A stretch of DNA of 64,000 nucleotides from Thiothrix sp. (GTDB lineage Bacteria; Pseudomonadota; Gammaproteobacteria; Poriferisulfidales; GCA-002705445): the NCBI GenBank assembly GCA_038141665.1, contig JAYQIN010000002.1, positions 336,843-400,842 of the forward strand. The letters run 5' to 3'. Both the position numbers and the translations under genes were made by a program. Shown in pieces: positions 1 to 64,000 of the stretch (its first letter is position 1; the number at the start of each line of letters is the position of its first letter). The notes below the pieces were generated by a model. It did no database searches, was not told the origin of the DNA, and was given only the letters and a program-made list of their open reading frames with translations.

Positions 1-2516
1 TACAAATATTTTATTATTTTTGATTGCAAATTGAACATTCATTAAGCCTTTTACATTTAATTCATCTGCCATTTTTCTAGTATTCTCTTTGATTAAATAT
101 TTTTGCGACTCACTTATCGAGTATGTTGGTATTGCGCATGCAGAATCACCAGAATGCACGCCTGCTTCCTCAATATGTTGCATTATTCCTGCAATAAAAA
201 CTTCTCCATTTAAATCTCTAACTGCATCAACATCAATTTCAACAGCCTCATTTAAAAATTTATCAATTAAAACTGGTGCATCATTTGAAACTTTAACAGC
301 TTCATTTATATATTTTTTTAATTCTTCAGAATCATATATGACCTCCATAGCTCTTCCTCCTAAAACATATGATGGTCTTACAATAATTGGATACCCTATT
401 TTTTCTGCTTCTTGAAGAGCTTGTTTTTTATTTCGTGCAGTACTATTTGCAGGCTGAAGTACATTAATTTTTTTTAAAATATTTTTAAATTTTTCTCTGT
501 CTTCTGCAGCATCTATTGACTCAGAAGAAGTTCCAATAACAGGCACTCCAAATTTAGCTAAATCATTTACTAGTTTTAATGGCGTTTGGCCACCATACTG
601 CACAATAACTCCATCTGGTTTTTCTATATCAACAATATTTAAAACACTTTCTAAGGTTATTGGTTCAAAATACAATCTATCAGATGTGTCGTAATCTGTA
701 GATACAGTTTCTGGATTACAATTTATCATAATAGTTTCATATCCTAATTCTTGAGCTGCTTTTGATGCATGAACACAACAATAATCAAATTCTATTCCCT
801 GACCAATTCTGTTTGGCCCACTTCCGATTACAATAATCTTTTTATTATTTGTTGGTGATGACTCACAAAACTGCTCATATGTAGAATATAAATAAGAGGT
901 TGTTGTTGGAAACTCTGCTGCGCATGTATCTACTCTTTTATAAACAGGTTTAATGCCATATTTTTCTCTTTTTTTTCTAATCTTATGTTGAGTGGTATTT
1001 GTTAAGGAAGCGATTTTTAAATCAGTAAAACCTCTTTTCTTATAGAATAAAAGTTCTTCTGATGAAATATCATTTAAATCTTTTTTTAAAATAATTTTTT
1101 CAATTTCAATCAAACTAAAAATTTGCTCTAAAAACCATGGGTCTATTCTTGAAATCTCATGAACTTGATTTACTGTATAGTCTTTTCTAAATGCTTCTGC
1201 AACATAAAGGATTCTACTCGGTCCCGGCTCTTTTAATTCATATTCAAAATTTGAGATATCTAAGTCTCTTAGCTCATCAATTTCATCAAGTCCGCTAATA
1301 TCTAACTCAAGACTTGAAAGTGCTTTTTGCAATGACTCTTGAAAATTTCTTCCAATTGACATAACTTCGCCTACAGATTTCATCTGCGTAGTAAGTCTAT
1401 TATTTGCATTTGGAAATTTCTCAAAAGCAAATCTTGGGATTTTTGTTACAACATAATCTATAGTTGGCTCAAACGAGGCAGGTGTTGCACCACCAGTTAT
1501 TTCATTCTTAAGTTCATCAAGAGAATATCCAATAGCAAGCTTTGCAGCTATTTTGGCTATAGGAAAACCTGTAGCTTTTGAAGCTAATGCAGATGATCTT
1601 GAGACTCTCGGGTTCATTTCTATTACTACTAACTTTCCGTTTTTTGGATTAACTGCAAATTGAACATTAGATCCTCCTGTATCTACACCAATTTTCCTTA
1701 AAATCGCAATAGACGCATTTCTCATTATCTGATATTCCTTATCAGTTAAAGTTTGTGCTGGAGCTACTGTAATAGAATCTCCAGTATGAACTCCCATTGG
1801 ATCAAAATTTTCAATAGAACATATAATTATACAATTATCTTTTGAGTCTCTAACAACTTCCATTTCATACTCTTTCCATCCTAATAAAGACTCCTCTAAA
1901 AGAATTTCAGTAGTAGGAGAAACATCGAGACCTCTAGTTGAAATTTCAATAAATTCCTCCATATTATAAGCTATTCCTCCACCACTTCCACCTAAGGTGA
2001 AAGAAGGTCTAATAATAATGGGAAATCCTATTTCTTTTTGTTTATCTAGAGCTTCGTTTATATCATGCACAATAAAAGATTTTGCAGAGTCTAAATTTAT
2101 CTCTTTCATTGCCTCTTTAAATTGGGCTCTATCCTCAGCTAAATCAATTGCTTTTTTCGAAGCACCAATCATTTCTACATTGTATTTTTTTAAAATACCC
2201 AATCTATCAAGATCTAAAGCACAATTTAAAGCTGTTTGCCCACCCATTGTTGGTAAAATTGCATCTGGTTTTTCTATTCTAATAATTTTTTCAACGATAT
2301 TGTGATTTATAGGTTCTATATAAGTTGCATCAGCCATTTCTGGATCAGTCATAATGGTTGCTACATTTGAATTCACAAGAATTACAGAATAACCTTCTTC
2401 TTTTAAAGCTTTGCATGCTTGTACTCCAGAATAATCAAACTCACATGCTTGTCCAATAACTATTGGGCCAGCTCCTAGTATTAATATTTTTTTTATATCA
2501 TTTCTTTTTGGCATTA
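1..2516 (-). CDS. carB: Carbamoyl-phosphate synthase large subunit; partial, the C-terminus runs off the window start
   Basis: Translating the reverse strand from 2516 gives [42 protein letters not shown], the canonical CarB N-terminus. The frame stays open to position 1. It sits immediately downstream of carA. Confidence 0.9.
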
Positions 2517-3626
2517 CTATTCTTCATAAGTTTAATAAATTCTTCAAACAAATAATTTACATCTTGTGGTCCAGGGCATGCTTCTGGATGTCCTTGAAAA
2601 CTAAATATGGGAAAATTTTTATGTTTTATTCCTTGGATTGTGCTGTCAAATAATGATCTATGTGTTATTTCATATTCTTTTGGCAGTGTTTTTTCATCAA
2701 CAACAAAACCATGGTTCTGGCTGGTTATCATCACCTTTCCAGTTTTCAAATCTAAAACAGGGTGATTGGCGCCATGATGTCCGTATTTCATTTTTATTGT
2801 TTTCGCACCACTTGCTAAAGAAATTAATTGATGACCTAAACAAATTCCAAATATTGGAATGTTGCTATCAAAAAGATTTTTTATTGAGTTTATAGCAAAA
2901 TCACATGGCTCAGGATCTCCTGGTCCATTAGATAAAAATATTCCATCAGGATTGAATGATAAAATTTCATCTGATGAAGTTTTTGCAGGAACAACTTTAA
3001 CATCACAATTCATAGAGTTTAGAATTCGTAATATATTTTTTTTAACTCCAAAATCATATGCAATTACTTTAAATTTTTTATTTTCACTATAATCTTTTTC
3101 TTTATATTGAAATATATTTTCTTTAAAGCTATATTTTTTACTTGCAGAAACTTTAGTGGCAATTCAGCTCCCTCAACAGCTGAATAATTTTCTAATTCTT
3201 TTTTAGCTTTATTTATATCTTTTTCGTCATGAATTATACAGGCGCTCATTGCACCCTTACTTCTTATAAGAGACGCGATATGTCTTGTGTCTAAATCAGC
3301 AATACACACAATTTTTTTATTTTTAAATAATTCGAGAAATCCTGTGTTGATCTCCAGTTAGATGGATTAGTAGGGACCTCGCTTAGAACTAAACCACTTA
3401 CATATGATGAATCTGACTCCTGATCCTCGCTATTGATTCCAACATTTCCAATATGCGGATATGTAAAAGTTATAATTTGATTTTTATAAGATGGATCAGA
3501 AATAACCTCTTGATATCCTGTCATTGCAGTATTAAAAACTATTTCTCCATAAGAATCTTTTTTGTATCCTACAGATTTACCATAAAATATTTTTTCGTTT
3601 TCTAAGATTAAAATTGCCTGTTGCAA
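2498..3626 (-). pseudogene. carA: Carbamoyl-phosphate synthase small subunit, split into three ORF pieces by two frameshifts that are probably sequencing artefacts
   Basis: The three minus-strand ORFs 3291-3626, 3064-3309 and 2498-3013 are collinear with CarA. The first carries the N-terminal domain (VFNTAMTGYQE). The last carries the glutamine-amidotransferase domain with the GICLGHQL active site. Summed length is about 376 aa. Confidence 0.85.
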
Positions 3627-3665
3627 AAGTATTTCCTATTTATCATTTAATTTAATTTATGTATT

Positions 3666-4400
3666 TTAGAGTGAAAGTGCATCACTCATAGAATACAAGC
3701 CTTTATTTTTATCAGATATCCATTTTAAAGCTAATATTGCGCCCTCAGCGAAAATTTTTCTATCAAAACTCTTGTGGTTTATTTCAATAGATTCGTTTTC
3801 TAGGGAAAATTTTACCATATGATCTCCAACAACATTACCTACTCTTAAACAATGATGATTAATATCTTTATTTCCTGATAATTTTTTTTTAATAATTTCT
3901 TCAAACGCTAAAGATGTTCCAGAAGGCATATCAACTTTATGTTTATGATGATGCTCAATAATATCTATATCTGAAATATCTCCTATTGACGAAGTTACTT
4001 TTTCAACAAGCTTTAGGCATAAATTTATCCCAATGCTCATATTTGAAGATTTTAAAATTGATATTTCTTCGCTTGCCAATTCTATTTCTTTAATATTGTT
4101 ATCTGAAAATCCAGTGGTTCCTATAATTAATTTCTTATTATGTTTTACGCATTCTCTAAGAATTTCCATTGAATACTCTGGTCTTGTAAAATCAACACAT
4201 ACATCACAATTTGATATTGCGTGATTTAAATCTGAAGTAATAATTTTCTGATCAAAATTAAATGGAGTATTGCTCGATTTTATGTGGTCCCTTACGATAG
4301 CAGAAGATAGTGTTATATTAGTATTATCTAATAATACTAGTTTTGCTATCTCCATTCCCATTTTTCCTGAAATTCCAGGTACGCAGACGCTTATAGACAT
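3666..4400 (-). CDS. dapB: 4-hydroxy-tetrahydrodipicolinate reductase
   Basis: 244-aa ORF with an N-terminal GISGKMG Rossmann motif. It lies directly upstream of carA, matching the dapB-carAB order I recall from E. coli. Confidence 0.85.
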   Translation of the reverse strand: MSISVCVPGISGKMGMEIAKLVLLDNTNITLSSAIVRDHIKSSNTPFNFDQKIITSDLNHAISNCDVCVDFTRPEYSMEILRECVKHNKKLIIGTTGFSDNNIKEIELASEEISILKSSNMSIGINLCLKLVEKVTSSIGDISDIDIIEHHHKHKVDMPSGTSLAFEEIIKKKLSGNKDINHHCLRVGNVVGDHMVKFSLENESIEINHKSFDRKIFAEGAILALKWISDKNKGLYSMSDALSL

Positions 4401-4471
4401 TGTAAAATTTTTTATGATGTTAAAATTACATTATATTAACATAGAGTTTGGCAAGGGCTAAAAGAAAATTT

Positions 4472-5407
4472 CTATTTAAAGAAATTTTTTAATCCATCTA
4501 TCCATGATTCAGACTTTGGACTATGCTTTTTTGTACTATTTTTTAATTTTTCGTCAAACTGAGCAAGTATATTTTTTTGTTCATCTGATAAATTAACAGG
4601 AGTTTCAATCTGAACTGAACACATTAAATCCCCAATACTACCTCCCCTAACTGACTTTATACCTTTTCCTTTTAGTCTAAAGTATTTCCCTGTTTGTGTG
4701 CCCGGAGGTATATCAATTGAAACTTTATTGTTGCTAAGGGTTGGAATTTCAATCTCAGCTCCTAATGTTGCTTCTGCAAAAGAAATTGGAACAGTGCAAT
4801 ACAAGTTATTTCCATCTCTTTCAAAGATTGAATGTTTTTCTAAAACTACTCTAATAAAAAGGTCTCCTGGTGGCCCCTGATTAATACCTGGCTCGCCTTT
4901 GCCAGACAATCTAACGCGATCTCCGTTATCAACACCAGCGGGAATTGAAATTGATATTTCTTTATCTTCATTCTTTGTTCTAAATTTTACAACTTTTTCA
5001 ATACCAAAAGCTGCCTCTTCAAGAGTGAGTTGAAGATGGTACTCTAAATCAGCACCTTTGTAGGGTCTATTTGGATTTCTAGCACGGCCTCCTCCAAAAA
5101 TATCTCCAAAAAGATCCTCGAAAACATCTTCAAACCCAGAAGCATTGAAACCGCCTTGAAAACCTCCTTGAGATCGGCCACCAAAACCTCCTCCAAAATC
5201 AGTTGTTCCATATTGATCGTACATTGATTTTTTTTGAGGATCTGAGAGAACATCATAAGCTTCTTTTGCTTCTTTAAATTTTTTTTCTGCAGATTTATCG
5301 TTGCCAGTTCTGTCGGGGTGAAATTTCATAGCTTTTTTCTTAAAAGCTTTTTTAATTTCTTCACCAGATGCTCCTTTACTAAGACCTAAAATCTCATAGT
5401 AATCCAT
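4472..5407 (-). CDS. dnaJ: DnaJ co-chaperone with a J domain and a Gly/Phe-rich linker, but lacking the Cys-rich zinc-finger domain
   Basis: MDYYEILGL...HPDR is the J domain and the G/F-rich region follows. The C-terminal domains align well to E. coli DnaJ, but the four CxxCxGxG repeats are absent. The gene is directly downstream of dnaK. Confidence 0.85.
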
Positions 5408-5427
5408 ATTGTTGTTACGCTCTTCAG

Positions 5428-7359
5428 TTATTTCTTATCGTTATTTACTTCTTTGTATTCCGCATCAACAACATCTGCATCATTTTCGGAAGTTGTATTT
5501 GCTGCATCAACTGAAGATTCTGCATTCTCCTGAGCTTTTGCTGCTTGCTCGGCGTACATCATTTCAGCCATCTTTGCAGAAGCCTCGGAAAGCTCTTTTA
5601 TGCACTTCTCAATAGAATCTTTGTCTTCAGTTTTCAAAGCCTCTGTAAGAGCTTCATTTTTTTCCTTAATATTTTTTTGATCATCTTCAGTAACCTTGTC
5701 TCCAAGCTCATCTAACGATTTATTTGTTGCATGAACCAGAGCATCACCTTGATTTTTTAACGAAACTAACTCCTGAAATTTTTTATCTTCTTCAGCATGA
5801 AGCTCAGCATCTTTAACCATTTTTTCAATCTCATCATCTGACAGCCCACTAGACGATTTAATAATTATCGATTGCTCTTTATTTGTAGCTTTGTCTTTTG
5901 CTGAAACATTTAAAATTCCATTTGCGTCGATATCAAATGTGACTTCAATTTGAGGCATTCCTCTTGGAGCAGGAGGTATGTCTGAAAGATTGAATTGACC
6001 TAAAGATTTATTACCTGATGCAATATCTCTTTCTCCCTGAAGAACATGAACAGTAACAGCAGTTTGATTATCTTCAGCTGTAGAAAATGTTTGATTTTGT
6101 TTTGTAGGAATAGTTGAATTTTTTTCTATAAGTTTTGTCATTACCCCACCCATAGTTTCGATTCCTAAAGATAATGGAGTAACGTCCAGTAATAAAACGT
6201 CGGTAACATCGCCAGCTAAAACTCCACCTTGTATTGCAGCACCAGCTGCAACAGCTTCATCGGGATTAACATCTTTTCTTGGTTCTTTACCAAAATACTC
6301 TTTAACAATTTTTTGAACTAAAGGCATTCTTGTTTGTCCGCCAACTAAAATAACATCGTTAATGTCATTTTTTGACAATTTGGCATCTTTTAAGGCAATT
6401 TCACAAGGTGTAATAGTTCTCTTAACCAAATCTTCAACCATTGACTCAAAAAGCGCTCTTGTGATTTTCATGTTTAAGTGTTTGGGACCGCTTGCATCAG
6501 CAGTGATGTAAGGGATATTTATATCAGCTTGCTGACCATTTGATAATTCTATCTTTGCTTTTTCAGCAGCATCTTTTAATCTTTGTAATGCTAAAGGGTC
6601 AGATTTTAAATCAAAGTTTTGTTCTTTTTTAAATTCTTCAACAATATGATCAATTAATTTTGAATCAAAATCTTCTCCGCCAAGTTGTGTATCTCCGTTT
6701 GTAGATAAAACTTCTATTTGATTTTCGCCATCAATATCAGAAATATCAATTATCGAAACATCAAAAGTACCACCACCAAGATCATATACAGCAATTTTTT
6801 TATCTCCTTTCTTTTGATCGAGGCCATATGCTACGGCTGCAGCTGTAGGTTCATTAATAATTCTTTGCACATTTAAACCGGCAATTTTACCTGCATCTTT
6901 TGTAGCTTGTCTTTGGGAGTCATTAAAATATGCAGGTACAGTAATAACCGCATCTGTAACTTCTGCGCCCAAGTACTCCTCAGCAGTTTTTTTCATTTTC
7001 ATCAGAACTTTAGCTGAAATTTCTGGCAAAGCCATTTTATTGTCATCGATTTGAATCCAAACATCTCCGTTATCCGCCTCAACTATGTTGTAAGGTAAAA
7101 TAGATTTATCCTTCTGCACTTCTTTATCAGAGTACTTTCTTCCAATAAATCTTTTTATTGCATATACGGTTTTTTCAGGATTTGTCACAGACTGTCTTTT
7201 CGCTGATTGTCCTACTAGAGTTTCAGCGTCAGTGAAAGCAACGACTGAAGGAGTAGTTCTATCACCTTCGCTGTTCTCAATAATCTTTGGCCTATCGCCT
7301 TCCATTACTGAAACACATGAATTTGTAGTTCCTAAATCAATACCAATAATTTTACCCAT
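5428..7359 (-). CDS. dnaK: Molecular chaperone DnaK (Hsp70)
   Basis: 643 aa with Hsp70 signatures GIDLGTTNS and DLGGGTFD and the C-terminal EEVD-like acidic tail. Confidence 0.97.
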
Positions 7360-7401
7360 TTTTCAACCTCTTAAATTTAGTTAATATCATTTATGATTTA
7401 T

Positions 7402-7430
7402 ATATGTGGGCAAAAGTAAATAATTCAAGA
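7402..7430 (-). promoter_or_regulatory. Sigma-32-type heat-shock promoter upstream of dnaK
   Basis: The reverse complement reads CTTGAAT-12 nt-CCCACATAT, matching the sigma-32 consensus CTTGAAA-N13-15-CCCCATNT. It ends about 40 nt upstream of the dnaK start. Confidence 0.5.
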
Positions 7431-7432
7431 AT

Positions 7433-8020
7433 TTATTTATTTTTTTTTGAAACTATAACTAAAGCTGGCCTAAGTAATTTTGATTTTAGCTTATATCCTT
7501 TTTGCATTACCTCTAGGACAGTATTTTCGTCACTTTTCTCATCTTCTTTTGTAGCCATAGCTTGGTGAAGTTCTGGATCAAAACCTTTATTCAAGGGGTT
7601 AATTTCTTCAATACCAAGTTTTTCAAACACTTCTGCTGTAGTTTTTAATAACATGCTATTTCCCTCGATGAGATTATCTATTTTAAGATTAGAATCTTTA
7701 GAAAGCTTGTTAACAGTCTCTAGACTATCCATAATTATAAGTAATTCTGATGATAATTTTTCAGTTGAGAATAATTGAGCTTGCTGAACTTGTTTGATTG
7801 TTCTTTTTTGTAAATTTTCAAAATCAGCTTTTGATCTTAAAAGCAAATCATTTAATCTTCTATTTTCTTCAGCAAGTTCATTTTGACTATCTTGAATTTC
7901 AGCTTTAATATCTATATTGTCTTTAAAATCTTTTTCATTGGCTTGATCATTGCTGATCGGTTCAGGACTATTTTTACGACCTTTATTTTCTTTATTTTCT
8001 TTATTTTCTTTATTTTCCAT
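7433..8020 (-). CDS. grpE: Nucleotide exchange factor GrpE
   Basis: 195 aa with the GrpE fold motifs (RLNDLLLRSKADFENLQKR, GFDPELHQAM). The N-terminus carries a tandem (ENK)x4 repeat. Confidence 0.9.
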   Translation of the reverse strand: MENKENKENKENKGRKNSPEPISNDQANEKDFKDNIDIKAEIQDSQNELAEENRRLNDLLLRSKADFENLQKRTIKQVQQAQLFSTEKLSSELLIIMDSLETVNKLSKDSNLKIDNLIEGNSMLLKTTAEVFEKLGIEEINPLNKGFDPELHQAMATKEDEKSDENTVLEVMQKGYKLKSKLLRPALVIVSKKNK

Positions 8021-8060
8021 TAGATACCTAGCTTTTATTAATTTTTTTTAGACATTTCTT

Positions 8061-8089
8061 ATATGAGGATTAATTTGAAGATTTCAAGG
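8061..8089 (-). promoter_or_regulatory. Sigma-32-type heat-shock promoter for grpE-dnaK, overlapping the 3' end of hrcA
   Basis: The reverse complement reads CTTGAAA-13 nt-CCTCATAT, which is 7/8 to the CCCCATNT -10 element. It lies about 35 nt upstream of the grpE ATG. Confidence 0.55.
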
Positions 8090-9113
8090 CTTCAGTTAAT
8101 AATTTAGCCGTAATGTCTACTATTGGAATAACTCTATCATAAGCCATTCTTTTTGGGCCAATCACACCAAGAACTCCAACAACGTCATTATCAAATTCAT
8201 ACGGCGCACTTATAACACTACAATCATCTAAGACATTGTAACCTGACTCTGCTCCGATAAAAATTTTTACACCATCTGAGGCTATACTTTTGTCTAATAA
8301 GTGAAGAATATTATTTTTTTCACTAAAAGCATCAAATAATGTTTTAAGCTTTTCTATATCAGACAGCTCTTTACAGTTCATTAATCTTGTTTGACCGCTA
8401 ACAAAAAGATCGTCATTGTTTTTTTTATCATCAGTTTCTAAGAAAAGTTTTTTTCCAAAAGTTATTGCTGATGACATAATGCTATTCATATCCTTCCTCA
8501 TGTCTTCTAGTTCGTTAAGTAAAATTTTTCTAATATGGTGGATAGATTGACCAGATATTATTGTATTAAGATAATTTGAAGCTTGTTGTAATTCGGAGGA
8601 AGTATAATTTTTATCTAAACTTATAATTTTGTTTTCAACATCATTATTTTTGTTTATTAAAATTGCTAGTATTTTATTATCACTTAATTTTAAAAAATCT
8701 ATTTGCTTTAATTCAATATTTTTATGAGTAGGTAAAGAAATTATACCTGCTAGACCAGTTATATTTGATAAGATTTCATTCGTATTTTTAACTATATTCT
8801 TTCTTTCAAAATCTTTTGTTAAATTTGATTTAAGTTTTTTAATTAAATTATTATTTACAGGTTGAACTTTAATCATTTTATCAACGAACATTCTATATGC
8901 TAATTCTGTTGGAACCCTTCCAGCAGATTTATGCGGAGAATAAATATAACCTAGGTCTTCTAGATCAACAAAAACATTTCTAATAGTTGCAGAACTTATG
9001 CCAATATCTGACGTCTTAGATAGTTTTGTAGAGCCTACTGGTTGTCCGTCTGAAATAAAGCTTTCTATAAGGGCTTTTAAAAGTAATTCTTGTCTTGTAT
9101 TCAAGTTTTCCAT
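8070..9113 (-). CDS. hrcA: Heat-inducible transcription repressor HrcA
   Basis: The winged-helix N-terminus starts at the internal Met (MENLNTRQELLLKALIESFI), and HrcA C-terminal domain motifs are present. The longer ORF reaching 9239 overlaps nadK and is likely not translated. Confidence 0.85.
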   Translation of the reverse strand: MENLNTRQELLLKALIESFISDGQPVGSTKLSKTSDIGISSATIRNVFVDLEDLGYIYSPHKSAGRVPTELAYRMFVDKMIKVQPVNNNLIKKLKSNLTKDFERKNIVKNTNEILSNITGLAGIISLPTHKNIELKQIDFLKLSDNKILAILINKNNDVENKIISLDKNYTSSELQQASNYLNTIISGQSIHHIRKILLNELEDMRKDMNSIMSSAITFGKKLFLETDDKKNNDDLFVSGQTRLMNCKELSDIEKLKTLFDAFSEKNNILHLLDKSIASDGVKIFIGAESGYNVLDDCSVISAPYEFDNDVVGVLGVIGPKRMAYDRVIPIVDITAKLLTEALKSSN

Positions 9114-9204
9114 ATAAGTACATAGTTTTTTTAATAATATAATATTATAAAATATATTATAATAATTTACATATAATGTTATATATATGTAAATAGGGGG
9201 CTTA

Positions 9205-10074
9205 ATGTCAATATTTAGAAAAATTGCGATTATTTCCAAAAAAGATGATGATAGCGTTAAAGATAGCCTAGATACTGTAATAAAATATCTTAATAATAAA
9301 AAGATTCAATATTTTTTGGATAAAAATTCAAGTATTTTATTAAAAAATGATTCGTACTCATCTATTGAAGATATTAAAAATAATTGTGATATAGCTTTTA
9401 TCATTGGAGGTGATGGTACGCTGCTGCGCTCTGCTCAAGAATTGGCAAAAGCAGACATACCAATTTGCGGGATAAATAGGGGTAGATTAGGATTTTTGGT
9501 AGATATATCGCCAAATCATATTGAAGAAAATTTAAATAGCATACTGTCGGACAATTATTCTGTTGATGAAAGAATTTCACTAACAGGCACTGTGATAAGA
9601 AATGGAAAAGAAATTTCAAAGAATATTTCATTCAACGATGTTGTGGTTCATAGCAAAGATGCCGTAAGAATGATTGAGATGGATACAACTTTAAATGGTG
9701 AAAATTTATATAGAGTTAATGCTGATGGATTGGTTGTTTCAACACCAACGGGCTCAACAGCTTATTCTTTATCAAGTGGTGGGCCAATTTTAGAACCAAC
9801 AATGGATGCATTAGTAATAGTCCCAATATGTCCACATCTATTGAGTAATAGGCCCTTTGTAATTGACATGAACAGTACTATAGAAATTAAGCTTTCAGAA
9901 AAATCTGATACAAACGCAAGTGTAACATTTGATGGTCAGATAAATATTCCAATTCAAGCAAATGATATAATTAAAATTAGTAAGGGCGAAGTTACTCTAA
10001 AGTTAATTCAACCTCCAGGAATAAATTTTCTATCAATTTTGAGAGAAAAATTAGGATGGGGATACAAACCCTAA
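9205..10074 (+). CDS. nadK: NAD(+) kinase
   Basis: 289 aa with the GGDGT motif (FIIGGDGTLL) and an NGxxxY-type NAD kinase motif. Its position between grpE/hrcA and recN matches E. coli. Confidence 0.9.
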   Translation: MSIFRKIAIISKKDDDSVKDSLDTVIKYLNNKKIQYFLDKNSSILLKNDSYSSIEDIKNNCDIAFIIGGDGTLLRSAQELAKADIPICGINRGRLGFLVDISPNHIEENLNSILSDNYSVDERISLTGTVIRNGKEISKNISFNDVVVHSKDAVRMIEMDTTLNGENLYRVNADGLVVSTPTGSTAYSLSSGGPILEPTMDALVIVPICPHLLSNRPFVIDMNSTIEIKLSEKSDTNASVTFDGQINIPIQANDIIKISKGEVTLKLIQPPGINFLSILREKLGWGYKP

Positions 10075-10080
10075 GTTTAT

Positions 10081-11731
10081 ATGCTATCAAGTATTTATAT
10101 CAAAAATTTTGCAATTATTGATGAGATAGAAATAGATTTTCATGAGAATATGTCTGTATTAACAGGAGAAACAGGTGCAGGGAAATCGATTTTAATTGAT
10201 GCTATAAATGTTGTTCTAGGAAACAAGAAAACAAATAAAATATCAAGAAATGAAGAAGTTGATACTGAAATTATCTGTCAATTTAATATATCAAATAAAA
10301 ATATATTTAAGATCCTAGAAGAAAAAGATTTGTTGGATGAAGACAACTGCATATTTAGAAGGAAAATAAATCAAAAAAATATTTCAAAAATATTTATAAA
10401 TGATAAACCAGTTACTTCTGGAACAGCAAAATTAATAGGAAGTCTCATTATAGATATTCATGGGCAGCATGAAAATCAATTAATACTATCTAAAGATGAA
10501 CAAAGAAATAGATTAGATAATTATATTGATTTGACTTCAAAAAAAAATGGAGTTAAAAGAATATTGTCAAATATAAGTAATATAAAAAAGTTGCTTGGTG
10601 AAATAGAGGTTGACCATAGTGAATATGACGATAAGGTTTCTCTTTTAGAGTTTGAGATAAATGAACTTGAACAGAATTGTGTGGAAAGTGAAGAATACGA
10701 TGAAATGTTTGAGGAGTATAAAAGACTGTCAAATGCTTTAGCGCTTAAAAATAAAATCATTGAATGTAAGGATATGATTAGATCAGATAATAATATTGAT
10801 TTAAATTCATTCCTGTCAAATGTCAATAAAGTGCTTGAAGATGTGAATAATATTGATGCAAGCGCAGAAGAATTACTAAGTATAAATATTAATATTCTTG
10901 ATCAAGTAGAATTTCTAACAAAATCTATAGAAAGATATGAAAATACTATAGAAATAAATGATGAGAGACTTGCTTTTTTAGATGAAAAAATATTATCACT
11001 AAATAAATTGGCACGAAAATATAATGAAGATGAAAAAGATCTTATAAACGTTCTAAACAATAAAAGATCGAAGCTAGAAAATTTGATAAAAAATAAAGAA
11101 AACATAGAAAATTATAATACTGAAATAAATGAAAATATTTCTAATTATCATATTGTTGCTGACGAAATTTCAAAAGCTAGAAAAAAAGAGTCCTTAAAAT
11201 TAGAAAAAAAAATCACCATGGAATTGAAAAAACTAGGTATGAATAATTGTGAATTTAAAATCTCTATAACCAGTGATAATAAATTAATTAGTAAGCATGG
11301 GTATGATAAGGTTATGTTTCTAATTAAAACAAATGCAAAATCCAAACTATTGCCTCTTAACGAAATTGCTTCTGGCGGCGAACTATCACGTTTAAGTTTG
11401 GTTATACAATTAGAAACAAGATCTAACAATGATTGTGAAACAATGATTTTTGATGAAATTGATACCGGTATTGGTGGTGCAACAGCAGAAGTATTAGGGA
11501 ATCTTCTTTCTAAATTATCGATCAAAAACACAAGTTTTATGCGTCACACATCTTGCGCAAGTAGCAGCTAAATCTAATCACCATTATCTTGTTAAAAAAG
11601 ATGATAAAACTTCTTCAACAGAGCTGATATATCTTAATGATGAAATGAAAATTAATGAGCTAGCGAGAATGATTGGTGGCATAGAACTTACGGACAAAAC
11701 CTTACAATTTGCTAAAGAACTGCTATCTTAA
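10081..11731 (+). pseudogene. recN: DNA repair protein RecN with a single frameshift near the C-terminus that is probably a sequencing artefact
   Basis: The N-terminus MLSSIYIKNFAIIDEIEIDF and the Walker A motif GETGAGKS are present. The ORF stops at 11571, but the +1 frame continues as QVLCVTHLAQVAAKSNHHYLVKKDD...GGIELTDKTLQFAKELLS, which is the RecN C-terminus. The shift sits at an A5 run near 11524. Confidence 0.85.
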
Positions 11732-11737
11732 GAGATT

Positions 11738-12154
11738 CTAATCTTCATCTAAAAACTCTCCGTATAAAATCATACTATGATCTAAAATTTTAAAATTATG
11801 CTCTTTTGCTAATTCTTTTTGTCTATTTTCTATAATTTCATCATAAAACTCTACTACTTTTCCAGTTTTTAAAGAAACCATATGATCATGGTGGTCTCCA
11901 TGATTGAGTTCAAAAACTGCCTGACTATTATTATCTGAATCAAAGTGATGTCTTATAACGATTTTTGCTGCTTCGAATTGAGTAAGCACCCTATAGACTG
12001 TTGCTAAACTTATAACTTCACCATCTTTTATTAATTCTTTATAGATATCTTCTGCAGACATATGATGATTATCAGCATTTTCTAATTTATTTAATATTTT
12101 AACTCTAGGTGAAGTTATTTTTAAACCAGCATTTTTTAATTCTATATTGCTCAT
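11738..12154 (-). CDS. fur: Ferric uptake regulator
   Basis: 138 aa, Fur family: MSNIELKNAGLKITSPRVKIL, plus the HHDH metal-site motifs. Confidence 0.9.
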   Translation of the reverse strand: MSNIELKNAGLKITSPRVKILNKLENADNHHMSAEDIYKELIKDGEVISLATVYRVLTQFEAAKIVIRHHFDSDNNSQAVFELNHGDHHDHMVSLKTGKVVEFYDEIIENRQKELAKEHNFKILDHSMILYGEFLDED

Positions 12155-12198
12155 AATTACTATATTATCCTTATTTAAAAGAACAATATAGTAAAAAA

Positions 12199-13176
12199 GT
12201 GAAAAATATTAAATTATTAATAATATCAATAATTGTTGCGCTAATAACAGGCTGTCAACTCTTGCCAGAAAACACACAGTTAAGAAGTTATAGAGTATTG
12301 GTTCAGCAAGGGAATGTAATTGATGAGAGTAAAGTTGACTCTTTAAAGATAAACATGACAAAAGAACAAGTAAAATTTTTATTAGGTGAGCCCATTTTAA
12401 ATAACATCTTCAACAAGAATAGATGGGACTATGTTTATTATAGAAAAAGAGATCCAGAAGAAACAAAATTAAATATGATAAGCATATTTTTTGAAAATGG
12501 AAATAGTTTAAGCATGAAAAGAATTTCAAAGAATGATAGTGGTTTATTTGAAATAACAAAAAAAAATAAAAATTTTCCAGACTTTACAAACGAAAGTAAG
12601 ACAGCTTCTATAGAAGAAAATATATTTGACGAAATTATATTACAAAGTGAAGATAAAGATAAAAAAGATAAAAGAAGCGAAAATTCTGAATTGAATAAAT
12701 TAGAAGAAAAAAAAGATAATGAAAATAATAAAAAAGTAGGAAAAATTGATTCTAAAATTTCAAAAAACAATATTAAGGAAGAATCAGAAACAAAAAAAAC
12801 AGAAGATGTTGTGAAGAAAAATATACCTCAGGATAATTACGAAGAAAAAGTAAGAAAAAATGATTATGAAATTGTCAAGTCTGTAATTCAAGAATGGAAA
12901 AAATCCTGGGAAAATAAAGATACTAAAAAATACTTTTCTTATTATTTAGATAATTACGCTTCTGAAAAATTTAATGATCATAATCTTTGGAAAAAACATA
13001 GGTTAAGCCGTATACAAAAAAATTCTAGCATAGAAATTAAAATATCTGATTTAGAAATTGAATTTAATATAGATATAGATGAAATTTCTCATGTTTCATT
13101 TAAACAAGAATATAAATCTAAAAGCTACTCCGATGCTGTAATTAAAAAAATTATACTAATAAAAAAAAGACAATAA
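12199..13176 (+). CDS. bamE: BamE (SmpA/OmlA) outer-membrane lipoprotein with a long charged linker and an extra C-terminal domain
   Basis: Lipobox LITGC, then a BamE-like domain (YRVLVQQGNVIDESKV...EQVKFLLGEP...RWDYVYY). A roughly 110-aa Lys/Glu/Asp-rich low-complexity region follows, then a roughly 100-aa domain (VIQEWKKSWENKDTKKYFSYYLDNYA) resembling NTF2/SnoaL-like folds. Confidence 0.7.
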   Translation: MKNIKLLIISIIVALITGCQLLPENTQLRSYRVLVQQGNVIDESKVDSLKINMTKEQVKFLLGEPILNNIFNKNRWDYVYYRKRDPEETKLNMISIFFENGNSLSMKRISKNDSGLFEITKKNKNFPDFTNESKTASIEENIFDEIILQSEDKDKKDKRSENSELNKLEEKKDNENNKKVGKIDSKISKNNIKEESETKKTEDVVKKNIPQDNYEEKVRKNDYEIVKSVIQEWKKSWENKDTKKYFSYYLDNYASEKFNDHNLWKKHRLSRIQKNSSIEIKISDLEIEFNIDIDEISHVSFKQEYKSKSYSDAVIKKIILIKKRQ

Positions 13177-13212
13177 TTGGAAAATTATTAGTGAAAAAAT
13201 TATTGAAAATAT

Positions 13213-13500
13213 TTATTGATTTCTTTTAAAATTATGTTTTCTTTTATCATTGGGGCTCATTTTTAGTTCATCTAGTATCTCAATGCGGTCATTCTCTTTT
13301 ATCATGTAGTCTGAACTTATTATTTCCCCGTAGCAACCAAAAATCTTTTGAGATAAAAATTCTTTTGAAAATATTGATTTTTCAACTAAATCATTTAATA
13401 CCGATTTCAAAGTAAGATTTTTTGAAAACGTAATGTTATTAATGATAATTTTATTATTTGAGCTAATGTAAATAATTTCGATATAACTATGATTTTTCAT
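13213..13500 (-). CDS. RnfH/RatB family ubiquitin-like protein
   Basis: 95 aa, Ub-like RnfH pattern (IEIIY...L.ENDRIEIL). It is adjacent to ratA and bamE as in E. coli (yfjF). Confidence 0.6.
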   Translation of the reverse strand: MKNHSYIEIIYISSNNKIIINNITFSKNLTLKSVLNDLVEKSIFSKEFLSQKIFGCYGEIISSDYMIKENDRIEILDELKMSPNDKRKHNFKRNQ

Positions 13501-13530
13501 AGTTGTTTTTTCGATTGTGCAACAAATGAT

Positions 13531-13920
13531 TTAACAAGAATATCTGATATTTTTTCTAATGACCTCCCCAAAGCATAATCTATTATTTTGCTTTTTGATT
13601 TCATAGTTAAGTGATAACTCTATTATCGTTTTATTATCTACTTCTTTAAATCTCCATTCACCATCTAATTGCTTAAAAGGTCCTTCAATTAATACCATTT
13701 GTATAGACTCATTACGCTTAATAATATTTTTTGTTGTAAATGATGTTTTTATTCCTCTTACATCGAAGTCTAATTTTGCTTTCATTAAATTTTCTTCTTC
13801 TGAAATAATTTTTGAATCCACACAGTAAGGTACGAAATTTTTATATAAGTTTACATTATTTACAATATCAAAAACGCTTTGTCTTTTTTTAAGTATTATA
13901 GCTTCTTTTTTTATTTTCAT
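13531..13920 (-). CDS. ratA: RatA-family SRPBCC protein (ribosome-association toxin RatA / YfjG-like)
   Basis: 129 aa SRPBCC-like protein in the conserved position between rnfH and smpB. The C-terminus may be slightly truncated. Confidence 0.6.
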   Translation of the reverse strand: MKIKKEAIILKKRQSVFDIVNNVNLYKNFVPYCVDSKIISEEENLMKAKLDFDVRGIKTSFTTKNIIKRNESIQMVLIEGPFKQLDGEWRFKEVDNKTIIELSLNYEIKKQNNRLCFGEVIRKNIRYSC

Positions 13921-13929
13921 TTTTCTTTA

Positions 13930-15303
13930 CTAGAAAATATTTATATCAAGCCCAATTGCGTTTAACATTACAAATATTACAGCTATTGGAGCTATAATTC
14001 TTGCCGAGAAATACCAAACAAATTTTAAAATTTTTGATTTTATTTTTAGCTCTGAATCGATATTTTCTTTAGAAATTAGCCAACCTACAAATATTGTTAT
14101 CAAAATTCCACCCATTGGTAATAAAATATTTGATGTTAGATAATCTAATAGTTCAAATATAGTCATCCCAAAAATCTTAATGTCCTTGCCTATATTAAAT
14201 GAAATAATTGTTCCTATTCCTATAAACCAAGCAAAGCTTGTAGCAATTGTTGCAGCCTTTATTCTTGTTATATTATATTTCTCTATTAGCCAAATTATCA
14301 TCGGCTCTATTAAAGATATTGACGATGTCCAGGCAGCAAAGATTAATAATATAAAAAATAAAGTTCCAAATAGCTGTCCGCCTGGCATTGCTGCAAAAGC
14401 AACTGTGAGCGTTTGAAATATTAACCCTGGACCCTGAGTCATTTCTAAACCACTAGAAATCACAATTGGAAAAATAGCTAAGCCTGCAAGTAGAGCAACG
14501 ATTGTGTCAAGCGTAGCTACAATTACACACGTTTGTGGTATTGATATATCGCTAGATAAATATGAGCCATAAACCATTAATGCGCCCATTCCTAAACTTA
14601 AACTAAAAAAGGCTTGACCCATAGCAATTAAGACTGTCTCCCATGTTATCTGCGAAAAATCAGGATAAAGCATAAAAGTCAATCCTTCATAAAATTTTCC
14701 TTCAATTGCCGAAAAAATTACAAGCGCTAGTAACAAAACTAACAAAGCTGGCATCAATCGTATCACTGCACTTTCAAGGCCAGATTTAACACCTTTCGCA
14801 ACAACGATTGCCGTAATTATTGTAAATATTGTATGCCAAGCTAATAGTCTTTCTGGATCTGATATCAGGTTCTCAAACATTGTTGCTGCTGCAATAGCAT
14901 CTATATTGTTCAAATTACCAAATGCAGTTCTAACAGAATATGCCATGGTCCAACCAGCTATTACAGCGTAATAAGATAAAATTAGTATTCCAGATAATAT
15001 TCCTATAAAGCCAATAATTTGCCAATTTTTTGACCTTTTTTCTTTATCAGATATATATTTGATAGAAGCTATGGGATTTAATCTTCCCCTTTTGCCTAAA
15101 TAAACCTCAGCCAACATAATAGGTATTCCAATAAAAATAACGCACAGAATGTAGATTAATACAAAAGCGCCGCCTCCATTTTCTCCGGTTATGTATGGAA
15201 ATTTCCAGATATTACCTAATCCAACAGCAGAGCCAGTTGCAGCTAAAATAAAAGCTGTTCTTGAAGACCATTCACCATGTGAGGATGTTCTGTTTATTGC
15301 CAT
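13930..15303 (-). CDS. Sodium-dependent transporter, neurotransmitter:sodium symporter (SNF/NSS) family
   Basis: 457 aa, about 12 TM. The N-terminal NSS signature is SRTAFILAATGSAVGLGNIWKFPY. Confidence 0.85.
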   Translation of the reverse strand: MAINRTSSHGEWSSRTAFILAATGSAVGLGNIWKFPYITGENGGGAFVLIYILCVIFIGIPIMLAEVYLGKRGRLNPIASIKYISDKEKRSKNWQIIGFIGILSGILILSYYAVIAGWTMAYSVRTAFGNLNNIDAIAAATMFENLISDPERLLAWHTIFTIITAIVVAKGVKSGLESAVIRLMPALLVLLLALVIFSAIEGKFYEGLTFMLYPDFSQITWETVLIAMGQAFFSLSLGMGALMVYGSYLSSDISIPQTCVIVATLDTIVALLAGLAIFPIVISSGLEMTQGPGLIFQTLTVAFAAMPGGQLFGTLFFILLIFAAWTSSISLIEPMIIWLIEKYNITRIKAATIATSFAWFIGIGTIISFNIGKDIKIFGMTIFELLDYLTSNILLPMGGILITIFVGWLISKENIDSELKIKSKILKFVWYFSARIIAPIAVIFVMLNAIGLDINIF

Positions 15304-15341
15304 TAGTAGCTAGTATTTATTATGTTAATATTGTCAATATT

Positions 15342-15824
15342 ATGGGAAAAAGAACTAAAGTTACAGAAAATATTATCGCTGTCAACAAAAAAGCGACTTA
15401 TGACTATTTTATTCTTGAAAAAATGGAAGCTGGCATTGTGCTCGAAGGGTGGGAGGTTAAAGGCATTAGAGATTTAAAAGTTCAAATAAATGAATCTTAT
15501 GTAAAAATTAGTAAGGGAAATATAATATTAATTGGTTCAAATATTACGCCTCCATCTTACATTAATAAAGATACAGTAAAAGATCCATCAAGAACAAGAA
15601 AGTTATTATTAAATCAAAAAGAGATCAATACATTAATTGGAAAAGTTCAAAAAGAGGGTCTAACTTTAATTCCACTTACTCTTTATTGGAAAAATAATAA
15701 AATAAAGTTACAACTTGGCGTCGCAAAAGGTAAAAAGAAATTTGACAAGAGGCAATCAGAAAAGAAAAAAGATTGGGCTATTGAAAAAGATCGAATTGCA
15801 AAAACTAAATTAAAAAGTAAGTAA
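15342..15824 (+). CDS. smpB: SsrA-binding protein SmpB
   Basis: Starting at the internal Met gives a 160-aa SmpB (MGKRTKVTENIIAVNKKATYDYFILE...), with the typical basic C-terminal tail. Confidence 0.9.
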   Translation: MGKRTKVTENIIAVNKKATYDYFILEKMEAGIVLEGWEVKGIRDLKVQINESYVKISKGNIILIGSNITPPSYINKDTVKDPSRTRKLLLNQKEINTLIGKVQKEGLTLIPLTLYWKNNKIKLQLGVAKGKKKFDKRQSEKKKDWAIEKDRIAKTKLKSK

Positions 15825-15825
15825 A

Positions 15826-16029
15826 TTAATCTTTATTACAAGAGAATACTTCTTGCTCTAAATTCATTCCACTTAATTTTACACCCTCAACACAATCTAC
15901 ATAACTACTATATTCTCCAATAACACCTTCGCTGCTTGTTGCAACCCAGTTTCCTGAATCTTCGCTATACTTCAAGAAGCCCCAAAAACCGACTATAAGT
16001 AGGATTATTAGCATAAAAATTTTATCCAT
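15826..16029 (-). CDS. Hypothetical small membrane-anchored protein
   Basis: 67 aa with an N-terminal TM helix and two Cys. No recognisable family. Confidence 0.3.
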   Translation of the reverse strand: MDKIFMLIILLIVGFWGFLKYSEDSGNWVATSSEGVIGEYSSYVDCVEGVKLSGMNLEQEVFSCNKD

Positions 16030-16072
16030 CAGATTTCCGCCTTTTATTAATTTAATTATTCGATCTATTATA

Positions 16073-16774
16073 TCAAAACTTTGAAATATTCCAAATACAA
16101 CTCCCTTCAGAATCTTTATCTATTTTTTCGCAAAATTCCCTGTGTTCTCTCAGCTCATCTTCACTAGCTCTATAAACTGGTGATTTACCAACATGTTTTT
16201 TTTCATAAACAATATCTTTAATTTCTTCGCTATCTTTAACTAAATCAAAAGAAGTTTGCCCTCCAGTGAGAAGCAAATAAACATCTGCAAGAATTCTTGC
16301 GTCTAACAAAGCACCATGAAAATCACGAGAAGAATTATCTACACCATATCTTTTACATAAAGCATCAAGACTATTTTTTTGGCCAGGGTGAATTTTTCTA
16401 GCAAAAACTAGTGTATCAAATATTTTACAACTTTTACTAATATCTATTCTATGGTTAGCTTTTTTAAATTCGGCCTCTAAAAAACCAATATCAAATGGAG
16501 CATTATGAATTATTAGCTCCGAATCATTAATGAAATTAAACAGTTCATCTTTTATATCACTAAAAATAGGTTTATCTTTTAAAAATTCATTAGTAATACC
16601 ATGAACACTAATAGCACCTTGATCTATTTCACGCATAGGATTTAAATATTGATGAAATTTATTACCAGTAAATTTTCTATCTATTAATTCTATGCAACCA
16701 ATTTCAATTATCTTATGATTTCTTGTTACATCAAGTCCGGTTGTTTCAGTATCGAGAATAATTTGTCTATTCAT
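16073..16774 (-). CDS. dnaQ: DNA polymerase III epsilon subunit (3'-5' proofreading exonuclease)
   Basis: IILDTETTGLD Exo I motif and DEDDh exonuclease motifs. Adjacent to rnhA as in E. coli. Confidence 0.9.
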   Translation of the reverse strand: MNRQIILDTETTGLDVTRNHKIIEIGCIELIDRKFTGNKFHQYLNPMREIDQGAISVHGITNEFLKDKPIFSDIKDELFNFINDSELIIHNAPFDIGFLEAEFKKANHRIDISKSCKIFDTLVFARKIHPGQKNSLDALCKRYGVDNSSRDFHGALLDARILADVYLLLTGGQTSFDLVKDSEEIKDIVYEKKHVGKSPVYRASEDELREHREFCEKIDKDSEGSCIWNISKF

Positions 16775-17219
16775 TTTTGCTATCTCCTTTAGTTTTTATA
16801 GCAAGATTTGCAAGACTATCAGCTGTTTCATTTCCTTTATTTCCACTATGACCTTTTACCCAATTCCATTCAATAGAGTTCATAGAATTCAATTTATCAA
16901 TAGTTTTCCATAAATCAATATTTTTTACATCTTTATTTGTAGATGTTCTCCAATTATTTTTTTTCCAATTATGAATCCATATATTAATTCCGTTCATTAA
17001 ATATTTTGAGTCAGTATAAAGAATAATATTCGATTTATCGCCAACATATTTTATTGCCTCAATAGCAGCAATTATTTCCATTCTATTATTAGTTGTGCTT
17101 TTCTCATAACCGTATAATTTAATTATAGAATTATTTACCTCTAATAAAGCGCCCCACCCTCCTTCTCCTGGATTTCCTTTGCATGCTCCATCTGTATATA
17201 TAATAATATTATTTTTCAT
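16767..17219 (-). CDS. rnhA: Ribonuclease HI
   Basis: 150 aa with IIIYTDGACKGNPGEGGWGALL, the canonical RNase H active-site region. Confidence 0.92.
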   Translation of the reverse strand: MKNNIIIYTDGACKGNPGEGGWGALLEVNNSIIKLYGYEKSTTNNRMEIIAAIEAIKYVGDKSNIILYTDSKYLMNGINIWIHNWKKNNWRTSTNKDVKNIDLWKTIDKLNSMNSIEWNWVKGHSGNKGNETADSLANLAIKTKGDSKNE

Positions 17220-17934
17220 AGTTGTTATGAATCATTGGTTTGGAAAATTTTCCTAAAATGATATTATTTTTTTTATGCCAGTTTTTTATTGATATAAATT
17301 TATATGTATTTTTCTTTGCATGCAAAATATAAGTATTTCCAAAAAAATTTATTTTAGAAAATATGGAATTGTTAAGAAATCTAAAATACTGTAAAAATTT
17401 TTCATTCTTGAATGGTGGTATTTTATTTATATTAAATATTCTATAAATTTCGTAAGAAAATAATTTTGACCAGTCTTCGAGTCTACTCATGCTTATATAA
17501 TTTTTTCTTTTAAAAATGGAATCAATTCTCAGAAAATTAAAAATACCTATAAAACTATTCTTATTGAAAGAGGCTATAATAATTTCCCCATCATCAACAA
17601 GAACTCGATTTACTTCTCTAAAAGCTGCATGTGGATCTTTATTGATTTCCAAGGAATGAATAAGAACAACACAATCTATTGATCCTTCCTCAAATGGTAA
17701 TTTTTCAATTTCAGCTTTGATATCACATGTTTCAAAAGTTGAAATATAAAAATTTTTATAACTAGAATTATCATTTATTATGTTTTTTATTATAATGCTT
17801 GGGCCAATATAAATTATATTTTTATCAAATTTATTACTAACAATATGATTAATTGAACTCTTGACTAAGATTTTATTTATTTTTCCTGACTCTGTTTTAT
17901 ACCAATTATTAAGTTCTTTTATGCTAAAGTTCAT
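17209..17934 (-). CDS. Class I SAM-dependent methyltransferase (YafS-like)
   Basis: Methyltransferase type-11 region (DCVVLIHSLE...VLVDDGEIII). Its position next to rnhA-dnaQ mirrors E. coli yafS. Confidence 0.6.
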   Translation of the reverse strand: MNFSIKELNNWYKTESGKINKILVKSSINHIVSNKFDKNIIYIGPSIIIKNIINDNSSYKNFYISTFETCDIKAEIEKLPFEEGSIDCVVLIHSLEINKDPHAAFREVNRVLVDDGEIIIASFNKNSFIGIFNFLRIDSIFKRKNYISMSRLEDWSKLFSYEIYRIFNINKIPPFKNEKFLQYFRFLNNSIFSKINFFGNTYILHAKKNTYKFISIKNWHKKNNIILGKFSKPMIHNNYEK

Positions 17935-17936
17935 AT

Positions 17937-19556
17937 TTAATTTTTAATTTGTGGCACAGATTTTAAAAGATTTTTCGTATAATTATTTTTTGTATTATTT
18001 ATTATATCAGACGTTTTTCCACTCTCAACTATCTTTCCTTTATACATTACAGATATTGTGTCTGAAATATTTGATATTAATTTAATGTCATGAGATATAA
18101 ATAAGTACGATATTTGAACTCGATTTTGAATATCCATTAGCAAATCAAGAACCTGTTTTTGAACTGTAACATCTAGTGAGCTTGTAGGCTCGTCACATAC
18201 TAGCAATTTTGGCTCTAAAACTAATACTCTAGCGATAGCTATCCTTTGTCTTTGGCCTCCAGAAAACTCGTGAGGATACTTATATAAAGAATCAACATCA
18301 AGACCAACGCTTTTAATAACATCTTCTACAAGATTATTTGTTTCAGTCTTATTTAACTGAGGTTTTAGGAAGCACAAACCTTCTTTTATAATGTTGCCAA
18401 CACGCATCCTTGGATTTAATGATGAAAAAGGATCTTGAAAAATCATCTGATAGAATTTCCTAAAATTTCTCATATTTGATCCATATAAAGTTGTAATATC
18501 TTGATTTAGTATTTCTATATGTCCAGAAGTTATATGCGTTAATCCCATTATTGCTTTTGCAATAGTTGTTTTACCTGATCCTGATTCTCCAACAATAGAA
18601 TGTATAGATCCTTGTTTCATTGAAAAACTTACATCATCAACAGCTTTTATATAAGATTCGTTTCTAGAGAACATAGTATTTTTTTCCTTAAAGTACACCC
18701 TAAGATTTTTGATATTTAAAATATTTTCATTAGGTAAAGAAATATTTTCTTTTAATTTCCTGCTATAAAATGATGATTCTAACAATGATTTACTGTATTC
18801 ATCTTTTGGTTTAATAAAAAATTCTTTACTTTGGTTATTTTCAATAATAGTCCCGTTTTTCATTACTATAATTCTATCTGATATTTGAGAAGCCACAGCA
18901 AGATCATGTGTAATAAATAAAATAGCCATATTTAATTTTTCTTTAAGTTCTAAAAGTAAATCTAAAACTTGTTTTTGAATTGTCACATCTAAAGACGTAG
19001 TTGGCTCGTCAGCTATTAATAATTTTGGCTTACAGGAAATAGCCATAGCAATCATTACTCTTTGTTTCATGCCTCCAGATAATTGATGTGGGTATAAATT
19101 AATTACACGATTAGCATCATTGATACCAACAGAAATTAAATTTTGAATAATTTTAGAATCTATATCTTTATCTTTATAATTATCATAAGATTCTAGTAAT
19201 TGATCTCTAATACTCATTACTGGATTTAATGATCTCATTGGTTCTTGAAAAATCATAGATATATCATTTTTTCTAATTTTTCGCATTTCCTTTTCTTCAA
19301 TTTGCAGTAAATCTTTATCTAAAAATTTTATTTCTCCATTAACTATTTTGCACGATTTTTCTAATAACCTTATTATTGATAATGCAGTTAAAGATTTGCC
19401 ACTTCCTGACTCACCAATTAAAGAAACAACCTCAGATTTTTTTATTTCGAAGTTTATATTTCTTAATATCTCATTTTCTTTATTGGATTTAATTCTTAAA
19501 TATAAATTTTTTACTTGAAGTAAGTTATTCATAATTTTTACTCGCTCTAGGATCAA
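17937..19556 (-). CDS. yejF: ABC transporter ATP-binding protein with two fused ABC domains; peptide/microcin C importer YejF
   Basis: 539 aa with two Walker A motifs (GESGSGKS, GESGSGKT) and two LSGG signature/Walker B sets. It is cotranscribed with the yejE/yejB permeases. Confidence 0.9.
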   Translation of the reverse strand: MILERVKIMNNLLQVKNLYLRIKSNKENEILRNINFEIKKSEVVSLIGESGSGKSLTALSIIRLLEKSCKIVNGEIKFLDKDLLQIEEKEMRKIRKNDISMIFQEPMRSLNPVMSIRDQLLESYDNYKDKDIDSKIIQNLISVGINDANRVINLYPHQLSGGMKQRVMIAMAISCKPKLLIADEPTTSLDVTIQKQVLDLLLELKEKLNMAILFITHDLAVASQISDRIIVMKNGTIIENNQSKEFFIKPKDEYSKSLLESSFYSRKLKENISLPNENILNIKNLRVYFKEKNTMFSRNESYIKAVDDVSFSMKQGSIHSIVGESGSGKTTIAKAIMGLTHITSGHIEILNQDITTLYGSNMRNFRKFYQMIFQDPFSSLNPRMRVGNIIKEGLCFLKPQLNKTETNNLVEDVIKSVGLDVDSLYKYPHEFSGGQRQRIAIARVLVLEPKLLVCDEPTSSLDVTVQKQVLDLLMDIQNRVQISYLFISHDIKLISNISDTISVMYKGKIVESGKTSDIINNTKNNYTKNLLKSVPQIKN

Positions 19557-20901
19557 ATGCTTCTCTTACAACATCTGAGAATAAATTTGCAAATAATACC
19601 AAAATAAACATGAACAAAAATGCTGAAAATAATGACCACCATACAATTGGCTCTCTTGACATCTCTAAGCGTGCAGCATTAATCATATTTCCCCAGCTGT
19701 AAGTTGTAGGATCAACCCCAATATTTACGTAAGATAGTACTGCTTCTGCAAGTACAAGTGCACTAAAATCAAGAACTACAGTTATAATTACTATATGCAT
19801 GATATTTGGAATTATATGCCTTACTATTATAGAGATTTTTTTTAATCCAAATGTATACGATGCCTGAACATATTCTACTTCCCTCAACTTCATAGACTCA
19901 CCTCTCAAAAGTCTACATAAACCCGTCCAGCTTGTTAAACCTAAAATCATGCACAGAAAAAATAGTCTTAAGTCAGCTCTCTCATAAATATTTTCAAATT
20001 CAAGAGGATTATTTGACATATAAACTTGAAGCATCAAAATTGCTGAAGCTATTAGCAAAACGCTTGGTATAGAATTTAATGTTGTATAAATATATTGAAT
20101 TATGTCATCTACATACCCGCCAATATATCCTGCAAAAATCCCAAGAAATATTGCAAAAGGAAGCATCACTATAGTAGTTAAAGTACCAATTAATATTCCA
20201 GTTCTAATACTTTTTATACTTTTATATAAAACATCTTCGCCTACTTTATCAGTGCCTAAAACATAATATTGAGTACCAAGATCATATAATAATAATAATA
20301 TAATTATCATTGTGGATAATGATAGTAAGAGAGTCTTGTTATTTTTAAAAGGTAGAAGAAAAGAATTTTTTCTTAATATATATTTTCGGAAGAATAAGGT
20401 ATAAATAAAAAAAACAAAAATAAAGGATTTGAGAACCGATAATAGAGATGTAAACAATATATTTCTAATATTATCTTTATAATATTTATTATGATTTCCC
20501 TTATAAAGAAGCTTTGGATAATCTCTTTTTTCTTTATTATTTTCAAGCTTCATCGTTTCCTTAGAATATAAATATGAAGAAAATGGAGAAGAATAACTTT
20601 TTTCAGTATTCATATGGATAGGCATTAAAATAATATCTAAGGCACTTTTTATTTCTTGCGAATAGACATATTCTTTTTTTTCATCATTGTAAATTTTTTC
20701 TTTAATATGTATTGAGTCTAATAATGCTGTTAGCATAAAAAAAGAAAGAACGACTATAGATATAATTCCAGTTTTCTTTTTAAAAACGTATGACCATGTC
20801 TCTCTAATATCTGGCGTCCTTCTTACGTAATTAATATATAGAATTAAAGAAATAAATATAATGTAAAAAAATATATCTGTTAGTAAAAATGTAAACATCA
20901 T
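19525..20901 (-). CDS. yejE: ABC peptide transporter permease YejE (OppC family) with a long N-terminal extension
   Basis: The C-terminal OppC-like domain carries the EAA-loop region. The ORF is about 120 aa longer at the N-terminus than a typical YejE. Confidence 0.8.
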   Translation of the reverse strand: MMFTFLLTDIFFYIIFISLILYINYVRRTPDIRETWSYVFKKKTGIISIVVLSFFMLTALLDSIHIKEKIYNDEKKEYVYSQEIKSALDIILMPIHMNTEKSYSSPFSSYLYSKETMKLENNKEKRDYPKLLYKGNHNKYYKDNIRNILFTSLLSVLKSFIFVFFIYTLFFRKYILRKNSFLLPFKNNKTLLLSLSTMIIILLLLYDLGTQYYVLGTDKVGEDVLYKSIKSIRTGILIGTLTTIVMLPFAIFLGIFAGYIGGYVDDIIQYIYTTLNSIPSVLLIASAILMLQVYMSNNPLEFENIYERADLRLFFLCMILGLTSWTGLCRLLRGESMKLREVEYVQASYTFGLKKISIIVRHIIPNIMHIVIITVVLDFSALVLAEAVLSYVNIGVDPTTYSWGNMINAARLEMSREPIVWWSLFSAFLFMFILVLFANLFSDVVREAFDPRASKNYE

Positions 20902-21875
20902 TTCAACCTTACTCTTGGATCAACCAAAGTATATGATATATCTGTTAAAATTAGGCCAAGGATATATAAAATAGTGCCTAGAAATACCATCGCTCTCACG
21001 ATAGCAAAATCTTGACTTTGTATTGCATCTATTGTGTAACTTCCAAGTCCAGGTATACCAAAAAATGATTCAACTATTAAGCTTCCTAGAAATAATAATG
21101 GTAAAATCACAACAACACCGGTTAATATTGGAATTAAAGCATTCTTAAGTACATGATTAAATAATACTGCGCTTTCCGAAAGCCCTTTTGATTTTGCAGT
21201 TTTTACATAATCTTTCTCTATCTCTTCTAAAAATAATGATCTATACCATCTTGTGCCTGAGCCAATACCATAAACAACACTAATAATTACAGGAAGAATA
21301 AGAAACTTAATTGATTCATAACCATGGGCGTACCCAGAAATCGGAACCAAGTGTAATAACTTGCTAACGAGATACTGTCCGCCAATAATATAAAACAAAC
21401 TGGATATTGACATTAAAGCAACACAAAAAATAACCCCAATATAGTCAACTCTTGTTGACCTAAAAAAAACAAAAAAGAGAGCAACTGTAATATTCATAAA
21501 TAGGCCAACTAAAAGCGAGGGAAGAGCTATAGCTAAGCTAGGAAGCATCCTTTGTTTTATGTCATATTTTATATCTCTTCCGCTATCAGAAATACCAAAA
21601 TCAAAGAGAAAAAGTTTTAAAGACTTTTCATAAAAAATTGTTTTTTTAAAAACGTCTAAACCTTGTTTTTCACTGTTATAAAAAAGTGGATTATTATAAC
21701 CTCTCTCTTCATTCCATTGTATAATTTGTTCTTGAGTAACTCTTTTATTTCCTAAATGTAATCTTGCTACTTCTTCGGGAGAATTAACAACAAAAAACAA
21801 AGTAAAAGTTAATAAATTAACTCCTATTAATATTGGTAAAGCATATAAGAATCTTTTAATTATGTATTTAATCAT
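20898..21875 (-). CDS. yejB: ABC peptide transporter permease YejB (OppB family)
   Basis: 325 aa with an OppB-like TM topology. It overlaps yejE by 4 nt. Confidence 0.85.
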   Translation of the reverse strand: MIKYIIKRFLYALPILIGVNLLTFTLFFVVNSPEEVARLHLGNKRVTQEQIIQWNEERGYNNPLFYNSEKQGLDVFKKTIFYEKSLKLFLFDFGISDSGRDIKYDIKQRMLPSLAIALPSLLVGLFMNITVALFFVFFRSTRVDYIGVIFCVALMSISSLFYIIGGQYLVSKLLHLVPISGYAHGYESIKFLILPVIISVVYGIGSGTRWYRSLFLEEIEKDYVKTAKSKGLSESAVLFNHVLKNALIPILTGVVVILPLLFLGSLIVESFFGIPGLGSYTIDAIQSQDFAIVRAMVFLGTILYILGLILTDISYTLVDPRVRLK

Positions 21876-22123
21876 AAACTTTTTCTCTTTCTTTTCTTTT
21901 AATTATTGAAAGTACTGAAAACAAAATAAAAATTAAAGCTAAAACGAAAATATATAGCAGGCTAAAATTTGGCTTATTCCAAATCTTAATATTTTCTAGT
22001 CTATTAGATACATTTATATCTTTATATTTTAAAGTATTGTTTGCCATCAAATTTGATTCTGTATTCTCTACCCAGCCATGAGACAGAGAAAATGATTTTG
22101 GATGAAACCCCCAAATCCAAGGG

Positions 22124-24017
22124 CTATCTACTTGGATTATTTCTAACATTTCTTTTATTATTTTTTTTTCTATTTAATGAGTTTTCCATATTTTTCATTT
22201 TTTTAAAAAGTTTATCAAAATTTTTATTTTCATAGTTTGCTGCATTTTCTCCCCCATGCTTAACTTTCCCATTTTTACCGTACAATAAAAATAAAAAATT
22301 TTCTGGATCTGGATAATCTGCATTCCACCCCCATTGAAATATTTGTCCTGTACCATTAATCATTTTCTCTTGAAATCTATTATAATCAGTTACCCTAGTA
22401 ACCAATTGTATATCTATTTTTTTAAACTGTTTTCTTAACCAGTTCAGAAAAGCATATGTATCAGGACCTGAGCCTGTTGCTTCAAAATATAATATTAGTG
22501 GTTTTCCAGTTTTTTCGTCTATTCCATTACTATATTCAGCTTTATTAAGAAGTTTTTTTGCTTCATTAATATCTCTTTTTACTATTTTATTATTTTTCAT
22601 CTTAAATACAGTACTATTATAATCTTCAATTCCATCTTGATGTCCAAATATACCAGGTGGTAATGGGCTTTGAGCTAATATACCTCTCCCATTTGTGAAA
22701 ATAGAAATATATTCATCGTAGTCAATAGCTATTGTTATAGCTTGCCTAAGTAATCTTGATCTTTCGTTATTACCACCTACTATAGGGTCAAGCATATTAA
22801 ATCCTATGTAATAGGTAGATGCAGCTGTTGCAGTAGTCAAATAAATACCTTTATTTTTTAAATCATCATTTAGTGATATATCTCCAGAATTATTTAGTGA
22901 AATTGCTTGGTCATAATTATCTGAAGCAATTCCAGAATTATCATAATAACCTTGCAAAAATTTATTCCATCTAGGTATTTGTTCTTTTTCTAAAGAATAA
23001 ATAGCCTTATCAATAAAAGGAATTACTTTATTTTTATTACGATAAATTATTTCATCATTTACAATCCTATCATTTAGAGATGGATAAACTTCTCCTCTAA
23101 AATTTTCGTTTCTTTCTAGTACCATTCTTAAATTTGGGTTATTTTCAGTTAATTTAAATGGGCCAGTACCAACAGGAAACCAATTTAAAGTTATATTCTT
23201 TTTTTGAAGAGATTTTTGACTATAAAATAAATCTACCTCCCATGGCATTGGAGAAAAGAAAGGCATTGCTAACCAATAAACAAACTGCGGATATTCTTTT
23301 TTGAGAATTATAGAAAAGGTATAATCATCAATTTTTTGGACACCTTTGATAGAATTAGTTCTAATATAATTTATCCTTTCTAAACTTTTTAAATTTTTAA
23401 GATCTCTAATTTTCTTTTTATATTCACTAAATCCAAGAATATATTCTTGCATAACTCCTGATATTGGAGAATGATTTTTATAGTCTGCCAATCTTTTAAT
23501 TTGATAAATATAATCATCTGCTATAAGTTCTCGTGAGGATTCTTTTTCAAAATCTTTAATAGTTTCTATTTCTTTTAAAAAATCTTCACTTAAGGTATGA
23601 TACAGGATAACTATTTTTATTTTTATAAAATGCTGGATGATTTTGATATAGAATTCCATCTTTAATTTTTAAAATATACTTTACGTATTTTCTGCTTTTA
23701 TTATTATTGGTAATCTTTAAATTTTTATCTAGATATTCCAATGATGGCATTTTTTTTGCTGTCAATGGAATCAATTGATATGGTTTTTTTAAATAATGAT
23801 ATTGAAATAATGGTTCATATATTTGAGCTAAAAAAGCGTATTCATTTGAACTGTATGAGCGAGCAGGATCTAAGTGTTTTGGTCGTTCTTGGAAAGATGA
23901 ATAAAATATTTTTTCGTTTTTTGTATCTTTTCCATAAGGACTATTTAAAGGACTATCTGAACATCCTGATACTACAAATATTAATATCAAAAATATGTAT
24001 TTATTAAATCCTAACAT
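22124..24017 (-). pseudogene. yejA: Periplasmic substrate-binding protein YejA (SBP family 5), with at least one frameshift
   Basis: A 143-aa N-terminal ORF (signal peptide/lipobox VSGCS, then PKHLDPARSYSSNEYAFLAQIYEPL) overlaps a 511-aa ORF carrying the rest of the SBP_bac_5 domain. A further 93-aa ORF (21868-22149) may be its C-terminal tail in another frame. Confidence 0.75.
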
Positions 24018-24098
24018 TATGTGAAACTCGAAAAAATTATTTATATAATATTATATATTTTACTCCATAATAAATAAAATTTGATATACAATATATAA

Positions 24099-24884
24099 AT
24101 GAAATTTCTTGAAGGCAAAAAAGCATTAGTTTTAGGTATAGCAAGCAATAGATCAATTGCTTGGGGTATTTCCGATTCTTTGAGACGAAATGGCGCTGAG
24201 CTAGCATTTACCTATCAAAATGATAAATTAAAAGATAGAGTGGAAAAATTAGCAAAAGAATGTGAATCAGACATTATAATGCCATGTGATGTTTCCGTAG
24301 AAGGAAATATAAATAATATGTTAGATAAGCTTTCTAGTAGCTGGTCTGAATTTGATATAATTATACATTCTTTAGCATTTGCTCCAAGAGAAGAGCTCGA
24401 AGGTAATTACTTGGATAAAACTACAAAAAATGGATTTTTATCTGCACATAGTATTAGCAGTTTTAGCTTGCTTGAACTTTGTAAAGAAGCTAAACCAATG
24501 CTAAAAGGTAAAAACCCTTCAGTTATATCTTTGTCTTACTTAGGAGCTGTTCGAGGAATGCCAAATTACAATGTTATGGGTGTTGCAAAAGCAAGTCTTG
24601 AAGCAAATGTTAGATACCTAGCTTATTCTATGGGCGAAGATAATATTAGAGTTAATTGTATCTCTGCTGGTCCGATTAAAACTTTAGCTGCTGCAGGAAT
24701 ATCTGATTTTAGAAAAATGTTAGATCATGTTGAAAAGAACTCACCTTTAAGAAGAAATGTAACAATTCAAGAAGTTGGCGATACAGCATCTTTTCTTGCA
24801 TCAGATGGAGCAAGCGGTATAACAGGACAAGTTTTATATGTCGACTCTGGATTTAATATCATTGGCATGCCAGCAATAGATTAA
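24099..24884 (+). CDS. fabI: Enoyl-[acyl-carrier-protein] reductase (NADH) FabI
   Basis: 261 aa with the SDR fold (GKKALVLGIASNRSIAWGI) and the catalytic Y-x6-K (YNVMGVAKASLE). Confidence 0.92.
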   Translation: MKFLEGKKALVLGIASNRSIAWGISDSLRRNGAELAFTYQNDKLKDRVEKLAKECESDIIMPCDVSVEGNINNMLDKLSSSWSEFDIIIHSLAFAPREELEGNYLDKTTKNGFLSAHSISSFSLLELCKEAKPMLKGKNPSVISLSYLGAVRGMPNYNVMGVAKASLEANVRYLAYSMGEDNIRVNCISAGPIKTLAAAGISDFRKMLDHVEKNSPLRRNVTIQEVGDTASFLASDGASGITGQVLYVDSGFNIIGMPAID

Positions 24885-24889
24885 GCTTA

Positions 24890-26122
24890 TTATTTCCCTA
24901 TAACGCTAACACAGCAAGAATCTCCAAAGACATTAACACTGGTGCGCAGCATATCAAGAATTCTATCAATACCTAAAATAATTCCTACTGCCTCAAATGG
25001 AAGGCCAACAGCACTTAAAATAACCAAAATAGCTACAAAACTTGCTGATGGTATTCCAGCTACTCCAATAGATGTTATTAATGCCAAAGAAAGCACTAAA
25101 AATTGCTCTAGGTATGATAAATCTATACCGTATAGTTGCGCAATAAAAATTACAGCAACGCATTCGAAAAGCGCTGTGCCATCCATATTTATTGTAGCGC
25201 CTAATGGGATAATGAAATTAACACGGTCTTCTTTATAATTAAGATCTTCAATTAAACATTTAGTTGTAACAGGAATTGTAGCTACAGAAGAACTTGAAGA
25301 AAATGCTACAAGCATAGCAGAACTCATACCTCTGAAATGCTGTAAAATATTTATTTTAAAAAAACGAAGAATAATCGGATAAAAAATTAGTAAGTGAACA
25401 AATAATCCTATTACCACAGTTAGAAAAAATTTTGATAAAATTAAGTAGCTTTCAGTATCAAAGTTGATTGTAGTCTTTACAACAAGACAAAAAACACCAT
25501 AAGGCATGAAAAATAATATATATCTCATAATTTTTAAAAATACAAAATAAATTCCTTTCCAAAAATCCTTTATTGCATTTGTATTTTCATGATTAGAAGA
25601 TCTTATAGCCAATCCAAAAATAAAACTAAATAGAACAATAAATAACATATTGCCATTTGCAATAGAAAAAAATATATTTCCTGAAAAAATATTTAATAAA
25701 AAAGTATCTAAAGAATAGTTATTTTGAGAATTAACAATAGAATCTATTTTTGGATCAGAATTTAAACCTAATATATTCGCAGCACCGGCGCCATTAACTT
25801 CCCCTGGTTGAATAAAATTAACAATGAAAATGCCTATTATGATGGCCATAAAACTTGTGCATAAATAAAAAATGATTGATTTTAAACCAAGTCCGGATAA
25901 ATCTTTAGATGAACTAAAAGATGCAATATTATAAATTAGTGATGACATTATTAAAGGAACAACAATCATTTTTAATGAATTTAGAAATATTGTTGCAAAC
26001 AAATCAAAAAAGCTATAGATATTTATGCCAAACAACATATCAGACTTTTCTAAATAAATACCTGTCAAAAAACCTAAAAATAAAAAAAGAAAAATAACTT
26101 TTGAAGATGGTAATTTTTCCAT
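24890..26122 (-). CDS. Dicarboxylate/amino acid:cation symporter (DAACS, GltP/SstT-like)
   Basis: 410-aa polytopic membrane protein with the DAACS conserved region PLGATINMDGTAL. Confidence 0.8.
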   Translation of the reverse strand: MEKLPSSKVIFLFLFLGFLTGIYLEKSDMLFGINIYSFFDLFATIFLNSLKMIVVPLIMSSLIYNIASFSSSKDLSGLGLKSIIFYLCTSFMAIIIGIFIVNFIQPGEVNGAGAANILGLNSDPKIDSIVNSQNNYSLDTFLLNIFSGNIFFSIANGNMLFIVLFSFIFGLAIRSSNHENTNAIKDFWKGIYFVFLKIMRYILFFMPYGVFCLVVKTTINFDTESYLILSKFFLTVVIGLFVHLLIFYPIILRFFKINILQHFRGMSSAMLVAFSSSSSVATIPVTTKCLIEDLNYKEDRVNFIIPLGATINMDGTALFECVAVIFIAQLYGIDLSYLEQFLVLSLALITSIGVAGIPSASFVAILVILSAVGLPFEAVGIILGIDRILDMLRTSVNVFGDSCCVSVIGK

Positions 26123-26131
26123 TATATTTAA

Positions 26132-28015
26132 CTATAAGTTTTCTGAGTAAATTTTTATATTTGCCTTTTCTCTAAGACTTTGAATAACAGCATACAAAAG
26201 TGAATTTACCTGCTCATTATTGATCATAGTTTTTAAAGACTTTTCACTAAGATCTGAACTACCCTCTTCAATGCTTTCTAATAAAATTAGCTCATAGTTA
26301 CCAGTGCCTGATTCTATGCTAGCTACATTATCTTCTTTTGTTAAGGAAAATAATTTCGATAAAATTGATGGTGGGATATTATTGTCCGTTCTACTAACAT
26401 TAGAATAATATGTTGATTTTTTATTTGTTAATTTTTCTATTTCATTGATATCAGAACCTTGTTTGATCTTATTTTCGATATCTTCTATTGTTTCTTTCAT
26501 TGATAGAATAGATCTTTCAGTATTTATTAAAGACTCAATTTCATTTTTTACTGAATCATATTTCTTGTACTCAACTGGAGATTTGTCATTAATTCTTAAT
26601 ATAATAATATTTTTTCCTGCCTCAATTGGCTGGCTATTAAGTTGCTCTTTATATACCGTATTTGATGCTATAGTCTGCAACACTTTTTCATTGTTTAGGA
26701 CCTTATGCGTGTTTTTAATTTTAGATAATGTAGATAACCCAGTAGATTTTTTCTTAACAGCTAAAAATTCTTCAGCTTTTGATAATGACTCGGGATATTC
26801 AAATAAAATATTTGATACTTCTTCAAAAATACTTTCATATCTATTGGTTAGTAAAATATTCTCGTAGTCAACTTTCACTATGTCTTTAACTTCCATATAA
26901 TCCTTTATTTTTGCATCTCTGATATCGCTTAATTGAAATATATAAAAACCTTGTTCTGTTGATATAATTTTTGAAAAATCACTTATATTTTTCAAATTAA
27001 AAATCTCATCGGAAAGATTTTTTGCCAACTCGTTTCTAGATATCCAACCAATGTCACCACCCTTTTTATTTGAAAGTTTATCATGAGAATAACTTTTTAC
27101 TAATGATTCAAATAAAATACCTTTTTTTAAGTCGTCTTGAATTTTTTTTATTAAATTTGAATTTTTTTCTTTATCTACTTTTTTATTTGATAGAAATATT
27201 TGTTTTATTCTTCTTTTTTCTTGCGTTATATACTTAAACTTATTTTCATTGTAAAAGTTTTTTAAACTATCAGAACTTATATCTAATTGACTCTTTAATA
27301 TTTCTTTATTAAAAACTATGTACTCGATATTTAATTTTTCTGGCATAGAGAATATATTTTTATATTTTACATAAAAATCTTTTTTTTCCTTTTCTGTTGA
27401 TTTAATTTTATTATTAACAAAATCTTTATAGCTTAAAGAAAGTAATTTAAAATTTCTTTTTTGGTATTTTAGATTCTCTAAATCTGAAATTTGTTGAGAT
27501 GATAAAAACGATGAGTATACAATATTGTTATAAAATTGGAGTGTTTTGAGTTCTGATTTTCTAATATTTTCATATTCTGCTATTTTAATTCCTTTGCTTT
27601 CTAATAATCTTTGATATCTCTCTGGATTAAATTTTTTTTCGGTATGAAAAATCTTAGTATCTTTTATGTCTGTAATTAAAGCATTTTCTGACACTTGAAA
27701 TTTATTTTTATTAACAAAATCTTTTACTAAAATGCTATCTATAAGCTCGTCTAATACTGTTCTTTTAATAATTTTTTTTTGTATCTCTGCTTCGTTTTGG
27801 TCTGAAGAGACTATGTCCTTCATTTGTCTTAGCCGATCTTGATATTCGTTATTTAATCTTTCAGCAGATATTTTTGTCTCATTCACTTCAGCTGCTATTA
27901 AGTTGCCTCCAGTAAAATATTGGTCAATTCCCCATAAAGCAAATGGAATGCTTATGCCGATTACTATTACATAAGCTATCCACCCTGTTGATTTATCTCG
28001 TATATTTTGTAACAA
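26132..28015 (-). CDS. ppiD: Periplasmic chaperone / peptidyl-prolyl isomerase PpiD
   Basis: 627 aa with an N-terminal TM anchor, a SurA-like chaperone domain and a parvulin-like region. It is downstream of hupB as in E. coli. Confidence 0.85.
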   Translation of the reverse strand: MLQNIRDKSTGWIAYVIVIGISIPFALWGIDQYFTGGNLIAAEVNETKISAERLNNEYQDRLRQMKDIVSSDQNEAEIQKKIIKRTVLDELIDSILVKDFVNKNKFQVSENALITDIKDTKIFHTEKKFNPERYQRLLESKGIKIAEYENIRKSELKTLQFYNNIVYSSFLSSQQISDLENLKYQKRNFKLLSLSYKDFVNNKIKSTEKEKKDFYVKYKNIFSMPEKLNIEYIVFNKEILKSQLDISSDSLKNFYNENKFKYITQEKRRIKQIFLSNKKVDKEKNSNLIKKIQDDLKKGILFESLVKSYSHDKLSNKKGGDIGWISRNELAKNLSDEIFNLKNISDFSKIISTEQGFYIFQLSDIRDAKIKDYMEVKDIVKVDYENILLTNRYESIFEEVSNILFEYPESLSKAEEFLAVKKKSTGLSTLSKIKNTHKVLNNEKVLQTIASNTVYKEQLNSQPIEAGKNIIILRINDKSPVEYKKYDSVKNEIESLINTERSILSMKETIEDIENKIKQGSDINEIEKLTNKKSTYYSNVSRTDNNIPPSILSKLFSLTKEDNVASIESGTGNYELILLESIEEGSSDLSEKSLKTMINNEQVNSLLYAVIQSLREKANIKIYSENL

Positions 28016-28041
28016 CTGTGTTTCCTTTTAAAAATTTTCCA

Positions 28042-28119
28042 TGGCGGAGTGGACGGGACTCGAACCCGCGACCCCCTGCGTGACAGGCAGGTATTCTAAC
28101 CAAACTGAACTACCACTCC
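28042..28119 (-). tRNA. tRNA-Asp (GTC)
   Basis: Manual cloverleaf fold of the reverse complement: acceptor GGAGTGG..., anticodon loop CTGTCAC and the 3' GCCA end. Confidence 0.8.
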
Positions 28120-28132
28120 TAAACTCTCTTAA

Positions 28133-28208
28133 TGGTGGGTGCTGAGGGATTCGAACCCCCGACATCCGCCTTGTAAGGGCGACGCTCTACCAACTGAGCT
28201 AAGCACCC
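28133..28208 (-). tRNA. tRNA-Val (TAC)
   Basis: The reverse complement GGGTGCTTAGCTCAGTTGGTAGAGC... has the anticodon loop CTTACAA, a GGTTCGAATCC T-arm and a CCA end. Confidence 0.8.
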
Positions 28209-28227
28209 TGAAAGATCAAGGGCGGGC

Positions 28228-28500
28228 TTAGTTTAGAGCATCCTTAAGAGCTTTACCAGCTTTGAATCCAGGTGTGTTTGAAGCTTTAATTTGTATTGAC
28301 TCACCAGTCTGAGGATTTCTTCCCATTCTTGCATTTCTATGTCTCACTTCAAATGTTCCAAATCCCGGTATTGTAACTTTTTCACCTGCTTGTAGTGTTG
28401 AAGTAATTGCATTAAGAACAGCTTCAAGAGCTCTTCCTGCTTCAGCTTTATTTGAGCCAGTGGAATTTGCTATTGCATCTATTAAGTCTGATTTATTCAT
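28228..28500 (-). CDS. hupB: DNA-binding protein HU-beta
   Basis: 90 aa: MNKSDLIDAIA...GFGTFEVRHRNARMGRNPQTGE is the HU signature. Confidence 0.95.
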   Translation of the reverse strand: MNKSDLIDAIANSTGSNKAEAGRALEAVLNAITSTLQAGEKVTIPGFGTFEVRHRNARMGRNPQTGESIQIKASNTPGFKAGKALKDALN

Positions 28501-28700
28501 TATTATTATCCTCTAGTTTTATGTGTGTATTTTTAAAAATCTATGAATCTATTTTATCCCAATCTCCCATGTTATTTATACAATAAGGAGAATTTCTCTG
28601 TCAACAAAAGAAATGAATTTTATATCAATTAATACTAAATTATAATATTATGTTAAACTAATTAACAAAGTTAAATATATGAATTAATTATAAATATCAA

Positions 28701-31094
28701 TTAATGAGTCCTAATGTCTTTAGTTTCAGATTTCCCAGTAATTTTTGCTTGGGGCATTTCAAGGCCTGGAACTGGATTCTCTAATGCAATAGATAAAACT
28801 TCTTCTACCCATTCAACAGTTTTAATCTCAAGATTATTTTTAATATTATCTGGAATATCAGATAAATCTTTTTCATTTTCAAGTGGAATAATTACTGTTT
28901 TAATTCCTGCTCTTAAAGCAGCTAACATTTTTTCTTTCAAGCCACCGATTGGTAAAACTTGCCCATGCAAATTTACTTCTCCAGTCATAGCGACTGTTGA
29001 TTTTACTGGATTCTTTGTTAGGGCAGATACTAAAGAAGTTGTGATTCCGACACCAGCACTTGGCCCATCTTTTGGGGTAGCTCCTTCAGGAAAATGTACA
29101 TGTATATCTTTAGTTTCATAAAAATCTTTCTCAATTCCAATATTTAAAGCCCTTTTTCTGACAATTGTCATGGCAGCTCTTATTGACTCTTGCATTACAT
29201 CACCAAGTTGGCCAGTTAGAATATATTTACCTTTGCCAGGAATTACTGCAGTCTCAACGCTTAACATTTCTCCGCCAACTTCAGTCCATGCCAAACCATT
29301 TACAAGGCCAATAACATTTTCTTTTTCAATTTCGCCGTGTTTAAATCTTTTAACACCCAAATAATCATTTAAATTATTTTTATCAATTTTGACACTTTTT
29401 AGCTTTTTACTTAATAATAGTTTTTTTACAACTTTTCTGCATATTTTAGATATCTCTCTTTCAAGATTTCTCACACCTGCTTCTCGAGTATAAGACCTGA
29501 TTATTTCTAAAAATATATTCTTATTAAATTTTATATCTTTTTCTGTTAAACCATTATTTTCTAATTGCTTAGGCATTAAATATTTGTTTGCAATACTTTC
29601 TTTTTCATTTTCTGTATAACCAGGAATTCTTATAACTTCCATCCTATCAAGAAGTGGTCCAGGTATATTCATTGAGTTTGAAGTTGCTACAAACATAACA
29701 TCAGATAAATCAAAATCTACTTCTAAGTAATGATCTGAAAATGTATCATTTTGCTCAGAATCAAGAACTTCCAATAAAGCAGATGATGGATCTCCTCTAA
29801 AATCCATTGCCATTTTGTCTATTTCATCTAACAAAAATAAAGGATTTTTAACACCCACTTTAGATATATTTTGCATTATTTTTCCAGGTAAAGATCCAAT
29901 ATAAGTTCTTCTGTGCCCTCTTATTTCAGCTTCATCTCTGACTCCACCTAGTGACATTCTAGTGAATTTTCTGCCAGTAGCCTTTGCAATAGATTTCCCA
30001 AGGCTTGTTTTACCGACTCCAGGAGGTCCAACTAAACAAAGTATAGGCCCTTTTAATTTTCTAACTCTTTGTTGTACGGCTAAATATTCTAAGATTCTTT
30101 CTTTGACCTTTTCAAGACCATGGTGATCATCTTCTAGAATTTTTTCAGCTATTACTAAATCTTTTGTTACTTTAGATTTCTTTTTCCATGGAACATTAAC
30201 TAAAACATCAATATAGTTTCTTAAAACTGATGCTTCTGCAGACATTGGTGACATCATTTTTAATTTATTAACATCACCTTTTATCTTTTGCATCACATCT
30301 TTTGGCATTCCTGAATTTTTAATCTTTTGTTCAATTTCTTCAATCTCGTTTGGAACATCATCCATATCACCTAATTCTTTTTGAATAGCTTTCATCTGTT
30401 CATTCAGATAATATTCTCTTTGACTTTTCTCCATTTGATTCTTAACTCTACCTCTTATTTTTTTCTCGACCTGAAGAATGTCTAATTCACTTTCAATTAA
30501 ATTAATAATATTTTCTATTCTATCTTTCACATTACTTACTTCGAGAATAGCTTGTTTCTCTTCCATTTTTAAAACCATATGCGCTGCAATGGTGTCAGCT
30601 AATCTTGATGGATCATCAATTCCAGATAAAGAAGTCATTACTTCAGGAGCGATCTTTTTATTCATTTTTACATATTGATCAAACGAATCAATTACAGATC
30701 TAGAAAGTATTTCAATTTCTCTATCGTCTACGTAATTTTCATCAATAATGTTGACTTTAGCTTCAAAATATTCATCTCCATAAATTTCACCATGAATTTC
30801 TGCTCTGCTTGAACCTTCGACAAGAACTTTAATAGTTCCATCTGGAAGCTTTAATAATTGAAGAACGGTAGCAAGTGTCCCATATCTGTAAATATCTTTA
30901 TCTTGAGGATCATCTAAATCTGCAGTTTTTTGCGCTACCAACATAATCTGCTTGTTAGTATCCATAGCTACTTCTAATGATTTTATAGATTTATCTCTCC
31001 CAACAAAAAGGGGTATGACCATATTTGGGAATACGATTACGTCTCTTAAGGGTAGTACGGGAAAGATTTGTTCATCAGAATTGCTTTTTTTCAT
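28701..31094 (-). CDS. lon: ATP-dependent Lon protease
   Basis: N-terminal LON domain, AAA+ Walker A motif GPPGVGKTS and catalytic PKDGPSAG. The start is set at MKKSNSDEQIFPVLPL, which has an AAGGA RBS. The longer ORF reaching 31127 is less likely. Confidence 0.93.
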   Translation of the reverse strand: MKKSNSDEQIFPVLPLRDVIVFPNMVIPLFVGRDKSIKSLEVAMDTNKQIMLVAQKTADLDDPQDKDIYRYGTLATVLQLLKLPDGTIKVLVEGSSRAEIHGEIYGDEYFEAKVNIIDENYVDDREIEILSRSVIDSFDQYVKMNKKIAPEVMTSLSGIDDPSRLADTIAAHMVLKMEEKQAILEVSNVKDRIENIINLIESELDILQVEKKIRGRVKNQMEKSQREYYLNEQMKAIQKELGDMDDVPNEIEEIEQKIKNSGMPKDVMQKIKGDVNKLKMMSPMSAEASVLRNYIDVLVNVPWKKKSKVTKDLVIAEKILEDDHHGLEKVKERILEYLAVQQRVRKLKGPILCLVGPPGVGKTSLGKSIAKATGRKFTRMSLGGVRDEAEIRGHRRTYIGSLPGKIMQNISKVGVKNPLFLLDEIDKMAMDFRGDPSSALLEVLDSEQNDTFSDHYLEVDFDLSDVMFVATSNSMNIPGPLLDRMEVIRIPGYTENEKESIANKYLMPKQLENNGLTEKDIKFNKNIFLEIIRSYTREAGVRNLEREISKICRKVVKKLLLSKKLKSVKIDKNNLNDYLGVKRFKHGEIEKENVIGLVNGLAWTEVGGEMLSVETAVIPGKGKYILTGQLGDVMQESIRAAMTIVRKRALNIGIEKDFYETKDIHVHFPEGATPKDGPSAGVGITTSLVSALTKNPVKSTVAMTGEVNLHGQVLPIGGLKEKMLAALRAGIKTVIIPLENEKDLSDIPDNIKNNLEIKTVEWVEEVLSIALENPVPGLEMPQAKITGKSETKDIRTH

Positions 31095-31130
31095 AGTTTT
31101 ATCCTTAAAATATGTTACACATACCATTAT

Positions 31131-31158
31131 TATGTGGGTATATTTAGATATTTCAAGG
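31131..31158 (-). promoter_or_regulatory. Sigma-32-type heat-shock promoter upstream of lon
   Basis: The reverse complement reads CTTGAAA-12 nt-CCCACATAAT. It shares the -10 variant CCCACATA with the dnaK promoter. Confidence 0.5.
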
Positions 31159-31163
31159 TACTT

Positions 31164-32435
31164 TTAATCTTTAACTGCTTTTTTTTCTGTCAGATTTTGA
31201 TCGTATATAAGATAAGGTTGGGTTTCGCCATTTATTACTGCCTCGTCAACAACTACCTTTGACACGTCAGAAGTTGATGGGAGGTTATACATTGTATCTA
31301 ATAAGACATTTTCAAGAATTGTTCTAAGTCCTCTTGCGCCAGTTTTTCTCTCTTTTGCCTTTTTTGCGATAGCTAATAGAGCATTTTCTCTAAACTCAAT
31401 TTCAGCATTTTCCATTTTAAATAATTTGCTATATTGTTTTGTAATTGCATTTTTTGGCTCTAATAAGATTTTTATTAACGCATTTTCATCTAATTCATCT
31501 AATGTTGCGATCATTGGAAGCCTGCCAACAAATTCTGGTATTAAACCATATGATATTAAGTCCTCTGGCTCAACATCATGAAGAATCTTTAAAGAATCTG
31601 TATCATCTTTAGAATGAACTTCTGCAGAAAAACCAATACCACTTTTTTCAGTTCTATCTTTTATAACTTTATCCAGTCCAGCAAAAGCTCCGCCAACAAT
31701 AAATAATATATTTTTTGTATCTACTTGAACAAATTCTTGTTGAGGATGTTTTCTACCACCTTGTGGAGGCACAGATGCTGTTGTTCCTTCAATTAGTTTT
31801 AGAAGTGCTTGTTGAACACCTTCTCCAGATACATCTCTAGTTATTGATGGGTTATCTGCTTTTCTAGAAATTTTATCAATTTCATCAATATATACTATTC
31901 CATTTTGTGCTTTTTCAACATCATAATCACATTTTTGTAGTAACTTTTGAATTATATTTTCTACATCCTCACCAACATAACCAGCTTCCGTTAATGTTGT
32001 GGCGTCTGCAATTGTAAAAGGGACATTAAGGAGTTTAGCTAGAGTTTCAGCAAGTAAAGTTTTTCCACACCCTGTTGGGCCAATAAGCAATATATTGCTT
32101 TTAGAAAGTTCTACGCCATCGTCTTTAGAAAATTGTGATTCTAATCTTTTGTAATGGTTATAAACTGCAACAGACAAAACTTTTTTTGCTCTTGATTGAT
32201 CAATTACATATTCATCTAGCGATGCGTTAATTTCGTGAGGCTTTGGAAGTTTTTTATTTTCGCTTGGTTCTTGGTCAAGCAATTCTTCTCTAATAATATC
32301 ATTACATAGCTCGACGCACTCATCACAAATAAAAACTGATGGTCCAGCAATTAATTTTTTTACATCTTGTTGGCTCTTTCCGCAAAAAGAACAATATAAT
32401 AATTTATCGTCATCACTTTTTTTATCATCACTCAT
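31164..32435 (-). CDS. clpX: ATP-dependent Clp protease ATP-binding subunit ClpX
   Basis: 423 aa with a C4 zinc finger (CSFCGKS...CDEC) and the Walker A motif GPTGCGKT. Confidence 0.97.
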
Positions 32436-32472
32436 AATAAGGACCTTCCTATAATCTATTTTATCAAATCAA

Positions 32473-33099
32473 CTATTTTTTTATATCCTTTCTAGATTCA
32501 AGAACACTATCAATAATGCCGTATTCCTTTGCTTCATCAGCATTCATAAAATTATCTCTATCGGTGTCTTTCGATATTTTATTAATATCATTTCCAGTGT
32601 GTTTAGACAAGATAGAATTTAAGTTTTCTCTGACTTTTTGTATTTCCTGCGCATGTATTTGAATATCAGTAGACTGGCCTTGAAATCCACCAAGTGGTTG
32701 ATGGATCATAACTCTTGAATTAGGAAGAGCAAACCTTTTGTTCTTTGAGCCACCAGCTAATAAAACAGCGCCCATACTTGCAGCTTGCCCGATACATAAG
32801 GTGCTAATATCAGGCTTACAAAATTGCATTGTGTCATATATAGCCATTCCGGAAGAAACTGAACCGCCAGGAGAGTTTATATATAGAGATATATCTTTCT
32901 TTGGGTCTTCAGATTCTAAAAATAATATCTGAGCAATAATTACATTTGCCATATAGTCTTCGACTGGACCAACTATGAAAATAATTCTTTCTCTCAATAA
33001 TCTTGAATATATATCGTAAGCTCTTTCACCTCTTGATGACTGCTCAACTACCATTGGGACAAGATTTAGATTATTAATGTTTTCAATATTTTTACTCAT
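32473..33099 (-). CDS. clpP: ATP-dependent Clp protease proteolytic subunit ClpP
   Basis: The Ser-His-Asp triad region is present ([16 protein letters not shown]). The start may be the upstream Met at 33117. Confidence 0.95.
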
Positions 33100-33132
33100 A
33101 ATTATGCATATTACCAAATTTATATTTTTAGT

Positions 33133-34422
33133 CTATCTAAGTTCCATTAAGTCATCAAATGTATAATCTTTTTCAGTAACAATTGCATTTTCAACAACCC
33201 ATTTAATTGCTAAATTTTCCAAAATTACAGACTCCATATTTTTTTTTGCCTCTTCATTATTCATATAATAATTTTCTATTTCTGTTCGATTTCCTTGTCC
33301 TCTAGAAATAGTATCAAGCCAACTATCTATATTTTCTTTGGACAGTGAGAACTTTTCAGTATTAATGATTTCTCTTAAAAGTAAGCCTGCTTTAACTCTT
33401 TCTGACGCTTCTTTTGAATAAAGTTTCTTTATATCGGCAGGATTAATCTTTACGTCTCCATTAGGATTATTTTCCTTTTCTATCCTTAAAATTTCATCAT
33501 TTACAAGACTAATTGGAACATCAAATTTTTGAGATTTACTTAAAGATGAGATAACATTTTTTTTCAAATAGGATTCTATTAATGTTTCAGAATCTTTTTT
33601 CATGCCTTCCTCAATTTTAGAGTATAAAGATTCAATTTTACCATCTTCCACTCCAAGTTTTTTTATAAATTCTTCGTTAATTTCAGAAACTTTTGGTTCT
33701 AAAACCTCTTTAACTTTAATGTCAAATACAGCTGGCTTAGATGCTAGTTTGCTATCTTGATAATCATCTGGGAATACTATATCAAGTTTTTTTACATCAC
33801 CAGCTTTTACGCCTTTAAGCCCATCTTCAAAACCAGGTATTAGTTGTTTGCTGCCAATCTCAATTAAAAAATCATCAGCTTTGTTATTTTCAAAATCTTT
33901 TCCATCAATTTTTCCTATAAAATCTGCTTTTACCCTATCTCCATTTTTTGATTTTCTGTTCACCAAAATCCATTCTTTATATTGGTCAGCAATTTTATTT
34001 GCTGCTTTTTTTAGATCCTCTTTTTTAACTTTTAAAACTGGTTTTTCTAATTTTATTTTATCAATATTTTTTAACTGAATTTCTGGTAATACCTCAATAA
34101 TAGCTTTAAAAGTGATGACATCTTTATTTTTTGCTTCTTCCATTGAAATTTTTGGTGGCCCAACAGGGTTAAGTTTCTCATCCAATATTACTTTGATATA
34201 ATTTTGTTCTATATGCTCACTCAATGATTCATTAAAACATTGTTCATAATACTTACTTTTAACAACATTCATCGGGACCTTTCCCTTCCTAAACCCTTTA
34301 AGATCGAGTGTTTTGCTGAGTTTTGCAAGTTTTGAATTTATTGTTGGCTCAATTTCCTTTGAGTCAAAACTTATGGTTAATTCCTTTTCTAAACCCTTTA
34401 GACTTTTTACTTTTGAAGCCAT
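33133..34422 (-). CDS. tig: Trigger factor
   Basis: 429 aa with the ribosome-binding N-domain (GFRKGKVP motif), an FKBP-like PPIase domain and a C-terminal arm. Confidence 0.93.
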   Translation of the reverse strand: MASKVKSLKGLEKELTISFDSKEIEPTINSKLAKLSKTLDLKGFRKGKVPMNVVKSKYYEQCFNESLSEHIEQNYIKVILDEKLNPVGPPKISMEEAKNKDVITFKAIIEVLPEIQLKNIDKIKLEKPVLKVKKEDLKKAANKIADQYKEWILVNRKSKNGDRVKADFIGKIDGKDFENNKADDFLIEIGSKQLIPGFEDGLKGVKAGDVKKLDIVFPDDYQDSKLASKPAVFDIKVKEVLEPKVSEINEEFIKKLGVEDGKIESLYSKIEEGMKKDSETLIESYLKKNVISSLSKSQKFDVPISLVNDEILRIEKENNPNGDVKINPADIKKLYSKEASERVKAGLLLREIINTEKFSLSKENIDSWLDTISRGQGNRTEIENYYMNNEEAKKNMESVILENLAIKWVVENAIVTEKDYTFDDLMELR

Positions 34423-34443
34423 TTAATCTCCTAATATTAAATT

Positions 34444-34528
34444 TGGTGGGCTAGGAGAGACTCGAACTCTCACGGGTTGCCCCACTGGTACCTAAAACCA
34501 GCGCGTATACCAATTCCGCCACTAGCCC
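34444..34528 (-). tRNA. tRNA-Leu (TAG), class II with a long variable arm
   Basis: The reverse complement GGGCTAGTGGCGGAATTGGTA... has the anticodon loop TTTAGGT, a long variable arm, a GAGTTCGAGTCTC T-arm and a CCA end. Confidence 0.8.
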
Positions 34529-34564
34529 AATAATGCAGTCGCACAATAATAAAATAAATAAATA

Positions 34565-35473
34565 ATGTACAATCTCACAATGTATTATAATACATGCATG
34601 AGTAGAATATTGTTCTTTACAATTTATATATTATTCTTTGCAGTGATATCATCACTGATTTTTTCCCTATTGTACATGCAATTTGATGAACAACCAATGC
34701 TAGCGCTAAATAAAGCCATTAAGTATGGTGCCATATTTCTTTGTATAATATTTATTGCTCCAACCCTAAAGTACCTTGGCATCTATAAAAAGGAGTTATT
34801 GGGATTCACTGAGAAAAAGATAATTTTTCTACTTAACACTTTAAAAGGATTTTCTTTAAGCATTATACTTTTACTGCCATTAATTTTCTTTTTTGATTTT
34901 TTTGAATTAAGAAATCTTAACAATCTTGATCTAATAACGGTTAACAGGACTTTTTTATATATCTTAATTTATACATTTTTAATAAGCTTCATAATTTCTT
35001 TTATTGAAGAATCATATTTTAGAGGAATCATGATTCAAAAGAAAAATAATTTGATTTCTATATGCCTTATAGTTGCTTTTAGTAGTCTAATTTATTCGTT
35101 ATTTCATTTTATAAAAATACCATTAATAATTGATGAAAAAATTTTTTGGAATACTGGTTTTTTGGAGTTATTACAAGTATTTTTTAATTTTTTTAAAACA
35201 ATAGAGTTTGATGCCGCTATAACACTTTTTGTTTTTGGAATTTTACTTGGAATTATTAGGCACAGACATCAAACTATATCTTATTGTATTGGCATACATG
35301 CCGGCTTTATTTTTTCTATAAAAACTTTTAAACAAAATTCTAGTGTGAATTTTAGCTCAGAATATAATTCGTGTTTAAGTTCATATGATCATTTTACTGG
35401 TAACATTGCTACATTATGGGTTTTGTTGGTTGTAATTTCATATTTAATATATATTTACAAAACCAAACAATAA
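34565..35473 (+). CDS. CPBP family (CAAX protease/Abi) intramembrane glutamic endopeptidase
   Basis: 302 aa, multi-TM, with all three CPBP motifs: EExxxR (FIEESYFRGIM), FxxxH (SLIYSLFHF) and HxxxN/D-like (GIHAGF). Confidence 0.75.
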   Translation: MYNLTMYYNTCMSRILFFTIYILFFAVISSLIFSLLYMQFDEQPMLALNKAIKYGAIFLCIIFIAPTLKYLGIYKKELLGFTEKKIIFLLNTLKGFSLSIILLLPLIFFFDFFELRNLNNLDLITVNRTFLYILIYTFLISFIISFIEESYFRGIMIQKKNNLISICLIVAFSSLIYSLFHFIKIPLIIDEKIFWNTGFLELLQVFFNFFKTIEFDAAITLFVFGILLGIIRHRHQTISYCIGIHAGFIFSIKTFKQNSSVNFSSEYNSCLSSYDHFTGNIATLWVLLVVISYLIYIYKTKQ

Positions 35474-35491
35474 CCCATAAAAATTAACAAT

Positions 35492-36880
35492 TTACATCAT
35501 AGTAGAAAACCCTACATTACATTTAAAATCTGGATCCATTTGGGGCCCATCTACGTCTTCATATATTGGAACACCGCATTGAATACCGATTCTTGATTTT
35601 GAATTTGGTAGTTTAAAATTTAAACCAATATTTGATGATACTCTTAAATGCGAATGAAAATATTCATTCCATGTTGGTGTATTATTATTTCTATTTGATG
35701 ATTTTCCATTAATATTATCTTGATGTTCAACGTCTAAACCAAATGACAAACTTACTGTCTGTGAAACTGGTTTTGCTACCCAAGCTGACAATTCTCTTCT
35801 ATCGCCATATCTCCAATCTTCACTGTTGTAGTCAAATCTTTTTGTTGCATTTAATTGAAAACCATATGACCAATCGTCATGTATTTCCTGAAAACTATAA
35901 CCTAATGTAAGATCATATGTTCCTGAGCCAAGCTGCATTGGATAAGGCAAAACTTTTCTCATTCCCATCATATTATGATCTTTTTCATCATATTCACCTG
36001 TGGGAATCGATAAGGAAGCTTTTAAATTAGATTTTCCTGATAGTTTATATAGTCCTGCAATACTCAAATCACCCATTCCCCTGCTACTTGTTTTATGTGT
36101 GTTTCCCACATTCATTCCTGACAATTTAACCATTTCCATTTCTTTTTCAATATAAGAAATCATAGCCATCAAAGAAATCTTATTATTAACTGCGTACATT
36201 GCACTAAACATATGCATATCCATAGTCATGTCAGTAGGAGCCATGCTAAACCCTAAATTTTTTATGAAATCATTACTAACTGAGCTTGTGCTATCTTTGC
36301 AACAGTCCATTTCCATGGTTCCATATTTATAACCAAACATGAGCTTTTTAGACATCATATTTTTTCCACCTTTTACCCCTGCTGGAAAAACGTAATCCGG
36401 GCGCGCCATATTTTTCATCATATGACCCATGTCACCCATATCCATTTTCATTTTCATTGCAGTCATTTTCTTTACTGTAAAGACTGAAGAAAATTCGTCT
36501 CCGCTTTTAGTAATAAACGTAACATCAATTTCTTGATTTTCTTTGAAATCTTCTTCAGGCATCATAAACATTAAATGATAACTCATTGGCCTAAACTCAA
36601 ATTTTGCATTTGCGCCAATTGTAACTGAATCTTGCTTTACCATTTTCATTACGTCACCATCTTTAACGGTATCGTGTATTTCCATAGAATTATATTTACT
36701 ACTAGAAACTCCTACTATAGTAATATCCTCATCAGAATTATTTGTAATAGTAAAATAACCAGCTGTCATATTTGCACCAGGTGGCATTAATCTAATTTTA
36801 GGGCTTTCTATTGTCACATCAACTGCGTTTGCTGCATTTGTTGTAAAAATAAAAGCGATTATTAAAAGTACTTTTTTCAT
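35492..36880 (-). CDS. Signal-peptide protein fusing a periplasmic PCu(A)C copper-chaperone domain, a Met-rich linker and a Met-rich outer-membrane beta-barrel domain
   Basis: Signal peptide MKKVLLIIAFIFTTNAANA. Residues about 20-135 match the PCu(A)C (DUF461) motif H(M)x10Mx21HxM exactly (IHDTVKDGDVMKM...21 aa...HLM). The linker is KMTAMKMKMDMGDMGHMMKNM. The C-terminal roughly 300 aa show alternating amphipathic beta-strands and aromatic girdles, with further Met clusters (MDMHM, MEMDCC, DHNMMGM). Confidence 0.7.
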   Translation of the reverse strand: MKKVLLIIAFIFTTNAANAVDVTIESPKIRLMPPGANMTAGYFTITNNSDEDITIVGVSSSKYNSMEIHDTVKDGDVMKMVKQDSVTIGANAKFEFRPMSYHLMFMMPEEDFKENQEIDVTFITKSGDEFSSVFTVKKMTAMKMKMDMGDMGHMMKNMARPDYVFPAGVKGGKNMMSKKLMFGYKYGTMEMDCCKDSTSSVSNDFIKNLGFSMAPTDMTMDMHMFSAMYAVNNKISLMAMISYIEKEMEMVKLSGMNVGNTHKTSSRGMGDLSIAGLYKLSGKSNLKASLSIPTGEYDEKDHNMMGMRKVLPYPMQLGSGTYDLTLGYSFQEIHDDWSYGFQLNATKRFDYNSEDWRYGDRRELSAWVAKPVSQTVSLSFGLDVEHQDNINGKSSNRNNNTPTWNEYFHSHLRVSSNIGLNFKLPNSKSRIGIQCGVPIYEDVDGPQMDPDFKCNVGFSTMM

Positions 36881-36902
36881 TTTTTTGTTCCTTTGTTTTA
36901 TA

Positions 36903-36923
36903 TATCACTAATTAGTAGTGATT
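36903..36923. promoter_or_regulatory. Near-perfect inverted repeat (ATCACTA-N5-TAGTGAT, extendable to about 9 bp arms), a candidate operator
   Basis: It lies about 25 bp upstream of the start codon of the PCu(A)C-barrel gene. Confidence 0.3.
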
Positions 36924-37015
36924 ATTTTATATTAAATTTGTGATTTATATAGCCAATTCTCACGAAAATAACTACCAAATTTTGATAGTAATAATTTTAT
37001 AAATTGAATAAGAAT

Positions 37016-37381
37016 TTAGATTTTGACTAGACTAGGTGGTGCTCTTATGAGGAAGTGATCATTAAGATTATTCTCATATATGTTATTTCTATTTATATCT
37101 GAAAAAGCATAAAAAACTTTTCTTTCTAATATGAAATTTTGCTTATTAAAAATGAAATTTGATTGAACATCCAGACAACAATGCATTATCTGAGAAACAT
37201 CTTGATTTTCATTATTAACACCTTGGTCGCTTACTAGAACTTTCTCTATGCCATAAGGCGTACACAAATTAATAAAACTATCTTCACTTCCTGAAATAGA
37301 TTGAGCAAAAACACCACTCAATTGTCCAAAAAGGATAGATGCTATTAAAAAGTTATTAATTTTTTTGACTTTAATACCCAT
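37016..37381 (-). CDS. Hypothetical small secreted protein with a signal peptide and 3 Cys
   Basis: 121 aa. Signal peptide ...GVFAQ, then a mature roughly 94-aa domain with CTPYG and HCC motifs. No recognised family. Confidence 0.4.
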   Translation of the reverse strand: MGIKVKKINNFLIASILFGQLSGVFAQSISGSEDSFINLCTPYGIEKVLVSDQGVNNENQDVSQIMHCCLDVQSNFIFNKQNFILERKVFYAFSDINRNNIYENNLNDHFLIRAPPSLVKI

Positions 37382-37413
37382 GAGAAAAAATTATATACAA
37401 ATTAGGTTTTTAA

Positions 37414-37809
37414 TCAATGAATTAAAATTAATAGTAGGATTGAAAATATAATAATTAGAAAATTAATGATTACTGACATCATATGAAGAATTTTAAATCT
37501 TCTTTGATTATTCACATCTCTTGATTTATTAATCAAAGGCATCAATAAATAATTACTAAATACAAATAAAAATAATATTAAAATTGAAATATATAGAATA
37601 TTTCCAGATTTTTCAGTATATAGCATTAAAATAGTTAAAATTAAATACTGCAAGCCATTGTATTTATAGTAAGTTGGAAATATAGATCTTACAAACTTTC
37701 CTGCTTCCTCATTTGAAAGGACAGTAAATATTTTGGGCGCTATTGCGATAGAAAAGAATAACATTGATCCTAATACTAAAGCAGGGATAATTTTGATTAG
37801 AAGTTCCAT
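37414..37809 (-). CDS. Hypothetical 4-TM inner-membrane protein, possibly DUF4149/TMEM205-like
   Basis: 131 aa with four predicted TM helices. Confidence 0.4.
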   Translation of the reverse strand: MELLIKIIPALVLGSMLFFSIAIAPKIFTVLSNEEAGKFVRSIFPTYYKYNGLQYLILTILMLYTEKSGNILYISILILFLFVFSNYLLMPLINKSRDVNNQRRFKILHMMSVIINFLIIIFSILLLILIH

Positions 37810-37894
37810 TTTTTATTCCAAATTTAATTATTTAAAATGAGCATAATTTAATTTTATTACTTATTTAACCTGTTCAAAATCATAATTATATTAA

Positions 37895-37971
37895 TGGGGC
37901 GAGAGACGGGGATCGAACCCGCGACAACCGGTACCACAAACCAGCGCTCTACCAACTGAGCTACTCCCGCC
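37895..37971 (-). tRNA. tRNA-His (GTG) with an encoded G-1
   Basis: The reverse complement G-GCGGGAGTAGCTCAGTTGGTAGAGC... has the anticodon loop TTGTGGT and a discriminator C followed by CCA. Confidence 0.75.
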
Positions 37972-37976
37972 ATGTA

Positions 37977-38054
37977 TGGCGCGCCTGGTAGGATTCGAAC
38001 CTACTACCCTCGGATTAGAAATCCGATGCTCTATCCAAATGAGCTACAGGCGCA
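37977..38054 (-). tRNA. tRNA-Arg (TCT)
   Basis: The reverse complement TGCGCCTGTAGCTCATTTGGATAGAGC... has the anticodon loop TTTCTAA, a GGTTCGAATCC T-arm and a CCA end. Confidence 0.75.
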
Positions 38055-38058
38055 TTAC

Positions 38059-38136
38059 TGGTCGGGGTAGAGGGATTTGAACCCCCGACATCCTGCTCCC
38101 AAAGCAGGCGCGCTACCAGACTGCGCTATACCCCGA
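38059..38136 (-). tRNA. tRNA-Pro (TGG)
   Basis: The reverse complement TCGGGGTATAGCGCAGTCTGGTAGCGC... has the anticodon loop TTTGGGA, a GGTTCAAATCC T-arm and a CCA end. Confidence 0.75.
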
Positions 38137-38267
38137 ATACCTTATATTATACGAGAAAAAAAAGAATAACTTCACTAATATATTTAATTAATCAGCATGA
38201 TATTATTCTAGATGAATGGTATTCTAATTAAAAAAAATAGACATACAAGGACAATAACAATTTAAAT

Positions 38268-38846
38268 ATGAAATATTTTACCAATTATCTACTTATAATT
38301 TTGTTAAACCTACTAAATATTGGAGTAAACGCAGAAATGACAACGAATACGATAATTTCTATTAAAACAACATCAGGTGATATAAAAATAGAGTTATTTG
38401 ATGACAAAGCGCCAAAAACTTCGCAGAATTTTAAAGAATATATAAAATCAGGTTACTTCAATGACACTATATTTCATAGAGTAATTAAAGATTTTATGAT
38501 TCAAGGAGGAGGTTTTACATTAGATATGCAGCAAAAAGAGACATTGCCTCCTATAGAAAATGAAGCAAATAACATGGTAATGAATGAAAGAGGAACGATT
38601 GCAATGGCTAGAACAAATGATCCTCATTCAGCAAGTGCACAATTCTTTATAAATCTTAAAGATAATAATTTTTTAAATTTTAAAGATGAAACAATTCAAG
38701 GATGGGGTTACTGTGTATTTGGAAAAGTTTTGGAGGGTATGGAAACTGTAGATGAAATTGCCAAAGTAAAAACTGGAAGCTATGGTCCTCACCAGGATGT
38801 ACCGAATGAACCAATTATTATTAAAGAGATTATTATTGAAAAATAA
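38268..38846 (+). CDS. ppiB: Peptidyl-prolyl cis-trans isomerase, cyclophilin type, with a signal peptide (PpiA/PpiB-like)
   Basis: 192 aa with cyclophilin motifs [15 protein letters not shown] and a periplasmic-type N-terminal signal. Adjacent to lpxH as in E. coli. Confidence 0.85.
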
Positions 38847-38848
38847 AA

Positions 38849-39568
38849 ATGAAAAATATTTATTTTATTTCAGACATTCATTTAGATCCAAATAATTCAG
38901 AAGTAACAAATAGATTCATAAACTTTATACATAACAAAAGCGCAGACATGAAAGAATTATATATTCTTGGGGATTTATTTGAATTCTGGATAGATGATAA
39001 ATATGATATAACACAAAATAATCTTATTATATCAACACTAAAAAAAATTTCTGAAGATGGAACTAAGATATTTTTAATGCACGGAAATAGAGATTTTCTA
39101 GTTGGAAAAAAATTTACAAAAATGACAAATATCCAAATTCTCCCAGAGAATTTTATTTTAAACATAAATGGGACTAAAATTTTAATCACACATGGCGACC
39201 TTCTGTGCACTGATGATGTTGATTATCAAAAATTTAGAAGATTTATAAGAAATAAATTAACTTTAAAAATTTTTAATTTACTTAGTAACAATATAAAAAT
39301 AAAGATTGCTTCATACTTAAGAGGAAAAAGCAAAGAAATTACTTCACAAAAACCAGAAAACATTATGGATGTTAATCAAGAAGAAGTTTTCAGTTTTTAC
39401 CAAAAATTTAAAACAAATATTATAATACATGGGCATACTCATAGAAAAAACATTCATAAAACTAAAAATAATGGCATTGATTACACAAGATATGTTTTAG
39501 GTGATTGGCATAACGCTCCAAGCTATATTATTTTCAAAAATAATAAAATTCAATTGTGTGATATTTAA
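38849..39568 (+). CDS. lpxH: UDP-2,3-diacylglucosamine diphosphatase
   Basis: 239 aa calcineurin-like metallophosphoesterase (ISDIHLD, ILGDLFEFW, GNRDF motifs). Confidence 0.85.
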   Translation: MKNIYFISDIHLDPNNSEVTNRFINFIHNKSADMKELYILGDLFEFWIDDKYDITQNNLIISTLKKISEDGTKIFLMHGNRDFLVGKKFTKMTNIQILPENFILNINGTKILITHGDLLCTDDVDYQKFRRFIRNKLTLKIFNLLSNNIKIKIASYLRGKSKEITSQKPENIMDVNQEEVFSFYQKFKTNIIIHGHTHRKNIHKTKNNGIDYTRYVLGDWHNAPSYIIFKNNKIQLCDI

Positions 39569-39580
39569 ATTTATTAATAA

Positions 39581-40855
39581 TTATTTTTTAATTGCAAGAA
39601 TTAGATCCATAACATTGGTTCCTGTTGGGCCAGTTGTAACCAAAGAATTTGTTTTTTCATGATAATTTCCAGAATCTGCATTTTTAATAAATTCTTTATG
39701 ATCTAATTTACATTCATTTCCTTTATTAATTGTATTGCCATCAACAATACCGCCAGCATCATTAGTTGGCCCATCTGTTCCGTCTGTGCCTGCAGATAAA
39801 AACACTATGTCTTTGTTTCTAATTTTTTCAGCCATTAATAAAGCAAGTTGTTGATTTCTTCCGCCTCTTCCAGGTTTTTCTGGAAGATTAACAGAACTTT
39901 CACCTCCCCATATGTGTAGACCTTTTTGACAATTTTCTAAATATTCTGAAAAGTAATTAGCCAGACTATTTACATCACCTTCTATAAAATTTTCATTAAG
40001 ATATGTTTCGTAATTGAGTTTTTCCCCATGTGACTTGCAAGCAGATTTTGCATCATCAAGTTTTGCTATTATTTTAGTATTAATATTTGAAAACTTACTT
40101 ATATCTGGGCAGCTGATAGGTCTTATCGATTTTATTTTATAAGTAATATCATCCTCATAATTATCTAAGTTTATCTTAGCATCGTCATATGATAATGGGC
40201 CAGAAGCAATCACCTTTGGATCATCGAAAGGAACATCTGATATTGTTAATACAGTAGTTTTTCTATTTTTTAGAAAACCTGCTAATTTTCCACCCTTTAT
40301 TTGTGAAAAATGTTTTCTAATAGAATTAATATCATTTATATTATATCCTCTTGATAGCAATGCATCAGTAAGATTCATTAATTCTTCAAGACTAAAACCT
40401 TCAACAATATTCTCTACTAAGCTGGAACCGCCGCCAGAAAGAAGAAATAAAAACTCATCATCTGATTCTTTTGAATTGATAAATTTTATTAAATCAGCAC
40501 CACACTCTAAACTGGTTAAAGATGGTGTTGGATGATCAGACTCTAAACATTTAACAGTTTTAGTATACTTTTCGAGCCCAATTTCTAGATGATTTCTTTT
40601 AGTAATCACTAAACCAGATTTAATCTTTATATTAGGATGTTCAAGTGCAGCAAGAGCCATTGAACTTCCAGCTTTCCCTATTGAAACAAGGTTTAAATCT
40701 CCTGTTATTGGGCTTTCATCTAGAAATTTTTTTACTGCATTGTATCCTAAAACTCTATCAACACCTGCTAAAAAAATTTCTATTAAATTATTTTTATCAC
40801 TCATTATTATTTTATTTCGTAATATAGACGATGGATTTATGTATTTCCTTATCAC
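39581..40855 (-). CDS. Glycerate 2-kinase / MOFRL-family glycerate kinase
   Basis: 424 aa. MOFRL domain with the conserved SQIKGGKLAGF motif. The true start is possibly the internal MSDKNN at 40804. Confidence 0.7.
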   Translation of the reverse strand: MIRKYINPSSILRNKIIMSDKNNLIEIFLAGVDRVLGYNAVKKFLDESPITGDLNLVSIGKAGSSMALAALEHPNIKIKSGLVITKRNHLEIGLEKYTKTVKCLESDHPTPSLTSLECGADLIKFINSKESDDEFLFLLSGGGSSLVENIVEGFSLEELMNLTDALLSRGYNINDINSIRKHFSQIKGGKLAGFLKNRKTTVLTISDVPFDDPKVIASGPLSYDDAKINLDNYEDDITYKIKSIRPISCPDISKFSNINTKIIAKLDDAKSACKSHGEKLNYETYLNENFIEGDVNSLANYFSEYLENCQKGLHIWGGESSVNLPEKPGRGGRNQQLALLMAEKIRNKDIVFLSAGTDGTDGPTNDAGGIVDGNTINKGNECKLDHKEFIKNADSGNYHEKTNSLVTTGPTGTNVMDLILAIKK

Positions 40856-41345
40856 ACAACTCTATGATATCACTATTAGACATTCTAATACATCCATGAG
40901 AAGCTTTTTTACCCAATAATCCCTCTTCATTTGTACCATGAATATAAATATATCTAGAGTAACTATCTACATTATTTCCTTTATTTATACCAGCCTCTAG
41001 TCCAGACAACCAAAGAATTCTAGTGCAAATAATATCTTGATTACCTGGTTTTGTTTCTTTAATAATTTCTGCTAAATTTTTAGTATCTACTCTATTTCGA
41101 AAAATACTAAAAATCTCTGCATTATGACCAATGTATTCTTTTATAAAATGCACGCCCAAGGGTGTTTTGTTACTATTTGCCTCTTGGCCCTCTCCAAATT
41201 TTGATGTTGATACTTTATACGTATTAATTATTTTGAAATCTTTAAATAAGGAAAGTATTTGTCTGTTTATATCAACAACAATAAAATAATTATTATTAAT
41301 ATTATTTTGAGCGTAACTTGAATGTATTAATCTTATATCTTCCAT
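40812..41345 (-). CDS. L,D-transpeptidase (YkuD) domain protein
   Basis: 177 aa with the catalytic HGT...SHGCIRM motif. No obvious signal peptide. Confidence 0.65.
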   Translation of the reverse strand: MEDIRLIHSSYAQNNINNNYFIVVDINRQILSLFKDFKIINTYKVSTSKFGEGQEANSNKTPLGVHFIKEYIGHNAEIFSIFRNRVDTKNLAEIIKETKPGNQDIICTRILWLSGLEAGINKGNNVDSYSRYIYIHGTNEEGLLGKKASHGCIRMSNSDIIELCDKEIHKSIVYITK

Positions 41346-41380
41346 TTCTAATTAAAAATACACTTACTAGTTATAAATAA

Positions 41381-42831
41381 TTATGTAGAGTGTCTTTTCT
41401 TTTCTAAATCTTGAAAAAATTTATCATCAACATCGGTTAAATACTCACCTGTAAAAACTGAAGTCTCAAAATTTTTTATATTTTCATTTCCAGCTTGCAC
41501 TGCATACACCAAATCATCAAGATCTTGATATATTAATTTATCAGCCCCAATTTCTTTGCAGACCTCATTTATATTTTTTCCATTAGCTATTAAGTCGTTT
41601 TTGTTTGGCATATCAATACCATAAATATTTGGAAATTTAATTGGTGGAGAAGCAGATGCAAAATATACTTTTTTAGCTCCAGAGTCTCTTGCCATTTGGA
41701 CTATTTCTCTAGACGTCGTTCCTCTTACTATCGAATCATCTACTAAAAGCACATTCTTATTTTTGAATTCAGACACTAATGGATTTAATTTATAACGTAC
41801 AGATTTTTTCTCACAGCCTGGCCTTGCATTATAAAAGTTCTTCCAATATATCTATTCTTAATTAAGCCTTCTCTATAATTTTTATTAAGTCTTATAGCCA
41901 TTTCCAAAGCTGCTGTTCTACTAGTATCTGGTATCGGTATTATTACATCAATATCATTATCTGCCCATTCTCTTAAAATCTTATTAGCAAGCTGTTTACC
42001 CATTCTCATTCTTGCTTCTTGTACATTTACCCCATCAATTATTGAATCAGGCCTTGAGAAATATACATACTCAAATATACAAGGACTTAATTCAAAGCTT
42101 TTTGAATACCTAGAATTAAACATTTCGCCATCTGTGTTTATAAAAACTGATTCTCCAGGATCTAAATCTCTTACAGTTTCATATCCCAATAAATCTAATG
42201 CGACACTCTCTGAAGAAAGTATATAACTATAACCAACAGAGTTTTTTTTCTTTCCGAGAATCAAAGGCCTTATACCATGAATATCTCTAAATGCTACAAG
42301 TCCATATCCAGCAATCAAAGCTACAACAGCATATGCTCCAGAGCATCTGTTGTGAACACCATTAATAGCTTTGAAAATATCTGAAGCTTTAAATGATGAA
42401 GAATTAACATTAATCAATTCATGTGCAAAAATATTTAAAAGAACTTCTGTATCCGATTGAGTATGTATATGCCTTCTATCATTAATTAAAAGCTCTTTTC
42501 TAAGGGATTCTGCATTATCAAGATTTCCATTATGTGCTAGAGCTATACCATAAGGTGAGTTCACATAAAAAGGTTGAGCCTCATCTGTACTATGACTTCC
42601 AGCAGTTGGATAGCGCACATGGCCTATACCTAAATTACCTTTAAGATCCAACATATCATTAACGTCAAAAATATCATTAACGAGACCTTTTGCTTTCTTT
42701 TGATGTAGGTTTTTATCATGACATGTAGCTATTCCTGCTGAGTCTTGGCCTCGGTGCTGCAAAACAGTAAGACCATCAAATAGACTTTGATTTACAGATA
42801 CATCGTCAACTATTCCAATGATTCCACACAT
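41381..42831 (-). pseudogene. purF: Amidophosphoribosyltransferase PurF, split by one frameshift at a homopolymer that is probably a sequencing artefact
   Basis: The N-terminal ORF starts MCGIIGIV (Ntn glutamine amidotransferase) and runs to ...RYIGRTFIMQGQ. The C-terminal ORF (41381-41776) carries the PRTase motif VLLVDDSIVRGTT. The alternative frame reads through as [19 protein letters not shown], which matches E. coli [20 protein letters not shown]. The shift sits at an A6/T6 run near 41805-41810. Confidence 0.85.
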
Positions 42832-43297
42832 AAGGCAATTGTACACCATATTGTAAAAAATAATCTAAAAACAATGAGTTTTTATCTAAATTTAAAAAGT
42901 ATTCCAAAAAACTATAATAATTAGCCAATAATAAAAAAGCAGTAATATAAATAAATCCTTTAAAAAAACCAGCAAAAATGCCTAAGATTTTATTTAATAA
43001 TATGTTTTCTGAAAAAAATGAAAATCCAAATAATATATTTCTCAAGGAATAGTTTATGAATATTGCTATAAAGTATAATACTAAAGCAGAAAAAAAATAA
43101 TAAATGTATTTAGAATAATAATATTTATTTATATCTAATAAATTTCTAGATATTTTCTCAATATCTGAGATAAAAAAATAATAAAGAAATATAAATATAA
43201 AAATATTTATTATAGTTATTGACTCTTTTTTAAATCCTCTAAAAAATCCTAAAAAAGAGAAAATTAAAAGTAATAATAATACTATTAAATCTAGCAT
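42806..43297 (-). CDS. cvpA: Colicin V production protein CvpA
   Basis: 163-aa 4-TM membrane protein upstream of purF, the position cvpA holds in E. coli. Confidence 0.7.
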   Translation of the reverse strand: MLDLIVLLLLLIFSFLGFFRGFKKESITIINIFIFIFLYYFFISDIEKISRNLLDINKYYYSKYIYYFFSALVLYFIAIFINYSLRNILFGFSFFSENILLNKILGIFAGFFKGFIYITAFLLLANYYSFLEYFLNLDKNSLFLDYFLQYGVQLPYVWNHWNS

Positions 43298-43323
43298 ACA
43301 TTATTTTCCATATTAATTATTAA

Positions 43324-43845
43324 TTAATTTTTAAGATTTTGCTCTAAAATATAAGATTCACTAAAATTTTCATTTTTTATAATTTTTGAATAATTCTTTT
43401 TAACATCCTCAATTGAGAAAAAAGGCCCAATATTTACAGAATATAAATTTTTATTATCCTTTTTAGATTTAATTATAAATGATGATTTGTATGTTTTTTC
43501 AAGACTCTTAAGTTGATTCTGAGCGTTGCTTTTTTTTGAGAAAGAACCGACTCTTATAAGCCAAGTTGTTAAGTTAGATTCATTCTTTTTTTTATTATCT
43601 AAATCTTTATAACTTATTATTTTGCTGCTAGATTTTTTTTTAATTTCTTCTATTTTTATTGATTTTTCTTGATTTAACTCCTCCACTTCTTCAGAATATT
43701 TAAATATAATATTTTTTTGTTCTTTTATTTTTTTAAACTTCAGAGTTTTTTGTCCTGAACCTTCAAATAACATTGGGGCTATAATAGCCGCCAGCGCTAT
43801 TAATATTATTACTCCAACAATTCTATTTTTTAAAACTTCATTCAT
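43324..43845 (-). CDS. dedD: SPOR-domain cell-division protein (DedD-like)
   Basis: N-terminal TM anchor and a C-terminal SPOR domain (WLIRVGSFSKKSNAQNQLKSL). It lies between folC and cvpA as in E. coli. Confidence 0.7.
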   Translation of the reverse strand: MNEVLKNRIVGVIILIALAAIIAPMLFEGSGQKTLKFKKIKEQKNIIFKYSEEVEELNQEKSIKIEEIKKKSSSKIISYKDLDNKKKNESNLTTWLIRVGSFSKKSNAQNQLKSLEKTYKSSFIIKSKKDNKNLYSVNIGPFFSIEDVKKNYSKIIKNENFSESYILEQNLKN

Positions 43846-45106
43846 TGTTTATTATATTATTTATTATAGGGGAGACTGTATAGCTCGACCCAAAAACCAC
43901 TATAATATCTTTTTTATCTTTAATATAGTTTCGAGCACCATCGTATGCTTTTTCAATACTATCATATACATTTGCTTTTTCTGTAATGAAAAAGCTATTT
44001 TTTTTGAGAACATTCACATCTAATCCTCGCTCATTTTTACTATTTGAGATATGCCAACTCATAAATTTTCCTTTTAGTATATTTAAAATTTTATCAACAT
44101 CTTTATCCTGTAAAATAGCAAAAACTGCATGCAATCTATTATTAGGATAATATATTTCTAAATTTTCTAATAATTTTTCAACGCTCTGCTCATTATGAGC
44201 AATATCTAATATTGTCATTGGAGAGGTATTTTCTATTTGAAATCTTCCAAGTATAGTAGCTTTTCTCAATCCAAGATTTGTTTTTTCTTTATCTAAAATT
44301 ATCTTTTTACAACAATATATTGCTTGTATTGCTGTAGCTGCATTATTTATCTGAATAATTCCATTGATACCTGGATTATCATATTCGATTTTTACATTAT
44401 CAGAGTTGGAGAATAGCCAATTTTTATCTGATAAAACCTTATATGAGTATTGTTCGTTCAAAATATGCAAATTAGATCCAACTGCTTTTGAGTTTTTCTT
44501 AATTGACATATGTGGAGTATCATAACCAACTATAGTATGTTTGTTTTTTCTCATTATTCCAGATTTTTCATATGCAATTTGCTCAAGGTCATCACCCAAA
44601 ATTGCAGTATGGTCTAAACCTATATTAGTAATAATAGAAATATCAGGATCAATTATATTTACAGCATCAAGTCGTCCACCCAAGCCCACTTCTAAAATAA
44701 CTACATCAAGATCTTTTTTACTAAAAATTAAGAATGCAGCTAGCGTACTATACTCAAAAAAGGTTAATGTTATTTTCCCACGAGCTTCCTCTATAGTCTC
44801 GAATGCAAAACATATTTCTTCTGTGCTAGCTGGAGTCTTGTTGATTTTTATACGTTCATTAAATTTTACAAGATGCGGTGATGTATAGGAGCCAACTTTA
44901 AAATCATTTTCAATTAGAATTGATTCAAGAATTGCAACAGTAGAGCCTTTTCCATTAGTTCCTGCTACAGTAAATACTGCTGATTTAGTTTTATGGATAT
45001 TTAGTTTTTTAGCGACTTGTTTAATTCTGCTAAGATTAAAATCCATATTGGTAGAATGTAAATTACATTGCCATTCTATCCACTCTTCTAAAGTAAAATT
45101 TTTCAA
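43838..45106 (-). CDS. folC: Bifunctional folylpolyglutamate synthase / dihydrofolate synthase
   Basis: 422 aa, Mur-ligase family, with a P-loop (TVAGTNGKGST). Confidence 0.88.
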   Translation of the reverse strand: MKNFTLEEWIEWQCNLHSTNMDFNLSRIKQVAKKLNIHKTKSAVFTVAGTNGKGSTVAILESILIENDFKVGSYTSPHLVKFNERIKINKTPASTEEICFAFETIEEARGKITLTFFEYSTLAAFLIFSKKDLDVVILEVGLGGRLDAVNIIDPDISIITNIGLDHTAILGDDLEQIAYEKSGIMRKNKHTIVGYDTPHMSIKKNSKAVGSNLHILNEQYSYKVLSDKNWLFSNSDNVKIEYDNPGINGIIQINNAATAIQAIYCCKKIILDKEKTNLGLRKATILGRFQIENTSPMTILDIAHNEQSVEKLLENLEIYYPNNRLHAVFAILQDKDVDKILNILKGKFMSWHISNSKNERGLDVNVLKKNSFFITEKANVYDSIEKAYDGARNYIKDKKDIIVVFGSSYTVSPIINNIINNE

Positions 45107-45119
45107 TTTAAATACTTAA

Positions 45120-46004
45120 TTAATTAATGATTATATCTGCTTTTACTGAAGGATTATTTGTTAATGTTTTTATTAAATTTGTTATTTCAACTTTCATATT
45201 TCTTCTATCTATAATCATATCTATAGCACCATGTTCTAATAAAAATTCACTTCTCTGAAAGCCTTCAGGTAAAGTCTCTCTTACTGTTTGCTCTATCACT
45301 CTAGGTCCAGCGAAACCAACAAGTGCTTTCGGTTCTGCGATATTTATATCCCCAATCATAGCTAAACTTGCTGAAACCCCACCCATTGTCGGATCGGTTA
45401 AAACTGAAATAAATGGTATTGCATTTTTTCTCATATCAGAAATTACACTTGAAGTTTTTGACATTTGAAACAATGATACAAGAGATTCTTGCATTCTTGC
45501 ACCTCCGCTGGCGGAAAAACAAATCAGAGGAATTTTTTTTGAAATAGATTCTTTCGCTGCTCTTGTAAATTTCTCTCCAACTACCGAACCCATAGATCCA
45601 CCCATAAATGAGAATTCAAAGGCAGCGGCTATAACTTCTATTCCATTTATTTTTCCTTTCATGACTAACAACGCATCATTTTCATTAGTTTTATTTTTAG
45701 CTTCAGAAATCCTGTCTTTGTATTTTTTACTATCTTTAAACTTTAAAAAATCTTTTGATGATAACTTTGAAAATAATTCTTCCTTGTTGTCCGAGTCAAG
45801 AAAAAGATCTAGTCTATCTCTTGCACTAATTCTCATATGATAACCACAGCTGGAGCAAACATACTTATTTTGAATAATATCTTCTCTATAAAGAACAGTT
45901 TGGCAGCTTGGGCATTTTTCCCAAACGCCTTCTGGTATGACTTTTTTGGTTTTACTTTTATCAACTCTTATCCTCGAGGGCATTAATTTTTCAAACCAAC
46001 TCAT
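45120..46004 (-). CDS. accD: Acetyl-CoA carboxylase carboxyltransferase subunit beta
   Basis: 294 aa with an N-terminal C4 zinc finger (CPSCQ...CSSCGYH) and a carboxyltransferase domain. Confidence 0.92.
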
Positions 46005-46828
46005 ATCTTATCTCCAGAAATGATATTTTCATCGAGTTTTAATCTTATTGGATTCATTAAATGCATTATATCATCATTTGTTTTAATATTATTACTCTGT
46101 TCATTCTCGATAATATTTACAATTGCACTTCCAATTACTATAGCATCAGCTTCTTTAGATAGTATTTTTGCAGTTTCTGCATCTTTAATGCCGAACCCTA
46201 CAGCCAAAGGAAGTTTTACATTTTTTTTGATTAGTTTTAATTGTTCATTTGTTTTATCAATATCTAATGAAGATGCTCCAGTCACACCTTTTAAAGAGAC
46301 ATAATACAAAAATCCTGACGCATAATTTACTATTCTTTTAATTCTTTCTACCTTGGTATTTGGTGCAATTAAAAAAATACTTTCAAGATTATATTTTTTA
46401 AATATATTTACTACATCTTCTGCTTCTTCATAAGGAAGATCTACAACTAATATAGCATCTACCCCAACTGAACTTGCAGATTTAGCAAATAAGTCGTAGC
46501 CCATTCTTTCGATTGGATTTAAATAACCCATTAAAACTATTGGGGTTTTAGAATTATTTTCTCTAAATTTCTTTACTAAATTAAAAATATCTGAACAAGA
46601 TGTTTTATTACTCAACGCTCTTTCACATGCTCTTTGAATTGTCGGTCCATCAGCCATTGGATCTGAAAAAGGGACGCCAAGCTCAATAATATCGGTACCG
46701 GAATCCACCAAGGTATTCATTATATCTAAACTACAATCAATTGACGGATCTCCAGCTGTGATATATGAAATTAAGCAGGTTTTTTCACTTTTTTTTAATT
46801 TTTCAAAAGTTTTATTAATTCTACTCAA
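46001..46828 (-). CDS. trpA: Tryptophan synthase alpha chain
   Basis: 275 aa, TrpA TIM-barrel motifs ([15 protein letters not shown]). Confidence 0.9.
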
Positions 46829-48051
46829 ATCTCTATACCTTCTAATCTAGCAACTGTATTTAAATCTTTATCGCCTCTACCAGATAAATTTATAACTATA
46901 TTTTTACCTTTTTTCATATTAGCAGCAAGTTTAATTGCATACGCAATTGCATGACTTGTTTCCAGAGCTGGTATTATTCCCTCAACTTTTGAAAGCTCAT
47001 GAAAAGCTTCTAATGACTCTTTATCTGTAGCTGATTCATAATTTACTCTGCCTAAATCTTTAAGTAATGCGTGCTCAGGTCCGACACCAGGATAATCTAA
47101 CCCGGCAGAAATACTATGAGTTTCTATTATTTGACCATTTTCATCTTCCAATAAATAAGTCCTGTTGCCATGAAGCACACCAATTTTTCCTCTGTTTAAG
47201 GGTGCAGAATGTTTTTCAGTATCTAAACCATCACCTGCAGCTTCAACACCATACATTTCAGATTCACTATCAATAAAAGGGTAAAAAAGTCCGATAGCAT
47301 TTGATCCTCCACCAACACAAGCTACAAGAGCATCAACTTTTTTATCTATATTTTTCATCTGATCAATAACCTCTCTGCCTATAATAGCTTGAAAATCTCT
47401 AACTAATTCAGGATAAGGAGAAGGTCCGGCAACGGTACCAATAATATAAAAAGTATCATCAACATTAGTAACCCAATCTCTTAAAGCCTCATTTAATGCG
47501 TCTTTGAGTGTCCTTGAGCCTGATGTTACTGGTATAACTTCAGCTCCTAACAATTTCATTCTGTATACATTCTGTGACTGTCTATAAATATCTTGTTCTC
47601 CCATAAAAACAACGCATTCCATGCCAAGTCTTGCGGCAACTGTTGCAGAAGCTACCCCATGCTGCCCAGCCCCAGTTTCGGCGATGATTCTTGTTTTGCC
47701 CATTTTTTTGGCAAGGATCGCTTGTCCAATTGTATTATTTATTTTATGAGCGCCCGTATGACATAAATCTTCTCTTTTGAGAAAAATATTTGCACCGTTT
47801 ATTTTATTTGTTAATCTTTCTGCAAAATATAATGGAGTAGGTCTTCCTACGTAATTTTCGTATTCTGAATAAAGCTCTTTTAAAAAATCTTCATCCTTTT
47901 TTAATTCATGATACATATTTCTTAAATCTGTAAGAGGCTCTATTAAAGTTTCCGCAACAAATGTTCCTCCAAAAACTCCGTAATGCCCATTTTTGTCTGG
48001 ATATCCATATTTAATTAAATTAAAGTCACTTAATTTTTTATTTTGATTCAT
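46825..48051 (-). CDS. trpB: Tryptophan synthase beta chain
   Basis: 408 aa with the PLP-binding region (HTGAHKINN) and a GGGSNAIG loop. Confidence 0.95.
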
Positions 48052-48668
48052 TTTTTGTTTTTAGCCTTGCATATAAATTTTTTAATTAAACTTAGGTTTT
48101 TTTTACCATCATCTGACTCAACACCACTACTTACATCCACACCATATGGTAAAAATACTTTAATTGCATCCTCTACATTATCACAATTTAATCCTCCAGC
48201 AATCATTATAGGCTTTGCTGTCTCAAATGTAGAGTGAGTCCAATCAAAAGTTTTCCCAGTACCTCCAAGCCCATCATTGCTATGACTATCTATAATAAAA
48301 GCCTTTGCATTAGGGAATTCTTTATCTAAATTATTTAATTGATTGTAAGATGCTGAAATCCCTTTTATATAAGGTAAATTATACTTTATACAATCACTAT
48401 CAATTTCATCGCCATGAAATTGTATTATATCTATATTTAAATTATTTATTACTGATTTTATATGACTTTCTTCATCATTGGAAAATAAAGCAACCACAGA
48501 TGTTTTTTTTCTTAGATCTAACAATATTTTTTTGGCCTGATTTATAGATATACATCTTTTGCTTTTTTTACAAAAAACCAAACCAATGTAATCTGCACCA
48601 TTTTCTTCAGCAACCAATGCTGATTCAGAATCTTTAATGCCGCAAATTTTTACTTTTATATCATTCAT
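48048..48668 (-). CDS. trpF: N-(5'-phosphoribosyl)anthranilate isomerase
   Basis: 206-aa PRAI TIM-barrel ([13 protein letters not shown]). It overlaps trpB by 4 nt. Confidence 0.85.
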
Positions 48669-48678
48669 AATTTAAGCT

Positions 48679-49461
48679 CTAATTATATCTGGGATAATAA
48701 ATATTATCTCCAAGGTTATGCTTCGATTCATATTCTATTCCAACTAAATATAAGCCTTCTGGAGGAAACTGTTTGCCAGCGAGTTTTCTGTCTTTTGAGT
48801 TGAGTAAATCTTCCATCCATGAAATATCTCTTTCGCCAGATCCCACTAAGACTAGTGAGCCAACAATATTTCTTACCATATTATATAAGAAAGAGTTAGC
48901 ATTTATATCAATATATATATAATCATTTTCTCTTGAAATAACTATATCATTTATCTGTCTAACGGGTGAGTTTGATTGGCAATGTGAAGATCTAAAACAA
49001 GAAAAATCTTTTTTTCCTAAAAGCTTTTTTCCCGCTTCTCCCATCTTTTTTTCATCTAAAATATTTAAAAAATACCAGCCAACTTTATACCTGTTTATGC
49101 ATGGCTTAACTTTATTATTATAAATAATATATCTGTATGATCTGCTTAAAGCCGAAAATCTTGCATGAAAATCACTATTAACAAATTTAACATTTTTTAT
49201 TCTAATATCTTCTGGTAAAAATGAATTTAATCCTAAAAGCCATTTCTCTTTAGGTCTTTCTATAGAAGTTTCAAAATGCGCAACTTGCCCAGTCGCATGA
49301 ACACCAGTATCTGTTCTTCCTGCAACTACTAATTTAATATTTTCTTGTGAAAATTGATATATTGCTTCTTGAATTTTGCCCTGAATAGTATTTGGCTCTT
49401 TTTGCTCCTGCCATCCGTGATAATTTTTTCCATCATACTCGATAGATAATAAAATTTTCAT
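48679..49461 (-). CDS. truA: tRNA pseudouridine(38-40) synthase
   Basis: 260 aa with the TruA catalytic Asp region (AGRTDTGVHATGQV). Confidence 0.9.
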   Translation of the reverse strand: MKILLSIEYDGKNYHGWQEQKEPNTIQGKIQEAIYQFSQENIKLVVAGRTDTGVHATGQVAHFETSIERPKEKWLLGLNSFLPEDIRIKNVKFVNSDFHARFSALSRSYRYIIYNNKVKPCINRYKVGWYFLNILDEKKMGEAGKKLLGKKDFSCFRSSHCQSNSPVRQINDIVISRENDYIYIDINANSFLYNMVRNIVGSLVLVGSGERDISWMEDLLNSKDRKLAGKQFPPEGLYLVGIEYESKHNLGDNIYYPRYN

Positions 49462-49469
49462 GAAATTTT

Positions 49470-50492
49470 TTATAAATAATCTCTAATTAATAATTCTGCT
49501 ATTTGCACACTATTATATGCAGCACCTTTTCTAATATTGTTGCTAACTACCCACATATTAATACCATTTGGTATAGAAATATCTTCTCTTACTCTTCCAA
49601 CAAAAACATCATTACTGTTTTCGCATTCATTTGCAGCACATGGATAACCGCCATCTTTATGATCATCGATTAAAACAATATCATTACTTTTATCCATAAA
49701 AATTTCTTGAACTTTTCTTGCTGTTATTTTTTCTGATAATTCTAGATGGATTGCCTCAGAATGACCATAAAAAACTGGTACTCTAACAGTTGTTGGATTA
49801 ACTTCAATTTTTTCATCTAATATTTTTTTTGTTTCCCATACCATTTTCATTTCTTCTTTTGTATATCCGTTATCCATGAATTTATCGATTTGTGGTATAA
49901 CATTAAAAGCGATTTGTTTTGGGTATACTTTACTTTCAATACTTTTATTTTCAACGTAAGCGCAAACTTGGTCATTAAGTTCCTTAATCGCAAGATTTCC
50001 TGATCCGGAAACTGCCTGATAAGTACAAACATTTACTCTTTTTATTTTACATACATCATGTATTGGTTTGATTGCAACAAGCATTTGAATGGTGGAACAA
50101 TTTGGATTAGCAATAATTCCAGTTTCACTATATTTTGATATTTCATCACCATTGACCTCGGGAACAATCAATGGAATATTTTTTTCATATCTAAAAAATG
50201 ATGTATTATCAATAACAATAGTGTTGTTTTTTGTCGCTATGCTTGCATATTTTTTTGATATTTCACCGCCTGCTGAAAAAAGTGCAATATCAACATCTTT
50301 AAAGTCAAATCCATCAAGTGAATTTATCTGATAATCGTTACTATTTATTTTAATTTTTTTTCCTTCAGATTTTTTACTTGCGAGCAAATATAATTTATTA
50401 ATTGGAAATTTTCTTTCTATTAATATTTTAATCATCATTTGACCGACAGCACCAGTAGCTCCGACAACTGCTATATTATATTTTTTGCTCAT
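49470..50492 (-). CDS. asd: Aspartate-semialdehyde dehydrogenase (short, Pseudomonas-type; Asd/Usg family)
   Basis: 340 aa with NAD-binding VVGATGAVG and the active-site Cys in IANPNCSTI. It lies downstream of leuB, the order I recall from Pseudomonas. Confidence 0.8.
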   Translation of the reverse strand: MSKKYNIAVVGATGAVGQMMIKILIERKFPINKLYLLASKKSEGKKIKINSNDYQINSLDGFDFKDVDIALFSAGGEISKKYASIATKNNTIVIDNTSFFRYEKNIPLIVPEVNGDEISKYSETGIIANPNCSTIQMLVAIKPIHDVCKIKRVNVCTYQAVSGSGNLAIKELNDQVCAYVENKSIESKVYPKQIAFNVIPQIDKFMDNGYTKEEMKMVWETKKILDEKIEVNPTTVRVPVFYGHSEAIHLELSEKITARKVQEIFMDKSNDIVLIDDHKDGGYPCAANECENSNDVFVGRVREDISIPNGINMWVVSNNIRKGAAYNSVQIAELLIRDYL

Positions 50493-51571
50493 TTTTTTTC
50501 ATCCATTAGTTTTTTAACAATAAGGTCACCCATAATTTCAGTTGAAATATATTCATTATTAATTGCTATGTCTTTAGTAAATTTCTTTTCATTTAAAACT
50601 AGTTTAACCGCGTTTAAAATACTATTATAAATATCATTTCTACCAAAAGTGTGCTGAAACATCATGGCTACAGACAAAATAGTTGCAATTGGATTTACTA
50701 TATTTTGTCCTGCAATATCTGGCGCTGACCCGTGTATTGGCTCGTAAACTCCAAAGTTAAATTCGTTTATAGATGCTGAAGGTAGCATTCCTATTGAGCC
50801 AGTTAAAACAGAAGCTATGTCTGACAAAATATCGCCAAATAAGTTTTCAGTGACCAATACATCAAATTGCTTAGGGTTTTGAACTAGTTGCATTGCAGCA
50901 TTATCTACATATAAATGAGATAACTTTACATCGGAATATTGTTTAGATATCTCTTTTGTAGTTAATCTCCATAATTGAGAAACTTCTAGAACATTTGCTT
51001 TATCTACAGAACATAATTTTTTATTTCTAATTCTAGCTAACTTAAATGCATAATCTGTGATCCTACTTATTTCAGATTTGCTATACCTCATCGTATTAAA
51101 AGCTTCAGTATTATCTTTATTAAAACCGCGAGGTTCACCAAAATAAAGCCCGCTAACCAATTCCCTTATTATTATAATATCTAAATTATCTATATATTCG
51201 CTTTTTATCGATGAAGAGTTTGATAATTCAGGAAAAGAAATTATAGGTCGAATATTAATAAATAAATTTAATTGTTTTCTTAATTCTAATAAACCTGATT
51301 CAGGCTTTTTCTCTTTTGGTAAATTATCATATTTTAATCCCCCAACGGCACCCAATAAAACAGCGTCAGAATTTTTTACTTTATTTTTAGTTTCTTCGGG
51401 ATAAGGGTTGTTGTATTCATCGACTGCAATACCGCCAAATAAAGCATCATCTATTTCGATATCTAATTCATATATATTAGAAATTACATTTATTACTTTT
51501 TTTGCTTCTTGGGTTACTTCAGGACCAACACCATCGCCAGGCAAAATTAATATTTTCATTTTATTGTTCAT
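50489..51571 (-). CDS. leuB: 3-isopropylmalate dehydrogenase
   Basis: 360 aa, isocitrate/isopropylmalate dehydrogenase family (NLFGDILSD motif). Confidence 0.92.
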   Translation of the reverse strand: MNNKMKILILPGDGVGPEVTQEAKKVINVISNIYELDIEIDDALFGGIAVDEYNNPYPEETKNKVKNSDAVLLGAVGGLKYDNLPKEKKPESGLLELRKQLNLFINIRPIISFPELSNSSSIKSEYIDNLDIIIIRELVSGLYFGEPRGFNKDNTEAFNTMRYSKSEISRITDYAFKLARIRNKKLCSVDKANVLEVSQLWRLTTKEISKQYSDVKLSHLYVDNAAMQLVQNPKQFDVLVTENLFGDILSDIASVLTGSIGMLPSASINEFNFGVYEPIHGSAPDIAGQNIVNPIATILSVAMMFQHTFGRNDIYNSILNAVKLVLNEKKFTKDIAINNEYISTEIMGDLIVKKLMDEKK

Positions 51572-52199
51572 TAAACAACCAAGGAGTTTTTAAAGATTTA
51601 TTATTTTCGTAATCTCTTATTTTATCACTTAACTTCAAAGTTTCTGATATATCATCTATGCCTTCAATAAGAACCTCTTTTCTTCGAGTGTCTATTTCAA
51701 ATTTAATTGTAAAATCCTTGCAATATATTGATTGATGTTCAAGACTCACAGTAAGCACGTTATTATTTTTATTAATATTTGTAACTATTTTTTCAATATC
51801 TTCTTTTTTTAGAACTATTGGTAAAAGTCCATTTTTAAAGCAATTATTATAAAAAATATCTGCAAAACTTGAAGATATGACTACATCAAAACCATAATCC
51901 ATTAAAGCCCAGACAGCATGCTCTCTAGAAGAACCGCAACCAAAATTATCCCCTGCAACTAAAATTTTAGCATTTTCATTTTTCTTATCATATAAAAAAA
52001 ACTCTGGATTTTTTTTTCTTTTGCTATGATCGTCACCTAAATTACCAGACTCTAAATACCTCCAATCATCAAATAAATTTTCACCAAAACCTTCGCGGGT
52101 TACTGCTTTAAGATACTGCTTAGGAATAATAGCATCAGTATCAATATTTTTTCTATCGATATAAGCTGCATTTGATTTTATTTCTCTAAATTTTTTCAT
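51561..52199 (-). CDS. leuD: 3-isopropylmalate dehydratase small subunit
   Basis: 212-aa LeuD-like aconitase swivel domain (GDNFGCGSSREHA). Confidence 0.92.
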   Translation of the reverse strand: MKKFREIKSNAAYIDRKNIDTDAIIPKQYLKAVTREGFGENLFDDWRYLESGNLGDDHSKRKKNPEFFLYDKKNENAKILVAGDNFGCGSSREHAVWALMDYGFDVVISSSFADIFYNNCFKNGLLPIVLKKEDIEKIVTNINKNNNVLTVSLEHQSIYCKDFTIKFEIDTRRKEVLIEGIDDISETLKLSDKIRDYENNKSLKTPWLFNEQ

Positions 52200-52202
52200 A
52201 TT

Positions 52203-53604
52203 TTATATATCTCTCACATCTACAAAATGGCCATATATAGCAGCAGCAGCAGCAGTAGCTGGACTAACAAGATGAGTCCTTCCTAACCTACCCTGCCTGC
52301 CTTCAAAATTTCTGTTTGATGTTGATGCGCATCTCTCATATTCATTTAACTTATCATCATTCATCCCTAAGCACATAGAACAGCCTGGGCTTCTCCATTC
52401 AAAACCAGATTTCGTGAAAATTTTATCTAATCCTTCATTCTCAGCTTTTTCTTTAACTAATCCTGATCCTGGAACTATAATCGCGCTTTTTATATTTTTT
52501 GCAATTTTTTTATTCTTTACTATATCAGCAACAATTCTTAAATCCTCAATTCTTGAGTTAGTGCATGATCCTATAAATATTTTATCTAACTTAATTGAGT
52601 TAACATTCTGCTTTTCTTTCAAACCCATATAAGAGAAAGCATTTTGTAAATCTTGTTTTTTTGCAAAAAAATCTCTCGTCATCTAAGTCTGGAAGATTTT
52701 CATCAATACCAACAGCCATTTCTGGAGAAGTTCCCCAAGTTAACATTGGGCTAGATTTATTCACATCTATATTTATAGTTTTATCATAAGCAGCGCCGCA
52801 ATCAGAAACTAAATTTCCCCAGTATTTTTTTGCTTCTTCAAAATCCTTACCTTTTGGAGAATACGGTTTATCTGCTACATAATTAATTGTTTTATCATCT
52901 ACAGCAACTAATCCAGTTGTGGCACCCGCTTCAATAGTCATATTACATAAAGTCATTCGCGCTTCCATTGAGAGGTGTGTTATTGCAGGCCCAGTATATT
53001 CTATTGCATACCCAGTTCCGCCAGCTGTACCAATTTTGCTTATTATTAAAAGCGCTAAATCTTTTGAGTAAAAATATTTTGGCATTGTTCCATTTACATT
53101 AATATTCATATTTAATGATTTTTTTTGAAGCAAGCATTGAGTGGCAAGCACATGTTCAACTTCAGACGTTCCAATTCCAAATGCAAGTGAGCCCAAAGCT
53201 CCATGAGTTGATGTATGCGAGTCACCACACACAACAGTCATACCAGGAAGTATTATTCCTTGCTCTGGACCAACTACATGGACAATGCCTTGCCTGTTAT
53301 CTTCTAGATCAAACTTTAATAAATTATTACTCTTACAATTTTTATTTAAAGCGTCTACTTGTATTTTTGAAATAGGATCTTTAATTCCATTTTCTCTCAT
53401 TATTGTAGGAACATTATGATCAGGGACTGCCATGATACTTTTTTTATTCCATATTTGTCTTTCAGCTTGCTTTAAGCCTTCAAAAGCTTGCGGAGATGTG
53501 ACTTCATGTATTAAATGCTTATCAATATAGATTAAATTGTAACCATTCTCATATGAATGAATATGATGTTCGTCCCAAAGTTTGTCATACAGTGTTTTTT
53601 TCAT
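52203..53604 (-). pseudogene. leuC: 3-isopropylmalate dehydratase large subunit, split by one frameshift that is probably a sequencing artefact
   Basis: The N-terminal ORF 52600-53604 ([15 protein letters not shown]..., aconitase family) and the C-terminal ORF 52203-52682 ([11 protein letters not shown]...) overlap across 52600-52682, a stretch containing T7 and A7 runs. Confidence 0.85.
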
Positions 53605-53617
53605 AATTTATATTTCT

Positions 53618-54814
53618 TTAAACGGATCTGTAATTAGATTTTACTAAGATAAACGACACAATAAAACCTAAAAAAGCAAATAATGACGCATATAAATATA
53701 CTGCAGATCCGCCAGATGTTTCCCAAAAATAGCCGCTGTAAAAGCTCCCAATTGATCCGCCTAAGCCAAAGCTAATACTGGAGTATAAAGCTTGACCTCT
53801 TCCTTGTAATTCCCCTGTAAAGTATTCATGTATTAAGGATATTGACACAGCATGATACATTCCATATGTAACAGCATGGAATAGTGTAGCGGCTGCAACA
53901 ATTATAATATTGTCTGCGAAAAATGAAATTAGTATCCATCTTATCGCTGCAAACAGAAAGCTAATAATAAATAAGTTTTGTAAACCATATTTAGGTATCC
54001 ATGAAGATATTTTCATAAAAATTAAAATTTCTGCAACCACACCTAAAGACCATATTGTTCCGATTAAATTAGTACTATAGTTATACTCCGACAAATAAAT
54101 TGCAAAAAAAGCATAAAAGGGTCCGTGACTTAATTGCATTAGAAAGCACGACAGTAAAATTCCAACTACTGCTGGTTTAAATGCTATGCTCAATAAAGAA
54201 TCATTGTGATTTTTTTTATCAATACCTGTGTTTTTAATTAATAAAGTGGTAGTAAAAGTAAAGAAAAGAAGAAATAAAATACAATTTGGCACTATACTTA
54301 TTCCAAAATGATTTGTAAGAAATGATAAAGATAAAACTGATAATATAAAACCTAAAGATCCCCACAATCTAATTTGACTATACTTATTATAAGACGAACC
54401 CAAGCTGTTCATAGTTACAGCCTCAAATTGCGGTAAAGAAGCATTCCAAAAGAAACTAAAAAGAAATATTAAAGCAACCATGTTTAAAAAACTTTCTACA
54501 GATGAAGCAAAAGCAAATATTACAAAACAACTTAATGTTCCAAACTGTATAACTCTATGTCTTAATCCAGTCTTATCTGCTATCCATCCCCATATGTTTG
54601 GCGCGATGATTTTTGTGCCAATCATTACTCCAGTAATAATACCAATTTCATAGGCTGAGAAATTTTTATAATTTAAATACAAAGGCCAAAATGGTAAAAA
54701 AGCTCCAAGAGCTGCAAAATAAAAAAAATAAAATGATGAAAGGTTTATGTATGACCTATCAAACATTATTGGAGCGTCTAATATATTTCCTTTATATATC
54801 TTATTTTTTTTCAA
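53618..54814 (-). CDS. MFS transporter, HcaT-like (MFS_1_like) family
   Basis: 398 aa, 12 TM, resembling the 3-phenylpropionate transporter HcaT (YFFYFAALGAFLPFWPLYL; IWSLGVVAEILIF). Confidence 0.7.
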   Translation of the reverse strand: MKKNKIYKGNILDAPIMFDRSYINLSSFYFFYFAALGAFLPFWPLYLNYKNFSAYEIGIITGVMIGTKIIAPNIWGWIADKTGLRHRVIQFGTLSCFVIFAFASSVESFLNMVALIFLFSFFWNASLPQFEAVTMNSLGSSYNKYSQIRLWGSLGFILSVLSLSFLTNHFGISIVPNCILFLLFFTFTTTLLIKNTGIDKKNHNDSLLSIAFKPAVVGILLSCFLMQLSHGPFYAFFAIYLSEYNYSTNLIGTIWSLGVVAEILIFMKISSWIPKYGLQNLFIISFLFAAIRWILISFFADNIIIVAAATLFHAVTYGMYHAVSISLIHEYFTGELQGRGQALYSSISFGLGGSIGSFYSGYFWETSGGSAVYLYASLFAFLGFIVSFILVKSNYRSV

Positions 54815-54903
54815 TTTAATTTCCTGTTAAGAATATTTAAAAACATAGCAAAAAAACTTGTTGTTATTATAGCGAATGAAAATGGCAGGGTTATCTTTAA
54901 AAA

Positions 54904-55971
54904 TTATAAATTTTGAGCTTTTTGCCTTAAAGCATGATCTATTATTACTAAAGCAAGCATTGCTTCTGCTATTGGTACAGCTCGTATTCCTACACAAGGA
55001 TCATGACGGCCTTTAGTGATTATCTTGGCATCTTTACCTTTATTATCAATAGTCTTACCTTCTAATCTAATACTTGATGTTGGCTTTATTGCGATACTTA
55101 CTTCTAAATCTTGACCTGAAGTGATACCACCCAAAGTGCCTCCAGAATTATTACTTAAAAACCCTTCTTTAGAATCAATTTCGTCTCTATGTTCAGTACC
55201 CTTTTGTGTAACTGACAAAAAACCAGCTCCAATTTCTACTGCCTTAACAGCATTTATACTCATCATAGCTTTTGCTATATCTGCGTCTATTCTGTCAAAT
55301 ACTGGCTCTCCCAAACCTGCGGGTACATTTGAAGCCATTACATTTATTCTTGCACCTATAGAATTACCTTCTTTCCTTAAAGCATCCATATAATCTTCGA
55401 GATCTTTGACTTTATCAATATCTGGAAAGAAAAAAGGATTTTTTTCAATTTCAGAAAAATTAATTTTTTCTGGCAATATTGGTCCAAGTTGCGCTACATA
55501 ACCTTGAATTTTTAAGTTAAAATTTTCTCTCAAATATAATTTTGCTATAGCGCCTGCAGCAACCCGCGTAGCTGTTTCTCTTGCTGAAGATCTTCCTCCA
55601 CCTTTGTAATCTCTTAGGCCATATTTTTGATCATAAGTTATATCTGCATGGCCTGGCCTATATAAATCTTTAATATCAGAATAGTCCTTACTTCTTGCAT
55701 CCTCGTTATAAATTATCAAACTTATTGGTGTGCCAGTAGATCTCCCCTCAAACACACCAGATAATATCTTAACAGAATCTGGTTCTCTTCTTTGAGAAGT
55801 ATGTCTTGTTTTTCCAGGTTTCCTTCTATCTAGATCTCTTTGAATATCTTCAATATCAATCTTGAGATTTGGTGGGCAACCATCTATTATACAACCTATA
55901 GCTTCACCATGGCTTTCACCATATGTGGTTACTTTAAATAATTGTCCGTGACTGTTTCCTGGCATACTCAA
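54904..55971 (-). CDS. aroC: Chorismate synthase
   Basis: 355 aa: [20 protein letters not shown] motifs. Confidence 0.95.
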
Positions 55972-56006
55972 TATTGTACCAAAAATAAGAGCTTTAATAA
56001 TAAAAA

Positions 56007-56879
56007 ATGAAAAAAAATTTAAAAAAACTTGTCAATCAATTCAAAATCACATTGTTTTACATAGCTCCTTTGCATTTTATATCAAGTCTAACCTTTAGAG
56101 CCTCTAGGATTGAGGATATCAATATTAAAAATTTTTTAATTAAGATATATATTTCTATTTTTAAAATTTCGCTTGACGAATATAAAATTAAAAATATCGA
56201 AGAATACAAATCTTTAAATGATTTTTTTACTAGGGAGCTTGATTTAACTTTTAGAAATAAACTAGACTCGTCAAATAATATTATTTCTCCATGCGATGGG
56301 ACAATTGCTGGTTATGGTGAAATAGAAGAAAATACATTTATTCATGCAAAAAAACAAAAGTACTCTGTTGCAGAGCTTATTAATGAAAAAAAGGATATTA
56401 TTAAAGAAGGTAATTTTATTAATATATATCTTGAGCCGAAAGATTGTCACAGAATATATATGCCATGTGACGCTTCTCTTAATAAGATTACTCACATACC
56501 GGGATCTTTATACAGTGTCGCACCTTATGCGACAAAAGGAATTAATAAGTTGTATTCAAAGAATGAGAGAGTAGTCTTAAATTTTTCGAATCAAAACTTC
56601 AATATGTATTTAGTAATGGTAGGAGCAGTCAATGTTGGCTGTATATCTTTATCTGATTATGGAATAGTTGCGCCCTCAAAGCAAAGGAGCAGTGTCATAG
56701 AATTTAAAGATAAAGATAATGTTAAGTATTATAAAAAAGGTCAGGAAATTGGGATGTTTAATCTAGGATCAACTGTCATTCTATTAATAAGTAAAATAGA
56801 TTCTCCTTGGTCTGAAAAAATGGGAGTAAATAAAAAAATATTAATTAGAGATGAGATTTTAAAGCCGGCTAATTTTTAA
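56007..56879 (+). CDS. psd: Phosphatidylserine decarboxylase proenzyme
   Basis: 290 aa with the pyruvoyl-forming LGSTV cleavage motif and FNEFF-like region. Confidence 0.88.
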
Positions 56880-57438
56880 CTCTAGAAGAATATTCTTTTG
56901 ATCTTGTATCAACTTTTATCATATCACCTTCGTTTATAAACAGTGGCACTTGAATTGTTACTCCTGTTTCAAGTCTTGCAGGCTTTGTTGCCTTGGATGT
57001 TGTATCGCCTTTCAATCCTGGCTCTGTATGCTCTACAATTAACTCTACAAATATAGGTAACTCCAGACCTATTGGAACACTATTAAAAAAAGTTATTGAG
57101 CATATTTCTTCTCCTTTAAGCCACGCGGAATTATCACGAAGCAATTCATGATCTAATGATATTTGGTCAAAAGTATCCGTATCCATGAAAAAATAATTCG
57201 AATCATCACTATAAAGATATTGCATCTCAGAGACCTGAATATCTGCCGCATCTAAACTTTCTCCAATCTTTAAAGTTTTTTCAATTATTCTTCCGTTACT
57301 AAGATTCTTTAATTTTATCTTACTAAATGCTTGGCCTTTGCCAGGCTTATGAAATGAATTGTCTATAATTTCGAAAGGATCATCATTAATTAAAACTTTT
57401 AAGCCATTTTTAATATTACTTGTATTGTATGTCGACAT
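56869..57438 (-). CDS. efp: Elongation factor P
   Basis: 189 aa. The KPGKGQAF loop carries the modified Lys34. Confidence 0.95.
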   Translation of the reverse strand: MSTYNTSNIKNGLKVLINDDPFEIIDNSFHKPGKGQAFSKIKLKNLSNGRIIEKTLKIGESLDAADIQVSEMQYLYSDDSNYFFMDTDTFDQISLDHELLRDNSAWLKGEEICSITFFNSVPIGLELPIFVELIVEHTEPGLKGDTTSKATKPARLETGVTIQVPLFINEGDMIKVDTRSKEYSSRVKN

Positions 57439-57445
57439 ATAAAAC

Positions 57446-58327
57446 CTAGCTATTTCTTAATATTGATTCAATTCTAGATTCTATAGAAGGATGACTGCTA
57501 AATAAACTTTTGTATGATTTACTTTTCTGTCCAGATATTCCAAAAGCGGCCATTTGATCAGGTAGAGCTTGAGGCGATCTTACAGATAAAGTTTTTAAAG
57601 CTGATATCATTTTATTTGCACCAACAAGCTTTGATGCAGATAAATCAGCCGCATATTCTCTTTTTCTTGAAAACCACATAACTATTATACTTGCAAGGAT
57701 AGATAATAGAATTTGAGCAATAATACTTGTTATATAATAAGCTGGGCCATGACCTCTTTGAACTTTAAATACAATTCTATCAACAAGATGACCTATTACT
57801 CTTGAAAAGAAAATAACAAATGTATTTATAATTCCTTGTATCAATGTCATTGTTACCATATCTCCATTTTTTATATGAGCTATTTCATGAGCTATAACAG
57901 CTTCAATTTCATCCTTGTTCATGTGATTGATTAGCCCAGTGCTTAAGGCAACCAAAGAATTATTTTTAGATGCTCCAGTAGCAAAAGCATTTAATTGTTG
58001 TGAATCAAAAATTCCAAATTCAGGTGTTTTTATATTAGATTTTAAGCTAATATCATCTAATATTTTTAGGAGCCATTTTTCTGTTTCATTATTACCGCTT
58101 TTAATAAGCCTGACACCCATACTTCTTTTAGCTACCCACTTAGACATAAGTAGTGAAATAAATGACCCGGTAAATCCAATGATAGCTGATATAAATAATA
58201 AAGAATTAAGATTGAGATCCACGCCATTACTCTGAAGAACACCATCTATTCCAAATACGGACATAGTTATACTCAACACCAAAAGTATTGCAATATTTGT
58301 TCCTAAAAAAAGTGCTATTCTAAGCAT
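57446..58327 (-). CDS. htpX: Membrane zinc metalloprotease HtpX
   Basis: 293 aa with TM helices and the HEIAHIKNGD (HExxH) motif. Confidence 0.92.
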   Translation of the reverse strand: MLRIALFLGTNIAILLVLSITMSVFGIDGVLQSNGVDLNLNSLLFISAIIGFTGSFISLLMSKWVAKRSMGVRLIKSGNNETEKWLLKILDDISLKSNIKTPEFGIFDSQQLNAFATGASKNNSLVALSTGLINHMNKDEIEAVIAHEIAHIKNGDMVTMTLIQGIINTFVIFFSRVIGHLVDRIVFKVQRGHGPAYYITSIIAQILLSILASIIVMWFSRKREYAADLSASKLVGANKMISALKTLSVRSPQALPDQMAAFGISGQKSKSYKSLFSSHPSIESRIESILRNS

Positions 58328-58374
58328 ATTAAAAAATTAAATTTATTATTAAAAATATAATATTATATTAAATA

Positions 58375-60795
58375 ATGAATATAAATAAATTTTTAGAACC
58401 TGGCAATAGTACAAATGTTATAGCAGCAGCTGGAACTGGTAAAACTTGGTTTATAATATCAAAAATATTAAGGCTTTTATTAGCAGGTTGTGAAACAGAT
58501 AAAATTACAGCTATCACTTTCACAAAAAAAGCTTCTGCAGAAATGAAAAACAGGCTAAATGAGAAAATCGAAGCTTGGTCTAAATATAGTGATGAAGATA
58601 TTAAAAAAGATTTAAAAGAAATAGGTATAGAAAAAAACTATAATATATATATAGAAAAAGCTAAGAAACTCTTTTTAGAAATTCAATTAGATCCAAAAGA
58701 TATAAGAATATCAACCTTTGACTCATTTTTTATGGATATTCTAGGTCAATTTTATTTTGATAAACAAGTTCCTTATAATACAAAAACAAATGAATATCAA
58801 AAATTGGCTTCTAAAGAAATTGAAAAAAAATTTTTTAGTGAAAATTACTTAAACTCTAATCCAGAAATAAAAAAAAATATTAATTTTTTAAACGAGCATC
58901 TTGGAAGCTACTACAATGTTAAAAATTCAATCACAAGTATAATTGAGAAAAAATCATATTTTTTAGAAATTTACGAAAATTTATCTGATATAAAAAATTT
59001 TAACAATGAAACTATTTTTAATACCTCCAAAATAAAAAATAATTTTGTAGATAAAGTAATTTATGAATTTCAAAAAAATGAATTTCTATATAAAAATTAC
59101 TCAGATTTTTTAGAAAAATTATTAGCTAACAATTATTGTGTTGATGAAAAAATTGTTTTTATTAAAGATTTCTTTCTGACAAAAAATGATAGAAAAATAA
59201 GAAAAAAAATTGCTAATGAATTTTCGAAAAAAAGTATAAATTTAAATAAGTTTTTGTCACATATATTTTGTTATGAGCTGAATATCTATAATGCTATCCA
59301 AGTTTCTTGGAAATTTCTTACAACTTCATTTTTTTGTGAATATCAAAACTTTCTCAAAGAAAATAATATTCATGACTATTCTGATAATACTTGGTTATGC
59401 TATAAAAAATTATCAGAACTAAATCAAGATAACTGGATATTTTATAAGATTGCGAACTCAATTAATCATATTTTAATAGATGAATTTCAAGATACAAATT
59501 ATATTCAATGGAAAATAATATCTATGGTTCTTGGCTCTATGAACCAATTGAATTCTCATAATTCTGTAACAATAGTGGGTGATGCAAAACAGTCAATATA
59601 TGGATTTAGAGGTTCTGAACCAAGATTATTTGATATTTGTAGGAAATACACAAATCTAAATTTTAATTCAAATGAATTATTTTTAGATGAATCCAGGAGA
59701 TCGTCAAAAAATATAATAAATTTTGTAAATAATGTGTTTGAAACAGAAAATAATTTTTATACAAAAATTAAAACACCGGGATTTGTAGAGATTAATGTTT
59801 TAGATGAAAATGAAGAAATTAATACGATCACTGAAGCTGAAAATATCGCTCTTCAGATTAATAAAATAAAAAGAAACAAAAATATAAAATATGCAGATAT
59901 AATCATTCTAGTAAAAAATAGAACACATATAGACTGTATAGAAAAAACTCTAATAAAAAATTTTATACCTGTATCAACTGACAAAAAAGAGTCCATTCTA
60001 GATAGCAAAGAAATTAAAGATCTTTTTTATTTATTAAAATATATGATACTTTGCGAGAAAAATAATTACGAGTTATTCTCAATATTAAAAAGTTCCATTT
60101 TTAATTATTCTGTAGAGCAAATTAATAAAATTAATATAAATGACTTTGACAGCCTAGAAAAATTATTGCTTTCTAGTAAGCATAAAAAATCTATCAAAAA
60201 GTGGAAAAGTTATATAGGCAAAATTCCTATGCATGATCTAATTGATATGATATATCATGACTTAAACATCATTAAATTATACTACACGGAAAATAATTTA
60301 GAAAATAAAAAGATAAGAAATAATTTTTTAAAATTTTTAAATATAAGTTTAAATATTAATAATGGCAGATATATATCACCATATCAATTTTTATACCAAA
60401 TTGAAAAAATTAAAGATAGTCCAGAAACTCAGGAAAACTTATTCAATAATTCTGTAAGAATAATGACTATACATTCTTCTAAAGGTCTTGAGTCGGATGT
60501 TATTTTTTTGGCTCAAACATACCTACAAAATAATTTATCTCCTAATTCTAATATAGTACCGATTTTCAATGACGACTACTCTTGTAAAGACTTATTCCTG
60601 TTCCTGCCTAAATTTTTTAAAAATAATAATTTAATTGAAGAGAATTTTAAAAAACATAATGATAAAGAAAAATTAGAAGAGAATAATCTTTTCTACGTAG
60701 CTTGCACTAGAGCAAAAAGAATTTTAGTAATAAATGGATTTGATAATAAAAAATATAATCAAAGTTGGTTTGCTAATTTTTTATCTTCTCAATGA
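58375..60795 (+). CDS. UvrD/Rep/AddA-family superfamily-1 DNA helicase with no nuclease domain
   Basis: 806 aa carrying all SF1 motifs: I (AAAGTGKT), Ia (TFTKKASAEM), II (IDEFQDTN), III (VGDAKQSIYGFRG), V (IHSSKGLESDVIF) and VI (YVACTRAKRILVI). Confidence 0.8.
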   Translation: MNINKFLEPGNSTNVIAAAGTGKTWFIISKILRLLLAGCETDKITAITFTKKASAEMKNRLNEKIEAWSKYSDEDIKKDLKEIGIEKNYNIYIEKAKKLFLEIQLDPKDIRISTFDSFFMDILGQFYFDKQVPYNTKTNEYQKLASKEIEKKFFSENYLNSNPEIKKNINFLNEHLGSYYNVKNSITSIIEKKSYFLEIYENLSDIKNFNNETIFNTSKIKNNFVDKVIYEFQKNEFLYKNYSDFLEKLLANNYCVDEKIVFIKDFFLTKNDRKIRKKIANEFSKKSINLNKFLSHIFCYELNIYNAIQVSWKFLTTSFFCEYQNFLKENNIHDYSDNTWLCYKKLSELNQDNWIFYKIANSINHILIDEFQDTNYIQWKIISMVLGSMNQLNSHNSVTIVGDAKQSIYGFRGSEPRLFDICRKYTNLNFNSNELFLDESRRSSKNIINFVNNVFETENNFYTKIKTPGFVEINVLDENEEINTITEAENIALQINKIKRNKNIKYADIIILVKNRTHIDCIEKTLIKNFIPVSTDKKESILDSKEIKDLFYLLKYMILCEKNNYELFSILKSSIFNYSVEQINKININDFDSLEKLLLSSKHKKSIKKWKSYIGKIPMHDLIDMIYHDLNIIKLYYTENNLENKKIRNNFLKFLNISLNINNGRYISPYQFLYQIEKIKDSPETQENLFNNSVRIMTIHSSKGLESDVIFLAQTYLQNNLSPNSNIVPIFNDDYSCKDLFLFLPKFFKNNNLIEENFKKHNDKEKLEENNLFYVACTRAKRILVINGFDNKKYNQSWFANFLSSQ

Positions 60796-61513
60796 TTTCT
60801 TTTGGACTTTTGTATCCCAAAATTAAATTGCCGTTTGGTAAAAATATAGTTGGTGTTGAGCTAACCCCTAAACTACTAATTAAATTCTGATGATTTTCAA
60901 TTGGGTTTTCACAATACTTTTTTTTGATTTCTTTGCTACTTTTAAGTAACGTAAAAGCATCATTCTTATTTTTTGCACACCACGCAGATACAATTTTACT
61001 TTTCACGCTCTCTTTTCTAGCCAAAACTAGATATCTAATTTTGATTCCATTTTTCAGATATGTCGGTATATCTTGATGAAATTTTTGGCAATATCGGCAA
61101 TCTATGTCAGTAACAACGTCAATATAATTTTCCTTACTTTGCCCATAAACAAATAATTGATTATCAGGAATATTTTTTAATAATTTTTTTCTTTCTACCG
61201 AGCTAGATGCTTCAGTCATATTTATGAAAACGTAATCATTTCCTTCTTTTTCAACTTTCTGTAAATTGCCACCCTCAAATATATATTTTCCGTCATCAGT
61301 TATGTAAATAATTGCTGTCCCATAATGTACTTCATAAATATTTTTTATCCCAGTTTTTATAATTTTATCAAATTTTAAAGTTGGAAATATTTCAGACATT
61401 TTTTTTTCTAAAGAAAATATTATCTTGTCGTCGGAATGACAAATTGAAATATTAAAAATAAAAAATGCTGAAATGATAACTAATTTTATTAAGCTCGCGG
61501 GTGATTTCTGCAA
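60773..61513 (-). CDS. dsbC: Thiol:disulfide interchange protein, DsbC/DsbG family
   Basis: 246 aa with a signal peptide and a thioredoxin-fold CxxC (CRYC). It is adjacent to xerD as in E. coli. Confidence 0.8.
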   Translation of the reverse strand: MQKSPASLIKLVIISAFFIFNISICHSDDKIIFSLEKKMSEIFPTLKFDKIIKTGIKNIYEVHYGTAIIYITDDGKYIFEGGNLQKVEKEGNDYVFINMTEASSSVERKKLLKNIPDNQLFVYGQSKENYIDVVTDIDCRYCQKFHQDIPTYLKNGIKIRYLVLARKESVKSKIVSAWCAKNKNDAFTLLKSSKEIKKKYCENPIENHQNLISSLGVSSTPTIFLPNGNLILGYKSPKEIIEKIKN

Positions 61514-62388
61514 TGTAACTCCTTTAATTCATTTTTAGCAATATGAGTATATAACTGTGTAGTTGAAAGGTCACTGTGTCCTAATAATAACTGAACAACT
61601 CTAAGATCTGCCCCATTATTAATCATATGAGTTGCAAAAGCATGTCTTAATGTATGTGGCGATAAGTGCTCTTTAATTCCAACTTTTAAGGCATACTTTT
61701 TTAATATATGCCAAAATGAATGCCTAGTCATTTCACTACCTCTATTGCTTAAAAAAAGTGAATCAGATTTTTTCTTATTCACAAACTCTGATCTAAAATT
61801 TTCTATGTATGTTTTTAAAAAGGTAAGAGCATAATCATTTATTGGAATTATTCTCTCTTTATTACCCTTTCCCATAACTCGTAAAAAATTACTTTCCATT
61901 GTAACTTGAGATAATTTCAACGTAACTAGTTCCGAAACTCTCAAACCGCAAGCATATAAAATTTCTAGCATGGCTTTGTCTCTTGCCCCAAACCTGGTAT
62001 TGACGTCAGGAGCATTTAATAACTTATCAACAATCTCAGTATCAATAGTATGCGGAAGAGATTTGGCGTTTCGAGGGGTCTCAATATCTTCTGTAGGATT
62101 TTTTTTGACAATGTTATGAGTAGTTAAATATAAAAAAAACTTTTTTAAAGATGATATTAGCCTCATAATGCTTCTAGATGATATACCGCTTGAAAATCTC
62201 TCAGATATAAAAGAGTTGATGTCGGTATGTTGAACGCTCAATAAGTCAATTTTTTTATTTTGTAAAAATAGCAAGAAACTCTTTATATCATGCTCATATG
62301 ATAATAAAGTATTTTTTGATAAGCCTTGCTCAGCCCATATGCTATCAAGAAAGCTGTCTAAGTTATCATTGTTTAATTTATTTTTCAT
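61489..62388 (-). CDS. xerD: Site-specific tyrosine recombinase XerD
   Basis: 299 aa. The C-terminal catalytic region HTLRHAFATH...LLGHSDLSTTQLYTH carries the R-H-R-Y residues. Confidence 0.9.
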   Translation of the reverse strand: MKNKLNNDNLDSFLDSIWAEQGLSKNTLLSYEHDIKSFLLFLQNKKIDLLSVQHTDINSFISERFSSGISSRSIMRLISSLKKFFLYLTTHNIVKKNPTEDIETPRNAKSLPHTIDTEIVDKLLNAPDVNTRFGARDKAMLEILYACGLRVSELVTLKLSQVTMESNFLRVMGKGNKERIIPINDYALTFLKTYIENFRSEFVNKKKSDSLFLSNRGSEMTRHSFWHILKKYALKVGIKEHLSPHTLRHAFATHMINNGADLRVVQLLLGHSDLSTTQLYTHIAKNELKELHCRNHPRA

Positions 62389-62441
62389 ATTTCTAAGAAT
62401 ATAATAAAGTAATTATAAACCTATTACAATATGGCAGAGTT

Positions 62442-62843
62442 ATGCGTAACGTATCAATTTGGAGAAGATTTGGAGCAATTTTATATGATTCTTTTTTGGT
62501 GTTGGCAATATTAATAATCATGTCACTTCCACTTTATAATTTTGATTTACAAGGAAGTGAATCTCTAAAAATTACCATGCAAATTTATTATTACTTTATC
62601 ACGCAGTATTTTTTTGTTTGGTTCTGGGTAAACAATCAAGGTACGCTAGGCATGAAAACATGGAAAATAAAAATTGTTAGTGACAATGAAGAACCACTAA
62701 CATATAAAAAGGCAGTTGTTAGATTTAATATTGCGATACTATCATTTCTATTTTTTGGGCTTGGCTTTTTAATATCTATATTTAGAGAAGACAGAAAATG
62801 TTTACATGATTTTATCTCAAGAACAAACCTAGTAAAGCCTTAG
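62442..62843 (+). CDS. RDD family membrane protein
   Basis: 133 aa. The RDD-domain pattern is RRFGAILYDSFL...W...GTLGMKTWKIKIV. Confidence 0.65.
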   Translation: MRNVSIWRRFGAILYDSFLVLAILIIMSLPLYNFDLQGSESLKITMQIYYYFITQYFFVWFWVNNQGTLGMKTWKIKIVSDNEEPLTYKKAVVRFNIAILSFLFFGLGFLISIFREDRKCLHDFISRTNLVKP

Positions 62844-63906
62844 AACCATAAAACCTTCTAATTATATATAATCCTAAAATAAGTAGGATTATTATTGGCA
62901 AGAAAGAACCTAAAAATGGTGGGATATTTATAATCATAGACAGCTTATTTATTGTTTGATTAAATAAAAATAAACTTATGCCAGTCAAGATTCCTATAAA
63001 TATTCTCTGTCCATAACTTGCTGATCTTATATTTGAATGAACAAATGGAGTAGTTAATAAAAACATTACTAAGCAAGATAAAGGTATTGAGAATTTTGAC
63101 CAAAAAGCTAATTGATAATTTTTAGCTTCCATAGAATTATTTTCTAAGTATCTTATATACTTTTTTAATTGCATTATATTCATTTGATTTGGCTTAATAA
63201 TCATAATGTCGAATAGGTCCAAATCTACAAATTCATTAAAACTTGCAAATTCTTCATTTACTATTTCTATATTTTTATTTTGAAAATTTGTTTTAGTAAT
63301 TTTTTTCATTAGCCATTTTTCGTTTATATAGCTTCCTTCCTCTGCATAAATTGATTCTATTAATTGTTGCTTTTTGTTGAAACGATAAATTGAAACTTCT
63401 TGAACAATTTTATCAGGATAAACTCTGGCGATATGTATAAAACTGCTTCTATTTTTTATCCAAATTCCATTGGTATTTTTCATACTTAATCTTGTAGACT
63501 GGCTTAAATTTTTAAGATTATTTGCAACTTGTTGTCCTTGTGGCGCGATAAATTCTCCCATAAGAAAAGTCACCAAAACAATTATAGATCCCGTTTTCAA
63601 AGTAATTTTTATAATTTTTGATAGTGATAGACCTGAAAATTTTGCAGCATTTAATTCATTTGTACTTGAAAGTTTACTTAGGCCAATAAGACTTCCCATT
63701 AAAGTTGCTATTGGCAAAACTTCATAGATATTTTGTGGAATATTTAATAATACATAAAGAAACGCTAATGTTAATGTATACCCTTCATCTACTTTTTTTA
63801 TTTCGTCAACAAGATCTAACAACCCAACCACAACTACAAGAATTCCCAAAACTGAGAATATTGATAATAATATTTGTTTTGCAATATATTTATCTAAAAT
63901 CTTCAT
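62812..63906 (-). CDS. lptG: LPS export ABC transporter permease, LptF/LptG (YjgP/YjgQ) family
   Basis: 364 aa starting MKILDKYIAKQILLSIFSVLGIL, with 6 TM and a periplasmic beta-jellyroll. Confidence 0.75.
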   Translation of the reverse strand: MKILDKYIAKQILLSIFSVLGILVVVVGLLDLVDEIKKVDEGYTLTLAFLYVLLNIPQNIYEVLPIATLMGSLIGLSKLSSTNELNAAKFSGLSLSKIIKITLKTGSIIVLVTFLMGEFIAPQGQQVANNLKNLSQSTRLSMKNTNGIWIKNRSSFIHIARVYPDKIVQEVSIYRFNKKQQLIESIYAEEGSYINEKWLMKKITKTNFQNKNIEIVNEEFASFNEFVDLDLFDIMIIKPNQMNIMQLKKYIRYLENNSMEAKNYQLAFWSKFSIPLSCLVMFLLTTPFVHSNIRSASYGQRIFIGILTGISLFLFNQTINKLSMIINIPPFLGSFLPIIILLILGLYIIRRFYGSKALLGLFLR

Positions 63907-64000
63907 TAGTTATTTTAAATAGCTTTTAAGCATACCTGTAAATTTTGAAAATAAGTTAATTTGTCTTTTCTTTATCATATATAATGAATAGCATAAAATT

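Follow-up and report, generated by a model that had tools for sequence, protein, structure and literature searches.

The 3,366 bp (3.37 kb) between tRNA-Leu and tRNA-His in the window (the whole 64-kb stretch of DNA analysed) probably carry an ancestral copper-acquisition cassette with a leader and a chaperone-barrel fusion at its core. The cassette is fixed in position and has repeatedly been replaced by homologous recombination. The most likely function is copper-repressed, TonB-independent copper uptake with hand-off to the tethered chaperone; we infer that copper is the substrate and moves inward, as well as how expression is regulated and with which sign. The locus belongs to an abundant clade of low-GC marine Gammaproteobacteria and lies between tig-clpP-clpX and ppiB-lpxH.

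The tRNA-Pro/Arg/His cluster and tRNA-Leu bracket four genes, as the initial annotation had stated; ARAGORN, Rfam and the ORF list agree on this. All four tRNAs score 57-72 bits (Rfam gathering score 29), and the interval contains exactly four ORFs. These are kept as coding sequence in >10 related genomes and are therefore genuine genes rather than chance ORFs. The domains first proposed for them were recovered by Pfam: DUF4149 (PF13664, E=1e-8), PCuAC (E=3e-29) and Rce1-like/CPBP (E=4e-10). tRNA-Leu is a transcription unit separate from Pro-Arg-His, since the antisense CPBP gene sits between them. No terminator-like site was found between the tRNA-Pro/Arg/His cluster and the DUF4149 gene.

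Table 1. Features of the tRNA-bracketed locus (window coordinates).
Feature	Position	Strand	Basis or remark
tRNA-Leu(tag)	34444-34528	minus	ARAGORN + Rfam; immediately upstream of tig
CPBP (Rce1-like) protease gene	34565-35473	plus	Pfam
PCuAC-barrel fusion gene	35492-36880	minus	Pfam
Outer-membrane beta-barrel (aa 179-462 + stop)	35492..36346	minus	Foldseek
Met-rich linker and segment before first strand (aa 131-178)	36347..36490	minus	Met density, conservation
PCuAC Cu(I)-chaperone domain (aa 25-129)	36494..36808	minus	Pfam 101.7 bits, E=3e-29
Leader-fusion spacer, 135 nt	36881..37015	minus	between 121-aa ORF and fusion gene
121-aa exported Cys protein gene	37016-37381	minus	ORF, conserved coding
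131-aa DUF4149 protein gene	37414-37809	minus	Pfam
tRNA-His(gtg)	37895-37970	minus	ARAGORN + Rfam
tRNA-Arg(tct)	37977-38053	minus	ARAGORN + Rfam
tRNA-Pro(tgg)	38059-38135	minus	ARAGORN + Rfam

The core of the cassette would be a two-gene unit, in which a small exported CruR/CutF-type leader is followed by a PCuAC–Met-rich tether–barrel polypeptide. The AF2 model of the latter is confident, with a pLDDT of 85.9. By motif search, the metal site of its PCuAC domain is intact (H69-x10-M80-x21-H102-x-M104). The domain matches the PDB sequences of AccA, DR1885, ECuC and TtPCuAC, and this part of the model superposes on AccA 9YAH with TM 0.90 (0.85-0.90 over the solved PCuACs). It is like the chaperones T. 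thermophilus PCuAC, B. japonicum PcuC, N. gonorrhoeae AccA and S. lividans ECuC in domain, metal-binding motif and fold; however, those four are soluble or lipid-anchored stand-alone periplasmic proteins, while the PCuAC domain of the window forms the N-terminal part of a protein that is integral to the outer membrane. The Met-rich linker and the pre-strand segment together contain up to 8 Met per 20 residues, with pLDDT <50 at aa 141-154. They include a conserved RPD..P.GV stretch, which folds into the barrel lumen in the COG4313 archetype. Met makes up 9.3% of the fusion protein compared with 1-4.6% of neighbouring proteins.

Foldseek matches the barrel half to FapF (5O67) and to the COG4313 channel Pput2725 (4RL8), both at E ~1e-14; SphA and TcpY are further COG4313/PF13557 channels. 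These channels and FapF are 12-stranded barrels in which an N-terminal segment fills the lumen from the periplasmic side; FapF additionally has a periplasmic N-terminal domain on a linker. Known members of these groups have been assigned hydrophobic substrates or amyloid secretion. In contrast, the barrel described here belongs to a subfamily of COG4313/PF13557 that is rich in Met/His, comprises 255 representative clusters at E<=1e-30 and includes copper-chaperone fusions; the window's fusion protein itself falls below the Pfam PF13557 cut-off. Residues M181, M189, M218, M222-H223-M224 and M248 do not vary among 71 sequences, some of which are stand-alone barrels of other lineages, and the cluster signature of the subfamily is APTDMTMDMHM...

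On at least four separate occasions, the same barrel has become fused to periplasmic domains that bind metal. The N-terminal partner in these independent fusions is PCuAC in P0151 and P0260, NosL in P0065, P0129, P0146, L071 and L085, CusF in P0141, and a YtkA-like domain in P0147 and P0212. One operon has the order CusF::SCO1 - CusF::barrel - NnrS. Next to most stand-alone barrels there is no evident copper gene. The CusF fusion could equally indicate detoxification.

On the evidence of its sequence, the 121-aa ORF is probably a divergent leader of the CruR/CutF (DUF2946) type and a candidate copper sensor. It has an export signal (signal peptide) and three conserved Cys. Its landmarks are C40-T-x-x-G44, H67-C68-C69 (37175-37183) and R113-A-P-P116 (37034-37045), the last located five codons before the stop. 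These are invariant in six orthologues that are otherwise 26-40% identical, and the spacing from the Cys pair to RAPP is fixed among them at 43-44 residues. No other R[AS]PP-terminated ORF occurs in the six frames of the window. The DUF2946 family put forward in the initial annotation fits this protein in part: the CruR/CutF-like landmarks are present, but there is no Pfam match, as the ORF and its orthologues fall short of the DUF2946 model and have CC instead of CXXC. Only the RAPP motif aligns with true DUF2946 in hhalign.

Leader-like ORFs precede 9 of 70 barrels compared with 1 of 216 other genes (p=1.7e-5). L105 has an independent PCuAC–barrel fusion (31% identity), and in the same position before it lies a bona fide DUF2946 leader with ICTGRG, CPMC and RAPP, a 45 aa spacing and a 160-nt spacer. 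In L014, a bona fide DUF2946 gene (25.8 bits) lies directly upstream of a stand-alone barrel. The leader is dispensable, because five relatives do without it: four have an unrelated opposite-strand ORF in its position and one has nothing. In the spacer, a 7-bp hairpin (36904-36922) lies ~10 nt upstream of the Shine-Dalgarno sequence (SD; AAGGA, 36889-36893). L008 and L004 retain it with compensatory changes, whereas the spacers of L003, L006 and L009 are shorter and lack it. Folding of the whole spacer is unexceptional (z=-0.87, no significant structure), and no SD-masking stem-loop was found in it.

Two characterised systems resemble this arrangement. In Bordetella pertussis, cruR-crtA(bfrG)-PepSY_TM is a copper-repressed copper-uptake operon with a CruR–CrtA spacer of 162 nt; cruR is the first gene in >40% of the copper-uptake operons with crtA; PCuAC or ScoI is encoded in some of these, and some orthologous operons serve heme-copper oxidases (PMC9426467, PMC12914433). 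The locus shares with cruR-crtA an exported leader whose Cys motif and C-terminal RAPP are a fixed distance apart, a long spacer and an outer-membrane protein gene. It differs in that the transporter is a TonB-independent FapF/COG4313-type barrel of ~280 aa rather than a 22-stranded TonB-dependent one, the chaperone is covalently fused to the barrel, the leader has CC instead of CXXC and is below the Pfam threshold, a DUF4149 gene lies upstream, and there is no PepSY_TM partner. In the cutFOG operon of Rhodobacter capsulatus, CutF unfolds an SD-masking stem-loop and so activates the detoxifying multicopper oxidase CutO; CutF-like genes are commonly found upstream of PCuAC and TonB-type transporters, and PCuAC is among their most frequent downstream neighbours (PMC9973294). 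By analogy with CutF/DUF2946 proteins, the 121-aa ORF may encode an exported protein that senses copper while still nascent, carries a proline-rich stalling motif at its C-terminus and controls the next gene. The conserved hairpin of the locus, unlike the CutF stem-loop, lies clear of the SD, and half of the orthologues lack it.

It is conceivable, though rather unlikely, that the 121-aa product is instead a stable periplasmic copper-binding or thiol protein which works with the fusion protein and has no regulatory role. The signal peptide, the three conserved Cys and the lack of a Pfam DUF2946 match would suit such a protein, as would its dispensability in five relatives and its place as second gene, cruR typically being first. 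However, what is kept is only the landmarks that define CruR/CutF and the exact RAPP spacing while the rest drifts, a pattern that is more in keeping with a nascent-chain sensor than with a folded protein. In addition, canonical DUF2946 leaders occupy the same position before homologous barrels.

The initial reading of the minus-strand genes as a copper-handling envelope module is supported by the intact Cu(I) motif, the Met/His-rich linker and barrel, and the CruR-like leader. In the proposed mechanism, Cu(I) would cross the TonB-independent barrel by diffusion, following thioether and imidazole ligands. The Met-rich tether and the pre-strand segment, which is luminal in the archetype, would relay it to the tethered PCuAC site; this would serve as a periplasmic sink, from which Cu(I) may pass to clients of the Sco or CuA type. 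The 64-kb window was found to contain neither. The nascent leader would sense copper and tune expression of the fusion gene, with copper presumably repressing it as in cruR-crtA. Outer-membrane passage of copper via Met/His (and Cys) ligands has parallels in the TonB-dependent importers OprC/NosA (the Cu(I) site of OprC is CxxxM-HxM) and in PcoB/CopB; the folds of these proteins are unrelated, they have no sequence relationship to the barrel, and OprC/NosA also differ in energetics.

A passive channel has no intrinsic direction, and the same parts could, with low probability, make up a detoxification vent: PCuAC would feed periplasmic Cu(I) to the barrel for release, and the leader would induce the system at high copper in the manner of CutF. 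CutF-like leaders most often precede efflux components, CutF activates CutO in the presence of copper, and CusF, which is a chaperone of an efflux pathway, is the fusion partner in one member of the subfamily. However, the fusion and operon partners are mainly the cuproenzyme-assembly chaperones PCuAC, NosL and SCO1, and no CopA, Cus or multicopper oxidase genes were found near the locus. cruR-crtA, the nearest analogue that has an outer-membrane importer, is repressed by copper. Free copper in the open ocean is extremely low; detoxification is therefore an unlikely reason for a streamlined genome to retain this locus.

The three minus-strand genes are a cassette that has been swapped between lineages by homologous recombination. 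Between the window and L008, cassette identity is 96-97% and that of the flanks 59-80%, dropping back to ~80% just past the tRNA-Pro/Arg/His cluster. This cluster (37895..38135, minus strand) is present in all relatives and is the upstream boundary of the cassette; it is probably the homology anchor for recombination. At the other end, the breakpoint is sharp and lies in the 3' gap shared by the fusion gene and the convergent CPBP gene. A second discordance groups L001 with L005, L007 and L010. Both haplotypes are reproduced in independent assemblies. The islet idea of the initial annotation survives to the extent that the cassette is an exchangeable unit bounded by the tRNA cluster, but it moves by replacement of homologous alleles and not by insertion.

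The DUF4149 gene, whose family had been correctly suggested, travels as part of the exchanged cassette (97% identical to L008), and is missing in the deepest relative, L009. Its product is modelled as a four-helix inner-membrane bundle (4 TM helices, AF2 pLDDT 89); the model has no significant match among solved structures. CPBP, which had been counted as a member of the module, is a convergent, unrelated neighbour outside the cassette. Its true start is probably M12 or M38, and E148-E149..R153, F180-H181 and H245 are invariant. It adjoins the cassette in every clade member with its catalytic motifs conserved, which leaves a small chance that all four genes form one unit, in which CPBP might, for instance, process or protect the fusion protein or provide immunity. 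Against this, the CPBP gene is read from the other strand, is included in neither recombination tract (59% identical to L008 compared with 96% for the cassette), and is not found beside related barrels or fusions elsewhere.

There is also precedent for a barrel that imports a hydrophobic organic compound, with a functionally unrelated or merely structural PCuAC domain. Characterised COG4313 members such as TcpY and SphA are proposed to carry hydrophobic compounds, detergent is bound inside Pput2725, and many stand-alone barrels have no copper gene nearby. This is improbable given the invariant Met/His columns, the repeated fusions to metal-binding domains, the enrichment of DUF2946-type leaders upstream, and a PCuAC metal site that is intact despite long divergence.

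The locus is old, clade-wide and fixed in position; the earlier suggestion that it had been inserted at a tRNA hotspot is not supported, and the cassette is not foreign. The same layout recurs in all relatives found: eight species representatives, two further contigs and additional independent assemblies (L001-L010 and L096-L103 are identical in layout), out to Tig ~48% (one of the two contigs) and ClpX ~81% identity. The GC and GC3 of the locus genes fall inside the window's range, so composition is native rather than deviant, and no integrase gene, phage gene or phage-family match, or att-like repeat was found. The compact enteric operon cited in the initial annotation does exist in E. coli as argX(CCG)-hisR-leuT(CAG)-proM, and it likewise has tRNA genes for the same four amino acids. 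It is not orthologous in position, because its order (Arg-His-Leu-Pro), its isoacceptors (Arg(CCG) and Leu(CAG), compared with Arg(UCU) and Leu(UAG) here) and its neighbourhood (thrP and aslB, compared with ppiB and tig) differ. Recent integration of a foreign block that split a once contiguous Pro-Arg-His-Leu operon is thus very improbable, although tRNA genes bracket the block and the cassette phylogeny disagrees with that of the flanks: the discordance reflects allele replacement in a fixed slot with CPBP excluded, not presence and absence.

No description of such a PCuAC–barrel copper system was found in the literature searched; the cassette may represent an undescribed bacterial route of copper uptake.

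The four tRNA genes that bracket the locus are each confirmed by Rfam (57-72 bits). Between tRNA-Leu and the Pro-Arg-His cluster lie 3,366 bp containing four ORFs; the flanks are tig-clpP-clpX at one end and ppiB-lpxH at the other. The initial annotation described these tRNAs and ORFs correctly in all details, according to ARAGORN, Rfam and Pfam. Over the window, Rfam detects six tRNAs only, with no riboswitch or known leader RNA. No copper clients (CuA or Sco motifs) are found within the 64-kb window.

Coordinates of features at the locus (window positions) and at related loci (prefixed with the locus)
Feature	Position	Strand	Evidence or remark
tRNA-Leu(tag)	34444-34528	minus	ARAGORN, Rfam
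CPBP/Rce1-like protein	34565-35473	plus	Pfam E=4e-10
Start region of the CPBP gene	34565-34680		Orthologues
462-aa fusion with PCuAC domain	35492-36880	minus	Pfam E=3e-29
Hairpin in the 135-nt spacer	36904-36922	minus	7 bp, ATCACTA/TAGTGAT
121-aa ORF	37016-37381	minus	No Pfam match
Sigma-70-like match	37390-37417	minus	TTGATT-16-TATAAT, 10/12
131-aa DUF4149 protein	37414-37809	minus	Pfam E=1e-8
tRNA-His(gtg), tRNA-Arg(tct), tRNA-Pro(tgg)	37895-38135	minus	ARAGORN, Rfam
GC trough	42800-43400		GC 0.15-0.20, surroundings ~0.30
ORFs in or beside the GC trough	42806-43297, 43324-43845
Split genes in long-read MAG LRMED-300	L002:3400-5920		tblastn
Additional tRNA-Lys(ctt)	L009:7474-7546
Opposite-strand slot ORF	L010:5385-5777	minus	No Pfam or PHROG match
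CusF-barrel operon	L107:2133-5508
ORFs of ~124 aa upstream of stand-alone barrels	L079:115-489, L083:2649-3023, L084:3460-3834, L089:3551-3925, L090:3460-3834		No Pfam match
Leader-like control ORF	L023:3852-4187

The four genes had been interpreted as an islet inserted at a tRNA hotspot, into an operon that would be contiguous elsewhere. Comparison with relatives argues against this. With Tig as anchor, a search of the species-representative genome collection recovers eight uncultured marine gammaproteobacterial MAGs and SAGs (Tig 73-85% identical), from this clade only. Seven of the eight share the order Pro-Arg-His / DUF4149 / slot / PCuAC-barrel / CPBP (opposite strand) / Leu / tig; the eighth, in which the contig is truncated, contains the same genes. 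The layout is likewise identical on a SAG contig (L010). Among carriers of the fusion, L009 is the most divergent (fusion 50-52%, Tig ~48% and ClpX ~81% identity). It keeps the slot between ppiB and tig, and retains the 121-aa ORF, the fusion, CPBP and tRNA-Leu; it has an additional tRNA-Lys after tRNA-His and does not contain the DUF4149 gene. Presence is not patchy: every locus examined has the block in this position, between Pro-Arg-His and Leu.

Composition is also uniform. The four genes have a GC of 0.23-0.33 and a GC3 of 0.19-0.25, inside the window distribution (GC3 0.187 +/- 0.029), and their codon-usage distance tracks gene length as it does in neighbouring genes; the check on GC and codon usage that the initial annotation proposed was run and reveals no deviation. 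No direct repeats of a tRNA 3' end were found that could represent att sites, only AT-rich repeats at chance level, and the locus ORFs include no integrase, other mobility gene or phage-family protein. A tRNA-associated genomic island can therefore be rejected for this clade, for want of a mobility gene, att repeats, patchiness or deviant composition. Since relatives have the same genes in the same place with uniform composition, the locus is better described as ancestral in this clade than as inserted. The enteric tRNA operon cited in support of an insertion does exist (argX(CCG)-hisR-leuT(CAG)-proM, between thrP and aslB); its tRNA order, isoacceptors and neighbourhood are different, and it is consequently uninformative on the ancestral state of this locus. 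Genes flanked by tRNA genes are not necessarily an island. Elsewhere in the window there is a trough in GC content, in or beside two ORFs.

Part of the locus is mobile between lineages through allele replacement. Nucleotide identity between the window and the relative L008 is ~80% over 16 kb, and rises to 94-100% from ~35.5 to ~38.0 kb, a tract that spans the fusion gene, the 121-aa ORF, DUF4149 and the edge of the tRNA cluster. The proteins follow the same pattern: the fusion is 96% and DUF4149 97% identical, compared to 80% for Tig, 78% for PpiB and 59% for CPBP. There is a second, independent discordance in L001; its cassette pairs with those of L005, L007 and L010 (DUF4149 94-95%, fusion 77-79%), while its Tig and CPBP pair instead with the window and L002. 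MAG chimerism was considered as a source of the discordance and rejected, as both haplotypes recur in independent assemblies. The window haplotype is found again at ~98% in another MAG (GCA_038143975.1), and in independent JGI contigs across the cassette-CPBP junction. A Logan assembly of a different run (L103) contains the L008 haplotype at 99-100%; there, identity to the window falls from 94-100% to ~66% at the fusion/CPBP boundary.

The exchanged unit consists of DUF4149, the slot and the fusion, and is limited by the tRNA cluster and an 18-bp convergent gap; the CPBP gene falls outside. Three states of the slot between DUF4149 and the fusion occur within one clade. It contains the 121-aa ORF in the window, L003, L004, L006, L008 and L009; an unrelated opposite-strand ORF of ~130 aa in L001, L005, L007 and L010, for which Pfam and PHROG searches return no match; and no ORF, only ~150 bp, in L002. 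In the long-read MAG that carries this last state, LRMED-300, the lpxH, glxK-like and YkuD genes are each split into several tblastn fragments; these are probably sequencing-error frameshifts rather than pseudogenes.

The N-terminal part of the fusion is a PCuAC domain (PF04314, aa 25-129; 101.7 bits, cut-off 29.4), which matches solved PCuACs by sequence. The Cu(I) site H-x10-M-x21-H-x-M is intact (H69...M80...H102-L-M104). An AlphaFold2 model built from 71 sequences has a pLDDT of 85.9 and is confident except for linker residues 141-154; its N-terminal half superimposes on AccA (9YAH, TM 0.90), ECuC (3ZJA, TM 0.89) and TtPCuAC (2K6W, TM 0.85). By profile, motif and fold the domain is a predicted Cu(I) chaperone, which would bind Cu(I) and transfer it to Sco or CuA. 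Methionine makes up 9.3% of the fusion compared to 1-4.6% of neighbouring proteins. It is concentrated in residues 131-160, where a stretch of 20 can contain as many as 8 Met; additional MxMxMHM strings are located in the first barrel strands.

Foldseek matches the C-terminal half to FapF (5O67, E=1.9e-14) and to the COG4313 channel Pput2725 (4RL8, E=6.5e-14), which suggests a 12-stranded fold of the Pput2725 type. The PF13557 profile has no match to the window fusion at E<=1; near-identical orthologues carry a precomputed PF13557 match labelled 'faint' only, and homologues 35-40% identical do have the domain. In Pput2725, the stretch of ~14 residues ahead of strand 1 is folded into the lumen from the periplasmic side. 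The fusion has a conserved counterpart (RPD..P.GV...), which in stand-alone relatives is rich in His and Met. M181, M189, M218, M222-H223-M224 and M248 are invariant across the 71 sequences, which include stand-alone barrels at 33-40% identity; the same positions are invariant in an alignment of stand-alone barrels only.

An exhaustive search of 1.84 billion representatives returns 8,702 relatives of the barrel at E<=1e-3 and 255 at E<=1e-30, among which the window's fusion family is a single 50% cluster. Longer members of the subfamily carry N-terminal modules of their own: an independently fused PCuAC (P0151, P0260), NosL (P0065, P0129, P0146, L071, L085), CusF (P0141) or a YtkA-like domain (P0147, P0212). 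Since one barrel is repeatedly fused to different periplasmic copper-binding domains, there is strong guilt-by-fusion evidence that the barrel handles copper. One operon (L107) encodes a CusF::SCO1/SenC fusion, a CusF::barrel fusion and NnrS; two different copper proteins thus each bear a CusF domain.

The neighbourhoods of stand-alone barrels in four complete genomes contain no consistent copper genes. Next to stand-alone Met-rich barrels in L013, L015, L022, L041 and some 10 further metagenome loci, two kinds of regulatory gene recur. One encodes a 6TM_PilS-HisKA-HATPase sensor kinase (15 loci), the other a REC-HTH_8 response regulator ~180 aa long (13 loci). This architecture resembles the redox/oxidase regulators RegB/RegA (PrrBA, RoxSR).

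The 121-aa ORF upstream of the fusion resembles the nascent-chain copper sensors CruR and CutF. CruR, with copper present, represses a copper TonB-dependent transporter (PMC9426467, PMC12914433), while CutF is an activator of CutO (PMC9973294). The commonest genes downstream of CutF-like ORFs include PCuAC and TonB-type genes, and the Cys/His sites of CutF-like clusters are reported to be varied (PMC9973294). The window ORF and its five orthologues are 26-40% identical, the L008 copy excepted. All have a hydrophobic N-terminus ending in ...VFAQS, an export signal as judged by inspection, and all six keep C40-T-x-x-G-I and C68-C69-x-D. RAPP is invariant 3-5 residues before the stop codon, and the spacing from CC to RAPP is 43-44 aa in all six; the corresponding Cys-to-RAPP spacing is 45 aa in CruR and L105 and 46 aa in L014. 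No other ORF in any of the six reading frames of the window is terminated by R[AS]PP.

The initial annotation proposed profiling the two small proteins against DUF2946 and DUF4149. The 131-aa protein does belong to DUF4149 (PF13664; 35.7 bits, cut-off 24.6); the 121-aa ORF is not recovered as DUF2946, as neither it nor the four tested orthologues match PF11162 at E<=10. The orthologues have the adjacent pair C68-C69 plus C40, with CXXC absent, and in an hhalign comparison with a true DUF2946 member RAPP alone aligns.

Position provides further evidence. The ORF precedes the PCuAC-barrel gene by 63-135 nt across orthologues, and is second after DUF4149 rather than first. A stand-alone barrel in L014 has a bona fide DUF2946 ORF (25.8 bits) immediately upstream, and one in L017 has a borderline DUF2946 ORF there. 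The independent fusion P0151, which is 31% identical and in an unrelated genomic context (L105), has a Pfam DUF2946 ORF 160 nt ahead, with ICTGRG, CPMC and RAPP at 45-aa spacing. Leader-like ORFs, defined by an export-type N-terminus, two or more Cys and a C-terminal R[AS]PP or PPxPP, were counted in 80 metagenome loci recovered with stand-alone barrels: they stand ahead of 9 of 70 barrels, compared to 1 of 216 other genes (Fisher p=1.7e-5). An RSPP-ending, CC-containing family upstream of stand-alone barrels aligns end-to-end with the leader profile, weakly (E=8e-4, probability 25%). The 121-aa ORF is therefore a candidate CruR/CutF-type leader, with strong positional evidence and without formal DUF2946 membership. 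Its export signal would also suit a stable periplasmic partner of the fusion; this, one of the two main alternatives, is unlikely.

Two further observations concern leader-like ORFs. A family of ~124 aa directly upstream of stand-alone barrels contains CINK...CNGKC and a C-terminal SPPTPPPK[CY], and may represent another class of proline-stalling metal-sensing leader. The single leader-like control ORF, in L023, contains CDHYCH and a C-terminal QPPTPPPNS; it stands ahead of a 421-aa ORF that closely follows a barrel, and may indicate that another gene at this locus is regulated.

The spacer between the 121-aa ORF and the fusion contains a hairpin ~10 nt upstream of the fusion SD. It is retained via compensatory substitutions in L008 (ATCACTG/CAGTGAT) and L004 (ACCATAA/TTATGGT), so that covariation is seen in three of six orthologues; L003, L006 and L009, with shorter spacers, lack the hairpin. 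The spacer fold is unexceptional (z=-0.87) and the hairpin leaves the SD uncovered; consequently, neither a CutF-type nor a CruR/Rho-type mechanism can be assigned to the spacer. A promoter/terminator scan finds 25 sites compared to 26.1 in shuffled sequence, which is no excess, and no terminator on the minus strand. The best sigma-70-like match of the region overlaps the end of DUF4149, directly upstream of the start codon of the 121-aa ORF. As there is no terminator-like site after tRNA-His, DUF4149 may be co-transcribed with the tRNAs.

DUF4149 is modelled confidently as a four-helix membrane bundle; comparison of the AF2 model with the PDB gives no significant solved relative. A relation to CopD, also raised in the initial annotation, finds no match in Pfam or NCBIfam. 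The protein has zero Cys and one invariant His (H109), with no evident metal site, and a homologue search recovers the same clade only, establishing no copper link. It co-transfers with the cassette and is missing in L009.

The CPBP protein (PF02517; 40.4 bits, cut-off 22.4) contains the motifs EExxxR, FxxxH and H, with E148-E149..R153, F180-H181 and H245 invariant. NCBIfam returns nothing specific, only generic MrtJ/MrtS similarity far under the cut-offs. It had been counted as part of a four-gene module; it is convergent to the cassette, lies outside the exchanged unit and does not occur near related barrels, and is treated here as an unrelated neighbour. Its true start is probably later than annotated, at M12 (MSRILFF) or M38 (MQFDEQP) as judged from orthologues, which would widen the gap to tRNA-Leu.

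A route for copper into the periplasm can be proposed from these features. Cu(I) would cross the outer membrane through a small TonB-independent barrel, along its Met/His ligands, and the pre-strand segment and Met-rich tether would relay it to the tethered PCuAC. The latter would capture Cu(I), acting as a periplasmic sink and as a donor to Sco/CuA-type clients. The leader may sense copper co-translationally and adjust fusion expression, most likely by repression at high copper, by analogy with cruR-crtA. A copper-handling barrel might instead serve as a vent for copper detoxification, which we consider unlikely; the fusion and operon partners PCuAC, NosL and Sco are mostly cuproenzyme-assembly chaperones. 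The proposed uptake route resembles CruR-gated outer-membrane copper acquisition, of which the locus would be a variant.

The components are known, while their combination and the copper assignment of the barrel branch appear to be new. Full-text literature searches found no description of a chaperone-barrel fusion for PCuAC, no link of COG4313/PF13557 barrels to copper, only incidental mentions of DUF4149, and no description of a barrel fusion for NosL. A 2020 review names only three outer-membrane copper routes, by general porins, by TonB-dependent NosA/OprC-type transporters and by chalkophores. Among the steps of bacterial copper homeostasis, passage across the Gram-negative outer membrane is one of the less well understood. 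A small passive Met/His barrel, with repeated chaperone fusions and copper-sensing leaders, is a concrete, testable candidate for a fourth route, and the fusion is a candidate natural example of channel-to-chaperone metal hand-off in a single polypeptide. The leader would widen the CruR/CutF nascent-chain sensor family past the reach of the Pfam model, with CC in place of CXXC, and would bring a new class of regulated gene to it.

There is a reasonable chance that the locus represents a broader unrecognised channel class. Tentatively, the Met/His-rich COG4313/PF13557 branch as a whole may consist of widespread, unrecognised TonB-independent Cu(I)-selective outer-membrane channels; these would pass copper straight to periplasmic chaperones (PCuAC, NosL, CusF, Sco), to which they are covalently tethered in several lineages, and would often be gated by CruR/CutF-type nascent-peptide sensors. 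The window would then hold the most compact version, with alleles sweeping between species by recombination, and this version could be the main copper supply to respiratory oxidases in abundant streamlined ocean bacteria. The cassette is kept in a very abundant streamlined clade and exchanged between its species, which suggests ongoing selection on copper acquisition in the surface ocean.
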